The position numbers were made by a program, and so were the translations under genes. A stretch of 64,000 bases of DNA from an uncultured Hyphomicrobiales bacterium (GTDB lineage Bacteria > Bacteroidota > Ignavibacteria > Kapaibacteriales > UBA2268): assembly GCA_964454445.1 (NCBI GenBank), contig CAYVTD010000008.1, forward strand, positions 3,517 to 67,516. The letters are read 5' to 3'. Below, piece after piece: positions 1 to 64,000 of the stretch (positions are counted from its first letter, which is position 1; each line of letters starts with the position of its first letter). Below the pieces are notes generated by a model that saw only the letters and a list, made by a program, of their open reading frames with translations, was not told where the DNA came from and did not search any database.

Positions 1-1
1 C

Positions 2-1024
2 AGATGCAATGAAAAGAATATGATCAGTTTTCACAGTTCCATATTTAGTGTTTATATTTCCACCTTCGACGATTGGTAGCAAATCTCTTTGAACACCTTC
101 GCGAGAAACTTCTGGACCGGATCCACCGCCAGAACCACCCGAACGAGAAGCAATTTTGTCGATTTCATCGATAAAAATAATACCACTATTTTCGGCTCTA
201 TTCAAAGATTCGCGGATAACGGCGTCCATATCAATCAATTTCTCGGCTTCTTCTTTTTGAATATATAGTTTTGCATCTTTAATCTTCATTTTTCGCTTCT
301 TGTTCTTTTTTGGCAATATGCTGCCCATAAGATCTTGAAGATTCATTCCCATTTCGTCAAAACCGATTGGTCCTAGGACCTGAAGCGATGGCACTTGATC
401 AACCAACATTTCCAATTCGATACTTTTATCGTCGAGCTTGCCCTCACGAAACATTTTTCTAAATTTCTCCCTGGTACGCGAATTGTCGTCGATTTCCTCA
501 TCGCTCATTGTGTCAAAAGATTTACCTTTTTTCAAAGGTGGAATTAGCAAATCCAATATTCTGTTTTCTGTGGCAATTTCGGCTTCCTTACGCTTTACGA
601 CACTATGCTCATCACGAACCATAGCTATTGCTCGATCAACGAGGTCGCGCACCATCGACTCGACATCTCTACCGACATAGCCGACTTCTGTATATTTTGT
701 TGCCTCGACTTTTACAAAAGGTGCACCGGCAAGACGAGCAAGACGACGAGCTATTTCTGTTTTTCCAACTCCAGTGGGACCAATTAAAATGATGTTGTTC
801 GGCAGAATTTCCTCCCGCAAATACCCGCTAACTTTCTGTCTTCGCCAGCGGTTGCGAAGAGCTATGGCAACGGCTTTTTTAGCTTTGCTTTGCCCTATGA
901 TATATTTATCGAGTTCTGCTACTATTTCGCGAGGTGTTAGCTGATGGTCCGAGATTTGTGCAGTAACTTCTTTAATTTTGTTTTTTTGTTCTTCTGTCAA
1001 TGTTAAATCAACCAATTCATTCAT
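2..1024 (-). CDS. hslU: ATP-dependent protease ATPase subunit HslU, 5' part; runs off the left edge
   Basis: Manual translation from ATG at 1024: MNELVDL...[22 protein letters not shown]...[20 protein letters not shown]...[24 protein letters not shown]. Lies directly downstream of hslV. Missing from the ORF track because it is open at the edge. Confidence 0.97.
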
Positions 1025-1200
1025 AATTATCTGCTTATCCAATTATTACTTTTTTTAATTACATATAAATAGAAATATAATCTTATAAGATAATCCACTG
1101 AAAAAAAACTGAAATACAATTACACTTACTATAAATCAAACAGTAGCATTTTTATTGTTTTATTTCTAAAATTTATTTTATAATTAGAAAAAAGTGCAAG

Positions 1201-1752
1201 CTAAAGCTCTTCTATAGAAAAGTGCGAGTTGGTATAGATGCAAATATCTCCTGCAATTTTCAAGGATTCTTCCACGATTTCTGTGGCACTCAAATGCGTA
1301 TGCTTTAGCAAAGCCCTTGCTGCTGAGAGAGCATACGGACCGCCCGAACCGATTGCAACGATATTGTCATCTGGCTCGATAACATCACCAGTACCACTAA
1401 GCAAGAGTGCTTTTTCTTTGTCCATAACTATAAGCATTGCCTCGAGACGACGAAGATAGCGGTCTGTGCGCCAGTCTTTTGCAAGCTCGATGGATGCTCG
1501 ATATAGATTGCCGCGATACGATTCGATTTTCTCTTCAAACTTTTGCAAAAGTGCAAAAGCATCTGCCGTCGAGCCGGCAAAGCCCGTTAGAATTGTATCT
1601 TTATATAATTTTCTTAATTTCTTTGCAGAATGTTTCATCACTGTATTATTGAAAGTAACTTGCCCATCAGAACCAAGGGCTGCTTTGCCATCGCGGATAA
1701 CTCCGATAACTGTTGTCGAGTGTACCTTAGGATAAAAATCATCTTTTTTCAT
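1201..1752 (-). CDS. hslV: ATP-dependent protease peptidase subunit HslV
   Basis: HSTTVIGV (N-terminal Thr nucleophile), [23 protein letters not shown]; adjacent to hslU. Confidence 0.97.
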
Positions 1753-1809
1753 TTATCATATCCCCATTATTTGCTTTTTTATAAGAACTATAACCTTAGA
1801 AAAGCACTA

Positions 1810-3051
1810 TCACCTTCTATAAGGAACAAACCAAAGTTCGCCAATATTCAAATCAATAGTCAATTTACCAAACAATTCCCTGACTAAACCATTATCGGTA
1901 GTGCCTCGTGTGCCTAAAACAAGCGAATAATCGATTAGAAGATTGTTTACAATAGGTAATTCCATTCCAAACGAAGCCCATAATTCATTGATATCAGTGC
2001 CTCGGAAACTATAATAGAGCTGCTTGTAGCCGATGCCAAAGTTATAAGAAGATTTATCGAATAGCGAAGCAGAATATCTGCCGCTTCCCATACGTTGTAC
2101 ACCCAAACTAAAAGAAAGGTTTTTACGAAATTTAGTATTGGCTCCTGTATTATATTTAAAACCACTGAAATCTTGCATTTGAGCATCGGCAGTAAACATA
2201 AAAATACCGCTGGCATAGTTGGCGCCAACGCCAAGAGCTGGAGCCATATCATATTTATCATTAAATTTAAAATTTGTATCTGCCACCATTACTGATTGGT
2301 ATCTAATATTTGATTCGACAGAAAAACTCGGTACTGTTTCCACGAATGCGCCAAAGCCATAATTATATGCCGCTTGGTAATAGAGACCTCCCCGAAAGCC
2401 GAGCCCATTGAAGAAATCTTGTTTGTAACTTGCCGAAGAATGGTAGCTTGCTTCGTAAAATTGCGTTACAATGGTTGTTTTGCTGTTGCCAAATAATCCA
2501 AAAACTGAAGCGCCAACCCATAGATTGTTTGCGAGCTTTGACGAGGCTCCTATATAGGCAAGTGAGATACCGCCTTTGCCTGTAAAGGAGGTTTTACCTT
2601 CTATCAAAACATCGTCTATTAATATCTGTATCGGCGAATCAATCATATAATCTACCGAACTGTAAGGATACATACCAAAACTGACCGATAACCCAAGCGC
2701 TGAATCGATTGCAAACAATCCAAGTATCGAATTAACTTTACCGTTGTTTTGAAAAAGAGTTGAGTTTTCTGCAATAGAAATCCTTTGATTGAAATTATAG
2801 CCTACTTGAAGCCGGGTTTTATCGACCAAGCCCCAGAGAGCTGGGTTTTTCAGATTAATAGCGCTCCGCGAAGGCACTGCCGCCGTCGAGCCTCCAAGCC
2901 CTTCATAAAAGGATCCACTACTGTTGTATATGTCGCCAATTCCGAATATAGAATAATTCGATCCCCCCTGCGAAAAAAGCTCACTGTTGGCAAGCAACAC
3001 CGAAATTATTATTAAAAATATCTTAAATCTAAATTTCATATTATCTATCAT
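1810..3051 (-). CDS. Outer-membrane beta-barrel protein (FadL/OmpP1-like, Bacteroidota-type)
   Basis: Signal peptide followed by QGGSNYSIFGIGD, NPA motif, alternating beta-strand pattern, C-terminal GELWF. Confidence 0.7.
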   Translation of the reverse strand: MIDNMKFRFKIFLIIISVLLANSELFSQGGSNYSIFGIGDIYNSSGSFYEGLGGSTAAVPSRSAINLKNPALWGLVDKTRLQVGYNFNQRISIAENSTLFQNNGKVNSILGLFAIDSALGLSVSFGMYPYSSVDYMIDSPIQILIDDVLIEGKTSFTGKGGISLAYIGASSKLANNLWVGASVFGLFGNSKTTIVTQFYEASYHSSASYKQDFFNGLGFRGGLYYQAAYNYGFGAFVETVPSFSVESNIRYQSVMVADTNFKFNDKYDMAPALGVGANYASGIFMFTADAQMQDFSGFKYNTGANTKFRKNLSFSLGVQRMGSGRYSASLFDKSSYNFGIGYKQLYYSFRGTDINELWASFGMELPIVNNLLIDYSLVLGTRGTTDNGLVRELFGKLTIDLNIGELWFVPYRR

Positions 3052-4298
3052 CTGTTTTTATTAAAATCTGGTCGCTGGGAGTACACTATCTTTAAAAATG
3101 GTCGTAAACTAGTGTCAGATTCGTTTGTGCCGTAGAAAACCATTCTTTCCATACTTCGATAAATGTTTTCAGAACCAAGCGGGGAAAGAACAAGGAAGCC
3201 CTTTCCTTCGCGTCTATTCCAAGTTTCGATAGCTGCTGCTATTGATTTGAAAACATATTTATTTGTGCCAAATATTCTTCCTCCTTGGAATTGCCGGACT
3301 ACACTGCTCGTTAGAGTAGTATCTGACAGCAGATCTGCTTGAATAGTGGTATCAGCTCCAGAATTGCCCCATTCGCTTTTGCTTGCATCAAGCGATAAAA
3401 TCAGCTCAGCATGATGAATTGACACTAAAGGAGGCAACATCGAAACGTCGAAATAAAGTCTGCTCTTGTAAGAAATGGCTCCTTGCACCGTTATCATATT
3501 TTCTTCAGGCTTTGGGGCTGAAACAACAGACAAATCATTGGCAGATTGTAAAGTAATGGTATGTGATTCGTTGTCATTCCCAAGATAAGCGATTTCTATT
3601 TGGGGACGTGGCAAAGTGCTGCCGATGGCTTGAGCGTTAAAGAGCCGAATATAAGAGGATTCATTTTTAGGTATAAGCGCAATTCCATAATTCATTGTTT
3701 TTGCAATGGAGTCTTCGACCGATGCCGCCCATTCAGAAATAATACTTTTGTCGAGTTCCAACTCTAATGGATCTAATGTGTCGCCATGAGGGTTTATTTT
3801 TCCTGAATAATTGGCAAGAATCTTTACATCCCAATAAGGCTCTGCAGATTGTGAAATCGAATCGTAAGTAGTTAAATTCGTAAATAGCTTTACAATTTTA
3901 TGAACGTCGAAACCTAGCTGATTAGTGATAGTGTCGCCAAAAGAATAAAAACCTGGATATATTTTACATTTTGCATAAACTATGTTTTTTTCTCTTATAT
4001 AAGAAAGCGAATCAGGTAAATTGGGGAAGCGAATAAAGGTAATCGCTTCATATTCCTTATATTTGCCGACAAAAAGGGCTTGAGCATTAAATATCGGAAT
4101 ACCTACTTTTTCCTGCTTATCGCCTGTAATAAGGAGGGTATTATCGCTATTGCAAGCGCCGACGCTCACTGTGTCCGATAGAAGAGTTTCTGATATATCT
4201 GTTGGCTTTTCGTTGCAAGCTTGCAAGAGAAAGATAATGACAGCAAAAAAACTTGAGAAAACTATTGTAAATGGCTTGGGCAAAGCATATTCGTTCAT
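3048..4298 (-). CDS. Lipoprotein, DUF4270-like
   Basis: Lipobox LLQA-C. Sits directly after glgA, an arrangement typical of DUF4270 in Bacteroidota. C-terminal R-x-x-FYG...P-x-LKIVYS pattern. Confidence 0.55.
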   Translation of the reverse strand: MNEYALPKPFTIVFSSFFAVIIFLLQACNEKPTDISETLLSDTVSVGACNSDNTLLITGDKQEKVGIPIFNAQALFVGKYKEYEAITFIRFPNLPDSLSYIREKNIVYAKCKIYPGFYSFGDTITNQLGFDVHKIVKLFTNLTTYDSISQSAEPYWDVKILANYSGKINPHGDTLDPLELELDKSIISEWAASVEDSIAKTMNYGIALIPKNESSYIRLFNAQAIGSTLPRPQIEIAYLGNDNESHTITLQSANDLSVVSAPKPEENMITVQGAISYKSRLYFDVSMLPPLVSIHHAELILSLDASKSEWGNSGADTTIQADLLSDTTLTSSVVRQFQGGRIFGTNKYVFKSIAAAIETWNRREGKGFLVLSPLGSENIYRSMERMVFYGTNESDTSLRPFLKIVYSQRPDFNKNR

Positions 4299-4328
4299 TA
4301 TATTCTTTTGTCTAGTCCTGAAGAAAAA

Positions 4329-5792
4329 TTAACTGTTGTAAATATTGTCATATTCAACGACGCTTTCAGCCCAAGAATTGTTTGCACTCATACCGTTTTC
4401 TATCAATTTTTCCCAAAGCTCCTTGTTTTTATAAATGTCAAGGGCTCTATTCACTGCTTTAACAAAATCTGCGGGCTTGAAGTCTGTAAAGACGAATCCA
4501 TTGCCCTTTTTCTTTTTCGTATCGAATTCTTTTACGATATCTATAAGCCCACCTGTTGCATGAACCACAGGAGCAACTCCGTAAGAAAGCGAGTATAAAG
4601 CGTTTAGACCGAACGGCTCGTAAAGTGATGGAAGTAAATAAATGTCCGACCCGGCTTCGACAAGATGGGCAAGCTCCTCTTCGAATTCAAATTTGATGCT
4701 CATTTTTGATTCATATTTCTGAGCTATCAACTTCAGTTGTTTTTTTAGTTCAGATTGACCTTCGCCAAGCAGTACGAAACGGACATCATTTTTCAGGATC
4801 TCAGGCAGGGCAGTTAGCAATAGTGGGATGCCTTTGTGTTCGTCGAGCCGTGTTATCATAGCTATAACAGGAGTATCGTCTTCGCCTTGCAAATCAAATC
4901 TTTTCAACAGTTCAGCTTTGTTAGCCGATTTGTATTCATTATATTTATTAGAGTATTTCTTTTTTATCAGTTTATCTCTTTTAGGATTCCAAGTCCATAT
5001 ATCTAAACCGTTTAAGATACCTTTGAACTTTTTTTGTTCTTTTTTAAGCACAGCATTAAGCCCGTTACTGTATTTAGAATCTTTCAAAATGTCTTCAGCA
5101 TAAGTTTTGCTGACAGTGGTGATAAAATCGGCATATTTGATAGCGGCTTTCATAAAATTTAATTTCTTGTTGTGGGTAAAAGCCGTTTTTGCCTTGCCTG
5201 GCAGCCCCGTCTTGTCGAAACTTTCCAATGGAAATTCGCCTTGCTGGCTGAAATTATGTATTGTAAACACGATTTTCGTGTTTTTAAATTCCTCTGGGAA
5301 GAGAACTTTGGCATAAGCAGGCACCATGGCTGTTTGCCAATCGTTGCAATGAATTACATCGGGATACCACTGTAAAAGCCGGCACGAATCTATTACAGAA
5401 CGGCAGAAAAAGATAAAACGCTCGTCATTGTCGGGATATTCTTTGCCTGTTTTAGGATTGGAATAAATACCTTTTTTGGCATTGAAATACTTCTCATTAG
5501 TTGTGATATATGCTTGCACCTTGGCTCTTGCGTTTTGTATCGATGAAGATTTGACGGTGGCTAGTTCGGTAGTATTATTAATTGGAATTGACATATCCCT
5601 TAGCCGATTAATCTCGTGGATGCGATACTTTCTTTCGGAAACACAACCATATCTCGGCAGCATCACCCTTACGTCATGTCCATATTCTCTTAGTGCAAGC
5701 GGCAACGAAAAAGCAATATCAGCCACCCCACCTACTTTGGCAAAGGGAAAGACTTCGCTGGCTACAAATAATATGCTAAGTGGTTTTTCCAT
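4329..5792 (-). CDS. glgA: Glycogen synthase (GT5)
   Basis: SEVFPFAKVGGVAD (KxGG), HCNDWQT, FTIHN, PSLYEPFGL, TGGL. Confidence 0.95.
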   Translation of the reverse strand: MEKPLSILFVASEVFPFAKVGGVADIAFSLPLALREYGHDVRVMLPRYGCVSERKYRIHEINRLRDMSIPINNTTELATVKSSSIQNARAKVQAYITTNEKYFNAKKGIYSNPKTGKEYPDNDERFIFFCRSVIDSCRLLQWYPDVIHCNDWQTAMVPAYAKVLFPEEFKNTKIVFTIHNFSQQGEFPLESFDKTGLPGKAKTAFTHNKKLNFMKAAIKYADFITTVSKTYAEDILKDSKYSNGLNAVLKKEQKKFKGILNGLDIWTWNPKRDKLIKKKYSNKYNEYKSANKAELLKRFDLQGEDDTPVIAMITRLDEHKGIPLLLTALPEILKNDVRFVLLGEGQSELKKQLKLIAQKYESKMSIKFEFEEELAHLVEAGSDIYLLPSLYEPFGLNALYSLSYGVAPVVHATGGLIDIVKEFDTKKKKGNGFVFTDFKPADFVKAVNRALDIYKNKELWEKLIENGMSANNSWAESVVEYDNIYNS

Positions 5793-5970
5793 TTTTATTC
5801 ATTTTTAAATGTACAACACGTTGAAAGTACAAAAATAATGAAAATTCTTGAATTTTCAAGTATTTTTTAATTATTAATTTGTTAAAATCCCTTTTTCTTA
5901 TGATTATTTAATTAGCAAAGATTTCTTAAATTTGCAAGAAACAGATTGTTTTAATTATCTTTCAGATTTA

Positions 5971-8049
5971 ATGAAGAATGAGTTGTTGTTAAAAAGTGGC
6001 TGGATAAAAATTGAGAGAATAGAACTCAACAAGCTTCGCCGGCACATCAGGATAGTTTATGAAAATCAAGGCGGTTCAAAAAAATTTAATTCTCATCTGC
6101 CTAATTATGAAGAGTTAAGGCAGTTCATTGGAATTAAGCTCGATGCCATTAAAAAACATAAGAATATGGACATCAAAATCCAAGGGCAAGAATTTTATGA
6201 ATTAATCCCCGGGAACACCTTTTTCAGAGATTTGTTCTATTCCAAAATGAGTTCGGAAAGCTCTCAGTTCCAAGAATACAATATTGACATTTGTTACCTT
6301 TATGCTTTTGGAAAAACCCGCATCCAACAGCTTAATGAATCGCGAATACCTGCTTTTGATGCTGAAATTAGTGGCCTCTCCGACCGCAGTTTTAGTATCA
6401 TTGTATCTTCTACTCTTGGCAATATGACCGAAGCCGACAAGGTAAAAAACCACATCATTCAACAATTGCAGTACCCTGTGGAAAGCGACACCCGCAACTC
6501 ACCTGCTTACAGCAAAGGCACTCTCAAGGAATTATACGAAAAACTTGATAGCAACTCAATGGTTTTTGTTCTTATCAGTCGCGATTATCTGCAAAATGAA
6601 AATTGCGTTAAGCAATTAATAGATTTCACGACTCATAACCTCGATGTATATGCCAAACATACGTTTCATATCTTATTAAAAGATGTTTACGAAGGCGATT
6701 TTAACATTTTCGATTCGCTCGGACGTTCGGAACTATTAAAATACTGGAAATTGCGAATAGAGCAATTGGAAGAGAACCATAAACTGCTTTTAAAAGGTAG
6801 AAAAGAACAGGAGTTTTACACAAAACTCAACATAGAATTCGACGAAATTAAAGGAATTATCGAAGGTCTGTCCCGTGTTGTCGATTTGATTCGTGAAAGC
6901 ACTTCCGGATCGCTCTATGAGATATTTTTAAACAAAGTAAACAGCCGCGAAGAGTTCCTGAAGTTATTACCAAAGCCAAAAATGATTTCTCCATTAGACA
7001 TAAAACTCGAAACTACTTACAAAAGGATAAAAATCCCATCGACAAACAATCCAAAAAAGCCAGAATTTCCCCCTTATCCTTTCTATACGCCAAAATATCC
7101 TGCATCGGAAACTTATAAGATTGAAATTCCCGGTTTTTCTGATGTTTGGCTCAAAGACGAAAGCACAAATCCGACAGGCACGCACAAAGATCGCTTGGCT
7201 TGGGAAGTGGTAATAAAATATAAATCATTAATTGAAGGCTTAAAATACAAAGATAGCGATGCACTGCCGCAAATGTCGATAATTTCTTCGGGTAGCGCCG
7301 CCATTGCAATTCAACATTTGTTCAATTTGTTCAACCTGCCTACAAAATTAAAAGTTTTAGTCGATTACAATCTTAATCCAAATTTTAAAAAAGCTGTGAA
7401 AGATATTGGCTGCGAACTTTATGAATGTGATCTATCGGCAAAACTCTTATCGTCGGAAGATATTAAAGAGCTAACCGATAACAAAAACGGCATTGATATA
7501 ACTTATCGCGAAGTGCTCGACCCTACTCACGACAATTATTACGATTGGATGAGCTACGAGATTTTGCAATCGGAGCCCGAATATTGCTTTATTCCATTTG
7601 GCACAGGCGATCTGTTTATAAATGTTTTAAACATTGTAAAAATCGAATATTTCAATTCTTTTGTTTCCAAGCACGATCCCCGCTTTTTTAGCAACATCGA
7701 AAAGCTGAAGAGGTGCAGTTTCCTGGGAGCTTCCTCATCTGAGCCGGAAACACGTCTGGACAAACTATTCTCGAATTATCTGCCATCAATCGATTCGTTT
7801 TATAAATATATTAAAGAATTAAAAGATGAGTACGCTTGTGTTGGCAAAATGACTGATATATATTTTGTTAAAGAAAAATTTGTAGATGAAGCCATCGCAA
7901 TCGCCACCCGATTAAACCTAACTTTCGAGCCATCAGGTATGGCTGGTTTGGCGCTTTTGCTTGAAAAGAAAGATTTTATACCGAATGATGCAAAAATTCT
8001 AATTGTAAATACCGGAAAAACAAAAGACGTAGAAAGATTAAAAAAATGA
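5971..8049 (+). CDS. Fusion protein: unknown N-terminal domain + TIR-like domain/helical extension + fold-type-II PLP-dependent (threonine synthase-like/PALP) enzyme
   Basis: TIR-like segment: VFVLISRDYLQNENCVKQL...FHILL...IFDSLGRSELLKYWKLRIEQLE. PALP segment: VWLKDESTNPTGTHKDR (Lys codon 7186-7188), SSGSAAIA, IPFGTGDLF, EPSGMAGLA, IVNTG. The track start (TTG 5932) overlaps a TAAATTTG promoter-like element, so ATG 5971 is preferred. Confidence 0.8.
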   Translation: MKNELLLKSGWIKIERIELNKLRRHIRIVYENQGGSKKFNSHLPNYEELRQFIGIKLDAIKKHKNMDIKIQGQEFYELIPGNTFFRDLFYSKMSSESSQFQEYNIDICYLYAFGKTRIQQLNESRIPAFDAEISGLSDRSFSIIVSSTLGNMTEADKVKNHIIQQLQYPVESDTRNSPAYSKGTLKELYEKLDSNSMVFVLISRDYLQNENCVKQLIDFTTHNLDVYAKHTFHILLKDVYEGDFNIFDSLGRSELLKYWKLRIEQLEENHKLLLKGRKEQEFYTKLNIEFDEIKGIIEGLSRVVDLIRESTSGSLYEIFLNKVNSREEFLKLLPKPKMISPLDIKLETTYKRIKIPSTNNPKKPEFPPYPFYTPKYPASETYKIEIPGFSDVWLKDESTNPTGTHKDRLAWEVVIKYKSLIEGLKYKDSDALPQMSIISSGSAAIAIQHLFNLFNLPTKLKVLVDYNLNPNFKKAVKDIGCELYECDLSAKLLSSEDIKELTDNKNGIDITYREVLDPTHDNYYDWMSYEILQSEPEYCFIPFGTGDLFINVLNIVKIEYFNSFVSKHDPRFFSNIEKLKRCSFLGASSSEPETRLDKLFSNYLPSIDSFYKYIKELKDEYACVGKMTDIYFVKEKFVDEAIAIATRLNLTFEPSGMAGLALLLEKKDFIPNDAKILIVNTGKTKDVERLKK

Positions 8050-8939
8050 AATCACTAATTGCAATTATAAATATTAATGATTTAAAAAATACTATTTTCT
8101 TTTTTCTTTTAATATCTTCGTTGGCTTGCTGCTCCAATGGAGGGAAAAAAGCAGATGAAGACAATATCAACAATTCGAATCAAGCAAAAAAATCAAATAT
8201 CATCTTGCCTCAGAAAAAAACTATTAACCAAAATTTCGTTTTACCTCACGGTGATTACAAATCTGAAGTAATCAAGAAATACTCACATCTACGAACCTCG
8301 TTCACTGAGGGGTTTGAATATATCGATGGCTTTCTCTATGAAAGCACAGGCATGGTTGGTTCTTCTGAATTAATGAAATGCGAACTCGAAACAGGCAAAA
8401 TTGTACAAAACAGGCGCATTCCTGGTTTGCATTTCGGCGAGGGGATGACTGTCTTTGGCAACAGAATCTACCAAATCACCTGGCAATCAGGAATATGTTT
8501 CGTTTGGGACAAACACACTTTTGAATTAATTAATACTTTTAATTACAATGGCGAGGGTTGGGGCATCACCAATGATGGCGAGCAATTAATCATGAGCAAT
8601 GGCACCAACCTTATTCGATTCGTCAATCCAAAGAATTTCAATACCGAAAGAACAATCGAAGTATTAGACGAAAACTATCCAGTAAAATATATAAACGAAC
8701 TCGAATATGTTAACGGCGAAATTTGGGCAAACGTTTGGCAGAAGGACAAAATTTATCGTATAGATCCAGAAAGCGGCAATTTACTCGGAAAAATTGATAT
8801 TTTTAATCTTTATAAATACATAAAACCATCTGATTCGCCCGATGTGCTTAATGGCATTGCCTACGATTCAGAAAACAATAGAATATTTGTAACGGGAAAA
8901 TATTGGCCCTTTGTGTTTGAGATAAAACCTGTTAAATGA
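8046..8939 (+). CDS. Glutaminyl-peptide cyclotransferase (type II QC), lipoprotein
   Basis: FTEGF, LYESTG, FGEGMT, QITWQ, GEGWGIT, INELEY, WANVWQ, VLNGIAYD, VTGKYWP; lipobox SLAC-C. ATGA overlap with the upstream gene. Confidence 0.93.
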   Translation: MKSLIAIININDLKNTIFFFLLISSLACCSNGGKKADEDNINNSNQAKKSNIILPQKKTINQNFVLPHGDYKSEVIKKYSHLRTSFTEGFEYIDGFLYESTGMVGSSELMKCELETGKIVQNRRIPGLHFGEGMTVFGNRIYQITWQSGICFVWDKHTFELINTFNYNGEGWGITNDGEQLIMSNGTNLIRFVNPKNFNTERTIEVLDENYPVKYINELEYVNGEIWANVWQKDKIYRIDPESGNLLGKIDIFNLYKYIKPSDSPDVLNGIAYDSENNRIFVTGKYWPFVFEIKPVK

Positions 8940-9127
8940 TGAAGAATTTAATGGTGAAAATATCATATCAACTCCATATAAAATTGATCCCCTTAGATAA
9001 AGGTAAGTTAAGAGAATTAAACGAAATAAGAAATTTTAAAAGGTTTCATCTCGAAGATGGTGTAATCACTTGGTACAACAATCTTGATGTGGCTCCTGAA
9101 AAAGTGTATTTACTAAGCCATAAGTAA
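8936..9127 (+). pseudogene. DUF2442-family (putative antitoxin) remnant
   Basis: LDKGKLRELNEIRNFKRFHLEDGVITWYNNLDVAPEKVY matches the DUF2442 C-terminal pattern. The N-terminal strands look deleted and no DUF4160 partner is present. Confidence 0.6.
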
Positions 9128-9403
9128 TTTAGTGTGTATCTAATGTAAAATAATAAAATTTTTTACAGACTGCTAAAAGTGGCAAGAGGGCTTCATCGGA
9201 CAGCTGCGCGACAGCGAAAGCCGTTATTTCCACTTCATCGCTAGATAATTTAATGTAGCTCTTAACTATCACTGAAAATTAATCACTAAAAATCCGAAAA
9301 ATTATATCTTTTTTTTTAAGAAATATTTGATTAGATTGCATATACCTATTTTTTGATTTTTTTATTAATAAAATCGTTAGTTTAATACATATTTTTTTAA
9401 TAA

Positions 9404-9476
9404 GCCAACCTAGCTCAGCTGGTAGAGCAGCTCACTCGTAATGAGCAGGTCACCGGTTCAATTCCGGTGGTTGGCT
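9404..9476 (+). tRNA. tRNA-Thr(CGT)
   Basis: Cloverleaf GCCAACC/GGTTGGC, D-arm GCTC-GAGC, anticodon arm GCTCA-CT CGT AA-TGAGC, T-arm ACCGG-TTCAATT-CCGGT; CCA not encoded. Confidence 0.97.
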
Positions 9477-9479
9477 CTG

Positions 9480-10048
9480 CTTCATATACAAATCGTTTAT
9501 AACAATATCACATCAAAAAACTCCCCCGATTTGCAAACCGATTGGGGTTTTGCTGCTTTCGTCGATTACGATGGAAAAAGAATCCTTTTTGATACTGATA
9601 ACGATGGCGATATTCTGCTGAAAAACATCAAAATATGAATTTGATTGCAATGAGCAAGCCACAAAACATTTGCAGCGATATTTATACAAGTGGCTCTCTT
9701 AAAGGCAAATACAAGGGAAAAGGCCTCTATGGACAAGCAATGTATATTGATACACCAAAAGGAATTATTATAATATCAGGTTGCTCGCACAGCGGCATTG
9801 AAAACATAGCACAGAGAGCCAAAAAACTCTTTCCTGACAAAAGCATTTTGCTCGTCTGCGGAGGTTGGCATCTAAGCTCAAAATCAGATGACGAAATAAA
9901 TGAAATTTGCAAAAACCTTAAATTGCTCGGTGTTGAAAAAGTTGCTCCCTCACATTGCACAGGAACAAAGCAAATAGCTAAGATAAAAAGTATCTTTAAA
10001 GAAGATTTTTTAGAACTATATCTTGGGGATTCCTATAAATCACAATAA
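9480..10048 (+). pseudogene. MBL-fold metallo-hydrolase, disrupted
   Basis: Frame 1: IQIVYNN...DWGFAAFVDYDGKRILFDT...LLKNIK. Frame 2: IIISGCSHSGI...GGWHL...PSHCTG. No start codon after the tRNA, a frameshift near 9635, and the HxHxDH segment is absent. Confidence 0.8.
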
Positions 10049-10055
10049 GTTGGAG

Positions 10056-11183
10056 TTAAAGAATTTCTCGTAGTTTTTTGTATTTTATTCCCCGTTGCAA
10101 CATATAATCGAAAACGAAATCGACACAATCTGGTTTTTTGCCAACGTACTCCGGCGGATTAATTCCTTTTTCTGTAAACAAGCTCTTTGCTACTAAATTT
10201 ACTGCAGAAGTGGCAGCATAGCCAGTTGTTCTTGCCATCGAATAAGTGTCAGTCTCAGGATTGTATTTGTCGAGCAAATCGTATGTATATTTAACATTTT
10301 CTCCATTTTCAACACCCTCAAAAATTATCCTCATCACAGTCAGTTCCTCTTCTTTTGGCTTGATTTTCCAAGCATCATATAAAAGATCCGAAATAAACTC
10401 ACGAGGCACAATCTTCATACCCCTGAAATCGCGCTCGTGCTCGCTGAAAAACCCTGCCGCCTTTAGTACTTTAATAATTTCAATATGGCCTGGATAGCGC
10501 AAAGTTTTTTCAATCATATTTGGTGCATCGATTGTCTTTATTATCGAGCGAAGACCATCTGTGTTGAATGCTTCCAAAGTGCCAACACCTTCGAAATACA
10601 TTAGTTCTGGCTCTGAGAGAGCCTCCTTGATTATTAATTTCCGGTTTTCTACATACCTTGCTGGTCTTGTGTATTCTTCAATGACATCGACAGGCGAAAA
10701 AGGTGCTTTGTATTCAAAGGGATAAACTCGTTCGGCAGGCAAGCCACCGACATAGCATTTGTAGGTATCTAACTTCATAGTGCTGCTGTGATGCCCCGCA
10801 AGCAAATTAGGCACACCCGGCGCAACACCAAAATCAACAATAGCCGTAACACTTTTGGATTTAGCGAGTTCGTCAAGCTCGAAGCAATCTTCTGGAAAAA
10901 AAGATATATCCACAATGTTTTTCCCGGCAGTAATCACTTCTCTTACAGTAGCAAAACCCATAAATCCAGGCACTGCACCTACAAATAAATCAAAATCTGC
11001 CGCTAACGAAGCGACCGCTCCTTTTTCTGCAAGATCTTTTTTGACTGTCTTAATTTCTTTTTCAGCGAGCAAAGCAAGATTTTGGTCATTATAATCAAAA
11101 GATGTAACATCATAATCTTTCGACAAATCTATTGCCATAGCCCGGCCAACGAGACCTGCCCCAAGCACTGCGATTTTTATCAT
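10056..11183 (-). CDS. Saccharopine dehydrogenase family protein
   Basis: GAGLVG Rossmann motif, DFGVAPG, YVGGLP, FNTDGLRS, KTLRYPGH, MARTTGY. Confidence 0.88.
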   Translation of the reverse strand: MIKIAVLGAGLVGRAMAIDLSKDYDVTSFDYNDQNLALLAEKEIKTVKKDLAEKGAVASLAADFDLFVGAVPGFMGFATVREVITAGKNIVDISFFPEDCFELDELAKSKSVTAIVDFGVAPGVPNLLAGHHSSTMKLDTYKCYVGGLPAERVYPFEYKAPFSPVDVIEEYTRPARYVENRKLIIKEALSEPELMYFEGVGTLEAFNTDGLRSIIKTIDAPNMIEKTLRYPGHIEIIKVLKAAGFFSEHERDFRGMKIVPREFISDLLYDAWKIKPKEEELTVMRIIFEGVENGENVKYTYDLLDKYNPETDTYSMARTTGYAATSAVNLVAKSLFTEKGINPPEYVGKKPDCVDFVFDYMLQRGIKYKKLREIL

Positions 11184-11256
11184 CTGCTATCCTTTTTAAA
11201 TTATTGTTTAATTGATAATTAGATACTAACCAATCAGATGGTTGTATAAAGCGTTT

Positions 11257-12564
11257 TTAATTAAAAATGTCTATTTCTGGATTGTCAGAATGAAAGTCGA
11301 TTAGCTCCATTTTCAACAAATCACAACTAGTTTTCTTGTCATAAACATAAAACTTCATTTCCGAAGTATCAACAAGCGAAATCGTTTTAGAAAGGGATTC
11401 ATCAATCTCGTCAATTTCTTCAAATCCTTCTAAATCCTCGAAAACCTGAGCTTTTTCGAGACTGTCAAGTTCCTGAAAATCAGTTGTTTCCTCACTTTCT
11501 TCCATTTCTTCAAATTCGCTAATATCATCAATATTCTCTAAATTGCCTGTTTCATAAGTTTCTTCCAACTTAGTTTCTTCTTCTGAAATAGCAAACTCAA
11601 GATCTGGTTGCGCCTCAATAATTTCTGGATAATCAACAATAACCTGTTCTGGTTCGGCTAATTTTGGAGAGACAAGAATCTCAGGCTCTGGTTCAACGGG
11701 TTGCACTTCGGGGATTAAACTTGTCTCTTCTATAGTTGTTGAAATATCATCAACGTTGTCATAATCTGGATCAATTTCGTTATCCTGCTCAACTGCAATA
11801 ATATCTTCTTCTTCTCGCAAATTAGTATCTTCGGTAACTTCATCAGGAAAATCAACAGAATCTGCCTCTTTTATTTGCTCATTTTCAGATAATTCCGATA
11901 TTATTGTTATAATTTCATCTATGCTAAGCATCTCTTGTTGATGAGAAATCTCATAGAATTTTTTGGCGAGAAGATACATTCGACGGTCGTCGAAAAAAAT
12001 AGCCATTGCCATTGCAGGTATTAATCCGTCTTGTGCAAAATATTCGGCAAGAACTCCTAAATTTCGCTTAAATTCTGAAGTATTTAGCGATTTAAAATAG
12101 TTACACTCAATGGACAGTTGTACTTTTTCAAATTGCTTGAAAGATATTGCAAAATCACTTTCATCAGTTTGATTAATTATTTCTAAATTATCTTCCAATT
12201 CAACTCGACACATGCAGTATTTATCAAAAATGGATAGTATTTGCTTTATGTAAGAAAACTTAACAAACTCATTATTTTTAAAGATGAAATATCTTACTGT
12301 CGTTGCGGGCCTAATCAAAAAATTAAGCTCGAGAGCCGAGCAAGCTTCAAAAAATTTTGTTATCTCTACGCTATTAATAAGCCTGTCGGGAGTTTCGCTG
12401 AATTTGTTTTGAAAATATTGTTTTTGGAAACTTGTTAACTCATTGCAATTTAACAACTCGGCAACACATGTGTCGTTCTGTGAAAAACCTGTTTTTTCGA
12501 TGGCTATCTTGCTTTTTTTGCTAATAATATCTTCAAACATAAATTTGTTTTTGCTGTTGGACAT
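11257..12564 (-). CDS. Hypothetical protein with very acidic, low-complexity C-terminal half
   Basis: 435-aa ORF. The N-half includes FLIRPATTVRYFIF; the C-half is D/E-rich. Confidence 0.7.
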   Translation of the reverse strand: MSNSKNKFMFEDIISKKSKIAIEKTGFSQNDTCVAELLNCNELTSFQKQYFQNKFSETPDRLINSVEITKFFEACSALELNFLIRPATTVRYFIFKNNEFVKFSYIKQILSIFDKYCMCRVELEDNLEIINQTDESDFAISFKQFEKVQLSIECNYFKSLNTSEFKRNLGVLAEYFAQDGLIPAMAMAIFFDDRRMYLLAKKFYEISHQQEMLSIDEIITIISELSENEQIKEADSVDFPDEVTEDTNLREEEDIIAVEQDNEIDPDYDNVDDISTTIEETSLIPEVQPVEPEPEILVSPKLAEPEQVIVDYPEIIEAQPDLEFAISEEETKLEETYETGNLENIDDISEFEEMEESEETTDFQELDSLEKAQVFEDLEGFEEIDEIDESLSKTISLVDTSEMKFYVYDKKTSCDLLKMELIDFHSDNPEIDIFN

Positions 12565-12676
12565 TTACGAAAAATTGAAAAATATAAAATTTATTTATGA
12601 AAAAAAACTAAAGTTTTTTATATTTGCGTCGATAATTGCAGTATAGTGTATTAAAACATAAAAACAGGGGCAGACA

Positions 12677-12907
12677 ATGACCATAGACACAATAAAAAAT
12701 CAAGAGTATTACACCAACATTAGGCCTCCTGTGTCCGTCCAAAACGATATTGCAGGTGAAATGCTAAAAGAATCTACTGGGCAAGGGCAATCGAGCTATC
12801 AAAAGCAATTATTACAAATTTTAGCAAGCGCTCAGCCACAACAGCAGATTCAAGACACCTTTCAAAAACAAATGGACCAAAAAGGCAGTTTCGAAGTTTT
12901 GGTTTAA
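12677..12907 (+). CDS. Small Gln-rich hypothetical protein
   Basis: ATG preceded by CAGGGG and by TATATTTG (12619-12626); 76 aa. Confidence 0.55.
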   Translation: MTIDTIKNQEYYTNIRPPVSVQNDIAGEMLKESTGQGQSSYQKQLLQILASAQPQQQIQDTFQKQMDQKGSFEVLV

Positions 12908-13109
12908 CAACTCAAGAAATATAATATTTGTCTTTTTTGTCAAAACATACATTTTTTTGACCTATTAAGGTATTGTATTTCTTGGAATTGACTATTTGCT
13001 TCCAATCTCTTTCAACAAACCCTCAAACATTTACTGCATCAAGCAACTCACACAATTTTATAATACTATTCGTCTAAATTTTTTTAATAAGCCAATCTTA
13101 TTGCTTTTA

Positions 13110-15071
13110 ATGAAAAAAATTACCTTTTATATAATTATTATTTTTTTACAATCAAGCGTTACTGCATTATGCGGTTTTGTTTCTGCTAATTCCGAAAAAA
13201 CAGAAGTATCAAACGATTCTGTTTCATACATATTCCCCGAAATAAATGTAAATGCTGACAGAATATTAAGTAATAGCGCAATACGGTTTTCGCCAAATTC
13301 AGTAATAAATTCAGAAAAAATCGAGAAATCGGCTGCGTTGCAAGCAAGCGAAATTTTAAATAGCATTCCAGGAATGTATATCAAAGATTATGGTGGATTG
13401 AGCGGCTTAAAAACGATTAGTTTGCGGGGAACATCAGCCCAGCAGACATTAGTAATGCTTGATGGAATGAGATTAAACTCGATGCAAAATAATATTTCTG
13501 ACATCGGATTACTCCCAATTTCCGTTTTAGAAGATATCGAAGTAGTAAAAGGAGGTTCCTCCGGCATTTTCGGGGGCAATGCGATTGGAGGCGTCATTAA
13601 TTTCAGAACAAAAACTAGTAATTTCAAGGATAAAATAAATCTTCGAATTGGCTATGGCTCTTTCGACGAGAAAATCATAGCCCTTAATACAGAAAAAAAA
13701 TTCGATTCTTCGGCAGTTTTTTTTACATATCAATATCTTGCTTCAGATGGAAATTATCCCTTTGCTATCAATCAATTTGGCAAAACTGAAGAGTTACTTC
13801 GAAAAAACAGTGATTTCCTTTCCCACAGCTTTTCCGCTGCTTTTGCAGATAAAAGAAACGGTTGGACAAGGTCGGCGACTCTGCTCGGCTCTTCATCTGA
13901 AAGAGGGGTGCCAGGACCTGCAGTCAAAAACAATTATTACTCCATTGCAAGGGCAGAACAAAACAATGTTAATTTAATAATAAGCATAAAAAAGCAGATA
14001 AATGACAACAATTCATTCTTTTTAGGGTTTATGACCAACCTCGATCAATACGAATATAATGATCCTTATGGCAGAGCAGAAGGGATGGACGATATTTTTA
14101 TAAACAGGGGATTGCAAGCGAAAATAGCTTATAACTGTAATACTTACGGCAACGATATAAATCTTTTTATTGAGCCTGCATACTCCGAGCTAAATGGCGA
14201 TATGATGAAGAGCAACAAAAGGGGATATGTAAATAGAAAATCTCTGGGTGCTTCGCTACAATTAGAACGAAATATTTTTCAAAATGAGGTAATAGATCTT
14301 TCTCTGCTTTCGGCATTAAGATTAGATGCCATTTCTGATATAAAAGGAGCAATTTCCCCTTTATTCGGTTTGATGACTGTCTTGAATGAATGGAATTTGA
14401 CATTAAAAACACAGTATTCTTACAATTTCCGAGCGCCGAGTTTCAACGAGATGTATTATTACAACTTCGGCTCGAAAGATCTTGAGCCAGAGCGAGCACA
14501 TTCATTTAATATTGGTGCTGCCTGGTTCGCTACCGATGGCTTGCATATCGAAGGCAATCTGTTTTCAATACTTACAGAAAAGCAAATTGCCGCATATCCC
14601 ACAAGACCAGATGTATGGACAGCCATTAACATTGGCAAAGTATTTACAAGAGGAGCAGAGCTAAACGTTTCTGCCTCGTTTTTTTCTAATTCATTGAATT
14701 TTTGGCTTTCATACACTCGACAACTTGCCACCGACGAAACCAAAGGCTCTCTGACAAAAAGTAAAGTAATTCCTTATATTCCCGAGGAATTGTTTTATTT
14801 GTCGGTAGATTATGATTTTCGATTTATGTCGGCAGAGCTTTCGTCGCAATATTCGAGTTATCGATATACTATGTCCGATAATTCGCTGAATTCGGTACTT
14901 CCTTCTTATTTTATAATTAATGCAGACATTTCAAAAGAAATTGATTTTAATTGGATGCGGCTCGTCCTTCGGCTTAAATCAAGGAATATTTTCGACAAGC
15001 AATACGAGATTATTAGCAATTATCCAATGCCTGGAAGGGCTTGGATAATCGAGTTAGTTTCAAAAATATAA
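13110..15071 (+). CDS. TonB-dependent receptor, BtuB-like
   Basis: Plug motifs IPGMYIKDYGGLSGLKTISLRG, VMLDG, IEVVKGGSSGIFGGNAIGGVIN; RAPSFNEMY; NIFDKQYE...YPMPGR. ATG 13110 gives a signal peptide. Confidence 0.88.
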   Translation: MKKITFYIIIIFLQSSVTALCGFVSANSEKTEVSNDSVSYIFPEINVNADRILSNSAIRFSPNSVINSEKIEKSAALQASEILNSIPGMYIKDYGGLSGLKTISLRGTSAQQTLVMLDGMRLNSMQNNISDIGLLPISVLEDIEVVKGGSSGIFGGNAIGGVINFRTKTSNFKDKINLRIGYGSFDEKIIALNTEKKFDSSAVFFTYQYLASDGNYPFAINQFGKTEELLRKNSDFLSHSFSAAFADKRNGWTRSATLLGSSSERGVPGPAVKNNYYSIARAEQNNVNLIISIKKQINDNNSFFLGFMTNLDQYEYNDPYGRAEGMDDIFINRGLQAKIAYNCNTYGNDINLFIEPAYSELNGDMMKSNKRGYVNRKSLGASLQLERNIFQNEVIDLSLLSALRLDAISDIKGAISPLFGLMTVLNEWNLTLKTQYSYNFRAPSFNEMYYYNFGSKDLEPERAHSFNIGAAWFATDGLHIEGNLFSILTEKQIAAYPTRPDVWTAINIGKVFTRGAELNVSASFFSNSLNFWLSYTRQLATDETKGSLTKSKVIPYIPEELFYLSVDYDFRFMSAELSSQYSSYRYTMSDNSLNSVLPSYFIINADISKEIDFNWMRLVLRLKSRNIFDKQYEIISNYPMPGRAWIIELVSKI

Positions 15072-15087
15072 TTATGGAGATAATAAA

Positions 15088-15984
15088 ATGAGATATTTGA
15101 TATTTACAATACTATTTTTAAATTATTTTTACTTACAAACAGCAGTCGCTGACGTAACAATAGCAAACCAAGTCATTTCATTTATTCCCGGAAAAGGACA
15201 AAATGCCGGTCAGGAAGCAGAATACTTCCCAGAAAATATATTTACTTTGCCACCACAATCAGCAGGCAAGAATTTTCAGGCGTCTGATCCAAAAGATGTC
15301 TGTTCGATTGGGCTTGGAGGCAAAATCGTTCTTTTTTTTAAAGACGGATATGTAGTTGATGGTCCGGGAGTGGATATAACTGTTTTCGAGAATGCTTTTG
15401 TTAATCCTGTAACAAACAAGATATTTGCCGAGCCTGCCAAAGTGGCTGTAAGCGAAGATGGAATTGATTTTATCGAGTTTCCCTACGATTCGCTTACTCT
15501 TGATGGCTGTGCCGGTGTTCATTGGGTAAACGGCAAAGGCAATCCGTTTAATCCCGAAGAAAGCGGCGGCGATCAGTTCGATCTTGCTTCGATTGGTGTG
15601 CAAAGAATTAGGTATATAAAAATAACTGATATATGTCAATCTGTGCTGGATAACAAACAACATCCATATTACGACCCGATTATTAGCGGTTTCGATCTTG
15701 ATTGTGTGGTTGGTTTACATTTGCTACCAGTATCTGATATAGATGAAAATCCAGATACAGAATACCGTTTAAGCAGCATATCCAATCAATTTTCTATTCA
15801 TTTTTTTAATGATAATAGTAATAAAAGTATTGAAATCTATAATATAATTGGCAACAGGATCTATGAAGGCAAATTTAATAGCTTCTTCCACTTTAATTTA
15901 GAAAACTATCAACAGGGATTATATTTTATTAATATAATATATAAAAACAATATGTTACGAAAGAAAATACTAATTACTCGATAA
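15088..15984 (+). CDS. Secreted cell-surface protein with T9SS type-A C-terminal sorting domain
   Basis: Signal peptide; SIGLGGKIVLFF...DGPGVDITVFENAF...EPAKVAVSEDG...GGDQFDL...GFDLD; CTD SIEIYNIIGNRIY...GLYFINI...KKILI. Confidence 0.75.
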   Translation: MRYLIFTILFLNYFYLQTAVADVTIANQVISFIPGKGQNAGQEAEYFPENIFTLPPQSAGKNFQASDPKDVCSIGLGGKIVLFFKDGYVVDGPGVDITVFENAFVNPVTNKIFAEPAKVAVSEDGIDFIEFPYDSLTLDGCAGVHWVNGKGNPFNPEESGGDQFDLASIGVQRIRYIKITDICQSVLDNKQHPYYDPIISGFDLDCVVGLHLLPVSDIDENPDTEYRLSSISNQFSIHFFNDNSNKSIEIYNIIGNRIYEGKFNSFFHFNLENYQQGLYFINIIYKNNMLRKKILITR

Positions 15985-16033
15985 AAAAACATTAAATTGC
16001 AAGAAACGGCTTTGACACTATAAAAAATCTGTA

Positions 16034-17149
16034 ATGAATTTGACTGCACAATGGAAACCTGAGGAATTATTATCTGTCTATGCAAGTAAAGGCATCGATT
16101 CTGATGCTTTGTTTACAATAGCCAATAATTACAATAGTTTTGACGAGTTCTTGGAAGGGAAGAATATGCCGACGAAACTATCGCGTTTGTTTGGTAAAAA
16201 TCAGATTTTTCCTCAAGATGGCTTTGATAAGATAGATAAAGGAAACAAACAAATCGGACAATCCCAAAAAGATAATGTATCTATAATAAGCTATTGGGAC
16301 AAAGAATATCCGTTACTATTAAAAGAAATAGCCAATCCACCCGCATTTTTATTTGTTAAAGGGCAATTGCAAGCAAACGACAGCGAATCATTTTCAATAG
16401 TAGGCACCCGGCAATGCTCGCAATATGGTAAAATAACAGCCAACCGGTTTTCAGAGTACTTCGCAGCAAGAGGTGTCATCATTACAAGCGGTCTCGCGTA
16501 TGGAATCGATACTCAATCGCATTTGGGAGCAATTAAAGCTGGAGGCATAACTTATGCAGTTCTCGGGGGTGGCCTTGACAATTTATATCCAGCAGGCGCT
16601 GACAAATTTGTTAATAAGATTGTCGATTCCGGTGGTGCTGTCATTACCGAATATCCTTACGGCACGAAACCATTTCAGCCGTATTTCCTGCAAAGAAACA
16701 GGATTATTAGCGGGATAAGCAGAGTTTTACTCGTCGTAGAAAGTGGCATAAAAGGTGGCTCTATGAACACAGCAGCACACGCTTTCGACCAAAAGCGAGA
16801 AGTTTTTGCTGTTCCCGGCAAGATTGATTCAGAAAAAAGCACTGGCACTAACTTACTTATTAAGAAAAACATTGCAAGCATCGCCATCTCGCCTGAAGAA
16901 GTCTTCAAGGAAATGAACTACAGATCGCAAAATATGGACTTATTTAACGAAAAAGTTGAAAACTTGCATTTCGACGAGACGGAAACAATAATTATGAATT
17001 TCTTGAGTTTGGAACCAAAACATATCGATGAGCTATGTGAAGCAAGCGGGCTATCAATGTCGGTTTTACTTGTGAAATTGTTAAGCCTCGAGTTCTCCGG
17101 TGCTGTCAGCCAATTACCAGGGAAGTACTTTATAAAAATTAACAAGTAA
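16034..17149 (+). CDS. dprA: DNA-processing protein DprA
   Basis: YPLLLKEI, IVGTR, ITSGLAYGID, RNRIISG, VFAVPG, C-terminal winged helix (LLSLEFSGAVSQLPG). Confidence 0.95.
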   Translation: MNLTAQWKPEELLSVYASKGIDSDALFTIANNYNSFDEFLEGKNMPTKLSRLFGKNQIFPQDGFDKIDKGNKQIGQSQKDNVSIISYWDKEYPLLLKEIANPPAFLFVKGQLQANDSESFSIVGTRQCSQYGKITANRFSEYFAARGVIITSGLAYGIDTQSHLGAIKAGGITYAVLGGGLDNLYPAGADKFVNKIVDSGGAVITEYPYGTKPFQPYFLQRNRIISGISRVLLVVESGIKGGSMNTAAHAFDQKREVFAVPGKIDSEKSTGTNLLIKKNIASIAISPEEVFKEMNYRSQNMDLFNEKVENLHFDETETIIMNFLSLEPKHIDELCEASGLSMSVLLVKLLSLEFSGAVSQLPGKYFIKINK

Positions 17150-17171
17150 AACAGCTGCTGCTAGTTGTAAT

Positions 17172-17216
17172 TAAAAAGAAACCGCTATGCGATAAACATA
17201 TAATTATTGCATAGCG
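17172..17216 (-). terminator. Intrinsic terminator between convergent dprA and rplY
   Basis: 13-bp stem CGCTATGCGATAA (17183-17195) / TTATTGCATAGCG (17204-17216), followed on the minus strand by GTTTCTTTTT. Confidence 0.7.
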
Positions 17217-17251
17217 ATAAATGATGTGGAAAAAATCTTTAGAAATAATTT

Positions 17252-17875
17252 TTACTCTTTTTTGCTTGGCGCTTCTTCAGTAGCTGTCTTGATAACTCTT
17301 GGAGGCACTATCGACACGACAACTGCATCGGGCTGAGCATTTATTTTTACATTTTCTATTTCGAGGTCTTTCACATAAATAGCATGTCCAATTTTCAGAC
17401 TGCTAATATCCACTTCGATAGAATTAGGCAAATCCTTGGGCAAGCAATCGATATTAACTTTTAGGAGAGTATGCTGAAGGATACCGCCATCCCTGACGCC
17501 AATAGCACTACCTTTTAATGTGATTGGCACTTCAAAAGACATGGTAAAGCCGCGTCTAATGCCGAGTAGGTCAAAATGCTTAATACTATCGGTAACTGGA
17601 TCGAATGTAACTTCTTTTAAAATACATTCACGAACATTTTCCTCACCTTCAATGTGAAGATCGATGATTTGCATTTCAGATGTATAGACAACGTCTCTCA
17701 GTGCAATTGGTGTCGCTATTATTGGTATGGAAACCACCTTTACATCATTTTGAGCTTCTTTTTCGCTGACTTCTTTAAAATAAAAGACTCCCGGCACTTT
17801 GTCATCGCTCCTGTATCTTTTGGAAACTTGTTTACCGGTTTCGCGTTTTTGCACCTGTAATTGGATCTGGTTCAT
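17252..17875 (-). CDS. rplY: 50S ribosomal protein L25/Ctc
   Basis: VPGVFY, KEVTFDPVTDSIKHFD, GVRDGGILQH, CLPKDLP, IEVDISSL; follows prs. Confidence 0.95.
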   Translation of the reverse strand: MNQIQLQVQKRETGKQVSKRYRSDDKVPGVFYFKEVSEKEAQNDVKVVSIPIIATPIALRDVVYTSEMQIIDLHIEGEENVRECILKEVTFDPVTDSIKHFDLLGIRRGFTMSFEVPITLKGSAIGVRDGGILQHTLLKVNIDCLPKDLPNSIEVDISSLKIGHAIYVKDLEIENVKINAQPDAVVVSIVPPRVIKTATEEAPSKKE

Positions 17876-17916
17876 CTTATTTTTAACCTTTGAAAAAAGT
17901 ATATATGAAAATAATA

Positions 17917-18855
17917 TTATCTTGCTATTTCAAATAAAGAACTAATCGAGCGGTTGTCGTGAGTTCTAATAATAGACTCTGCTAACAATTCACTAACGGA
18001 AATGACTTCAATTTTCGGGTGTTCTGCAAGCAAAGGGATAGTATCTGTAACGAATAATTTTGTTAATGCTTCGCATGCGATAATATTTTCTAAGGCATTG
18101 CCAGAAAAGACTGGATGCACACATACACCAATAATACTTTTGGCACCGCCATCTTTTAGCGCTTGAGCACAATTTAAAAAAGTAGTTCCCGTATCAATCA
18201 TATCATCGATGATAAGCATATTCTTGTCTTTTATATCACCGATGATGTTTAGGATCACTGCTTTATTGTGTGCAGGTCTTCTTTTATCGACAAGCACTAG
18301 CTCGCCTCCAATACGTTTTGCATAAGCTCTTGCAGTTTTAGCACCGCCTAAATCTGGCGATACAACGGCAATATCTTTCAATCCAAGCAGATTAATGGTT
18401 CGCAACAAAACAGGCGAGGCATACAAGTGGTCTAAAGGTATATCGAAAAAGCCTTGAATCTGACTCGAATGCAGGTCTATCGTTATTATTCTGTCGGCAC
18501 CAGCTCTGCTCAGCAGGTTTGCTACAAGTTTTGCCGTAATAGAAACCCGTGGCTGATCTTTTCTATCTTGTCTAGCATAACCAAAATAGGGGATGACTGC
18601 TGCTACCTTTCTGGCAGAAGCTCTTTTCGCGGCATCGATTAAAATTAGAAGTTCCATTAGGTTATCTGCTGGAGCAAAAGTAGATTGCAATATAAACAAC
18701 TCATCGCCGCGAATATTGTCTTCGTATTTTGCCCAGATTTCACCATCAGAGAAATTATGGATTGCTACTGGGGAGAGTTCTATTCCGAGCTTTTCAGCTA
18801 CTTTTTGTGCTAGCTTCAGGTTGGATCGCCCACTTGCTATTTTAAACTCAGCCAT
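17917..18855 (-). CDS. prs: Ribose-phosphate pyrophosphokinase
   Basis: FSDGE, NLMELL, PYFGYARQDRK, DLHSSQIQGFF, VSPDLGG, DDMIDTGTT. Confidence 0.97.
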   Translation of the reverse strand: MAEFKIASGRSNLKLAQKVAEKLGIELSPVAIHNFSDGEIWAKYEDNIRGDELFILQSTFAPADNLMELLILIDAAKRASARKVAAVIPYFGYARQDRKDQPRVSITAKLVANLLSRAGADRIITIDLHSSQIQGFFDIPLDHLYASPVLLRTINLLGLKDIAVVSPDLGGAKTARAYAKRIGGELVLVDKRRPAHNKAVILNIIGDIKDKNMLIIDDMIDTGTTFLNCAQALKDGGAKSIIGVCVHPVFSGNALENIIACEALTKLFVTDTIPLLAEHPKIEVISVSELLAESIIRTHDNRSISSLFEIAR

Positions 18856-18889
18856 TACCCTGCAGAATTAATAATTGAAACAAAAGACG

Positions 18890-18961
18890 CTGGGATGGCA
18901 GGATTCGAACCTGCGAATGTCGCCTCCAAAGGGCGATGCCTTACCACTTGGCTACATCCCA
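18890..18961 (-). tRNA. tRNA-Gln(TTG)
   Basis: Reverse complement TGGGATG...GCCAAGTGGTAAGGC...TCGCC-CT TTG GA-GGCGA...GCAGGTTCGAATCCTGC-CATCCCA. Sits in the conserved position upstream of prs. Confidence 0.97.
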
Positions 18962-18982
18962 ATCCGGATATTTTAAGAACTA

Positions 18983-19013
18983 CAAAATTACGAATAAAAT
19001 TATGATTTACAAA
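18983..19013 (-). promoter_or_regulatory. Bacteroidota-type housekeeping promoter for tRNA-Gln-prs-rplY
   Basis: Minus strand TTTG (19013-19010), N19, TAATTTTG (18990-18983); exact -33/-7 consensus. Confidence 0.7.
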
Positions 19014-19080
19014 TTATTTTTTAATAAAATGTTTTCTTTAATTTATTCAATTCGATGTGTAATACATACTGTATATTTTT

Positions 19081-21054
19081 TTACAAGACCCATTTAATCG
19101 ATAGAACCATATTAGGTACTTCGCCGGTCTTTTGCTTTTTAAAGTATTGAAAGTCGTACCAACCGTTGAGCGAAAACGTCGTCCCTGAGTCGAAAGAAAG
19201 AGTGATTAAGGCTTCCGGCCCGACAAATATTTGCGAAAAATCGTTTTTTGGTGACAAAACGAATAAAGTTCTGTTTATATTTGATTGAGAAAGGAAATAC
19301 ATTCTACCACCAGCCCCAAAGGCAAAATTTTCTTTATGGCTAATAAACAGAACCTTGCTAAACTGTTCGTAACTGCTCGTCTGAGGTGCTTCTGAAAACG
19401 AACGCCAATAGAGCATACCCCGTTCGAAATACTTTATTATTGAGCGAGACTGCAAACTGTATCCCTTGCCAAAATATATACACAAGGAATCACGATAGCC
19501 AAGTTGCCTGTAAGAAAAGCTTTGCACTCCCGGCGACAAACTCTCGAAATCATAAACAGTATAATTTGCTAAAAGCTCGAACATCGGCTCGTAAACTATG
19601 CTCTTTGTTATTACTTTAAATTCTGGAGCAAGGCGAATAATCCTGTTCCAATTGTTCATGGCACTACTCGCAGCTTTCAAAAAAACAAGGTGAGTCATCT
19701 GAATTTCAATATTCAACCCTGCGCTAAACATAGATGATATATTTCTCAAATATCCGATGCCAAATACGGTTGAAAACTCGTCGCGGTCATCATTATTGAT
19801 TTCGCTTGGTGTGTCATATTGCAACAAAGAAACCGAGTAATCGTAAGAGAAAAGGTCGTTTCGAGTTGGCTGCCAGCGACCGCTCGAGTATAATCGAGTT
19901 TTTGAAGCGCTGTTGTCCCGCTGGTTCTCGAGATTTTGCAAGTTAGCACGTTCTATATTGCTAATTTCAAAATTTTTGAAAATGTTGTTTTCTTCATTTC
20001 TTGAAAAGAAATTTGCGCCTGCTGTAATATTCAAATAATCTAATGTATAAAAGATTTCGCCAAGAAAAATAAGTTGAAATTCAGTAAGGTTTCTATATAC
20101 TTTGCTAATGGCTACCTTTTCAATCTGCTCTTTATACGAACGATCAATCTTGACATCGCTCATACTTAGATTTACACGCGAACTCAATTTATCGGAAACC
20201 TTGAAATCGAAAATTGCCCCTAGGTTAAGCCTCTTTTCAAATCTTCTTTCAATAGGATAGAATTCATTTGTTTGGTAAAGAGTAGAAAGAAAATCCCGAT
20301 TAAAGAGTTTATAGCCGACAAGAAAACCCATCGAATTATCGACGTCGTAATTACCACTTATGCGTGCATTGAGTGCAGCACCTGCATTAATCCTCCCGTC
20401 GTCGAGGTGGAGATAATCACCGGTGGCATCGGCATTTATAGTGAACTGCTCAATTTTAATAGAATTAATCATACTTTCTGTCTCAAGCAACCAGGCGGCG
20501 GATTCGACTCCTATTTGATTGTTTTTTTCGAGTCCGCCCGACAATGAGAAAAAAGATTTTCCTAGAAAATCATATCTAATGCCGAGCATGCCATTGAGCC
20601 GCTCTAGTTTGTTTATGCCTATGCTTTTTGTGTCGTTGCTCAAGCTCCAATTCTGAATACCCAAAAGCGAAATACCATTGCTTATTGGTAGGGTATAGCG
20701 GAAAAAGAATTTCTCATCGTCCCGAAAGGAAGTGCGGGCTGTTTGCAGTGCAGTGCCTGTATATTGTTGATAAAGATGAAAATTGCCATAAGGGCTGAAA
20801 ATATTATATTCGGAATTACCGCTAAAGATAAAGGTATTAGTAACTTTTTTTAAGCCTGTTTCGAAGAACTTTATTCGGCTGAGGGTATCGATTTGCGAAT
20901 TAGATTCGTCGCTCACTTCATTTATGTCTGGTTGAGCATAATATTCATTACCTATATTTTTTTTAATGCCGGAAGAATCGGCCTGAGCATTACATTCATA
21001 CCCAATAGCAAGCCACGCAGTTGCTAAAGCCATAAGGAGATAAATAATCTTCAT
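19081..21054 (-). CDS. Hypothetical outer-membrane beta-barrel protein
   Basis: 657 aa; signal peptide ending ECNA-Q, amphipathic strand pattern, C-terminal LSIKWVL. Confidence 0.65.
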   Translation of the reverse strand: MKIIYLLMALATAWLAIGYECNAQADSSGIKKNIGNEYYAQPDINEVSDESNSQIDTLSRIKFFETGLKKVTNTFIFSGNSEYNIFSPYGNFHLYQQYTGTALQTARTSFRDDEKFFFRYTLPISNGISLLGIQNWSLSNDTKSIGINKLERLNGMLGIRYDFLGKSFFSLSGGLEKNNQIGVESAAWLLETESMINSIKIEQFTINADATGDYLHLDDGRINAGAALNARISGNYDVDNSMGFLVGYKLFNRDFLSTLYQTNEFYPIERRFEKRLNLGAIFDFKVSDKLSSRVNLSMSDVKIDRSYKEQIEKVAISKVYRNLTEFQLIFLGEIFYTLDYLNITAGANFFSRNEENNIFKNFEISNIERANLQNLENQRDNSASKTRLYSSGRWQPTRNDLFSYDYSVSLLQYDTPSEINNDDRDEFSTVFGIGYLRNISSMFSAGLNIEIQMTHLVFLKAASSAMNNWNRIIRLAPEFKVITKSIVYEPMFELLANYTVYDFESLSPGVQSFSYRQLGYRDSLCIYFGKGYSLQSRSIIKYFERGMLYWRSFSEAPQTSSYEQFSKVLFISHKENFAFGAGGRMYFLSQSNINRTLFVLSPKNDFSQIFVGPEALITLSFDSGTTFSLNGWYDFQYFKKQKTGEVPNMVLSIKWVL

Positions 21055-21073
21055 TATTATTTATCGCTTATGG

Positions 21074-21277
21074 TTAAACCACCTTTTCAGGTAAAGCAGA
21101 AAGGCATTCCCGACGATAAGCTACCACCTTTTCGATTATCTGCTGATAGTTTTCTTTTACTATGATTTTCTTTCCGCTTTTTAAGCTAACAGTAGAGTCG
21201 TGAGTGGTTTCTACTGTTTCGATTTCATCGGCATTGACGGCAAGTGGTCTGCCATCTATTTTTGTTAGCACTATCAT
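21074..21277 (-). CDS. flbD: Flagellar FlbD family protein
   Basis: MIVLTKIDGRPLAVNADEIETVETTHDSTVSLKSGKKIIVKE...IIEKVVAYRR matches the FlbD pattern over its full length. Confidence 0.88.
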   Translation of the reverse strand: MIVLTKIDGRPLAVNADEIETVETTHDSTVSLKSGKKIIVKENYQQIIEKVVAYRRECLSALPEKVV

Positions 21278-21568
21278 AAGCGATTTCTCTGATAAAACGA
21301 AACTTATATGGTAGAAAGAAGTAAATAGTAATAATTTATTGAATTAATAAGAAAAACAAAGGAAAAATTAATAAAGAAAAGAAAAGGAAAAAATAATTTT
21401 AAAAATTAAAAAAAATTTATCGGATATACAGACAAAATTTATTAATTTTACAATTATGTTTAATTAATGAACACAAAAAAGTATCACATCCAGCAATGCA
21501 GGAGAAATAAATCATTGTTACAAAACAAGATATAATTAAAACAAAAACGATAATCTTTGCTAGAAGAT

Positions 21569-21805
21569 AAAAAAAATGCCCAAAATTGAAAAGTATCGCT
21601 GTGATTGTTCAAAGGGAGCCAAATATTGAAAATCGAGTGATACTAGAATACGGATCTGATGGTTATGAGGGTTTAGTTTCCAATCTTGGGCAAATTTTAG
21701 ATTTTCGAAGAACAATAATAAATGCCCGGACTGAAGGTAATTAGAAAAATTTCCTCTCGACCCATTAGAAATTTGAACAATCACCTAATTCCGGGCTCTT
21801 TTTTT
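21569..21805. repeat. Compound inverted-repeat element (candidate structured RNA(s) or MITE-like remnant)
   Basis: Perfect 13-bp IR GTGATTGTTCAAA (21601-21613 / 21772-21784); 16-bp stem 21577-21592 / 21677-21692; GCCCGGA/TCCGGGC (21724-21730 / 21790-21796); outward-facing T-tracts at both ends. Confidence 0.55.
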
Positions 21806-22041
21806 ATAAATTAACATTTCAATGATTGACAATTCTTAACATTATTAAAATAAAATTTAGTTTTGAAAATATCAATCACATTTTCTATGATTATTTTGTA
21901 GGATTATAGTTATGCTGATTGTAACTATTTAAACTACAAATTTGGTAAGTTGCTATTAAATAGACAGGATTTGTAAATAAAACTAGAGCTCAATTCAGAT
22001 CTATATCATCGAGTTTATATTCATACAGATTCAAAGTGCAT

Positions 22042-22581
22042 TTATACAATTGACAGCAAATCGAGAAATTTATCATCATAGATATGCAACACTCTGTCGT
22101 AATGTATCGATTCTTCTCTATTATAAAATGGAGCAACCTTTACGGTTATTGATTGAACGCCCATATCGATAAAAATACCCTTTGACAAAGTGATGCCAGG
22201 AGTTTGCTTGTAAATAAAATATAACTCTTTGTTTAGATAAGGCTTGAGCAAGCTTATCACTCTTTTTTGTTGTTTTGGTTCGCGAAGTTTTGTTATCAAA
22301 GTGGGATACTCGCGACCTACCATCAAATCGATATATAAAGTATTGTATATATGAAGTATTCGATTGCCTGTTTCTGTTATAAAGTTTATGTATTCTTTCT
22401 CACTTATAAAATTCTCATTTTTCACAGAAATTGCCTCGCTACTGACCATCCTGAGCGAACCTTCGGAAAGTTGAAGGAGACCGTCACATTTGTGGATTAC
22501 CGTAACAGTATCGTTGATATGCCTCTTAAGTAACTCTTGTATCAGATATTTACTGCTGTCAGTCATTAATCTATATTTCAA
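22042..22581 (-). CDS. Hypothetical protein made of two tandem repeats of about 75 aa
   Basis: Repeat 1 LLKRHIN..IHK..LSEG..ISVK..RILHIYN..IDL; repeat 2 LLKPYLN..IYK..LSKG..ITVK..RVLHIYD..LDL. Confidence 0.7.
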   Translation of the reverse strand: MKYRLMTDSSKYLIQELLKRHINDTVTVIHKCDGLLQLSEGSLRMVSSEAISVKNENFISEKEYINFITETGNRILHIYNTLYIDLMVGREYPTLITKLREPKQQKRVISLLKPYLNKELYFIYKQTPGITLSKGIFIDMGVQSITVKVAPFYNREESIHYDRVLHIYDDKFLDLLSIV

Positions 22582-22745
22582 TATTGTGTTTACACTAAAT
22601 TAAAGATAATGATTGAAATTTGCAATTATATCTTTAAAATTATATTTATAATGACGATAATTTATGAAAAAATTACAATAGTTTCATAAAGAAATCTTAA
22701 ATTTGTGATAATAACAAAAATTTTTTTTAATACTATGACAAATTT

Positions 22746-24332
22746 ATGAATATTGAGTTAATAAACAAAAAAGAACTTGTTACAGAGTATAAAAAACTAC
22801 TAAAAAAGTACGAAAATACCTCTGAAGTGTTAAATAGGTGTCGCTCGGAACTTAGCGAACGCATAAAAGAACTTCATTGCGTCTATGGTATTTCCGAAAT
22901 TACCAGCAAAGATACGGCTAGTGTTGGCAGCCTTTTACAAAACATTGTCGATTTGATTCCCCCAGCTATGCAATATCCAGAACATACAGTGGCAAGAATC
23001 TCTTTTGAAAACAATTACTATATAACTGAAAACTTTCGCGAAACACAATGGCGACTATTCTCAGAAATAAAAACCATTGACAACAAAGACGGTTTCGTAG
23101 AGGTATATTATTTAGACGAAATGCCTGAGGGAGATACTGGACCCTTCCTTAATTTCGAAAAAGATCTCATTCAGAGCATAGCCGATGGAATTAGCAAAAT
23201 CGTGGAAAGACATACTTTTTTCAATAATATGCTCGAACTCGAGAATTTCAATGCACGAATTATTTCTAATGTGCAAGAAGGTATTTTCGTAACAGATCGC
23301 AGTTTCCGGTATATCGTTTGGAACAAGTTTATGCAAGATCTCTCCGGGCTTGCCTCCAGCGATGTCATTGGAAAACGACCAGACGAGATATTCCAGCATG
23401 TCCTTCTCAATAACACGATGGCGAGAATGAAAGAAGCGATAAAAGGAAAGGTTATAACTACTAATGATGCTTACTACGACATACATCTTTCCGGGAAAAA
23501 AGGGTGGTATTCGGCTACTTACTGTCCACATATCTCTGCTGGAGGCGAAATTGTCGGTATCATTGGCACTATAAAAGAAATTAGTAAATACAAGGAATCG
23601 GAAGAAAATCTCCGCGACTCTCGCGAGAATCTCCGTGCTTTTGCCAGCCATTTGCAGACTATTCGCGAAGAAGAACGCACACTTATTGCCCGTGAAATTC
23701 ACGATGAATTTGGACAATCGCTAACTGCACTTAAGATTAATCTTTCATTGCTTTTACCTCAGATCGAGCAAGGAAGAAATGATGAAGTAAAAAGCGAAAT
23801 TAACGAAATGCAAAAATTGCTCGATAATACTATAAAAAGGATGCGCAAGCTAATAACTGAATTACGCCCTGAGGTCCTCGACAAATTGGGACTTCTCGAA
23901 GCAATAGAGCATCATCTCCGAGAGTTTTGCAGGCAGATTGGATTAAAATTCAATATAGTCAATAAAGTAGATACTATCAAACTCGACAATACAAAGCAAT
24001 TAGCGGTATTTCGCATTTTTCAAGAATCACTTACTAACGTAGCCCGCCATTCACAAGCTACTCAAGTCGAAATAACACTTCAGACAAATAATGCTTTATG
24101 CCAACAAAATAACGAAAATTCTGCTCCACATTATCCTTATGCTAATTGTTTCATTATGACAATAGAAGATAATGGTATCGGAATGGACGAAACTATGATT
24201 AACAGCGAAAAATCATTTGGAATAATCGGTATGAGAGAAAGAGCTGCAGTTTGCTCAGGCAAAATACAAATAACTTCTGAAGTAGGTCGCGGAACAAAAG
24301 TAAAGGTAGAAATACATATGGACGAGGAATGA
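22746..24332 (+). CDS. Cytoplasmic GAF-like/PAS sensor histidine kinase (HisKA_3 type)
   Basis: ERIKELHCVY...IPPAMQYPE sensory domain; PAS domain (YIVWNKFM); EEERTLIAREIHDEFGQ; FQESLTNVARHS; DNGIG; FGIIGMRERA. Confidence 0.92.
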   Translation: MNIELINKKELVTEYKKLLKKYENTSEVLNRCRSELSERIKELHCVYGISEITSKDTASVGSLLQNIVDLIPPAMQYPEHTVARISFENNYYITENFRETQWRLFSEIKTIDNKDGFVEVYYLDEMPEGDTGPFLNFEKDLIQSIADGISKIVERHTFFNNMLELENFNARIISNVQEGIFVTDRSFRYIVWNKFMQDLSGLASSDVIGKRPDEIFQHVLLNNTMARMKEAIKGKVITTNDAYYDIHLSGKKGWYSATYCPHISAGGEIVGIIGTIKEISKYKESEENLRDSRENLRAFASHLQTIREEERTLIAREIHDEFGQSLTALKINLSLLLPQIEQGRNDEVKSEINEMQKLLDNTIKRMRKLITELRPEVLDKLGLLEAIEHHLREFCRQIGLKFNIVNKVDTIKLDNTKQLAVFRIFQESLTNVARHSQATQVEITLQTNNALCQQNNENSAPHYPYANCFIMTIEDNGIGMDETMINSEKSFGIIGMRERAAVCSGKIQITSEVGRGTKVKVEIHMDEE

Positions 24333-25261
24333 CAATGAAAGACTTAAGAATTGTCTTTATGGGGACGCCAGAATTTTCTCTACCCGCTCTGGAAAAAATA
24401 CATCAACGTTTTGGCATTCAAGCTGTTGTTACCGTTCCCGACAAGCCTCAAGGCAGAGGAAAAAAGCTACAAGCTTCGCCTGTTAAATTAAAAGCACAGC
24501 AATTAGGCATTAAGATTTATCAGCCAGAAAAACTTAGCGAAGAATTTTTTCTTGACGAAATGAGAGTGCTACAGCCTGATATATTTGTAGTTATCGCCTT
24601 TAGGATACTTCCTGCCGCATTATTTACCATACCAAAAATCGCATCTTTTAATGTTCATGCGAGCTTATTACCAAAATACCGCGGCGCAGCACCGATTAAT
24701 TGGGCTATTATAAATGGAGAAAAGTTTACTGGTCTAACAACATTCATATTGCAAGAAAAGGTCGATACCGGCAACATTATCCTTCAAAGCTCCATGGAAA
24801 TACCCGAAAACAGCACTGCCGGCGACCTTAGCGACATGTTAAAACAATTATCTGTCGATATTTCTTTTAACACTATTGAATTGCTTGCTTCTGGCAATTA
24901 CAAGTTATTCCCTCAAGATAACAGCAAGACAAGCCCAGCTCCTAAAATCTTTCCCGAAGGCTGTCGCATTTCCTGGAATCTTCATTCAAGAGATTTGCGC
25001 AATTTTATCAATGGTGTATCGCCTATGCCAGGCGCCTGGACTAGGTGGAACGACCTTCGATTAAAAATACTACGTTGCACTTATTGCTCCTGTGGTAATG
25101 CAACACCAGGCACATTTATTATTGATAAAAACAAATTTATTATCTATGCAGTAAAAGGATATATCGAACCGTTAGAAATTCAGTTGCAAGGCAAGCGCCA
25201 AATGAAAACAAAAGATTTCTTGTTGGGTTATAGGGGAGAAAAAGAGGGGAAAATGGTATAA
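24329..25261 (+). CDS. fmt: Methionyl-tRNA formyltransferase
   Basis: IVFMGTPEF, PDKPQGRG, NVHASLLPKYRGAAPINWA, DTGNII. Confidence 0.97.
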   Translation: MTMKDLRIVFMGTPEFSLPALEKIHQRFGIQAVVTVPDKPQGRGKKLQASPVKLKAQQLGIKIYQPEKLSEEFFLDEMRVLQPDIFVVIAFRILPAALFTIPKIASFNVHASLLPKYRGAAPINWAIINGEKFTGLTTFILQEKVDTGNIILQSSMEIPENSTAGDLSDMLKQLSVDISFNTIELLASGNYKLFPQDNSKTSPAPKIFPEGCRISWNLHSRDLRNFINGVSPMPGAWTRWNDLRLKILRCTYCSCGNATPGTFIIDKNKFIIYAVKGYIEPLEIQLQGKRQMKTKDFLLGYRGEKEGKMV

Positions 25262-25270
25262 GTCATTATT

Positions 25271-25948
25271 TTAAAACTCGAACTCGAGCAACAAACTGTT
25301 TTCCTTTAGCCATTTTTCACTTTGCATATAATTGGGGTCAAATCGGGCTACGATATTCCAAAAACGCTGTGAATGATTCATCTCAAAGCGATGCGATAGT
25401 TCGTGGATAAGGATATAATCAATAACATATACTGGAGCTAGCAATAGTCGCCAATTGATGTTCAAATTGCCTTTTCTGCTGCAAGATCCCCATATTCTTT
25501 TAGCATTGCTAATTTTCAATTCGTTAAACTGAACTCCCATTTTCTTGGATAGGTCGATTGCTTTTTTTGTAAAAAGCCGCTTCGACTGCTCCCAGTAAAA
25601 AAAACGAAACAAAAACGGAGCATTTTCCAAAGCACCTTCACTGATATAAAAACCTTCATCTGAAAATCTGAAAACTGGATTTTTTTCTTTATTTATTACA
25701 AGTTTTATTTGAAAGCCGAGATAATAAAAAACAGAACCATCTTCGTAGCTTGCCATTGGTTTATTATTCTCTTGTTCTTGAAAATCTTTCGTCTTTTTTT
25801 CAATCCAGCTTCTTTTCTTTTCGACAATGCTTTCAATATCTTTCTGAGAAATACCTATTGGAGCTCTTACTGTAAGTTTAGCTCCTTTGCTAATCTGCAA
25901 GCTGATAGTTTTGCGTCTGCTTCTGATTATTCTATCGATTTTAATCAT
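25271..25948 (-). CDS. YgjP/DUF45 family metal-dependent hydrolase (M48-like)
   Basis: IIRSRRKTISL, WGSCS, NWRLL, DYILIHELSH, NHSQRFW. Confidence 0.9.
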   Translation of the reverse strand: MIKIDRIIRSRRKTISLQISKGAKLTVRAPIGISQKDIESIVEKKRSWIEKKTKDFQEQENNKPMASYEDGSVFYYLGFQIKLVINKEKNPVFRFSDEGFYISEGALENAPFLFRFFYWEQSKRLFTKKAIDLSKKMGVQFNELKISNAKRIWGSCSRKGNLNINWRLLLAPVYVIDYILIHELSHRFEMNHSQRFWNIVARFDPNYMQSEKWLKENSLLLEFEF

Positions 25949-25954
25949 ACTCTC

Positions 25955-26284
25955 TTACTCTTTTTTCCGGATAGCCTGATATTCGATGTTTCGTATGAGA
26001 TCTTTCATCTTTATATATCTATAAGTGCCTAAAAATATAGTTATTACAGCACTTGGTATAAAAATCCAGCCGATTATCGTTAAAAAAGCCATGTGAAAAA
26101 ACTTTATAAATGAAAAACCTGCAACAATCAGCGTAAGCGCCGTTCGCTGATAGGAAAGGAATGTCCTTTCGTTTGACAAAATTGACCTTGCCGCGGCGAG
26201 CTGATCAACGGGAGGCAGCTCTTTTTCAATGAATTTTTGATATAAATTTTTTGCTATGCTCGGTGGTTTTGATACAATTCCCAT
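25955..26284 (-). CDS. DUF202 (YidH-like) membrane protein
   Basis: LAAARSILSNERTFLSYQRTAL followed by two TM helices. Confidence 0.85.
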   Translation of the reverse strand: MGIVSKPPSIAKNLYQKFIEKELPPVDQLAAARSILSNERTFLSYQRTALTLIVAGFSFIKFFHMAFLTIIGWIFIPSAVITIFLGTYRYIKMKDLIRNIEYQAIRKKE

Positions 26285-28911
26285 TAGTTGCCTTTCGCTT
26301 CTTTACTAAGTTCAGATAAGATTTTTAGCGCATTTATCGGAGTTAAATTGTCTATGTCGATAGCTTTAATCTTTTCACGAAATTTGTCATCACGAAACTC
26401 AAAAATGGATAGCTGTTCGGGCGTTTCTGCTTTCTTTTTGGTTTTAATTGCCGAGATGTCGGGTGTCCTCGAAGTTGTTTCCTTGCCTGCTTTTTCCAAA
26501 GAATGCATTATTTCTGTTGCTCTATCGGTAACGCTATAAGGAATGCCTGCCATGCGAGCCACGTGAATACCAAAGGAATGATCGATAGCACCAGGTCTTA
26601 CATTATGCGAAAAAATCACTTGTCCGGAGGTCCTGATAACATCTACTTTGTAATTTGCTATTCTGTCGTATCGCTCTGCCATATCGTTAAGTTCGTGATA
26701 ATGAGTAGCAAATAACGTTTTAGCTCCGATATTGTTGTGAATATGCTCGGCAATAGCCCAAGCAATAGAAATGCCATCAAAAGTTGCTGTGCCTCTGCCT
26801 ACTTCGTCCAATAAAATCAAGCTTTTCGATGTGGCATTGTTCATAATATTAGCTGCTTCTTGCATCTCGACAAGAAAAGTACTTTCTCCGGCAGTAATAT
26901 TATCCTGAGCACCTACACGGGTAAATATCCGATCTATCAAACCAAACTTTGCGCGGATGGCTGGCACATAGCAGCCAATTTGACCGAGAAGAACTATCAA
27001 AGCCACTTGACGTAAATAACAAGACTTGCCAGACATATTTGGTCCGGTTATGATTTGTATTTGTTCTGCTTTTGTGTCGAGAAGTGTCGAATTTGGAATG
27101 AATTTCTCACCGATCTGAAGCGATCGCTCCACAACAGGGTGCCTGCCGTCTTTTATTTCAATCGACTCAGAATCATCAATCTCCGGGCGGCAATAGCCAT
27201 ATTCTTTCGAGCATATTGCAAAACTAAGCAAGCAATCGAGCGTTGCTATTCTAAAAGCGTTTTCCTGCAAATCGGAAGTATTTTTTACAATTTCATTTTT
27301 TAATTTCGTAAACAGTTCGTTTTCCAACTCTGCTATCTTCTCTTCTGCATTTAAAATCTTCGATTCAATTTCTTTAAGCTCTGGTGTTGTATATCTTTCT
27401 GAATTGGCAAGCGTTTGCTTACGGTCGTAATAATCTGGAATTTTGTTCTTGTGAACATTAGTAATATCAATATAATAACCGAAAACACTCGTAAAGCCGA
27501 CTTTTAGCGAGGGAATGCCTGTGTTGTTGCGTTCTTGTTGTTGATAGTTTACAATCCACTTTTTGCCATTAACTTTTGCTTCGATAAAAGAGTCAAGTTC
27601 TGGAGAGAAACCTTTTTTAAAAACGTTTCCTGAGCCAGTTTGCGCTCCCGGCTCGTCTAATAAAGCAGATTCAATCATTACCACCATCGAGTTCAAGTTT
27701 TTCAAAGTTTTCGATAACGATAGCAAACTCGATACATCCGTTTCTTCTAATACCTGCTTAATAGCCGGAATTTTTTTTATACTATCCTTCAAGCTCGAAA
27801 CGTCACGCGGGTTTGCCTTGCCTGTGCAGATTTTTGAAGTTAGTCTTTCTATATCACCAATTTCAGCGAGATGCGCCTTAAGTGCTTTTCGTGTAGTTTC
27901 GCTCTCATAAAACACTTTCACAGCCTCGAGGCGGGCGTGTATCTGTTTTAATTTTCGCAATGGTCTCGACACCCATTTCTTAATCAATCGCCCACCCATA
28001 GCTGTTGAAGTTTTGTCGAGAATTGATATCAATGTACCAGATTTTGTGTCGCCACTACTTGAGAAACTGATTTCCAGATTGCGCCGTGTCGCCATATCAA
28101 GCGTCATATACTCTGATGGATTGTAAACACTTATTTTCGTTAGCTGAGGCAGAAAGCTTTTTTGTGTTTCATTAATGTAATGAAGCACTGCACCAGCCGC
28201 CGAAATCCCTGCAGTGAAGGTTTCAATGCCAAAGCCCTTCAAATTTTGTGTCTTGAAATGTCCCAGAAGTGCTTCCCTGCCAAATTGTTCGTCGAAGATC
28301 CATTCTTCCAACCCTGACAAGGGAATCGATTCTCCGATATTCTTTATAACTGAAGTAATTAAGCTCTTTTGTTGCTTGGAATAAATGATTTCCGCAGGCG
28401 CCAAGCTTTGCAATATTTCAGCTAACAGGTTTTCTTCGACTTCTGCCGCAATAAACTCACCAGTGGAAATATCTGCCGAAGCAATGCCCGCGATATTTTG
28501 CTTTTTATCTTTTGAAATAATAACAGCGCAAACATAGTTGTTACTTTTCGAGTCAAGAAGCTTGTCGTAGAGAGCCACCCCGGGCGTAACAACCTCCACA
28601 ACATCACGTTTGACAATTCCGCGGGACATCTTGGGATCTTCGATTTGCTCGCAAACAGCTACACGATGTCCTGCACGCACTAATTTCGGTAGATAATTAT
28701 CAAGTTGATGGTGAGGAAAACCTGCAAGGGGCATCTCGTTTGGAGAACCACTGTGTCGTTTCGTAAGTGTCAGCCCGCAAACCTGAGCCGTTATCACTGC
28801 ATCTTCGTTAAAAGTTTCAAAAAAATCGCCTAAACGATATAACAATATCGTCCCGGGATATTTCTTCTTTATCTGACCATACTGCCTGTTAAGCGGCGTT
28901 TCTTTGCCCAT
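26284..28911 (-). CDS. mutS: DNA mismatch repair protein MutS
   Basis: TPLNRQY, YRLGDFFETF, GRHPVVE, ITGPNMSGKS, DRIFTRVGA, LLDEVGRGT, FATHYHEL. Confidence 0.98.
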   Translation of the reverse strand: MGKETPLNRQYGQIKKKYPGTILLYRLGDFFETFNEDAVITAQVCGLTLTKRHSGSPNEMPLAGFPHHQLDNYLPKLVRAGHRVAVCEQIEDPKMSRGIVKRDVVEVVTPGVALYDKLLDSKSNNYVCAVIISKDKKQNIAGIASADISTGEFIAAEVEENLLAEILQSLAPAEIIYSKQQKSLITSVIKNIGESIPLSGLEEWIFDEQFGREALLGHFKTQNLKGFGIETFTAGISAAGAVLHYINETQKSFLPQLTKISVYNPSEYMTLDMATRRNLEISFSSSGDTKSGTLISILDKTSTAMGGRLIKKWVSRPLRKLKQIHARLEAVKVFYESETTRKALKAHLAEIGDIERLTSKICTGKANPRDVSSLKDSIKKIPAIKQVLEETDVSSLLSLSKTLKNLNSMVVMIESALLDEPGAQTGSGNVFKKGFSPELDSFIEAKVNGKKWIVNYQQQERNNTGIPSLKVGFTSVFGYYIDITNVHKNKIPDYYDRKQTLANSERYTTPELKEIESKILNAEEKIAELENELFTKLKNEIVKNTSDLQENAFRIATLDCLLSFAICSKEYGYCRPEIDDSESIEIKDGRHPVVERSLQIGEKFIPNSTLLDTKAEQIQIITGPNMSGKSCYLRQVALIVLLGQIGCYVPAIRAKFGLIDRIFTRVGAQDNITAGESTFLVEMQEAANIMNNATSKSLILLDEVGRGTATFDGISIAWAIAEHIHNNIGAKTLFATHYHELNDMAERYDRIANYKVDVIRTSGQVIFSHNVRPGAIDHSFGIHVARMAGIPYSVTDRATEIMHSLEKAGKETTSRTPDISAIKTKKKAETPEQLSIFEFRDDKFREKIKAIDIDNLTPINALKILSELSKEAKGN

Positions 28912-29259
28912 TTATTTCAACGTTATTTTTGTTTTCTATTTGTTTAGCTATTATAAAAATAGTTAATTTACAATTATTTGCCAAATATCGCTACTTGAAA
29001 AATCTCTTATTCTCCAAAAATCTTCTTCCAAAATCCATATCGCCTTTCTTTTACCAAGTAAATATATTCTTAATAATTTACAACATAATTTACAGAAATA
29101 TTTTTTCCCAATATTTATCCTTTTAAAAGCCAAATTCTGAGGAATATTTTTGATTTTATTGCTAATAATTCAGTAATTTTATATTTGTTATTACTAATTA
29201 TTTTTAATATAAAAGTTTTTGTTTTTTTCAATTGTAATATTTTTATAAGGAGTTCATTT

Positions 29260-31254
29260 ATGTACCGTATGTTTACTACTTTCATTGCTGTTTTGTCTTT
29301 GGTTTCCTTAATGTTTACACCATTTAAACTATCAGCGGGCAACGAAATGCTTCCTGCACCAAAGAATATCAAATCAGCCTTCTCTGCCAAATCCAATACC
29401 CAAGTTATTACATCACATTTTACGGAAAAAGCTTCCGACAAATTGTTATCTAATAACACTTATTATTTCGAAGATTTCAACAAACCAACTTCTCCATCAG
29501 ATATAACCACGTATGATATCGATGGACTCAAGCCTGTCTATAATAATTGGAATGATGCGCCTTGGGTTCTCTATCTTATGGATGAAGCAACAAAAGATTA
29601 TGATATGATTAGCACATCTTATTATAATCCTGCTGGACAAGCAGATGATTGGCTTATTACACCAAAAATCACCATCGGTGAAGACGCTTATTTATCTTGG
29701 GAAGCTAATTCCTGGTATCCTGGAAGACAAGATGGATATGAAGTTAGAGTTTCCACTACTGGGGCAGATGTCGCTGATTTCGACAAAGTACTTTTCTCCA
29801 CCTCAGCCGAAAATGTTGATCCTACCCTAAGATTTGTTGATCTTTCAGCTGCAGGCATAAAGGATCAAGATATTTATATTGCTTTCAGGAATAATTCTTA
29901 CGACAAATATGTCCTCTCTATTGACAATATTGCCGTTTACAAACCGGACACTTATGATGTTCAAATGCTCAGCATTACACTTCCTAAATATATGCCTGTT
30001 CCAGGATCGCCTTATACTATCAACGGCACTTTCCGCAATATGGGAACAGAAACAATTACCAACTTTACATTATTATATACCGATAACGGCGGCGAGCCTG
30101 TTGAATGTCAAATTACTGATGTTAATATTCCATTACATACAACTTTTGATTTTTCACATTCTATAGATTGGACTACTGACCAGGCCGGAGAGCACAATAT
30201 CAAGGTATGGGTATCAAAGATTAACGGTAATAACGACCAGTTCCCCGGAAACGATGCTTTGTCGGGTGTTGTGCTTGCTTATGATGTAGAAAAGACCTTT
30301 AAACGCTATCCTATGATTGAATGCTTTACTTCTGCTACTTGTCCCCCATGCAATCCTGGTAATGTCGTCGTGGATAATATTTTAAAAAAGCACCCGGGAG
30401 ATTACGTCATTGCAAAATACCAAATGAATTGGCCCGGTAATGGCGATATATACTTCAACACAGATGGGAATATACGCAGAAACTATTATGCAATAGAAGG
30501 CGTTCCTACTATGTTTGTTGATGGGATGCTTGGCATCAATTCCAATGCATTTACGGATCAAATGTTCCTTGATGCTCAATCTTCTCCAGCTTTTTTGAAA
30601 TTGGAAGCCAATTATTCAGTTACAGACAAAACTGTTAATATCAATGCCAGCATTTTGTCTAAGATTGCTATTAATAAAAATGATATGGTTCTCCATTGTG
30701 CTATCTTGGAAGGCACTACTTATAAAAACGTTGCAACAAATGGAGAGACCGAATTTCACTATGTTGAAAAAGCTATGGTTCCTTCAGGAGCAGGCACACC
30801 CATAAAACCATTGGCTGCAGACGAAAAACAAGAGTTCAGCTTGACATACATATTCCCTGAAAACAATACTGTTGAAGAATTTGATGACTTATTTGTTGCT
30901 GTATTTCTACAGAATCGCACTACAAAAGAAGTATATAACGCAACATTTGCCGTCAAAGAGGCAGCAGGTGTTTATGATAAAAATAGCAGTGGAAGCGGTA
31001 TTGTCCGCGTTTTCCCAAATCCAGCCACACAAATGTTGAACTTGGATTATCTTGTAAACACTTCGTCTACTAATGTTAAGTTAATGGTTTATAATTTGAA
31101 CGGCGAATTAGTTCTCGAGAATAACTTGGGCGCAAAATCGGAAGGTATTTATTCGCAACCTGTAAACATTTCCAAACTCACTTCAGGCGATTATTTACTT
31201 GAATTGCACATCGACGCAGAAACATTTATAAATAAATTATCTGTAGTTAGATAA
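29260..31254 (+). CDS. T9SS-secreted protein: cleaved-adhesin-like + Ig/CARDB-like + Omp28-like (thioredoxin-fold) domains + CTD
   Basis: ADDWLITP, YIAFRN, IDNI; ECFTSATCPPC; GVPTMFVDG; CTD VFPNPA...VYNLNGELV...GDYLL...KLSVVR. Confidence 0.85.
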   Translation: MYRMFTTFIAVLSLVSLMFTPFKLSAGNEMLPAPKNIKSAFSAKSNTQVITSHFTEKASDKLLSNNTYYFEDFNKPTSPSDITTYDIDGLKPVYNNWNDAPWVLYLMDEATKDYDMISTSYYNPAGQADDWLITPKITIGEDAYLSWEANSWYPGRQDGYEVRVSTTGADVADFDKVLFSTSAENVDPTLRFVDLSAAGIKDQDIYIAFRNNSYDKYVLSIDNIAVYKPDTYDVQMLSITLPKYMPVPGSPYTINGTFRNMGTETITNFTLLYTDNGGEPVECQITDVNIPLHTTFDFSHSIDWTTDQAGEHNIKVWVSKINGNNDQFPGNDALSGVVLAYDVEKTFKRYPMIECFTSATCPPCNPGNVVVDNILKKHPGDYVIAKYQMNWPGNGDIYFNTDGNIRRNYYAIEGVPTMFVDGMLGINSNAFTDQMFLDAQSSPAFLKLEANYSVTDKTVNINASILSKIAINKNDMVLHCAILEGTTYKNVATNGETEFHYVEKAMVPSGAGTPIKPLAADEKQEFSLTYIFPENNTVEEFDDLFVAVFLQNRTTKEVYNATFAVKEAAGVYDKNSSGSGIVRVFPNPATQMLNLDYLVNTSSTNVKLMVYNLNGELVLENNLGAKSEGIYSQPVNISKLTSGDYLLELHIDAETFINKLSVVR

Positions 31255-31286
31255 AAGAAAAGAAAAACGACTTTTCTAATGGAAAG

Positions 31287-31317
31287 GGAGCTGTCTGACA
31301 AGGGCAGCTCCTTTTTT
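31287..31317 (+). terminator. Intrinsic terminator, possibly bidirectional
   Basis: GGAGCTGTC (31287-31295) / GGCAGCTCC (31303-31311) followed by T6; preceded by an A-run. Confidence 0.75.
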
Positions 31318-31378
31318 GATTAATAATGCATAAACTTTTTGACACTGGTTGTAAAGAAGCATTAAATTTTTCTATGGA

Positions 31379-31978
31379 TTATTGAAAATCAAAAGTAATT
31401 TGGTTTAATATCATTTGAATTCTTTTTTCTGAAATTGTTTTATAATCCTCATTGATTTCGTAACCAATAAAACTCCTATTAGATTTCAAAGCGGAGATAG
31501 CTGTCGTTCCACTTCCAAGAAATGGGTCGAGAATAATATCATTTTTAAAAGAATATAATTGAATTAATCGATACGGTAATTCTTCAGGAAAAGGAGCTGG
31601 ATGGTTTACTTTCTTTGCTGATTCGGGATTCATTGTCCAAATGGATTTTGTCCATTCCATAAATTGTTCTTTTGTAATTGTATTTTCTTTGCCTTTAGCT
31701 TTTCTTTGATAATCACCTTTGGAAAAGATTAATATATATTCGTGTACATCCCTCAAAACAGGATTAGAAGCTGATTGCCAACTACCCCATGCCATGGATA
31801 CACCTGCACCCGCTCCCTTATTCCAAATAATTTCTCCTCTCATATTATAACCAATATCTAACATAATCTGAGAAACATAATCACTTAGAGGTATATAAGG
31901 TTTTCTACCTACGTTAGCAATATTAATACAAGCTCTGCCACCGGTAACAAGAACACGATATGTTTCATTGACGACAAA
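31379..31978 (-). pseudogene. Beta-class N4-C/N6-A DNA methyltransferase, C-terminal part only
   Basis: Frame extends upstream of the track ORF: ETYRVLVTGGRACINIAN...GEIIWNK...HEYILIFSK...HPAPFPEEL...ILDPFLGSGTT...IGYEI. In-frame TAA at 31981-31979; catalytic (S/D)PPY motif and start codon absent. Confidence 0.85.
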
Positions 31979-31995
31979 TTAGAACTAATTTGATC

Positions 31996-32844
31996 CTAAA
32001 AATGAACATATTTATAAAATTTTGAAACATTTTTTGACAAAACAGCTTGATTAACAAGGAATTCCTTTTTATTGAAATATACTTTTGTAAGCCAGCCATT
32101 ATCAAATTTTTCTTCAACATTAGCAAATGTAAATTGTTTATGACAATTTGCACAAACCATTAAAATATTTTTAGGATGGTTGCCTATTTTAGGATCGATA
32201 TGATGTAATTCAAAATATGGTCTATTATCTTGCTTTAAAAACCAGAAGTCACAAACTTGACAGTGTCCTTTATAAATATTATTAAATAAAATCCTTAAAT
32301 TAGCAGGTACTATTTCTTTTGCAGTTACCTGATTTTTTATTACTTGTTTTATTTCTATGTAATCAATATTTGATAATCTAAATAATTCATTCGAGGAAGC
32401 TTTTTCGATTTCAATTTGGTTTAAATCGGCCAATTGATTAATATTTATGATAGCATTACCTTCATCCTCGGTTTTATCAAATTCCTCTTCGATAGATTGA
32501 TTTCGGTTAATATAAAGTGTTTCTGGTATTAATTTGTAAATTAAGTTCTGTTTATCAATAGATTGGATAACAATTTCATCATCGACTTGTAGGTTATTAT
32601 TCCGATACCATTCTGATAAGCCATAAATTCTTGCTTCTCTATTCTTTTCAGAAATAATAAACTTTTTTGTTTGTAAAATTGTTAAATTATCAAAGTAAAC
32701 ATTGATATCACAGGTTTTATCTGGGAATAAATTTATTAAAGAAGTGGGTATTGCCAACAAACCATAATTTAACCTGCTTTGAGTCATTTTAATTGTATGG
32801 TAATTAAAGTTTATTGAACTGTTTAGAGTTAGTATATTATTCAT
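31996..32844 (-). CDS. HNH endonuclease with N-terminal B3/EcoRII-N-like DNA-binding pseudobarrel
   Basis: C-terminal CQVC...FELHHID...NILMVCANCH. N-terminal TIKMTQSRLNYGLLAIP..LFP..INVYFD..EARIYGLSEWYRNNNLQVDDEIVI. Confidence 0.75.
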   Translation of the reverse strand: MNNILTLNSSINFNYHTIKMTQSRLNYGLLAIPTSLINLFPDKTCDINVYFDNLTILQTKKFIISEKNREARIYGLSEWYRNNNLQVDDEIVIQSIDKQNLIYKLIPETLYINRNQSIEEEFDKTEDEGNAIININQLADLNQIEIEKASSNELFRLSNIDYIEIKQVIKNQVTAKEIVPANLRILFNNIYKGHCQVCDFWFLKQDNRPYFELHHIDPKIGNHPKNILMVCANCHKQFTFANVEEKFDNGWLTKVYFNKKEFLVNQAVLSKNVSKFYKYVHF

Positions 32845-32846
32845 CG

Positions 32847-33053
32847 TTAAAATCCGAAATCTTTACCAATTCCCACCGATTTATTACACTCAGGACAGAA
32901 TACTTCACTATTTGGGCTGTTCGTTAATGAATGATGAGCAATACATTCCCATTTGTCATCATTCCATCTCCATTGTTCTGTCATATTCGCTGAAAAATTT
33001 ATTGTGGATAATTCAAATCCACAATTCGGACATTTTTTAAATTTATTTTTCAT
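32847..33053 (-). CDS. Small zinc-ribbon protein
   Basis: CPNC...CPEC pairs, 68 aa; spaced 1-2 nt from both neighbours. Confidence 0.65.
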   Translation of the reverse strand: MKNKFKKCPNCGFELSTINFSANMTEQWRWNDDKWECIAHHSLTNSPNSEVFCPECNKSVGIGKDFGF

Positions 33054-33054
33054 A

Positions 33055-33624
33055 TTAATTCTGAAATAGAATGAAAAAAAATCTTTGATTTACTAATGTT
33101 TTTAATGCTGAAGCAGCCATTTCTGCACCTCTGGGATTTGTTCCTGCTTTTGGTAATTTAATATACTCATCTTTACCAATTTCATTAAATACTTCAATTT
33201 GAACTTCTTTAGGGATATAATAAAACCCTCCGCCGTTATTCCAATTAATTTGTACAAAAATCATATCACAGCCTGGAATATATGTTTCTCTAAATCTCAA
33301 AGCACTGTCAGCATCGACTGTCCAAATTAACTTTACACCTGAAAAACTTGTTCCAGTAATTGTTTTAATTGAAATAGGATTACTAAATACTTTAACATCA
33401 ACCTCAGATTCAGTTATTGGGATTTCGGTTTCAACATTATTTTCACCAAATTTATAAATCATCAATGCCACTAAAATTCTTTCTCTTAAACTACCTACTT
33501 CCATACCAACTTTTCCTGCTCTTGAGCTTTCCAATTCTGCAAAATGAAATAATTTCGGTAGTTTATTTTGAATCTTTCTAATCATCTGTTTGTCTTCAAA
33601 AATACTTTTAATTCTATTATCCAT
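33055..33624 (-). CDS. ThaI-family type II restriction endonuclease, probably C-terminally truncated
   Basis: KLPKLFHFAELESSRAGKVGMEVGSLRERILVALMIYKFG..VDVKVFSNPISIKT (PD-ExK-like core), VKLIWTVD, LPKAGTNPRG. Ends about 20 aa after NPRG in a poly-Phe run. Confidence 0.75.
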   Translation of the reverse strand: MDNRIKSIFEDKQMIRKIQNKLPKLFHFAELESSRAGKVGMEVGSLRERILVALMIYKFGENNVETEIPITESEVDVKVFSNPISIKTITGTSFSGVKLIWTVDADSALRFRETYIPGCDMIFVQINWNNGGGFYYIPKEVQIEVFNEIGKDEYIKLPKAGTNPRGAEMAASALKTLVNQRFFFILFQN

Positions 33625-33791
33625 AAAAATCTGCCGTGAATAAACAGTCTAACTGCAAACATAACTCATTTTAAGGAAATAAACTTATATTTTCTAAGAA
33701 ATATCCAATTTCTCCCTTGTCAATACTGTCTCACGGAATTTAAAATTGTCTTGGAAAGAGGTAAAAGCGACGAAAATACTATTCGGTAAGA

Positions 33792-34943
33792 CTACTTAAA
33801 GAATTTTGAATAGATGGAATGCCCGTAATAAGAAAAGTTTTCGAAATATCCGGTAAACCATTGAAAAAGAACGATTCCTCGCTCTTGGGAAGCGGTAATA
33901 TCTTCATATCTTTCAATGCCGCCTGTGCGAATAACGTTAAATTCCCTATTTGGCGGGTAATGCTTTAAGTATTCAGCGGCAAAACTGCTCAAATCAAAAG
34001 ATTTTTGCTTTAGAGGAGCGCCGCTTATTCCTCCGCCAAAGGTTTCAACAAAGTAATCGAAGACTCTATGCTCACTTTTGTCTATCATTGTCCTGCAAGC
34101 ATTATAATCGGTCGAAGTATTGCCGAGATTGACTCCGTCGTAATTCATAGCAAGCATAATATCAAGCAAAGCAACAAGGGTTTTCCGGTCGATATCCGTC
34201 GATAATTTCAAAATAACAGGCAGATTACGCCTCCTGTTTTTCAAAAACTTGTCGTTAATATGCTCTAATCTCCGCATTAAACTAATATCGATTGATTTTG
34301 AAAGGATTTCTTCGCCTGCATCTAATTCTTTTTCAGAAATGGAGGTGTTATGAGTTACGTTTGGACAGCTTTCATTAATCTCGATGAAATCGACACCAGC
34401 TTTATCAAACATCTTTAATCCTTCGATAAGTCCTTGCATTGCCAGACTTTCCTCTTGGTTGGGCGAGGCGGCCAAGCTGATGCCAATTGGACAACCACGC
34501 TTTTTTGAGAGCATAGACAATCGTTTAGCAACAATTTCGCAGCCTTCGTTTGGCAACCCCATCCAATTCGAAGCAGCATGCGATTTCGGATAGGCAGCAA
34601 AGGGATGCACGATACCTTCTTTTTTGTTGCCTTGTCTCGGGATAGGCGTGCTTGTACCTGCGAGAAATGCGCCAGCAGATTGAGCGGCACATAGTTCGTA
34701 ACCTTTGCCATTTTTAAACATTCCGGCAGCATTAAACAATGGGCAGTTAAACTCGATATCCCAAAGTTTTATTTTCAAATTTTCTGGAAGGGAAATCGAA
34801 CGGGAAGGTGTTTCATTAATAAACTTTTCGAGGAATGTCTTTCTACCTTTTGTAAAAAAAGATACTGCTTTTTTAGCAGGTAAAAGATTAATCTTTGGTC
34901 TTAAGATTTTTTCATATCTGGAAAAGTATTCTACTAATGACAT
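33792..34943 (-). CDS. pyrD: Dihydroorotate dehydrogenase (class 2-like)
   Basis: NAAGMFKNG, PRQGN, NWMGLPNEG, EINESCPN, GNT, GGISGAPL, TGG. Confidence 0.88.
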   Translation of the reverse strand: MSLVEYFSRYEKILRPKINLLPAKKAVSFFTKGRKTFLEKFINETPSRSISLPENLKIKLWDIEFNCPLFNAAGMFKNGKGYELCAAQSAGAFLAGTSTPIPRQGNKKEGIVHPFAAYPKSHAASNWMGLPNEGCEIVAKRLSMLSKKRGCPIGISLAASPNQEESLAMQGLIEGLKMFDKAGVDFIEINESCPNVTHNTSISEKELDAGEEILSKSIDISLMRRLEHINDKFLKNRRRNLPVILKLSTDIDRKTLVALLDIMLAMNYDGVNLGNTSTDYNACRTMIDKSEHRVFDYFVETFGGGISGAPLKQKSFDLSSFAAEYLKHYPPNREFNVIRTGGIERYEDITASQERGIVLFQWFTGYFENFSYYGHSIYSKFFK

Positions 34944-35007
34944 TTGTCGGGGTAGTTAAGATGATAAATAATAAAATATTAAGACAATAAGCAACAATAA
35001 TTTCAAA

Positions 35008-36105
35008 TTAAGCATACTCTTTAATGGGTAACTCGCCCTTTAAAGCAAAAAGCACGTTTTCCGCCAATGCCCACATTTCGTCTTCACCTGGATAGACACT
35101 AACAGGTGCAAGAAATTCGACTCGCTCTTTTATCCATTTGACAATTAAATCAGAATAAGCCAAGCCCCCTGTTAAAATAATAGCATCAATTTTTCCCTTT
35201 AAGACAACTGCATAAGCGCCAATTTCTTTTGATATTTGATAAGCCATTGCCTCATAAACCTTTGTAGCAGCATCATCTCCATTATTTACACGCTTTTCGA
35301 CATCGTTTGCATTGTTAGTGCCTAAATAAGCAACTATTCCACCTTTGCCTGTAATCATTTTTCTAACTTCATGGAACTGATATTTCCCTGAGTAGCATAG
35401 CTTTGCTAAGGCAGCGACTGGCAGAGTGCCTGCTCTTTCGGGCGAAAAAGGACCTTCACCATCGAGACCATTATTTACATCGGTAACACGTCCTTTTTCG
35501 TGTGCTCCGACAGTAATGCCGCCTCCGAGATGCACAACAATCAAATTAATATTATCATAATTCAAGCCATTTTCTCTGGCATATCTTCTTGCAACAGCTT
35601 TTTGGTTTAAAGCGTGGAAAATGCTAATTCTTGGCAACTGCGGGTGACCGGAAAAACGGGCTAGTTCGTTTAATTCGTCCACAACAACAGGATCAACGAT
35701 GAAAGCACCAATATTTTTTCCCGTAGCCAAGGCAATTTCATTAGCAAGAATACCGCCAATATTCGATGCATGCTCACCAATAATTCCCTTGCGGAGGTCG
35801 TCGAGCATTCTTTCGTTTACTCTGTAAACACCACTTGGAATGGGCTTGAGCAAGCCACCTCTGCCGACGACAGCATCGAGATCCTTAATGGAAATATTTC
35901 TTTCTGTCAGAGAGTTAATAATAATCTCACGGCGAAACTCGTATTGCTCGATAATGCTCGAAAAAGGTGCAAGTTCTTCGACGCTATGCCTCAGTATAAC
36001 ATTGAAAACTTCTTTGTCGTGGTCGAAAACAGCGATTTTTGTGGACGTTGACCCTGGGTTTATCGCAAGAATTTTGTACATAACTTTTTTAATTTTCATT
36101 ATCAA
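35008..36105 (-). CDS. buk: Butyrate kinase
   Basis: LAINPGSTSTK, GRGGLLKP, HASNIG, DPVVVDE, HALNQKAV, HLGGGITVGAH, GPFSPER. True start may be ATG 36081. Confidence 0.95.
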   Translation of the reverse strand: MIMKIKKVMYKILAINPGSTSTKIAVFDHDKEVFNVILRHSVEELAPFSSIIEQYEFRREIIINSLTERNISIKDLDAVVGRGGLLKPIPSGVYRVNERMLDDLRKGIIGEHASNIGGILANEIALATGKNIGAFIVDPVVVDELNELARFSGHPQLPRISIFHALNQKAVARRYARENGLNYDNINLIVVHLGGGITVGAHEKGRVTDVNNGLDGEGPFSPERAGTLPVAALAKLCYSGKYQFHEVRKMITGKGGIVAYLGTNNANDVEKRVNNGDDAATKVYEAMAYQISKEIGAYAVVLKGKIDAIILTGGLAYSDLIVKWIKERVEFLAPVSVYPGEDEMWALAENVLFALKGELPIKEYA

Positions 36106-36118
36106 TTTATTTTAAAAA

Positions 36119-37021
36119 CTAATATGCCGCTGCGAGTGCAATAGATAAAAACTTACTCCGGTGGCTATCTGCCCTTGAAGTAAGAACAATAGGAACAGTT
36201 GCACCAAGAATAATAGCCGCAACCAGCGCCCCGGCAAAATAAGTAAAACTTTTATAAAGAATGTTGGCTGATTCAATATCCGGAGCGAGCAGGATATCAG
36301 CATCTCCGGCGACATTGCTTTCGATGCCCTTATGATGCGTTGCCTCAAGCGAAACTGCATTGTCAAAAGCAAGAGGTCCGTCGATTATGCACCCACTTAT
36401 CTGTTTTCTACGGTTCATCATAGTAAGAAGTGCGGCATCAATGGTTGCTTGCATTTTGGGATTTACAGCTTCGATTGCGGCGAGACAGGCGACTTTTGGG
36501 GTTTCTACTCCGAGATGATGAAATAAATCAACAGCATTTTTAACAATGTCCACTTTTTCGCTTAGGTCTGGAGATATATTCTGTGCCGCATCGGTCAATC
36601 CAATTATTTTATGATAAGCAGCAACTTCGAAAATTCCTGTGTGGCTTAAAAGTCCTGATTTTCGCAAGCCATTATCTTTATTTAAGATAGCACGTAAATA
36701 ATCGGCTGAGGAGACTAAGCCTTTCATCAAGATCTGTGCATCGCCCGAACGAACTAAATCTACAGATTTTACACAAGCAGCAGCAGGATTATTTTCTGAA
36801 ATCAGTTTAATGCCTTCGAGTTCAAAGTTAATATCTTTGGCTATTGATCTTATTTTTTCAAGATTTCCCACTAAAATCGGCTCAATAATGCCTGTACTCT
36901 TAGCAGATTGAATAGCTTCCAATACCGGACGATCGTCGGCGGCAGCAACGGCTACATATTTTTTTGGTTTACCTTTTGCAATTTCTGCAAATGTATCAAG
37001 TGTTTTTATCCCCATCAACAT
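36119..37021 (-). CDS. ptb: Phosphate butyryltransferase
   Basis: LMKGL, DAAQNI, IIDGPLAFDNA, ADILLAPDIESANILYK, IVLTSRADS; adjacent to buk. Confidence 0.9.
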   Translation of the reverse strand: MLMGIKTLDTFAEIAKGKPKKYVAVAAADDRPVLEAIQSAKSTGIIEPILVGNLEKIRSIAKDINFELEGIKLISENNPAAACVKSVDLVRSGDAQILMKGLVSSADYLRAILNKDNGLRKSGLLSHTGIFEVAAYHKIIGLTDAAQNISPDLSEKVDIVKNAVDLFHHLGVETPKVACLAAIEAVNPKMQATIDAALLTMMNRRKQISGCIIDGPLAFDNAVSLEATHHKGIESNVAGDADILLAPDIESANILYKSFTYFAGALVAAIILGATVPIVLTSRADSHRSKFLSIALAAAY

Positions 37022-37118
37022 TCCTGTTTGTTATCAAAAAAATCTCTAAATTATTAATCTTTTTTACTAATTATTTACGAATCAATTCATTTACTTAAAC
37101 ATTCTTATCAAAAAAAAC

Positions 37119-38642
37119 TCATTGCAAGCTGCCAATTTCATCTTCGACAGCTTTAAGAATGGTAGTGGACTTCACTACTTCTTTCATCTTGTTATGGTCG
37201 GCATACAATGGCCTGTCAATATCCAGGAATTCGACATTTTCCCTTACAACTTTTCTTGCAGCTGTTACGCCTTTCCCATTTGTAAAATTGCGAATATCAA
37301 GGGCTTGCGTCGCCGCAATGAATTCAATTCCAAGTACACCATAAGCATTATCAAGTATCTGAGCATTTTTCAAAGCTGTATTCATACCCATAGAAACAAA
37401 ATCTTCTTGATCAGCTGCGGCAGGAATTGATTGGACCGAGGCAGGATTGGACAAAATCCTCTGCTCGACGATAAGCATGTCGGCAGTGTATTGACTTAGC
37501 ATCAAGCCGCTATAAAAACCGGGATTTGTTGCTAAAAACGCTGGCAAGCCTTGGCTAAGTGCCGGATTGAGCAAACGATTTAGACGTCTTTCAGAAAGCA
37601 CCGATACCATAGTAATAGAAGCGCCTGCAAAATCCATTGGCAAAGATACAGGAGTGCCTTGAAAATTTGCTCCCGATAGGGTGAGTTTTTCCTCGGTCAG
37701 AAAAATGGGATTATCTCCAACTCCGTTCAACTCAATCTCTACTTGCGAACGTGCATAAGCAATGGCATCATGAGCGGCGCCGATTACTTGTGGCGTCGAG
37801 CGCATCGAGTAAGCATCTTGAACCTTCGTTTTCACCTTTCCAACGAGCAAATCACTTCCTTCCATGCACTGCTTGATTGCCTTTGCGCTTCTTTGTGCGC
37901 CGGCAAAACCGCGTAGCTGATGAAGTCGTATATCATAAGGTTTCATATTGGCAAGTAATGCCTCTAAAGACATAGCGGCTGCTATCTCAGCTTGCTTCAA
38001 CCAGTTGTTGAAATCGTAAAGATGGATTGCGCTCATGGCAGTCAACAAATTCGAGCCGTTAATAGTGGCAAGACCGTCACGAGTTTGCAAGCCGGGAACG
38101 GTAATGCCTGCTTTTTCGAAAGCTACTTTGCCTGGAAGACGCTCTCCCTTGAAAAAAGCTTCGCCCTCACCCATCATCAATAAAGCTACTTGAGACATAG
38201 GGGCAAGATCGCCACAGGCGCCGACCGAACCCTTCTGGCAAACTACAGGAGTTACGCCTTTGTTTAGCATTTCAACAAGGGTAAGCGTAATTTCAGGACG
38301 ACAACCGGAATTGCCGTGGGCATGCACGTTAATTCTGCCAGCAATAGCTCCCCGAACATATTCGATTGATACCGGTTCGCCGATCCCCGCTGAATGATTG
38401 TAAATCAAATATTTTTGAAAGGCTTCGAGTTTGTCGTCATCAAGCACCATCTCAGAAAATTCGCCAATACCTGTGTTGATGCCATACATTATCTCCTTTG
38501 CCTTCACTTTTTCCATCAACATAGCACGATTTGCCTTGATTTTTTCTAAACAATGTGGGGCTAATTCCACCTTTTCACCAAATCTTGCTATTTTAACAAC
38601 TTTTTCTATGGTCAAGCTGTAACCATCTAATACTATTGCCAT
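37119..38642 (-). CDS. MIO-dependent aromatic amino acid ammonia-lyase/aminomutase family protein (HAL/PAL/TAL), Ala-Cys-Gly variant
   Basis: YGINTG, GSVGACGDLAP, QDAYSMRSTPQV, DNP, GANFQG, SERRLNRL, QEDFVSMG. Confidence 0.9.
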   Translation of the reverse strand: MAIVLDGYSLTIEKVVKIARFGEKVELAPHCLEKIKANRAMLMEKVKAKEIMYGINTGIGEFSEMVLDDDKLEAFQKYLIYNHSAGIGEPVSIEYVRGAIAGRINVHAHGNSGCRPEITLTLVEMLNKGVTPVVCQKGSVGACGDLAPMSQVALLMMGEGEAFFKGERLPGKVAFEKAGITVPGLQTRDGLATINGSNLLTAMSAIHLYDFNNWLKQAEIAAAMSLEALLANMKPYDIRLHQLRGFAGAQRSAKAIKQCMEGSDLLVGKVKTKVQDAYSMRSTPQVIGAAHDAIAYARSQVEIELNGVGDNPIFLTEEKLTLSGANFQGTPVSLPMDFAGASITMVSVLSERRLNRLLNPALSQGLPAFLATNPGFYSGLMLSQYTADMLIVEQRILSNPASVQSIPAAADQEDFVSMGMNTALKNAQILDNAYGVLGIEFIAATQALDIRNFTNGKGVTAARKVVRENVEFLDIDRPLYADHNKMKEVVKSTTILKAVEDEIGSLQ

Positions 38643-38688
38643 TTTAAAAACCTTTTTTTGTCTTAAAAACTTCTTAACTACTAATTCT

Positions 38689-39666
38689 CTATGCCATCAA
38701 AGTACAAATAGCCGCTACATTAACCATATCTTCGGTGCTGCATCCACGAGAAAGGTCGCAATATGGCTTTTTCAAGCCCTGGACAATCGGTCCAACAGCC
38801 TCTGCACCTGCAAGGCGCTCAGTTAGTTTATATCCAATATTGGCTGAGTTCAAATCAGGAAATACTAAAACATTTGCCTTACCAGCAACATTCGAACCGG
38901 GGGCTTTCTTTTCTCCAATTCTTGGGATTATTGCCGCATCGAGTTGCAGCTCTCCATCGCAAGGTAATTCGGGTGCTTTTTGATTTACAATTTCCTTTGC
39001 TTTAATTACTTTATCTACGGCATCGTGTTTTGCGCTACCTTTAGTCGAAAAAGACAGCATTGCAACGCGCGGCTCCTCGCCTGTTACTGAATGGTAATTT
39101 TTTGCAGAACTAATAGCAATATCTGCAAGTTGCTCGCTCGTTGGATCGGGATTGACTGCACAATCGGCGAAGCAATACATTTTATCGGGAAAAAGCATAA
39201 TAAAGTAGCTACTTATTATCGAGATACCTTCGGCGACACCAACAGAGTATATTGCGGCTTTCAACACATTGCCTGTCGAGCTGACATTACCTCCAACACA
39301 TGCTTGAATCCTGTCAGTTTCGAGCATAAAACCTGCAAAATAAAGCGGATCTAAAATTGTATCGCGAGCTTGCTCGATTGTCATACCCTTGCTTTTTCTT
39401 TTTTCATATAGCAATTGAGTAAATTCTTCTTTCCATTCAGAAACCTCTGGATCAACAATTTCCACACCTGCTAAATCCAACCCTTTTTCAGCAGCAACTT
39501 TTTTAATCTTTTCTGTATTGCCGACTAATGATGGCACGGCAATTCTCTCTTGTAGCAGAATGATAGCTGCCTCGATACTTCTTGCGTCGTCAGCATCGGG
39601 AAACGAAACTTTCAAGTTTCTCTGTTTTGCTTTCTGGCGAACTTCATCAATAAATGATTTGCTCAT
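38689..39666 (-). CDS. pta: Phosphate acetyltransferase
   Basis: FADCAVNPDP, PRVAMLSFSTKGS, DGELQLDAA, FPDLNSANIGYK, DLSRGCS. Confidence 0.95.
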   Translation of the reverse strand: MSKSFIDEVRQKAKQRNLKVSFPDADDARSIEAAIILLQERIAVPSLVGNTEKIKKVAAEKGLDLAGVEIVDPEVSEWKEEFTQLLYEKRKSKGMTIEQARDTILDPLYFAGFMLETDRIQACVGGNVSSTGNVLKAAIYSVGVAEGISIISSYFIMLFPDKMYCFADCAVNPDPTSEQLADIAISSAKNYHSVTGEEPRVAMLSFSTKGSAKHDAVDKVIKAKEIVNQKAPELPCDGELQLDAAIIPRIGEKKAPGSNVAGKANVLVFPDLNSANIGYKLTERLAGAEAVGPIVQGLKKPYCDLSRGCSTEDMVNVAAICTLMA

Positions 39667-39742
39667 AACAAGACCTTTTTATTTTTTATCAAACAAATTT
39701 AATAATAAACTCAACTTATTAATATAGTTGTAAAATAAGTAA

Positions 39743-40999
39743 TTATTTAGCATTTTTAATCATAGGAGCGTTTAAAACCACTCTAACAGTATCTCTTGCA
39801 AAAACAAGTTCTTCGTTAGTTGGTATCACGTAAACTTTTATTCTGCTGTCGTCGGTGCTAATCAGCATTTCTTTGCCGCCAACAGCCTGTTTGTTTCTCT
39901 TTTGGTCGAGTTGAACACCGATAAATTCGAAATTTTCACAAATCATCTTGCGTATTTGAGGCGAATTCTCGCCGATACCAGCTGAAAAACATATAGCATC
40001 GCAGCCATTCATTGTTGCAACATAAGCGCCAATATACTTCCTTACGCTGTGGCTGTACATTTCCAAAGCAAGCTTGGCGCGTCTGTCTTGAAATTCTTCA
40101 TATTCTTGAATTAGGTCTCGCATATCATTAGTCAATCCGGAAATGCCGAGTACGCCAGAACGCTTGTTGAGCATTGCAAACACTTCGTCGATCGTTGTAC
40201 CTTCTTTGTGCATAATATATTCAACTATTGAAGGATCAATATCGCCTGAGCGAGTTCCCATGATCAATCCCTCCAAAGGAGTGAAGCCCATCGAAGTGGC
40301 AAAAGATTTTCCGCCTTTAATGGCACAAGCCGAAGAGCCATTGCCAAGATGCAAGGTAACGATATTTGTATTTTCCCTGTCTTTGCCTGTTAAATAGCGA
40401 TAGCGATAGGCAATATATCTATGTGATGTGCCATGGAAACCATATTTTCTTATCTTAAATCTTCTATATATCTGATAAGGAATGCCATATAAATATGATG
40501 TTGGCGGCATAGTCGAATGAAAAGCCGTATCAAAAATAGCTACTTGTGGGACATAAGGTCCGAATACTTCCATTGCCGCATAAATACCTTTTAAGTTGGC
40601 AGGATTGTGCAGCGGAGCCAAGTCGATGCAGTCCTCGATACCTGCAATAACTTTATCGTCGATTCTTTGCGACTCTTTGAACTCTTCTCCACCGTGGACA
40701 ACCCTGTGTCCAACGCCGTGAATATCTTCGAGACTTGTAAGCCCGGCAATCTTTGTTTCAGGTGACTGCATCCATTTAATTATATAGTTTATAGCAGCAC
40801 GGTGGTCGCGAAGAGGAAGAGCGCTTTTCACAGGATGATAGCCCACTGCCTGCAATGTTACGAGAGATTGGCTACCAACTCGCTCTATTAAGCCCTTAGC
40901 AAGCATTTTATCGGCGTGCTTATCGATTAATTCTAAATCCGTTTCAATTATTTGAAACTTCAAAGAAGAACTCCCACAATTAAATACGATAACGTTCAT
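39743..40999 (-). CDS. ackA: Acetate kinase
   Basis: NCGSSSLK, GHRVVHGG, APLHNP, FDTAFH, YGFHGTSH, HLGNGSS, MGTRSGD, GIGENS, PTNEEL. Confidence 0.97.
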   Translation of the reverse strand: MNVIVFNCGSSSLKFQIIETDLELIDKHADKMLAKGLIERVGSQSLVTLQAVGYHPVKSALPLRDHRAAINYIIKWMQSPETKIAGLTSLEDIHGVGHRVVHGGEEFKESQRIDDKVIAGIEDCIDLAPLHNPANLKGIYAAMEVFGPYVPQVAIFDTAFHSTMPPTSYLYGIPYQIYRRFKIRKYGFHGTSHRYIAYRYRYLTGKDRENTNIVTLHLGNGSSACAIKGGKSFATSMGFTPLEGLIMGTRSGDIDPSIVEYIMHKEGTTIDEVFAMLNKRSGVLGISGLTNDMRDLIQEYEEFQDRRAKLALEMYSHSVRKYIGAYVATMNGCDAICFSAGIGENSPQIRKMICENFEFIGVQLDQKRNKQAVGGKEMLISTDDSRIKVYVIPTNEELVFARDTVRVVLNAPMIKNAK

Positions 41000-41270
41000 T
41001 GTTTTAACCTATATGTTTTATGAATAAAGAAAAAAATTATGTGCAAATTCATAAATTTGATTTCTCAAATATTGTAAAGCTACATTTTGTAAAATTAAGA
41101 AAATCAAATCAATTAGAAAATATTTTTATAATAAGTTACAATGAATTTTTATTATTTGTAAAATGAAAGTGAGAATTTGTTTTGATACTTAATAAATTTT
41201 AATTTTTATTTAAATATTAGTCTTCTTAGCTATCTATTTTTATGTTAAAACCAAGAAAAAACTGGAAATA

Positions 41271-42128
41271 TTAGAATTCTAAGTGTATTTCAGCACTTTT
41301 GAAAGAATGAGTTAACGCTCCGATGGAAACAGCATTAATTCCAGTAGCTAAATAGTCTTGAATATTATCGAAAGTCATTCCCCCTGAGGCTTCGATGAAT
41401 ATGTTTTTGCCATTCGGTTTTGCTCTGATAAGATAGACAGCTTGTTTCATAAGTTCAGGGGTCATATTGTCGAGTAGAAATGCTTCAGCATTTGCTTCGA
41501 GTGCTTCTTCGATTTGCTCAAGATTTTCAACTTCAATTTCCGGTGTTATCTCCGGGAATTTATTTCTGCATTTTTCGATGGCATTTTTAATGCCTCCTGC
41601 GGCTTTGATATGGTTGTCTTTGATTAAAATTCCTGAAGATAGGTCTAAGCGATGATTGGAGCCTCCACCCATCTTGACAGCAAATCTTTCGAACATTCTC
41701 AAGCCAGGTGATGTCTTTCGTGTATCAAGAATCTTCACACCGAAAGGTTTTGCAAGTAAAGCAAACTTGTGTGCCATAGTGGCAATACCAGAAAGCCTCT
41801 GGATAATGTTGAGCAAGACACGCTCACGCATCAAAATTAAATATGCTGGACCGGGTATGCTTGCGATTACATCACGATTTTTAGCTCCTTCGCCATCTTT
41901 TATCAATGAATCAACTTGAAACTTGTCATCAAAGAAATAATAAAAAAGGAATTCTCCGACAAAAATCATATTTTCCTGGGCGCGAAGTTCTGCCGTGGCA
42001 ATTTCATTTTTATCAACGGTGGCTTCCGTTGTTAAATCGCCGAGCGGGATGTCTTCGAGCAGAAACTCTGCCACTTTGTAATTTACCAAATATGGTGGTA
42101 TGCGGTTAATTTGTTCATATTCGAGCAA
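41271..42128 (-). CDS. nadC: Nicotinate-nucleotide diphosphorylase (QAPRTase)
   Basis: ERVLLN, SGIAT, DTRKTSPG, NHRLDLS, LIKDNHI, EVE, LLDN, EASGG. Confidence 0.95.
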   Translation of the reverse strand: MLEYEQINRIPPYLVNYKVAEFLLEDIPLGDLTTEATVDKNEIATAELRAQENMIFVGEFLFYYFFDDKFQVDSLIKDGEGAKNRDVIASIPGPAYLILMRERVLLNIIQRLSGIATMAHKFALLAKPFGVKILDTRKTSPGLRMFERFAVKMGGGSNHRLDLSSGILIKDNHIKAAGGIKNAIEKCRNKFPEITPEIEVENLEQIEEALEANAEAFLLDNMTPELMKQAVYLIRAKPNGKNIFIEASGGMTFDNIQDYLATGINAVSIGALTHSFKSAEIHLEF

Positions 42129-42156
42129 ATTTTATCTCCTTGCTTAAGTTCAAAAT

Positions 42157-43107
42157 TTATTTGCTAAGTTCCAACATTCTTTCGAGTGGTTTTAATGCTT
42201 TTAATCTAAGCTGTTCGTCGATTTTTATTTCAGGTGTAAGTGTTTTAAGAGCCTTAATCATCTTCTCCATTGTGTTTAATTTCATATAAGGACATTCATT
42301 ACAAGCACAACCATCAAGGTTTGCCACCGGTATAAATTCTTTATTAGGTATTTCTTTGTGCAAAGTGTTTAAGATACCTGTTTCGGTTAAGATAATGAAT
42401 TGTTTGTCGTTTAGCTCGCGGGCTGTCTTGATTATTCCGCTTGTCGAGCCAATATAATCGGCATAATCGAGAATGTTTTCGGGACATTCCGGGTGAGCAA
42501 GGACTTTTGCGTCAGGATACAAACTAATTAAACGAATTAGCTCTTGTTCAGAAAAGATTTCGTGGACTTGACAAGTTCCATTCCAGAGTATCAAATCTCT
42601 TTGTGCTTGTTTCATTACAAATTTTCCGAGATATTTATCGGGAGCGAAGAGAATTTCCTTGTCTTTGGGAATGGAATTAATGATTTTCACGGCATTGGAC
42701 GAAGTGCAAATAATATCAGACATCGCCTTGATTTCGGTCGAACAATTAATATATGAGATCACAACCGCTCCAGAATGGTCATCTATCCATTTTTTGAAAG
42801 CAACCGGCTCTGCGCTGTCGGCAAGCGAGCATCCAGCTTTTAAATCTGGCAGTAAAACGAGCTTTGTCGGATTTAAAATCTTGGCTGTTTCTGCCATAAA
42901 GTGAACACCACAAAACAAGATTACGTCTGCATCAGTTTTTTTAGCTGCTTGCGACAATGCGAGTGAATCGCCTAAAAAATCAGCGACTTCCTGAATGTCT
43001 TTTTCTTGATAATAATGTGCAAGAATGACTGCATTACGCTCTTTTCTAAGCTCATTAAGTTTTTCTATCTGTTCTTTTAATCTATTGTTCATATCTAAGA
43101 TTTGCAA
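42157..43107 (-). CDS. nadA: Quinolinate synthase
   Basis: ILAHYYQ, DFLGDSL, CGVHFMAETAK, AGCSLAD, YINCS, AHPEC, GSTSG, CPYMK. Confidence 0.96.
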   Translation of the reverse strand: MQILDMNNRLKEQIEKLNELRKERNAVILAHYYQEKDIQEVADFLGDSLALSQAAKKTDADVILFCGVHFMAETAKILNPTKLVLLPDLKAGCSLADSAEPVAFKKWIDDHSGAVVISYINCSTEIKAMSDIICTSSNAVKIINSIPKDKEILFAPDKYLGKFVMKQAQRDLILWNGTCQVHEIFSEQELIRLISLYPDAKVLAHPECPENILDYADYIGSTSGIIKTARELNDKQFIILTETGILNTLHKEIPNKEFIPVANLDGCACNECPYMKLNTMEKMIKALKTLTPEIKIDEQLRLKALKPLERMLELSK

Positions 43108-43153
43108 AAAGGTGAAACAAAGTAAGTAAAGTAAAGAAATAAAAATTTATGTT

Positions 43154-43399
43154 TCAAATTGCGGCTTCTACACGGGTAATTTCAGCAACATTTTTTTTGA
43201 GCCACCTCTCAATACCACCCCTTAGAGTCATTTTTGATAGGGGACAGGTGAGACAATCGCCAGTAAAACGGATGACGGCAACTCCACAATTATCTTCGAA
43301 GCGGACAAATTCTGCTCCACCATTGTCTTCTTTAAGAAAAACTTCGATTTCTGCTAGAGATTTGATTATATGTTGTTCTATTTCAGATTTGCTACGCAT
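43154..43399 (-). CDS. NifU/NfuA C-terminal domain Fe-S scaffold protein
   Basis: LKEDNGG..FTGDCLTCP..TLRGGIE (CxxC); downstream of mrp. Confidence 0.88.
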   Translation of the reverse strand: MRSKSEIEQHIIKSLAEIEVFLKEDNGGAEFVRFEDNCGVAVIRFTGDCLTCPLSKMTLRGGIERWLKKNVAEITRVEAAI

Positions 43400-43608
43400 C
43401 GTAAATACCCAACTTAATGAAAAAACAATAATACTCTTAAGTCTCCTTCAAATCGCGAGGCAGTCTTTAAGAGTATATTTCTCAATGAATTTGTTAGTCA
43501 AAATTATCTTATCTATTTAAAATATTAGAAATTAGTAGAAAAGATATTCATGACTGTTCAATAGATATAAAAAAACTTAGTGGAATATGCTAAAAAAGCC
43601 GATTAATA

Positions 43609-44703
43609 CTAAATTTGAATATTCAAACTTCCCGAATTTTCGTAATTTCGCTTACGAATCTGACTAACGATCTTTGCTGTAATATCTTTAAGTACTTTTG
43701 CTTGATTGCCTTCGGGATCGGCAATAACGATGGGCTTTCCACTATCGTTATTCTCACGCATTTTGATATTTAGCGGAACTTCGCCAAGAAAAGCAGTCTC
43801 GCTTTCATCGGCAACGCGTTTGCCTCCACCCTTTCCAAAAATATAATATTTTTTATCGGGCATGTCCGGCGGAACAAAATAGCTCATATTCTCGATAATA
43901 CCAAGAATATCGACATCAACTTTCTTGAACATTGCAATACTGCGGCGAACATCGCTAACTGAGATTTCCTGTGGAGTAGTAACGATAACCGAACCTGTTA
44001 GGGGGATTTTTTGTGTTAATGTAAGCTGAATATCGCCAGTGCCTGGAGGCAAATCGAAAACAAGAAAGTCGAGAGGTCCCCATTCGACCTGCTCGAAAAG
44101 TAATGTGAAATAGCCTGCGAGCATTGGTCCACGAACTATTGCGGCTTGCTCGCGATTGAGGATGAAGCCCATTGATGCGACTTTTATATCATATTGTTCA
44201 AGTGGATAGGCAACTGTTTTACCTTCGTCTGTTTCATAAGCTTCGAGGGTATTGTCTGAAAGACCAAACATTGTTGGCTGGCTGGGACCATAGACATCGC
44301 CGTCGAGAATGCCAACTTTGGCACCGCTTAACGAAAGAGCAGATGCAATGTTCGAGCTAATTGCTGATTTTCCAACGCCTCCTTTACCTGAAGCTACAGC
44401 GATAATATTTTTTACGTTTTTAAGATACTCCCTGTTAGTATAATCTTGTTCCTTTTCTTTGAAATTAATCTCGCTTTCACAACCGGGTACTAATCCTTCG
44501 AGTATCTCGGCGCATTTCGTGTTAATCGATTCCGCTACCCAATGAATTGGCTGAACAAGTTCTATATCGATAGTGATCTTTCTGCCATCAATAGAAATAT
44601 TTTTAATTGCATCAAGTTCGGCAAGCGTTTTGCCTAAATCGGGGTCAGAAATGCTACCTATATTCTTTTTAATTGCTTCTTTATTCGAATTATTATCCAT
44701 CAT
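43609..44703 (-). CDS. Mrp/NBP35 (ApbC) Fe-S cluster carrier ATPase
   Basis: N-terminal DPDL (DUF59-like), SGKGGVGKS, DVYGPS, DLPPGTGD, VTTPQ, IENMSYF. Confidence 0.93.
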   Translation of the reverse strand: MMDNNSNKEAIKKNIGSISDPDLGKTLAELDAIKNISIDGRKITIDIELVQPIHWVAESINTKCAEILEGLVPGCESEINFKEKEQDYTNREYLKNVKNIIAVASGKGGVGKSAISSNIASALSLSGAKVGILDGDVYGPSQPTMFGLSDNTLEAYETDEGKTVAYPLEQYDIKVASMGFILNREQAAIVRGPMLAGYFTLLFEQVEWGPLDFLVFDLPPGTGDIQLTLTQKIPLTGSVIVTTPQEISVSDVRRSIAMFKKVDVDILGIIENMSYFVPPDMPDKKYYIFGKGGGKRVADESETAFLGEVPLNIKMRENNDSGKPIVIADPEGNQAKVLKDITAKIVSQIRKRNYENSGSLNIQI

Positions 44704-44854
44704 TAAAATCCTCTGTTCAAAAAAATAAATAATATTTGAAAAACCTAATGGTATAGAAACGTTATTAATGTCTAAAAAGTGTTTTTTTTATCTATTTATA
44801 AGATTGGAAACTAAATTAGCTTATACCTATATTTCAAATTTTTCAATAAAAAAA

Positions 44855-46951
44855 TTATGTTTTTGTTGTTTTTCCAATCTTAATTCTGTAATCGACAGCT
44901 ACAATCGAATTGTTGCTCGCTATCAGCGGATTAAGGTCGAGTTCCTCTATCTCGGGAGCAGCCATCAATAAAGCAGAAAGATTTATCATGATTTCAGCAA
45001 ATTTTTCTTCGTTTACGCCTTTTTGCCCGCGAACTCCTTCAATAATTTTGTAAGAACGTAAATTGCGAATCATTGCCAACGCTTCATCTTTACTTAATGG
45101 GGCGAGACCCGTTGAAATATCTTGCAAAATCTCGACGAACAAACCACCAAGTCCGCAAACAATCAAATGACCAAATTTTTCTTCTTTTTTTGCTCCGAGG
45201 AACAACTCGATACCTTTCTTAACCATCTTTTGAATAACGACTCCTTCAGCGCCGGGAATTTTCATCATTTCTTCAAAAAATGCCGCTGCTTGCTCTGTCG
45301 ATTCGATATTTAACTCCACACCTCCGACATCACTCTTGTGGATTGGTCCAATTACCTTCATTGCAAGCGAGCCACCGAGTTTCTCGGCGGCGGCAATAGT
45401 GTCTGCTTTGTTGTAAACAGTTATCTCAGGCACTAAATCCACTTTTGCAGCAAGCAGTAAGTCGCGTACTTCTTTGGGCTTAAGGAAGCCAGACCGGGCT
45501 TTGAAGATGGTTTCGCGTATGGTCTTTGAGTCGATTTCAGGCATTATCCCGGTTTTTGCAGGCTTGGGAGTGTGCCAGCTTTTTGCAAGCGCTTGCGCGA
45601 GATTGACTTCTTCCATAAAATTAATTCTACCGAGCGATATGAAATAATCAACTGCCTCTTTCACTTGGACAATTGAAGGAAGAACCGGAAAAATTGGCTT
45701 GCTGCAAGTTCTCATTTTTTCATCAAGCACCTTGTAAACTGGCTTGACGTCGAACAGCCCTGGAGTGCCAAAAATAACAACCGAAGCGTCGATATTATCA
45801 AATCTTTTATCGGTATATTCAAGGATTTCACCAAGTTGTTCAGCATTGCCTGTTGCTAAAAAATCAATTGGATTTGAAATCGACGAGCCATAATAAAGTT
45901 TAGTAAGAAGTTCTTCGGCTGCCTGACCTTCGATATGCGGCACTTCCATGCCATTTTTTTCAAGGGCGTCTGTAAGCATAACGCCTGGTCCACCGGCATG
46001 AGTTATAACGGCGATACGCTTGCCTTTCAGTGGTTTATGCGAAAACACTCCTGCCATATAAACAAGTTCTTCCTTGCTAAAGCAGCGAACAATACCTGCT
46101 TTTTGAAATAGTGCGCTAACTGCCTCGTCCGAACCTGCAAGCGCTCCTGTATGAGACGAAGCCGCGCGTGCTCCCGATTCGGTTGCTCCTGCTTTAATAG
46201 CGGATATTCTGCAGCCCTTGTTAATAAGTGATGATGAATGTTTTAATAATTTCAATGGATTGCGGATTGTTTCGATATAAATCATTTTTATTCTAGAGCT
46301 GTTTTGCTCGTCAAAACTCTCATCTAAATGTTCGAGAACTTCTTCTACACCAATCTGGGCACTATTGCCAACAGAGAATACACTTGAAAAGCTTAAACCC
46401 ATTGTCATAGCTACTTCCAGGATAAATACAGCCGTTGCTCCCGAACTAGATATAAAATCGATACCTTTTGGGTCGAGCTTTGGCACAGGCCCAGCAAAAA
46501 CTCCTTTATAATGAGTGTTCATTACACCAATACAATTTGGTCCAATAAGCATTCCTTTTGCTTTGCTTATCAATTCTACTATTTCTTGTTCTAGTTTCTT
46601 GCCTTCTTCGCCAACTTCGCTGAAGCCAGCAGATAAGATAACAAATGCTTTCGTGCCGTTTGCGATTAGCTGATTTATAGTCGGAACAGCTAATTTAGAG
46701 GCAATAGCAATAATGGCAAGTTCGCATTTTATATCATCAAGTGAATTATGGCAATTTATGCCTTGCACTAGGCTTTCTTTCGGGTTAACTGCATACAATT
46801 CACCTTCATAACCACCTGATAATAAATTCTTTAGCACTTTGCCGCCAGGCTTGGTCTCGTCGTTTGAAGCACCAACAACAACTATGCTTTTCGGCTCTAA
46901 TAATTCTTTGACAATCATAGAATAATCCTTCCAATTTAAAAATTTATACAA
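44855..46951 (-). CDS. ADP-forming acyl-CoA synthetase (fused alpha/beta, acetate-CoA ligase family)
   Basis: VVGAS, GPNCIG, SSSGA, VGNSA, ASSHTGALAG (phospho-His), NPIDF, HKSDVGGV, ELDLNPL. Start may be ATG 46918. Confidence 0.92.
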   Translation of the reverse strand: MYKFLNWKDYSMIVKELLEPKSIVVVGASNDETKPGGKVLKNLLSGGYEGELYAVNPKESLVQGINCHNSLDDIKCELAIIAIASKLAVPTINQLIANGTKAFVILSAGFSEVGEEGKKLEQEIVELISKAKGMLIGPNCIGVMNTHYKGVFAGPVPKLDPKGIDFISSSGATAVFILEVAMTMGLSFSSVFSVGNSAQIGVEEVLEHLDESFDEQNSSRIKMIYIETIRNPLKLLKHSSSLINKGCRISAIKAGATESGARAASSHTGALAGSDEAVSALFQKAGIVRCFSKEELVYMAGVFSHKPLKGKRIAVITHAGGPGVMLTDALEKNGMEVPHIEGQAAEELLTKLYYGSSISNPIDFLATGNAEQLGEILEYTDKRFDNIDASVVIFGTPGLFDVKPVYKVLDEKMRTCSKPIFPVLPSIVQVKEAVDYFISLGRINFMEEVNLAQALAKSWHTPKPAKTGIMPEIDSKTIRETIFKARSGFLKPKEVRDLLLAAKVDLVPEITVYNKADTIAAAEKLGGSLAMKVIGPIHKSDVGGVELNIESTEQAAAFFEEMMKIPGAEGVVIQKMVKKGIELFLGAKKEEKFGHLIVCGLGGLFVEILQDISTGLAPLSKDEALAMIRNLRSYKIIEGVRGQKGVNEEKFAEIMINLSALLMAAPEIEELDLNPLIASNNSIVAVDYRIKIGKTTKT

Positions 46952-47010
46952 AAATCAAATATATGAAAAAAATGGCTTAACTCGAAATTTTTTAAAGCAT
47001 AAATTAATGT

Positions 47011-48189
47011 TTAATCCATCTGGATTTTCTTATCTTTAGGCAATGGTAGTACTATTGGAATACCAATGAGTGCTAAACCTGCACAGACAATATAAACAGT
47101 TTGAAGATCCATAACATCGCCAAGCCAACCGATAAAAAAAACAACTAACGAGCTAATAACAAAATTTATAGTCATATATATACTATTTGCCGAGGCGTGA
47201 AATTCCGGTTCCATATCTTGCACAATAGCTAAAAAAATCGGCATTTCAGAGAATATTATCAAGCCAAGCAATATCAATAATGGCACGGTTATCCAGCCAC
47301 TACTAAAAATAAACGCAAACATCAGAACCGGTGCCGAAGAAAACAGTATTATTAATAATTTTTTCCTTCCAATAATATCAGATATAGGTCCTGAGAAGAA
47401 TGCACCTGCTGCGCCAAACAGTTCCAATAACGAAAGTGAGGCACCTGCCAGGAAAAGTGTAACTCCTTTGTTAGTCATATAAATAGGTAAGAAGTAGGTC
47501 AAAGCTACAAGCACAAATGATTTGGCAAATATCAAGCCGGCGATGATGATGTAAACCTTTTTTAGTCGCTTAAAAGTAGAAAACAACATATCCCTTTTCC
47601 TACCATTATGAACATTCGCCTTAACAGCATTATCCTTGATAAAGAAGCCAATTACAATCATTATTACAGCCCCGGGGAAAAACATTTTCCAAGAGCCTTC
47701 CAAGCCCCATATTGCCAATACCCAAAGCATAATCATCGGTCCTGTCGAACGGGCAAGCTCGCCTCCAAACATAAAGAAACTCATTCCCGGAGCGGTCTTA
47801 TTACCTGCATAGCTCCTGATTAAAACCGGACCAGGCACATGGAAAAATGCCGAGCTAATACCTGATATTGTCAGTAGTGTTATTACTAACGCATAATTGG
47901 GCATTAAAACAATCAAACTGATTGACAATGCTGTTATTATCGGCGAAACGATAACAAAACTGCTCAAGCGCATTCTATCGGCATAAACGCCTATTATCGG
48001 GTTTAATATCGAAGGAAATCGCATTACAAACACAATCATACCAGACATAAACATTGTCATATTGTGTTTTTTTATCAGCAAAGGCAGCAACAAAGGCACA
48101 AATGCCTGATAGTTGTCATTAACAAAATGCGACAATGCCACAAGCCCTACTTTGCCCGTTTGAAATTTATTTATTCTTATTTTCGACAT
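47011..48189 (-). CDS. MFS transporter (Fsr-like)
   Basis: SHFVND, AFFHV, GPISDIIGRK; about 12 hydrophobic segments. Confidence 0.88.
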   Translation of the reverse strand: MSKIRINKFQTGKVGLVALSHFVNDNYQAFVPLLLPLLIKKHNMTMFMSGMIVFVMRFPSILNPIIGVYADRMRLSSFVIVSPIITALSISLIVLMPNYALVITLLTISGISSAFFHVPGPVLIRSYAGNKTAPGMSFFMFGGELARSTGPMIMLWVLAIWGLEGSWKMFFPGAVIMIVIGFFIKDNAVKANVHNGRKRDMLFSTFKRLKKVYIIIAGLIFAKSFVLVALTYFLPIYMTNKGVTLFLAGASLSLLELFGAAGAFFSGPISDIIGRKKLLIILFSSAPVLMFAFIFSSGWITVPLLILLGLIIFSEMPIFLAIVQDMEPEFHASANSIYMTINFVISSLVVFFIGWLGDVMDLQTVYIVCAGLALIGIPIVLPLPKDKKIQMD

Positions 48190-48347
48190 TACTTTTTCGA
48201 TTTAACTAAATAAGTTTTACTCAAATTTATTTTAAAGAGATAATTCAAATGTTGCATAATAAATTGTTGCAATTTAAGAGAAAATTTAGTATTCATTGAT
48301 TATATTTGCTATTTGTATAATGTGCAATTAAATTATAAGAATTTCCA

Positions 48348-49343
48348 ATGGGATTGTTCGATAAACTAAAGCAAAAAGTCGATTCTGCCTTAAAATCCAC
48401 ATCTGAAGTGCTTGGTTTTAATAAGCTAAAAGATGGACTGGAAAAAACCCGCAAGTCTTTTTCGGAAAAGATTAATTCAGTATTGGGTGTCGGCAGAAAA
48501 ATCGACGAATCGCTTTTGAGGGATATCGAAGATATCCTGATAACAGCAGATATCGGCGTCGAAACTACTGACATTATTATCGAGAATCTCCGCTTGCGTG
48601 TGAAACAAGAAGGGCACGAAAACTCTGAAGATTTATATAGAATTTTGAGAGAAGAGATATTAAAGCTATTAATTGCCTCTCCTTCGGCAGACAACGACGC
48701 CACTTATATTGTCGATGAAAACAGTAAACCACGAACAATTATGGTTATAGGTGTCAATGGTGTCGGCAAGACTACAACCATTGGCAAACTTGCCTATAAT
48801 TACAAGAATGCCGGAAGGTCGGTCTTAATCGGTGCAGCAGACACTTTTCGCGCAGCCGCAAACGAACAGCTCGAAATATGGGCAGAAAGAGCCGGCGTGC
48901 CTATCATTCAGCAAAGCCAGGGCGCCGACCCGGCCTCGGTTGCTTTTGACACTTTAAAATCGGCTATGGCTAAAGACAATGACGTCGTTATCATAGATAC
49001 CGCTGGCAGACTACACAATAAAGGCAATCTGATGCGCGAACTCGAGAAAATAAGCCGTGTGCTCGGCAAACTCAAGCCCGAAGCTCCTGAAGACGTTTTT
49101 TTGGTGTTAGATGCAACTACCGGACAAAATGCGGTTGTGCAAGCAAAAGAATTTATGAAAGTAGCTAAGATTAGCGGAATTGTCCTGACAAAGCTCGATG
49201 GGACGGCTAAAGGAGGTGTGGTTATTGCTATTGCCCGCGAATTGAAGATCCCTGTTCGTTATATCGGTGTAGGCGAAAAAATCGACGACTTACAGGTTTT
49301 TAATCCTGCGGCTTACATAGAAGCGCTCTTTGAAAATGATTGA
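48348..49343 (+). CDS. ftsY: Signal recognition particle receptor FtsY
   Basis: GVNGVGKTTT, DTFRAAA, DTAGRLH, DATTGQN, TKLDGTAKGG, GVGEKIDDL. Confidence 0.98.
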   Translation: MGLFDKLKQKVDSALKSTSEVLGFNKLKDGLEKTRKSFSEKINSVLGVGRKIDESLLRDIEDILITADIGVETTDIIIENLRLRVKQEGHENSEDLYRILREEILKLLIASPSADNDATYIVDENSKPRTIMVIGVNGVGKTTTIGKLAYNYKNAGRSVLIGAADTFRAAANEQLEIWAERAGVPIIQQSQGADPASVAFDTLKSAMAKDNDVVIIDTAGRLHNKGNLMRELEKISRVLGKLKPEAPEDVFLVLDATTGQNAVVQAKEFMKVAKISGIVLTKLDGTAKGGVVIAIARELKIPVRYIGVGEKIDDLQVFNPAAYIEALFEND

Positions 49344-49359
49344 TAACAAAGATATTTAT

Positions 49360-49497
49360 TTCAGTGCTGCAACCAAAAAGCAGTGCCATAGCTTTCCGGG
49401 TTAGCCAAAATGTTTCGTCATTGTAAACCACATCAATACTAACTTTGCCTTTAGGAGTTCAATAAATTTTAATTTCAGATGTGTTGCTTAAATCCAC
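49360..49497 (-). pseudogene. RhuM-family protein N-terminal remnant
   Basis: Manual translation from GTG 49497: VDLSNTSEIKIY*TPKGKVSIDVVYNDETFWLTRKAMALLFGCSTE, with an in-frame TGA at 49461-49459. Matches the RhuM pattern EIILY..DG...I.V...DET.WLTQ..MAELF. Confidence 0.7.
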
Positions 49498-49749
49498 TTT
49501 ATTTCTTCCCCTCAATTACTATATTCATAATTCTTAATTCAAAGAATCATTTATAAGAAATCCGCGTAAAGTATTTTTTCATCAACAATCATTATATGTT
49601 CATAAACATTTATTGACGAATTTCAAGGAATTTATTAATTTCTTTAACTATTAATTTTTCGAGAAGAATTGAATTCGAATGCGCTAATCTATTCAAACAA
49701 ACCGAGTTGATTAATTTTCTGGCATCTCGTAAAGGCGGGTCTGAAAAGC

Positions 49750-49778
49750 GTAGAGACAGATCTCAGACCTGTCTCTAC
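49750..49778. repeat. GTAG-type REP-like palindrome
   Basis: GTAGAGACAG-ATCTCAGAC-CTGTCTCTAC, a perfect 10-bp stem. Confidence 0.65.
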
Positions 49779-49807
49779 AAATTATCGTTTATTATGATAT
49801 TTCAATA

Positions 49808-51982
49808 TTAATAAGATTTATAATAATTGCTTCTTTTATCGTCGATTTCAGCATTTTCGCGAACCGAGCGGAACCAGTCATAGAAGGCTCTCTGTAATTG
49901 ATTATTTTGCATGCTTTTCTTGTACGAAATCATTTCTTCTTTTGTGAGCTTTGCAGGGTCAGATTGTTTACGCTCTTTTATTTCAACGATATACCATCCA
50001 TTTTCTCCTTTTATAGGAGGAAGGATCTTCATCAAGGGAGTAGTTTTAGAAAACACTGCTTGGTTGAAAAGCACATCTCTCCTAACACCGGAAGGAGATG
50101 AAGCCATTCTAAAGCTGGTGTCGCTAATAACTTTTAGCATAGAATCTGCGGCAGCGGCAGCTTTGAGCGAGCCATAGTTAGCGACTTTATTATAAATATT
50201 CTGTGCTCTGCTTTTTACGAGATCAACTTTTTTCTTTAAAACAAGTCTTTTCTTGATTTCTTCGGCTTTGTCTGCAAAAGGCGTTGTCCCTTTGCTGCGT
50301 TCCTCGGCAACTTGGACGACAACAATACCCTGATATTTCAATTCAAGAGGCTCAAGGAGGAAACCAGGCTTGTTCTGGAAAGCTATATCGGTTATATATT
50401 GTGAGTTGAGAATGGGCCTTTGATTTGTGAAAAACGGAGTTTCAATTGGATTGAGTTTCAATTTTTCGGCTATCTGAGTGAAATCCCCGCCATCTTGGAT
50501 CTGCTTGTGAAAGGCGTGTGCATCGCGGAAGATTTGGTTGCGGGTAGGTGTTGAGATGTTTACTTTTATTTCAATCTGCGACCATTTTAACTCATCGGAA
50601 ATCTTGTCAGTTACCTTAATAATGTGCCAGCCGTATTTAGTTTCAACAGGACCTGTTATCCCTCCGGAGTCTGTAGCGAAAGCAGCATCCTCAAACTCTT
50701 TGACCATTTTACCTTTAGTGAAATAACCGAGATCGCCACCTTTCGAGCCTGAGCCAGGATCTTTTGAATAGACCTGAGCTAGCGAATCGAAGGGCAAACC
50801 ACTTTTAGCAAGATTCATTATTCTGATTGCTTCTTCTTTCGAGGCTTCTTTATTTTCGCCAAACTCAATTAAAATATGACTTGCTTTGACTTGGGTGTTT
50901 TCTCCGCTCCGTTTATCGTCGAGCCGAAGGAAAAATTTACTATCACCAATAGTGATTGGACCGGTTATCTCGAGTTTGTTTAGTTCTAGAAGGTATTGTT
51001 TTAATTTCGGGTCAACATCACTTACTAGTGTGTAATCAACAGTTTCGCCACCTAATTCACTAACCCTGACGTCGAAGACACTATCTTTGGCTTCTGGAGT
51101 ATCAACTGACATAAGTGATGAATTCACCAGTTCTATCTTTTTTTCAGCACGAATGCTGTCGCCTTTCGATGGTTTTATTTCAAAAATAACATATCTTACA
51201 CGACGCATGTCCTTATCTATAAAAAGATGCTTGTATCTTTCATAATAATCTTTCACTTCCTTGTCGCTAACCGTAACCTGCTCATCAGGAATCTCTTGCG
51301 AATTGACAAAAATCAAATTGACATTTGCAGTGCTATTGTCGATAACATATTGATTTTTTGCAAAATCGTTAGGCATGATAGCCGATGATGTACCGGCGAG
51401 TAAAGAAATCGCTTGCCGTAGTTTTTGCTCCCGGAGTTGCCCTTCAATAGTCATAACTGTTTGTCGCCAATTGCTAAGTTGCTCGTCTTTTTGTTCTTGT
51501 GTCCAATCATCAGGAAATTTAATTTGTTCTGGATGGGTTACATACATCTGATAAGCTTGCTTGTTGAAACCAGTCGAATCAGTAAATAAATCGGCAAGCT
51601 GGCGGGGCGGATTCTCGAGCATAACATCTCTAATCTCTTCAGCAGTTACTTCGATGCCTGCTTTTTTAGCTTCCTGGCCCATCAAAATGTCTTCGACGAG
51701 CTGGTTCCAAACTTGTTTGCGAACTCTATCGTCATCGACTTCTTCGCCTTCTTGCACTTGAGCACGCTCTTTCTCGAGTTCTTCTTCCACTCTTTTTTCG
51801 TAATCTTTGTAATATATAGGTTCGCCATTTATTTTTGCAAGCACAGCTGTTTCGTAGTTTTGCCCCTGGCGAAGCAAAGTGCTTATGTCAGCATCTGATG
51901 CAACCATAAAACCGACGAAAATAATAGCAAAAGCAGCTAAAAAATAGGGAGAGGTACTCCGAATTTTTTCCATTGTTCCCAT
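49808..51982 (-). CDS. PpiD/SurA-like peptidyl-prolyl isomerase (parvulin)
   Basis: N-terminal MEKIRS + TM helix, SurA-N region, KASHILI..DPGSGSKGGDLGYF..MVKEFEDAAF..GPVETKYGWHII. Confidence 0.9.
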   Translation of the reverse strand: MGTMEKIRSTSPYFLAAFAIIFVGFMVASDADISTLLRQGQNYETAVLAKINGEPIYYKDYEKRVEEELEKERAQVQEGEEVDDDRVRKQVWNQLVEDILMGQEAKKAGIEVTAEEIRDVMLENPPRQLADLFTDSTGFNKQAYQMYVTHPEQIKFPDDWTQEQKDEQLSNWRQTVMTIEGQLREQKLRQAISLLAGTSSAIMPNDFAKNQYVIDNSTANVNLIFVNSQEIPDEQVTVSDKEVKDYYERYKHLFIDKDMRRVRYVIFEIKPSKGDSIRAEKKIELVNSSLMSVDTPEAKDSVFDVRVSELGGETVDYTLVSDVDPKLKQYLLELNKLEITGPITIGDSKFFLRLDDKRSGENTQVKASHILIEFGENKEASKEEAIRIMNLAKSGLPFDSLAQVYSKDPGSGSKGGDLGYFTKGKMVKEFEDAAFATDSGGITGPVETKYGWHIIKVTDKISDELKWSQIEIKVNISTPTRNQIFRDAHAFHKQIQDGGDFTQIAEKLKLNPIETPFFTNQRPILNSQYITDIAFQNKPGFLLEPLELKYQGIVVVQVAEERSKGTTPFADKAEEIKKRLVLKKKVDLVKSRAQNIYNKVANYGSLKAAAAADSMLKVISDTSFRMASSPSGVRRDVLFNQAVFSKTTPLMKILPPIKGENGWYIVEIKERKQSDPAKLTKEEMISYKKSMQNNQLQRAFYDWFRSVRENAEIDDKRSNYYKSY

Positions 51983-52059
51983 TGGTGATTCTCCTGTTTG
52001 TTTTTATAACTTAATTTGTTATTTTTCAATATTTCATTAATTGTAATTATAGCGAACTA

Positions 52060-52090
52060 CAAATTTAATCAGGTTTTTTTTAAAAACAAA
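52060..52090 (-). promoter_or_regulatory. Bacteroidota-type promoter for the ppiD-like gene
   Basis: Minus strand TTTG (52090-52087), N19, TAAATTTG (52067-52060). Confidence 0.6.
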
Positions 52091-52273
52091 CATATTTTTA
52101 ATATATACAAGCAAACGAACCATTTATTCTTGAATCTAATAAAACTGACATAAATAATACTTTACCTTTTTTCTGATTAGAAATTGCTGTGTAAAAAACA
52201 TTTTCATGAAACACAAATAAATACATTTTCCTTTCGTTTCAAAATTAATATTTTTAAATGGAAATTATTACTT

Positions 52274-53596
52274 ATGGAAGAACTTTTCACAAGCAAAACA
52301 TCTGAGACACAAGGGCATAATCCGCCTCTTGCCGACAGAATGAGACCAAAGACGATAGACGAGATATTAGGTCAGGAGCATATCTTAGGCAAAAACGCCC
52401 CCTTGCGTCATTTTTTCGAGCAAGCTGACTTTCCTTCAATGATTTTCTGGGGTCCACCCGGTACGGGCAAAACAACAATAGCACACATAATTTCCACATC
52501 TGCCGATTATTATTTTGTTCGCTTATCTGCCGTAGAAGCTGGTGTGAAAGATGTAAGACAGGTAATTACTGCTGCTGAGTCATATAAAAAGGGCGGCAGA
52601 AAAACACTGCTTTTCATCGACGAAATCCATCGTTTTAATAAATCGCAACAAGATGCCTTTTTGCATGCTGTGGAAAAGGGAATTATCACTCTCGTCGGTG
52701 CTACAACAGAAAATCCTTCTTTCGAAGTCAATTCTGCACTCTTAAGCAGATGCCAAGTCTATCGACTTCATTATTTGAAAGATGAAGAAATAATTAAACT
52801 TGTCGAAAGAGCTTTAAAAGATGACGAGATATTGAAAAAGCAAGAAATTGAGATTAACGATTGGCAATTTTTAACGACAATAGCTGGCGGCGATGCACGA
52901 ACAGCCCTGAATGCTCTCGAGCTTGCCCTGAAGATGTATCCTAAAAGCCAGAAAACGATAAAATTGACCAGACTCGATTTCGAACGGGCTTTGCAGCAAA
53001 AAACGGCAAGCTACGATAAAAAGGGAGAATCTCATTATGACACAATTTCAGCTTTTATCAAAACATTAAGAGGCTCTGACCCCGATGCCGCTTTGTTTTG
53101 GCTTGCAAAAATGCTCGATGCAGGCGAAGATCCGAAGTTTATTGCCCGTCGAATGGTCGTTTTCGCTTCTGAGGACATCGGCAATGCCGACCCTTTTGCC
53201 CTTTCGCTTGCAGTATCGGTTTTCCAAGCTGTTACGCTTATTGGAATGCCCGAATGTCGCATCAATCTAGCCCAAGGAGTAACTTATCTCGCTTCTTGTC
53301 CCAAATCGAATTCATCTTATTTCGGTATAAGCGCCGCTACGGAGCTTGTTAAAAGTGGCGCTCCGCTCATTGTGCCGCTTCATTTGCGAAATGCTCCAAC
53401 TGAATATATGAAAAAAGAGAGCTATGGAGAGAACTACAAGTATCCACATAGTTTTCCAGGTCATTTCATTAAAGAACATTATTTCCCAGACGATATGGAT
53501 CCCATAGTGTTCTATAAACCTGGCAATTTTGGGAAGGAAGCCAAGTTCAAAGAGCGATTGGAAACATTGTGGAAAGAAAGATATGAAAAAAAGTAA
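52274..53596 (+). CDS. rarA: Replication-associated recombination protein A (RarA/MgsA)
   Basis: [68 protein letters not shown]. Confidence 0.95.
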
Positions 53597-53653
53597 AAAA
53601 AGCGTTTTTTAAGATAATAACGGGGTTGTCTCAAAAACAGAATTACTCCAAAA

Positions 53654-53675
53654 CAGACAGGTATATCTGTTCTAC
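53654..53675 (-). repeat. Degenerate GTAG-type REP-like sequence
   Basis: Minus strand GTAGAACAG-ATATAC-CTGTCTG, similar to the palindrome at 49750; lies between convergent genes. Confidence 0.35.
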
Positions 53676-53766
53676 CAGGTTTATCTATTTCAATAAACTT
53701 AGGCATTCTTGCCTTACAAATTATTTAAATAAAATCTTTTAAAATAGCCTTAACATAAAGAAAAAC

Positions 53767-54345
53767 TCAAGCAAAATTCGATTTGTCATCAGGCTTGAAC
53801 ATAACATTGTCTATAAGACTAATTGCCTCCTCTGAATTTGCCACAACTGTCCACACTTTTCCACGGCTTGTGGCCATAAATTTTTCGGATTCAGTTTTTA
53901 AAAGCATTTCAATTAATGGGTTAAAATAACCTTGCAAATTAACTATGATAATGGGAGAGATTATCAAACCGAGCCGCTTCCAGGTTATCGCCTGAAGGAG
54001 CTCGGAGAGGGTGCCTGTACTGCCTGGAAGAGCAACAATACAATCAGAATCGAGCATCATTGCCGCTTCGCGTTCGTGCATAGTTTTCACTTCGCGTAGC
54101 TCGGCAATTTTGTTGTGCCCAAGTTCGAGATTTTCCAAAAAATTAGGAATAACACCAATTACATTTCCGCCTTCGGCTAAAGCGCCGTCAGCAAGTCGCC
54201 CCATTAAACCGATATTGCCACCACCATAAATAATTGTTTTTCCGATTTGGGCTAATAGATGCCCAAGCTTTTCGGCTTCATCAAGATAGAATCTGTCGCA
54301 TTTGGCGCTAGCTCCACAAAAAACGCACACTTTATTAATTATCAT
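53767..54345 (-). CDS. LOG family (TIGR00730) nucleotide phosphoribohydrolase
   Basis: CVFCGAS, YGGGNIGLMG, GVIP, MHERE, ALPGSTGTLSEL. Confidence 0.9.
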   Translation of the reverse strand: MIINKVCVFCGASAKCDRFYLDEAEKLGHLLAQIGKTIIYGGGNIGLMGRLADGALAEGGNVIGVIPNFLENLELGHNKIAELREVKTMHEREAAMMLDSDCIVALPGSTGTLSELLQAITWKRLGLIISPIIIVNLQGYFNPLIEMLLKTESEKFMATSRGKVWTVVANSEEAISLIDNVMFKPDDKSNFA

Positions 54346-55636
54346 TGGCTTGTCTTTTTCTTAGCTTGTCAATACCTTTTTTCCCAATATCATTACGATA
54401 ATATTTATTTTGAAAGTCGATTATTTCAACATATTTATATGCCTTTGCGACTGCGCTTTCTATATTCTCATCTATAGCAGTAACAGCCAACACACGCCCT
54501 CCTGCACTAAATAAATGCTCCATTTCTGCCTTAGTGCCTGCGTGAAAGACTAAGGCACCTTGCTCTTCTGCCTCAGCAATGCCTGATATTTCAAAATGAC
54601 TATCATATTTATCAGGATAACCCTCAGAGGCAAGCACAACGCAACAACTAGCCCCTGATTGAATGTTCTCGACTTTTGAACTATCAAGTTTACCAATTGC
54701 TGCTGAATATAATAGACCGGCAAAATCTCCTTTGAACAAGGGTAAGACTGCTTGTGTTTCCGGATCACCAAATCTAACATTGAACTCGATTACAAACGGT
54801 TCGCCATTTTTAATCATAAGTCCGGCATAAAGGCAGCCAACAAAAGGAAAACCTTCGTTAATAGCTCCTTCTATGGTTGGCTTAATAATCAAATGTTCAA
54901 TTTTTAACCTCAACCCGCTAGTAATAATCGGAGCAGGCGCATAAGCACCCATTCCGCCAGTATTTTTGCCTTTATCACCATCAAAAATTCGTTTATGGTC
55001 TTGCGAAGATGCAAGAGTAATAAAGTCTTTGCCATCAGAAACAGCTAATATCGATGCTTCTTCGCCTTCAAGATATTCTTCGACAACAATGCTATCACCT
55101 GCCGATTTGAAAATACCGCCAAATATAGCATCTATTGTCTCTAAAGCTTCTTGATGTGTTTCAGCTACAACAACACCTTTCCCCGCCGCTAACCCATCAG
55201 CCTTTAAAACAACAGGTAGCTTTGCATTTTTTAAATAATCGCGAGCTAAGTCACGCTCTTCTTTTGAAAAAGAAGCAAATCCAGCAGTCGGAATGCTATG
55301 CCGCTGCATAAATCTCTTAGCAAAGGTTTTTGATGATTCTAATCGTGAGGCTAATTTGCTGGGTCCGAAGACCTTAATACCCGCGTGATTTAAAATATCT
55401 GATAACCCATCTGCCAATGGTTGCTCCGGACCAACAACAACTAAAGATATTGAATTTGACTTGCAAAAGTTGATAACTGTTTCAACTGCTTTTAATTCAA
55501 TATCAGCATATTCAGCATATTGGAAGATTCCAGGATTGCCGGGAAAGCAAAAAAGTTTATCTAAAGAGTTTGAATGATAAAGAGCATAAGCTAAAGCATG
55601 TTCTCTGCCGCCGCCGCCAATTAATAAAACATTCAT
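54335..55636 (-). CDS. purD: Phosphoribosylamine-glycine ligase
   Basis: GGGGREHAL, VVGPEQPL, LESSK, KADGLAAGKGV, QDHKR, NTGGMGAY, EFNVRFGDPE, GGRVL. Confidence 0.98.
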   Translation of the reverse strand: MNVLLIGGGGREHALAYALYHSNSLDKLFCFPGNPGIFQYAEYADIELKAVETVINFCKSNSISLVVVGPEQPLADGLSDILNHAGIKVFGPSKLASRLESSKTFAKRFMQRHSIPTAGFASFSKEERDLARDYLKNAKLPVVLKADGLAAGKGVVVAETHQEALETIDAIFGGIFKSAGDSIVVEEYLEGEEASILAVSDGKDFITLASSQDHKRIFDGDKGKNTGGMGAYAPAPIITSGLRLKIEHLIIKPTIEGAINEGFPFVGCLYAGLMIKNGEPFVIEFNVRFGDPETQAVLPLFKGDFAGLLYSAAIGKLDSSKVENIQSGASCCVVLASEGYPDKYDSHFEISGIAEAEEQGALVFHAGTKAEMEHLFSAGGRVLAVTAIDENIESAVAKAYKYVEIIDFQNKYYRNDIGKKGIDKLRKRQANDN

Positions 55637-55683
55637 TGTGTTAATTGGAAGTATTTAAAAAAGAATAATCAACGATTGTCCGT

Positions 55684-56019
55684 TTATGATAAAAGAATTT
55701 CGAGGCTGCGCTTCACATTTTTTTCATATAAATTATATTCATTGTCTGCCATTATAATCTCCATCACTTGCTTCATAAGCTGCTCTTTTTCTTCAGGCTT
55801 AGAACAGTACTTCTGTCCAAGCTTCATAATCAACTGAACGTTGTCAAAGTCAGAATTAAAATGATGCAAGCGCTTAAGCTCGCGTAATCTTTGCAATGGG
55901 ATTGCCTCTTCGAGCATTCTGTTCTCTTCAACGCTTATATCGAAGTCAGCTTTTGCGACATGCAATAATACAAATCCAATAAAATCCTCATAAGTCCAAT
56001 TCTCTAACTCTTTTTCCAT
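55684..56019 (-). CDS. TerB-like family protein
   Basis: LLHVAKADFDISVEE...MEIIMADNEYNLYE, the duplicated TerB A-D-x-x-x-x-x-E pattern. Confidence 0.6.
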   Translation of the reverse strand: MEKELENWTYEDFIGFVLLHVAKADFDISVEENRMLEEAIPLQRLRELKRLHHFNSDFDNVQLIMKLGQKYCSKPEEKEQLMKQVMEIIMADNEYNLYEKNVKRSLEILLS

Positions 56020-56198
56020 AAAAGCACCTCAATGAAAATTACGAAAAACAATAATTGTAAAAACAACACTATGTAATTTAACATAAAACTATAATTAAAA
56101 CAAATAAAGCCAATCCTGAAATAGTATGATTAGCATTATTTATTTAATTCGTAAAATTTTTGAGAAAAAGAATCAAACAAAGGCATAAGATAAATGCC

Positions 56199-56636
56199 TT
56201 ATGCTAATCCGCCTTCGATGTAATCCCGCAAATATTTATTTTCTGCAGAAATATGCTTAAATTTTGTTTTGACAATGTCGCCAATGGAGATAATACCAAT
56301 CAGAATTTTATCGGAGACAACAGGTAAATGCCGCACTTTATTCTGGGTCATAATAGATTCGACATACTCAATATCGTCGTTTGGCTCGACAATTAAAAGG
56401 TTCTTAGTCATAATCTCTTTCACTTGTCTTTCTTTTATAGATTCTATATCTTCAAAAGCAAAACGAACAATATCCCTTTCGGAGAGGATACCAACAATTT
56501 TCGCATCAGAATTTAAAACGAGCAATGCGCCAACGCGATTGTTAACAAGTACTCTCATTGCATCAAAAACCGGCTTATCTTCACCGATGGTAAACACTTC
56601 GGGACCTTTCTGCCGCAATATTTCTCTTACTTTCAT
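56199..56636 (-). CDS. CBS-pair domain protein
   Basis: VGALLV, GILSERD, VRHLPV, GIISIGDIVK. Confidence 0.92.
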   Translation of the reverse strand: MKVREILRQKGPEVFTIGEDKPVFDAMRVLVNNRVGALLVLNSDAKIVGILSERDIVRFAFEDIESIKERQVKEIMTKNLLIVEPNDDIEYVESIMTQNKVRHLPVVSDKILIGIISIGDIVKTKFKHISAENKYLRDYIEGGLA

Positions 56637-56748
56637 TCTAACGCTCCTTTATTATAAATTGTTTGATTTTTAATATATTCATGTAATTAATGAAGTTTAT
56701 GCTAATAAAATATTTTTAAAAAATATTTCAATACTTTATTAATATTTT

Positions 56749-57056
56749 AGATTATCGCGACTTGTTTCTAACTATCTTTTCTACAATCATTCGCTCAAAC
56801 ACGAACTCAAAGGCACAAAACCTCCATCCGTTGAGTTTAGCTCGGCTGTCTCTATCAAAATGATTGTCGATAAGGTTGCAGAATTATATGGTGGCGCTTC
56901 GCGAATATAATTTGACATCAAATCGACTCAACTTAATATGAGTATGGAATATTTTCATAAAATAGTCGAAGAACTAACCGACAATGCCTTTAAATTTTCA
57001 GATGAACAAACAGACTCACCGAAATAATGGTTAGTCTCCCCATCGTAAGCAAATAA
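56749..57056 (+). pseudogene. Histidine-kinase (HATPase) remnant
   Basis: Manual translation: RLSRLVSNYLFY...RI*FDIK...YFHKIVEELTDNAFKFS (N-box), with TAA at 56908-56910. After a frame change comes TEIMVSLP (C-terminal strand). G1/F/G2 boxes are missing. Confidence 0.7.
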
Positions 57057-57224
57057 TATAAAAAAAATTTTTTGCAAAATTTAATATTTTATATTAATTT
57101 AGTGTTAAAGTATTTATTAAATTTAATAAATATAGTTTTAAATACATGTTTTTTTAAGTATACATATAAAAAGGATTTCATAGGATTATCTTTTTAGTTT
57201 TTATAATTTGAAATAACGAGCGAA

Positions 57225-57521
57225 ATGGCAAAATCATTAAGAGTAATAATTGGCGGCAAAGATTATGTCTTACGGGGAGAAGACGAATCCTTGTTGCAAA
57301 AAGTAACTCAAGAGGTCAATAGCCAATTAAGTTCGCTCGAGAAAAGTCATACTGATGAATCGGCTACAACACTTTCAATTTTAGCGGCGCTCAACATCGC
57401 CGAAAAGCATTATAAATATTTAGAACAAGATACAGATAGCAATAGATATATTATCAATGAACTTAATGCTATGAGTGAATTTTTGCAAAACAGCATGGAA
57501 TATAAAGTTGACAGATTGTAA
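57225..57521 (+). CDS. zapA: Cell division protein ZapA
   Basis: VIIGGKDYVL, VNSQL, SILAALNIAE; followed by 6S RNA and rny. Confidence 0.88.
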   Translation: MAKSLRVIIGGKDYVLRGEDESLLQKVTQEVNSQLSSLEKSHTDESATTLSILAALNIAEKHYKYLEQDTDSNRYIINELNAMSEFLQNSMEYKVDRL

Positions 57522-57590
57522 TTTGTTTTATATATTTGTTGGTTACTATGAGTTGTAAGTGTTCTTTGAAAGAATTATTAAGTTGTTATA

Positions 57591-57801
57591 GCCGTATTCG
57601 ACTAGATTGCACCACGTTTATAAAGAACCGTTAGTAAAACTAACAAGGGATTCATTCTCCAGTATTAAAACGCAGGCCTCAACCGCTCAAAAAAGCAGTT
57701 GCAAATTAGCACAGAGGAAGCATGCTAATGCCGGGATGTTGCCCACCGTGGAATATTGGGTTCTTTCACATCGTGATAGTCCTCAATCTAGTCGTTACGG
57801 C
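57591..57801 (+). ncRNA. ssrS: 6S RNA
   Basis: Rod-like fold: GCCGTA/TACGGC and CGACTAGATTG/CAATCTAGTCG close the ends, AAAGAACC/GGTTCTTT inner stem, GCTAAT hairpin mid-molecule, T9 tail; syntenic between zapA and rny. Confidence 0.85.
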
Positions 57802-57862
57802 TTTTTTTTTACATATTCTTCTTTATGAAGAAACAAATAACTGGGAGCAAAGGAGTTAACTA

Positions 57863-59428
57863 ATGAACGAAATGATTATTGTGGCTGTTTTGAGCATCGT
57901 TGGGCTTATCGGCGGTTTTGCCGTCGCATATTTTATGGCTCAAAAAATTATGGCAGCCAAGATTAAAGAAGCAGAAGACAGTGCCAAAAAAATTATTAAA
58001 GATGGCGAAAAAGAAGCCTCTAGCTTGAAAAAAGAAAAACTGCTCGAAGTGAAAGAAGAATGGCACAAAAAGAAACAAGAATTTGAAAACGAGACTCAAA
58101 CTAGACGTGCTAAAACACAAATCCTCGAAAAGCAACTTAAGGCAAGAGAAGAATCTCTCGATAGTTCGGCTGAAGCAAATACAAAAAAAGAAAAGCAATT
58201 GCAAATCCTCGAAACAGAATTAAGCAAAAAGCAATCTACCTTGGATAAACGACTCAACGAAACTGCCCATATTATCGAAGAGCAAAGCAAGGAACTCGAG
58301 CGAATTAGCGGACTTAACCGCGAAGAGGCAAAAAAGCAATTAACAAACAGTTTAATTAACGATGCCAAGCAAGAAGCTGCTGCATTTATTAAGCAAATTC
58401 GAGACGAAGCAAAGAAAACTGCCCATAAAGAAGCACAATATATTATTGTAGATGCTATCCAGCGAACCGCCTCCGACCACAGCGTCGAAAGCACTGTTTC
58501 TGTCGTTAGTTTGGATAGCGACGAGATGAAAGGCAGAATAATCGGTAGAGAAGGACGCAACATCCGCGCTTTCGAATCGGCAACAGGCATCGATCTGATT
58601 ATCGACGATACACCCGAAGCAGTTGTCATTTCAGGTTTCGACCCATTCCGGCGAGAAGTCGCCAAACGTTCTTTGGAGCGCCTTATGGAAGATGGCAGGA
58701 TCCATCCCGCAAGAATCGAAGAAGTCGTAACAAAATCCAAAAAAGAACTCGAAGAAGAAATTTTTAGCGTCGGAGAAACTGCCATGCTTGACCTAGGAAT
58801 TCACAACATCCACCCCGAATTGATAAAACTCATCGGAAAGATGAAATATCGCTCGAGTTATGGTCAGAATCTTTTAAGCCATTCTATCGAGGTTGCCCAT
58901 CTTTGCGGGCTTATGGCTTCCGAACTTGATATCGACGCTACTATGGCAAAACGCGCAGGACTCTTGCACGATATTGGCAAATGCGTCGATCAAAACACTG
59001 AGGGCCCGCATGCGCTTATAGGCTTCGAAATAGCAAAAAAATACAAAGAGCCTCGTTTTGTTACTAACGCTATCGGTGCGCACCACGAAGATATGGAAAT
59101 GGAGTCGCCCATCGCAGTGCTTGTGCAAGCTGCTGATAGCATTAGCGGTGCCAGGCCGGGAGCTAGGCGGGAATCACTAGAAAACTACGTAAAGCGCCTC
59201 GAAAAACTCGAGAACCTTGCTCAAGGTTTCGACGGTGTTTCAAAGACTTATGCTATCCAGGCAGGCAGGGAAATCCGCGTCATTGTCGAGCCAGACCACG
59301 TGGACGACCTAACAGCAGATCGTATGGCTGACGACATTGCAAAACGTATCGAAAGCGAAATGGAATATCCCGGGCAAATCAAAGTTACGGTTATTCGCGA
59401 AAGAAGAAGCGTCTCTCTGGCAAAATAA
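57863..59428 (+). CDS. rny: Ribonuclease Y
   Basis: N-terminal TM helix, coiled coil, KH domain (MKGRIIGREGRNIR), HD domain (GLLHDIGK), ADSISGARPGAR, YAIQAGRE. Confidence 0.98.
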   Translation: MNEMIIVAVLSIVGLIGGFAVAYFMAQKIMAAKIKEAEDSAKKIIKDGEKEASSLKKEKLLEVKEEWHKKKQEFENETQTRRAKTQILEKQLKAREESLDSSAEANTKKEKQLQILETELSKKQSTLDKRLNETAHIIEEQSKELERISGLNREEAKKQLTNSLINDAKQEAAAFIKQIRDEAKKTAHKEAQYIIVDAIQRTASDHSVESTVSVVSLDSDEMKGRIIGREGRNIRAFESATGIDLIIDDTPEAVVISGFDPFRREVAKRSLERLMEDGRIHPARIEEVVTKSKKELEEEIFSVGETAMLDLGIHNIHPELIKLIGKMKYRSSYGQNLLSHSIEVAHLCGLMASELDIDATMAKRAGLLHDIGKCVDQNTEGPHALIGFEIAKKYKEPRFVTNAIGAHHEDMEMESPIAVLVQAADSISGARPGARRESLENYVKRLEKLENLAQGFDGVSKTYAIQAGREIRVIVEPDHVDDLTADRMADDIAKRIESEMEYPGQIKVTVIRERRSVSLAK

Positions 59429-59441
59429 GATGATATATTAC

Positions 59442-59478
59442 CAGCCCTTTCTTGCTTACAAGTCAGGGCTGTTTTTTT
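59442..59478 (+). terminator. Intrinsic terminator of rny
   Basis: CAGCCCT...AGGGCTG stem with inner CTTG/CAAG, followed by T7. Confidence 0.75.
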
Positions 59479-59527
59479 CTAGTAAAACCAAAAAAAAACA
59501 TCAAGCAAAAAAATAAGTAAAAAAGAC

Positions 59528-59965
59528 TTATCCATCGGATTGCTTGCTGCAATTTTGACGAATCAAATGTACGTCTTCAAATGTTTTTTTGATATCTAAT
59601 TGCTTATATTGAAGATACTTCCCATCTGGTTTGGCTATTTTATGTTCTTTATAATGAATATCAGTTTTTCTTGAGTATTTGCCTTTATTCCTAATAAAAC
59701 CTTTTGTCCCAAAATACACATCACCAATGTTCAAATAGAATGATCCCGCTTTATGCAAAACCCTTTTAAACTCAGTAATGTAAATCAATAAGTTGTTTAT
59801 ATAATCATAAGGATTGTCTTCACGACCGACAGTCTCATTGCCATATAGACGACACAAGAAATAAGGAGGTGATGTAATAATCAAATTAATTGAACCATCT
59901 GGAATCTCCTTGATTAGATCCAAGGTATCGCCACGTGTTACTTTATTTATATACTTTTCGATCAT
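59528..59965 (-). pseudogene. Beta-class DNA methyltransferase, N-terminal part only
   Basis: GDTLDLIKEIPDGSINLIITSPPYF, EFKRVL, FYLNIGDVY. Homology-like sequence stops after YKQL; no FxGxG SAM-binding motif. Confidence 0.8.
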
Positions 59966-60385
59966 GTTTGTTTAATCATTCTCATTTTTATTGCAAATTT
60001 AAAAAATTGCATATTAAAAATGAAATCATTTCATTTCTCTTCTGCCTGGGAAAAATTGAAAATCCAATATAAGCCTAAAAGCTATTGCAAGTTGAATTAA
60101 ATAATTTTATTTTTTTTTGAAAAAAATTTTTGTTATTTTGTATTTGTAAATAAAATTAATAATTAGTTAAATTAATTTTCATAATAAAAGGTCATAATTA
60201 CTGTTTTTAACATAAAGAATTAAGCAGACAGCCACATAAAGATTATTTAAGCTATGCTGTTGTGAAAAGATAGAAACTTCTCGACCCATAAAACCAATAA
60301 AGAGAAACTTCTTGTCTTCACAAAAAAAAGGGCCTTGCTTCGTTGAGGGTCTATAATAAACAGCAGCAGTAAAGTGAGACAGAGG

Positions 60386-60414
60386 CGGCTCCTAAAAAAG
60401 GAGCCGTTTTTTTT
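60386..60414 (+). terminator. Intrinsic terminator, plus-strand oriented
   Basis: CGGCTCCT-AAAAA-AGGAGCCG followed by T8. Confidence 0.8.
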
Positions 60415-60431
60415 GTTATTTAATTGCTATG

Positions 60432-61691
60432 TCAAAGCAAATCAACAATATCGCCAAGCAGGTAGAAAGAACCGCAGACAATGGCGGGCTTTCCTTTCTG
60501 CAACACATAATCGATACCTTCTAAAGCTGAACTTGTGATTTTCATTCTTTTAAACCCAAGCAAAGTTGCCAACTTTGTAATTTCTTGGATTTCCATTGCA
60601 CGTGTTATTTCTGGCTTTGTTATTACCAATTCTTCCGTTATTGGCTTTATTGCTTCTAGCATTTTTTCAATGTTTTTATCGCTCATTGCCGCAAACAGAA
60701 CCGTCCATTTTTCTCCTTTACCTGAGCATTTCTCTACTGTATCCCTCAATTTTTTGAATGAATCCGGGTTGTGCGCAGAATCGATAACCAAGGGAGGTTC
60801 TTTTCTAATTTGCTGAATTCTTGCGATTGTTCCTGTATTGACTATCGCATTTAAAATTCCATTTTTAATTAATTCTTCCTCTTTAATTCCTAATTGTTCG
60901 ACTGCAGATATCGCTGTCAGAAGATTTTCGATTTGATGCTCGCCGGCAAAGGGAGATTTTATCTCGAAATACCTGACTCGACTTTCTATTTCAAAGCTCA
61001 TCGTAAAATCTGGAAAATAGACAGGTTTTCCGACATTAAATATATCCTTCGGAACAAATATATGCGAGTCTTTTTCTTTGCTGATTTTTACGATAATGTC
61101 AATAGCTTCCTTCTTTGTTGCCGCACATATCAAAGGAACGTTCTTTTTGATGATACCTGCCTTTTCAAAAGCAATTTTTTCGATGGTATCGCCAAGATAT
61201 TCAGTATGTTCGACGCCGATTTCCGTGATAATCGTCAATATCGGATTGATAACATTTGTTGAATCGTAACGCCCTCCCATCCCAGTTTCGATAACGCAAA
61301 AATCAGGTTTGTTATCAGCAAAATACTTGAAAGCCATTGCTGTTGTAATCTCAAAAAAAGTTATTTCAGTATCGTGGGCTATGTTAAGGAATTCCTCAGC
61401 GAGCATAATTAAATCTTTATCTGATATTTTCGTGCCATTTATGCGAATTCTCTCGTTGAAATCCTTGATATGAGGCGAAGTATAATGCGCTACCTTATAG
61501 CCTGCTTCCATTAGTATAGATGAAATCACTCCGCAAACAGTGCCTTTTCCATTTGTGCCGGCAACGTGGATTGTTCGCAAGGAATTTTGTGGATTTTCAG
61601 CTTTATCAAGTAAATAATAAGTTCTTTCGAGTCCAGGCTTTATGCCAAATCGCTGTCTTGAATACAATTCCTCTAATATTTTTTCTTTCAT
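60432..61691 (-). CDS. folC: Bifunctional folylpolyglutamate synthase/dihydrofolate synthase
   Basis: HVAGTNGKGT, YTSPH, NERIRING, FFEITTAMAF, ETGMGGRYDSTN, IAFEKAGI, DSAHNP, GSFYL. Confidence 0.96.
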   Translation of the reverse strand: MKEKILEELYSRQRFGIKPGLERTYYLLDKAENPQNSLRTIHVAGTNGKGTVCGVISSILMEAGYKVAHYTSPHIKDFNERIRINGTKISDKDLIMLAEEFLNIAHDTEITFFEITTAMAFKYFADNKPDFCVIETGMGGRYDSTNVINPILTIITEIGVEHTEYLGDTIEKIAFEKAGIIKKNVPLICAATKKEAIDIIVKISKEKDSHIFVPKDIFNVGKPVYFPDFTMSFEIESRVRYFEIKSPFAGEHQIENLLTAISAVEQLGIKEEELIKNGILNAIVNTGTIARIQQIRKEPPLVIDSAHNPDSFKKLRDTVEKCSGKGEKWTVLFAAMSDKNIEKMLEAIKPITEELVITKPEITRAMEIQEITKLATLLGFKRMKITSSALEGIDYVLQKGKPAIVCGSFYLLGDIVDLL

Positions 61692-62067
61692 TCTATTTAT
61701 GACTTAAATCAATTCAAATTTCATAAAAAAATCTTGTCTTTTCAAAAACAATAAGAAAGCTTGACACGACAAATATTGTATATTTTTAATGCTTGAATAG
61801 AAATCTCTATTTCAATATCATCAATTGAAGAGCTATATTTTATTCCACTTATCTTTTAAATTCTATGAATCAAACATTAAACCATAATTATAAACAAAGA
61901 ATGAGCTTACCCTTTGTGTTTTACAATATTTTCCGCAAAAACCGTATTAAAAAAAATAATTATTCTTATTCTATTATCAAATAATATTTGTATATTGGTA
62001 TTTTAGGTAAAAGAAGAATTTTTGAAACACTAATATATTGTTTTTCTTATAAATCAAAGAGGTAAGT

Positions 62068-62754
62068 ATGGGTATTTTCAGTAGAATAGCAGATGTGTTC
62101 AAAGCAAACGTAAACGATGCCTTGGACAAAGCCGAAGACCCGGAGAAAATGCTAAAGCAAATGGTGATTGAAATGGAAGAGTCGGTCAATAAGGCAACTC
62201 TTGCCGTGGGCGGCGCCATTGCAAACGAAAAGCAACTCGAGCGGAAAATGGAAAAAGCACGGAAAGAAAAAGATGATTGGGAACAAAAAGCAGTGCTAGC
62301 GCTGCAATCAGGCAGGGAAGATCTTGCCCGTGCTGCTCTGGAAAAAAAGGCTATTTCAGAACGTAATTTCAACGACTTGCAACCGATTTTCGAACAAGCA
62401 AAAAATACATCGAACAAACTTCGCGAGCAACTAAACCAACTTAAATCAAAGCTTGACGAGGCTCGAAGCCGTCAAAGCACTCTTATTGCCCGTTCACAAG
62501 CAGCAAAAGCACAAAAAATGATTTCTCAGCAATTCAGCGGCGTTGGCTCTGATGCTTTTAGCAAATTCGACAAATATGAGAATAAAATCGAAAAAATCGA
62601 ATCAGAAGCTGAGGCTTTTGGCGAGCTTGCTGGCGAAAACACTAGCCTCGACCAAGAATTCAAAAAACTGACGTCAAACACAAGTGTCGATGGCGATTTG
62701 CTCGCATTAAAAGCGAAGATGGGTTTGTTGCCTGAAGCAAAAGAAAATAGTTAA
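62068..62754 (+). CDS. pspA: PspA/IM30 family protein
   Basis: MGIFSRIADVFKANVNDALDKAEDPEKML, G.EDLAR.AL, coiled coil. Confidence 0.93.
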   Translation: MGIFSRIADVFKANVNDALDKAEDPEKMLKQMVIEMEESVNKATLAVGGAIANEKQLERKMEKARKEKDDWEQKAVLALQSGREDLARAALEKKAISERNFNDLQPIFEQAKNTSNKLREQLNQLKSKLDEARSRQSTLIARSQAAKAQKMISQQFSGVGSDAFSKFDKYENKIEKIESEAEAFGELAGENTSLDQEFKKLTSNTSVDGDLLALKAKMGLLPEAKENS

Positions 62755-62792
62755 TTCAAGATTGTTGAAAACATTATTGGAGAAAATAAATA

Positions 62793-63284
62793 ATGGAATT
62801 TGAATATTCAAATGAAGGAAACGGTATCGAAACGCCACAGGCAATAATCGATGCCACCATATTAAAATTAAAAAATTTCTTGAATAAGGATTATACAGAA
62901 CATCTCGATTTCGGCAATGGCACGTTTACAATAACGCGTGGCTCGACGCAAGTAATGATGATAGTGCGTCCTTATACCGAACGTGAGTGTATTGTCGAAT
63001 TCGTTTCAAATGTCGTTACAGGAGCTGCAATAACCCACGAGTTGATGACATTTTTACTAAGAAAGAATGCTGAAATGCACTTCGGCACCTTTGGATTGCT
63101 TTTCGACAACACAGTAACGTTTTCCCATTCAATCACTGGCTCCTGCCTAAACAGCGACGAGCTAAAAAACACATTAAACACAGTTGCCTTCATCGCCGAT
63201 TATTATGATGACATAATTGTTGATATGTCCGGAGGTAAAAGGGCAACAGATTTAGAGCAGGATTTCGAATTAGTCGAAGAATAA
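62793..63284 (+). CDS. YbjN/T3SS-chaperone-like (CesT-fold) protein
   Basis: FTITRGSTQVMM, LMTFLLRKN..MHFGTFGL, ADYYDD; acidic, about 160 aa. Confidence 0.75.
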   Translation: MEFEYSNEGNGIETPQAIIDATILKLKNFLNKDYTEHLDFGNGTFTITRGSTQVMMIVRPYTERECIVEFVSNVVTGAAITHELMTFLLRKNAEMHFGTFGLLFDNTVTFSHSITGSCLNSDELKNTLNTVAFIADYYDDIIVDMSGGKRATDLEQDFELVEE

Positions 63285-63310
63285 TTGACAAGAAAAAGCA
63301 AAAGGAATCT

Positions 63311-63970
63311 ATGAGTGAGCCAAACACAGTTATTGCAAAACATTGCTGGCAGTCCATAGGTGTTTATGGTGATGCAAGTTGCGAGTTGTTGCAAACTTTA
63401 GCTCATTGCCGCCGCTGTCCTGAGTATTCAAAATCGGGGCGCCATCTGCTCGACAGGGAGATACCCGATTCTTTCACTCAAGAATGGACAAAATGGTTGG
63501 CAACTCCGCTCAAGCAATCCGTAGCCGACTCAGTTTCCTTCCTTGTTTTTCGACTGCGAAACGAATGGCTTGCCTTGAAAACAGTTTTTTTCGATGAAGC
63601 ACTCGAGTATAGGCAAATACACGGCATTCCCTTTCGAACAAATAATTTTTTACTTGGGCTTGCAAATATCAATGGCGAGCTTTTAATATGTATCGATCCC
63701 GCCGAAATGCTCGGATTAAGTAAAAATAACTCCGAAAAGATTCTTTTTATGATGGTCGTTTCAAATGGAAGGGACAGATATGTCTTTCCAGTAGAAGAAA
63801 TCAAGGGCATCTTCCCGATAGAGCCGACTATTATAAAAAAACCTCCTTCAACCGTAGCTAAAGCTGGATCTTCGTTCTCCTGCGGCACAAGCATACTCGA
63901 TGGCATTGAAATTGGCATCTTAGACGAGGAAAAGCTGTTTGCTGCGCTCGAAAGGAGTTTCGTTTATTAA
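63311..63970 (+). CDS. WspD-like CheW-domain chemosensory scaffold protein
   Basis: N-terminal CWQSIGVYGDASCELLQTLAHCRRCPEY...LLDR; CheW part FLVFRLRNEWLAL, IPFRTNNFLLGLANINGEL. Confidence 0.85.
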   Translation: MSEPNTVIAKHCWQSIGVYGDASCELLQTLAHCRRCPEYSKSGRHLLDREIPDSFTQEWTKWLATPLKQSVADSVSFLVFRLRNEWLALKTVFFDEALEYRQIHGIPFRTNNFLLGLANINGELLICIDPAEMLGLSKNNSEKILFMMVVSNGRDRYVFPVEEIKGIFPIEPTIIKKPPSTVAKAGSSFSCGTSILDGIEIGILDEEKLFAALERSFVY

Positions 63971-64000
63971 TGGCTGGCTTAGGAATAGAAATCGACCAAT
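63970..64000 (+). CDS. Start of a translationally coupled ORF (MAGLGIEIDQ...) running off the right edge
   Basis: TAATG stop/start overlap with the WspD-like gene; product cannot be identified from 10 codons. Confidence 0.5.
   Translation, partial: MAGLGIEIDQ

Follow-up and report, generated by a model that had tools for sequence, protein, structure and literature searches.

The locus at positions 31379-33624 of the 64-kb window, as the whole stretch of DNA that was analysed is called here, is a ThaI-type Type II restriction-modification (R-M) operon, for which the CGCG specificity and the N4-methylcytosine product are assumed from homology, and its centre has been swapped in place for a nuclease cassette. 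The reading that we favour, and that we hold to be somewhat probable, is that of a mobile, homing-like nuclease cassette specialised on R-M operons of the ThaI-type/M.ThaI family, with cleavage of the empty site as its putative activity.

An ORF check recovered all four minus-strand open reading frames of the locus at the coordinates and in the order (REase, Zn-ribbon, HNH, MTase remnant) that an earlier note on this DNA had given. The features are:

33624..33055, minus strand: REase ORF of 189 aa, with a match to PF15514
33086..33624, minus strand: ThaI-type REase remnant (R' or ThaI'), codons 1-180 of 210, from Pfam, the 3NDH alignment and our own ThaI HMM (1-181)
33055..33085, minus strand: foreign end of the REase ORF, 9 codons and the stop (QRFFFILFQN, then stop), from the junction alignment with L207
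32847..33053, minus strand: Zn-ribbon ORF of 68 aa with CxxC...CxxC, a conserved family
31996..32844, minus strand: HNH ORF of 282 aa, from PF01844, AF2 and Foldseek
32350..32352, minus strand: HNH codon 165, ATA (Ile) in the window assembly, from comparison with other assemblies and the family alignment
31967..33085, minus strand: cassette of 1,119 bp, from alignment of the window with L207-L210
31379..31966, minus strand: M.ThaI-type N4-MTase remnant (M' or MT'), positions 105-294 of 296 of our own HMM, plus stop
31490..33610, minus strand: minimal imported tract, bounded by all 65 differences from the sister allele in the R-M unit

The AT-richness of the region, at first judged by eye, is borne out by the computed GC content, which is 0.268 in the cassette, 0.304 in ThaI' and 0.327 in MT' compared to 0.37-0.45 in the flanks and 0.37 genome-wide. 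CGCG had been described as free in core DNA, and the two examples named, 100-103 and 211-214, are indeed among the 75 sites of the window, none of which falls inside 31379-33624. The source genome, a draft of 84 contigs that is 93 % complete, contains 2,886 CGCG sites; no clear avoidance of CGCG emerged, the observed/expected ratio being 0.94 in a trinucleotide Markov model and ~0.54 against dinucleotide shuffles of the window. A promoter/terminator scan of the locus gave results at chance level with a consensus that does not fit the host phylum.

Both R-M genes are truncated at their inner ends. R' matches the ThaI profile PF15514 with an E-value of 1.5e-81, covering only profile positions 1-173 of 203, and aligns with residues 1-179 of the crystallised ThaI of Thermoplasma acidophilum (R.ThaI, 3NDH; E 6e-72), with the catalytic residues E48, D76 and K87 in place, which correspond to E54, D82 and K93 of 3NDH in the numbering of the paper. 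Homology stops at residue 180-181 of 210 and the C-terminal helices of the full-length protein are absent; the remaining tail QRFFFILFQN is foreign and forms the 5' edge of the cassette. In ThaI, which pairs with an N4-MTase, these helices are domain-swapped and provide much of the dimer contact (PMC3025569). We infer that R' is dead as a restriction enzyme because the domain-swapped dimerisation helices are lost. M' is a member of the MTase family whose genes come after those of ThaI homologues in ~70 genome loci. Its frame is open from 31972 to 31379 with a first ATG at 31864 (161 aa from there), it covers positions 70-221 of the 221 positions of PF01555, and the protein is 98 % identical to the intact 304-aa MTase P0356. 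The AdoMet motif DPFLGSGTT is retained. The observation that the gene lacks a start and the PPY motif holds, as HMM positions 1-104 are missing, comprising the N-terminal extension and the catalytic motif IV SPPY (HMM 80-83), and the in-frame stop placed 14 nt past the HNH stop was about right, with stops in the MTase frame at 31987-31985 and 31981-31979, i.e., 9-17 nt past it. Because SPPY is absent, M' is presumably dead as a methylase. A functional Type II R-M pair has an intact cognate MTase either adjacent or elsewhere in the genome, and neither was found: a search of the 93 %-complete genome returned no other ThaI-type MTase (best other score 34 bits vs 339). The inferred disabling of both enzymes is thus well supported by the lost dimer helices, the lost SPPY and this genome search; compared to the ThaI system of T. 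acidophilum, R lacks its last 30 residues and M ~104 N-terminal residues, and neither is expected to work in the classical way.

The state of the site before the exchange is represented by a cassette-free allele at the same chromosomal site in a sister population (L207-L210), which was located through a protein search with the MTase remnant. Here, the gene order is DHOD, ThaI-type R gene, intact MTase of 304 aa and T9SS cargo gene, and the window is 98.6-98.8 % identical to it on both sides of the cassette. Alignment to these intact ThaI loci, the approach suggested beforehand, defines the breakpoints at window 33086/33085, where the homology of R' to L207 stops, and at 31967/31966. Between them, 405 bp of the cassette-free allele, encoding ThaI codons 181-210, the R/M overlap and MTase codons 1 to ~104 including SPPY, are replaced by 1,119 bp (31967-33085). 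Of the insertion of about 1.07 kb that had been proposed, the foreign insert stands, but its true size is 1,119 bp and 405 bp were replaced instead of sequence simply being inserted. The cassette-free allele also demonstrates that, as supposed, a single event took the REase C-terminus together with the N-terminal part of the MTase and left a nuclease pair behind. In the same-genus relative G001, synteny ends directly after the DHOD gene.

Beyond the window, at least nine assembled contigs, which derive from eight other samples or records, contain the cassette allele. Four of them (L194-L196 and L204) span both junctions with 99.9-100 % identity, L197, L198 and L205 span one junction each, and L206 reaches the R remnant only. 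An assembly or binning artefact, a doubt raised by the earlier note and nourished by the origin of the window from a draft genome of 84 contigs, is contradicted by these contigs. The same applies to the other doubt, that ThaI might be naturally short here and its methylase encoded at another locus: ThaI has a length of exactly 210 aa in ~70 of 80 related genome loci, with an MTase gene of ~300 aa immediately behind it or overlapping it, therefore short ends are not the family norm, and the genome has no second ThaI-type MTase. Both explanations together are considered to be extremely improbable.

The distribution of differences between the window and the sister allele reveals how the cassette arrived. 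R' and M' differ by 5.75 % and 5.78 % from the sister allele, the core genes by 0.35-1.0 %. The pS values are 0.26 in MT' and 0.14 in ThaI' compared to 0.005-0.012 in DHOD, Buk and the T9SS gene; pN/pS of MT' against the intact sister MTase is 0.02, and there is no excess of dN in the window remnants. All 65 differences of the R-M unit fall within 33610-31490 with sharp bounds, and not a single one is found in the adjoining intergenic regions of 167 nt and 124 nt and in the last ~110 nt of the MTase gene. This sharply bounded tract with 5.8 % divergence in R and M vs 0.35-1.0 % in the flanks shows that the R'-cassette-M' block was imported by homologous recombination from a donor of ~6 % divergence, the crossovers falling within R and M at their outer ends, and that the two truncated genes acted as the arms of homology. 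No de novo insertion took place in the window: the cassette was accompanied on either side by ~0.5 kb of diverged sequence from R and M. The site is thereby observed in an empty and an occupied state (L207-L210 vs the window) with co-conversion of its flanks, as expected of a homing gene.

Of the two cassette genes, the Zn-ribbon ORF starts 1 nt after the stop of ThaI' and ends 2 nt before the HNH start. The protein has weak Pfam Zn-ribbon matches only; C8, C11, C53 and C56 are invariant in the family (41 sequences), ω is 0.07-0.15, and the AF2 model is all-beta (pLDDT 79), with no match in a fold search of the PDB (E > 1). As a side observation, a T8 run is located at 33074-33081 inside the REase tail; minus one T, ThaI' would fuse in frame with the Zn-ribbon ORF. 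The HNH protein (ω 0.06-0.19; AF2 pLDDT 92, pTM 0.87) matches PF01844 with 24 bits at a cut-off of 21.4. It is predicted to consist of an N-terminal B3-like DNA-binding pseudobarrel (aa 1-107, 32524-32844; AF2/Foldseek), a helical linker and, at the C-terminus, a zinc-bound HNH domain (aa ~190-240, 32125-32277), in which C195, C198, H214, H215, N226, C231, C234 and H235, i.e., the catalytic His/Asn/His and two CxxC zinc pairs, are invariant (32 sequences). Foldseek matches the N-domain to FUS3, VAL1 and TEM1 (plant B3), LlaJI.R1-N, BfiI-C and the B3 domain of UbaLAI at a probability of ~1.0 and a target-normalised TM of 0.5-0.72; the Pfam B3 family profile gave no match to the protein at E <= 0.1. 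The nuclease presumably binds a defined DNA sequence via the B3 domain, cuts with HNH and would need no cognate methylase. The predicted N-terminal fold resembles the recognition/effector domains of BfiI, EcoRII, NgoAVII, UbaLAI and LlaJI.R1; in these restriction enzymes, B3 is joined to PLD, PD-(D/E)XK or McrB-type modules, whereas the window protein joins it to HNH and presumably requires no cognate methylase. No described B3 + HNH fusion was found in a literature search or in PADLOC. Residue 165 is Ile in the window, while six other assemblies of the same locus have AGA (Arg) and Arg is present in 32/32 aligned members, so that the window's own nuclease copy, judged by its sequence, may be inactive.

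PADLOC returns mREase_IV for the HNH protein (E 0.001, HNH motif only) and nothing beyond. This weak match would fit an epigenetic conflict, in which the HNH protein is modification-dependent (Type IV-like), attacks DNA methylated by ThaI-type enzymes and therefore settles only where that MTase was destroyed; the N-terminus of the MTase is missing at every cassette locus, and there is a precedent in Pectobacterium, where the R-M system PcaRCI silences the gene of the methylation-dependent HNH enzyme PcaRCII by promoter methylation (PMC8989522). As in that pair, an R-M system and a solitary HNH nuclease compete in one genome, one silencing the other; here, however, the HNH cassette physically replaces the R-M junction and methylation dependence is unsupported. 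The nuclease carries no recognised reader domain for modified bases (SRA, EVE/YTH/ASCH and the like), its N-domain being B3-like, several loci keep a coupled, SPPY-containing, apparently selected MTase directly after HNH, and host DNA that is already methylated would be cut on arrival. Such a conflict is therefore regarded as highly improbable.

The earlier note had proposed to look for the Zn-ribbon + HNH pair in other contexts, and this search uncovered an HNH family with a small upstream partner between truncated R and M genes in many lineages. In ~80 metagenome loci, the HNH homologues are placed between 3'-truncated R genes and 5'-truncated MTase genes of one family, remnants not being present at every locus: among the 42 distinct loci with both flanks, 23 carry a remnant and 19 carry none at the thresholds used. 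ThaI remnants terminate at aa 43-181 and MTase remnants begin at HMM 41-269, and in no cassette locus was an intact R end or an intact M start found. The only parts absent from every cassette-bearing locus are ThaI codons 182-210 and MTase HMM positions 1-40. At least eight different M-side junctions occur, and in the tree of the MTase remnants these nest among at least seven intact MTase lineages. The R partners come from two families that are not related to each other, ThaI and one of 288-aa proteins, with differing junctions. A truncated form of the latter is encoded by the 197-aa ORF that lies upstream of the HNH gene in L087, L124 and L154; the intact 288-aa gene overlaps by 8 nt with its partner, a complete MTase from the one MTase family. 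The 197-aa ORF was also tried as a diverged ThaI, which was rejected as the hhalign probability is 0.3 %, so that it is unrelated to ThaI. A second close pair was found in L090 and the intact L032/L057, in which the flanks are 93-95 % identical, 724 nt are replaced by 1,155 nt and the right junction lies inside the 9-nt microhomology TTCATCTGA. Moreover, the loci are mosaic, with an HNH dS of 0.06 vs an MTase dS of 1.6 for L124/L133 and 0.23 vs 1.3 for L145/L138.

Two other histories were rejected. One ancient insertion with slow decay as the whole story is contradicted by the scattering of remnants among intact lineages, the dS mismatches between HNH and flanks and the pristine window remnants. 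A transposon-like model with fixed cassette ends and anchored adjacent deletions fails as well: terminal inverted repeats or target-site duplications were not detected at the cassette beyond AT-rich chance matches, and short proximal MTase pieces (HLMVTSPPY) remain beside HNH in loci with larger internal deletions. A Pfam search also revealed no transposase domain at the cassette.

The selection data bear on whether the remnants or the MTase still have a function. Purifying selection (ω 0.06-0.19) maintains HNH and the small partner also in loci from which every MTase remnant is gone. This speaks against an R-gene swap, in which the B3-HNH protein is a new restriction endonuclease that adopted the ThaI-type methylase as protector and the window methylase decayed later. 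B3-like domains are typical of restriction enzymes (BfiI, EcoRII, UbaLAI, NgoAVII, LlaJI.R1), and in the clade with the 288-aa R the HNH gene is translationally coupled (TAATG or TGATG) to an internal-Met-start MTase with SPPY at an ω of about 0.06, as such a swap would predict. In the window, however, the MTase has no SPPY, no other family member is found in the genome with its 2,886 CGCG sites, and the truncation arrived together with the cassette, not later, rendering the swap very improbable. Scarcely more credible is a co-opted composite, in which R' and M' would be working subunits of a four-gene system, M' for DNA recognition or AdoMet sensing and R' as a monomeric nuclease half. Most remnants have kept an open frame (across 30 loci, 3,971 codons of MTase remnants contain few stops, mostly at junction edges), SPP-less MTase remnants in L145/L138/L148 have an ω of 0.05-0.08 at dS above 1, C-terminal pieces of the MTase that begin around Met142-149 are found repeatedly, in several HNH clades, and the lack of excess dN in the window fits as well. 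But low ω and open frames are equally expected from recently cut remnants moved by recombination, as the pN/pS of MT' in the window illustrates; moreover, remnants vary from 26 to ~250 codons, some are interrupted by stops or internal deletions, and roughly half of the loci have no remnant at all.

More weight is given to a passive replacement, the fallback that would fit the same data if the nuclease does not initiate the event, which we nevertheless consider to be unlikely: a Zn-ribbon/HNH module beneficial to the host (e.g., in defence or abortive infection), in which the small protein would be a regulator or inhibitor, would have landed once in an R-M operon and spread by general recombination via the R/M arms, without the nuclease initiating the process. 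The import tract of the window needs only ordinary recombination, purifying selection acts on both genes in a syntenic clade that lacks the MTase and inherits them vertically, and the tightly coupled small upstream ORF, which differs by clade (Zn ribbon, a 57-aa acidic protein, or others), recalls nuclease/immunity pairs. This explanation, however, does not account for the M-side junctions, the two unrelated R contexts and the loss of both inner ends, nor for flanks matching an intact lineage up to the junction (L090 vs L032/L057), and PADLOC offers no match beyond the HNH motif.

The homing-like cassette remains our preferred reading. As the likeliest mechanism we tentatively propose a homing-type selfish element, in which the nuclease would cut the R/M junction region of cassette-free operons and the break would be repaired from a cassette-bearing copy, converting the site. 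Removal of both inner gene ends at once would avoid post-segregational killing by the R-M system. The R/M junction is the putative target because it is the only part absent from every cassette locus, and it is deduced solely from this always-missing sequence. A more specific version, which is possible but rather doubtful, is an R-M-specific gene drive that recognises the conserved 5' end of M.ThaI-family genes, at the R/M junction of cassette-free operons, with any REase partner and disarms addictive R-M systems: losing the helices for REase dimerisation and the catalytic motif of the methylase at the same time would permit disarming without killing, and the truncated R' and M' would be left as homology arms for the next invasion. 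Several observations stand against homing. In classical homing, a clean insertion leaves the host gene functional, whereas here the coding sequence of both host genes is deleted over 405 bp, their function is not preserved and junctions vary. B3 domains usually read only 5-6 bp, a short site for a homing enzyme that has to cut rarely. The 19 of 42 loci without an R or M remnant and the constrained SPP-less remnants, which could be functional parts and not arms, are further difficulties, as is Ile at the invariant Arg165. Finally, phage, plasmid and IMG/VR records contained nothing beyond HNH-motif matches to the HNH protein, and thus no vector of the cassette.

A close parallel is found in free-standing HNH homing genes, among them the 'hidden HNH' insertion ShiLan located in DNA methylase genes of phages (PMC11855218), which share with the cassette the HNH gene inside or beside a methylase gene, the presence/absence alleles, the co-conversion of flanks and the conflict between the phylogenies of element and flanks. 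Unlike these, the window-type cassette was found in cellular chromosomes only and not in phages, deletes host sequence at varying junctions, presumably killing both host genes, and combines recognition by a B3-like domain with a small partner encoded separately, its cleavage of the empty site being putative.

As a summary, a second nuclease element strips the inner ends of both R-M genes in one step, and this stripping appears to be repeated with one methylase family, two unrelated REase partners and in several phyla. R-M systems are usually seen as addictive, selfish and hard to lose, as loss of the methylase with the nuclease persisting kills the cell. For the window genome, the alleles before and after the exchange and the recombination tract are all in hand. 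If the nuclease starts the conversion, the cassette would be a homing element parasitising defence systems and a natural tool for in-place immune-gene exchange, and its nuclease a new B3-HNH enzyme whose natural target is defined. Should the cassette spread passively, truncated defence genes can still serve as landing pads for cassette exchange.

Four ORFs, all on the minus strand, are flanked by a DHOD-like gene and a T9SS cargo gene:

33792-34943: DHOD-like gene, upstream neighbour of the four-ORF block
33624-33055, minus strand: REase remnant (ThaI'), 189 aa, Pfam ThaI E 1.5e-81, profile positions 1-173 of 203 only
33053-32847, minus strand: Zn-ribbon ORF, 68 aa, CxxC...CxxC
32844-31996, minus strand: HNH ORF, 282 aa, PF01844
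31972 to 31379, minus strand: MTase remnant (MT'), open frame, PF01555 positions 70-221 of 221
29185-31254: T9SS cargo gene, neighbour on the far side of the block

The GC content is 0.25-0.33 across the block compared to 0.37-0.45 alongside. The earlier note, which had proposed a ThaI-like restriction-modification (R-M) pair broken at both inner ends by a two-gene cassette in an in-place swap, described the locus accurately. The truncated ends are borne out by 80 genome loci with ThaI relatives, in about 70 of which the ThaI ORF has exactly 210 aa and a ~300-aa MTase directly follows or overlaps it. With R and M HMMs built from these loci, the window R matches positions 1-181 of 210 and the window M positions 105-294 of 296, with SPPY (positions 80-83) outside the match. 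ThaI' aligns with residues 1-179 of the crystallised R.ThaI (3NDH), whose dimer contacts are largely formed by domain-swapped C-terminal helices and whose cognate enzyme is an N4-methyltransferase (PMC3025569).

A T8 run (33074-33081) lies inside the foreign tail of the ThaI' ORF and is also present in the other assemblies covering that stretch, with gap-free alignments there; a run shortened by one T would place ThaI(1-180) and the Zn-ribbon ORF in a single frame. At locus L153 a ThaI N-terminus of 44 aa shares its frame with the Zn-ribbon ORF. No second ThaI, Zn-ribbon, HNH or ThaI-type MTase copy was found in the own genome (93 % complete), which contains 2,886 CGCG sites. The words GGCC (O/E 0.13), CATG (0.36) and GATC (0.44) are strongly avoided, and PF01555 has 14 matches genome-wide, many with internal stops. 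A second broken methylase (59528-59965, minus strand), a 145-aa N-terminal fragment with ITSPPY and without the C-terminal half, is located between rny and folC.

A protein search with the MTase remnant as query identified an intact 304-aa MTase (P0356), 98 % identical to the remnant, on four contigs from four samples (L207-L210). Their gene order is that of the window surroundings, i.e., Pta-lyase-Ptb-Buk-DHOD followed by ThaI, MTase and the T9SS cargo gene, and the window is 98.8 % identical to L207 over 37500-33086 and 98.6 % over 31966-27000. In between, the 1,119 bp of the cassette (33085-31967) stand where L207 has 405 bp encoding ThaI codons 181-210, the R/M overlap and MTase codons 1-~104 including SPPY. 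No microhomology beyond 2-3 nt is visible at either junction. In L207, M is intact beside a decayed R gene (5385-6016 region), a pseudogene with a 1-nt deletion at codon 122 and changed conserved residues (A36V, R47G, E65V, D104G). The sister allele thus is an orphan methylase at the site where the window carries the cassette, and this cassette-free allele, with both inner gene ends replaced in the window, supports and extends the proposed in-place swap.

The divergence between the window and L207 is unevenly distributed. Differences amount to 0.35 % in DHOD, 0.36 % in Buk and 0.92 % in the T9SS gene, and to 0 in the intergenic 167 nt beside R and the intergenic 124 nt beside M, compared to 31/539 (5.75 %) in ThaI' and 34/588 (5.78 %) in MT'; every difference in the R-M unit falls within 33610 to 31490. 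Synonymous divergence is 0.26 for MT' and 0.14 for ThaI' versus 0.005-0.012 for core genes, a 20-50-fold excess for which relaxed constraint cannot account. Together with the sharp bounds this shows that the R'-cassette-M' block came from a donor diverged by ~6 % by homologous recombination, with crossovers in R within ~15 nt of its start and in M within ~110 nt of its end. Since pN/pS of MT' is only 0.02, the MTase part was functional in the donor while almost all of this divergence accumulated, and the truncation is recent on that scale; in line with this, neither remnant shows excess dN relative to intact homologues. Beyond the window, the cassette allele is present with 99.9-100 % identity in nine or more contigs, which come from eight further samples or records; both junctions are spanned in L194-L196 and L204, one in each of L197, L198 and L205, and L206 reaches the R remnant only. 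The T9SS cargo gene (29260-31254) shows 16 nonsynonymous and 2 synonymous differences to L207 (pN 0.010 > pS 0.005), which suggests diversifying selection on this surface protein between the two populations.

The earlier note had suggested searching for the Zn-ribbon/HNH pair in other contexts, and it was found recurrently between R and M remnants. The R and M HMMs were run against 80 metagenome loci with HNH homologues, some assembly loci and G017, a genome of the same family. HNH is usually preceded by a Zn-ribbon gene, with ThaI 5' fragments upstream and MTase 3' fragments downstream. ThaI fragments end at residues 43-51, 59-65, 95, 108, 130, 156, 168-173 and 181 (window), and MTase fragments start at HMM positions 41-45, 55-64, 71-72, 105 (window), 132-136, 147-148, 185-198, 235 and 262-269; in no scanned cassette locus does ThaI extend beyond 181 or the MTase begin before 41. 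At least one remnant is present in 23 of 42 distinct loci with both flanks. In G017, a further cassette copy (L187, C33, 3194-4784) consists of ThaI 3-65, an unrelated 101-aa ORF in place of the Zn ribbon, HNH and MTase 191-293; its HNH lacks three of four zinc cysteines (CQLTDF, VVSPNIH), and P0084 has similar Cys losses in the same two motifs.

One clade set has a second R context, in which a 197-aa ORF and a 57-aa acidic ORF lie upstream of HNH. The 197-aa ORF derives by truncation from a 288-aa family (2,887 homologues), whose intact gene shares an 8-nt overlap with a 309-314-aa MTase from the M.ThaI-type family (HMM 532 bits). Two unrelated REase families paired with one MTase family thus have the same kind of occupant, and in both contexts the R 3' end and the M 5' end are lost each time. 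The 288-289-aa family (L199 3001-3867; P0087-P0205) carries a D...EVK motif and matches nothing in Pfam or PADLOC; it probably represents a REase family not yet described, which may share the ThaI recognition site. At L203 (3001-4621), trpB and trpA flank a truncated 288-family R (202 aa), a 55-aa ORF and HNH, and there is no trace of a methylase remnant.

A tree of the C-terminal 140 aa of the MTases places the cassette-linked remnants at no fewer than seven positions among intact R-M MTases. As an example, the cassette locus L090 is 93-95 % identical to the intact loci L032/L057 up to both junctions and has 1,155 nt in place of 724 nt (ThaI codon 44 to MTase codon ~73). Its right junction falls within a 9-nt microhomology, TTCATCTGA, encoding both HNH 'F-I-stop' and MTase 'V-H-L-M', which explains the recurrence of the M71-73 junction in several clades. 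Near-identical HNH genes are found beside diverged remnants with different junctions: in L124/L133 (junctions M72 and M132) HNH is 99-100 % identical (dS 0.06) versus an MTase dS of 1.6, and in L145/L138 HNH dS is 0.23 versus 1.3. L132/L143 are the reverse case, with the cassette more diverged than its flanks. At L067 (5001-6270), an R.HinP1I-like restriction gene (PF11463) replaces the methylase of a ThaI homologue cut at residue 171, which is an in-place exchange of another kind at almost the same position. Extra ORFs without truncation in the intact pairs of L002 (5618-6034; 138 aa, CPVCERPHH motif), L018 and L041 indicate that the R/M boundary accepts other inserts.

In the AF2 model of the nuclease (pLDDT 92), an N-terminal pseudobarrel is joined by a helical linker to an HNH domain that carries two CxxC pairs; the predicted pseudobarrel resembles plant B3 domains, LlaJI.R1-N, BfiI-C and the UbaLAI B3. 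With 48 representatives at E <= 1e-30 in 1.8 billion proteins, the family is small; it was not found in phage, plasmid or IMG/VR records and has nothing in PADLOC except HNH-motif matches. The Zn-ribbon protein forms its own conserved family, for which no structural match was found. HNH codon 165 (32350-32352) is ATA (Ile) in the window and AGA (Arg) in six other assemblies of the same locus, and all 32 aligned family members have Arg at this position; the Ile may mark an inactivated copy in the window or stem from an error in the consensus.

HNH has ω 0.06-0.19 and the Zn-ribbon gene 0.07-0.15 (dS 0.5-2.5) in a syntenic clade that has no MTase remnants; the pair thus works without an adjacent methylase, which speaks against a classical REase role. 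In the 288-aa-R clade, HNH and MTase form coupled operons (TAATG or TGATG overlaps) with SPPY present and ω ~0.06, which speaks against a methylation-dependent enzyme that targets this methylase. Two options are left, a rare-cutting enzyme of the homing type and a regulated nuclease/partner module. We tentatively favour the homing-type enzyme, at somewhat less than even confidence, because the context is so specific, the R/M junction is the only segment missing from every occupied locus and the window has the co-conversion signature expected of homing. The window data fit equally well with a useful module spread by ordinary recombination, to which we give somewhat less weight overall. In L145/L138/L148, the remnant immediately behind the HNH stop begins with the Tyr of SPPY (PMFSYNV instead of MVTSPPYNV). 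Across about 220 codons these remnants without SPP have ω 0.05-0.08 (dS above 1), as if under selection; they may encode a functional motif-IV-less methylase-like protein, or may have diverged before repeated transfers. The novelty lies in an uncharacterised B3-HNH cassette that behaves in an R-M-specific way across its family, and in a single chromosomal site for which clean before and after alleles are both available.
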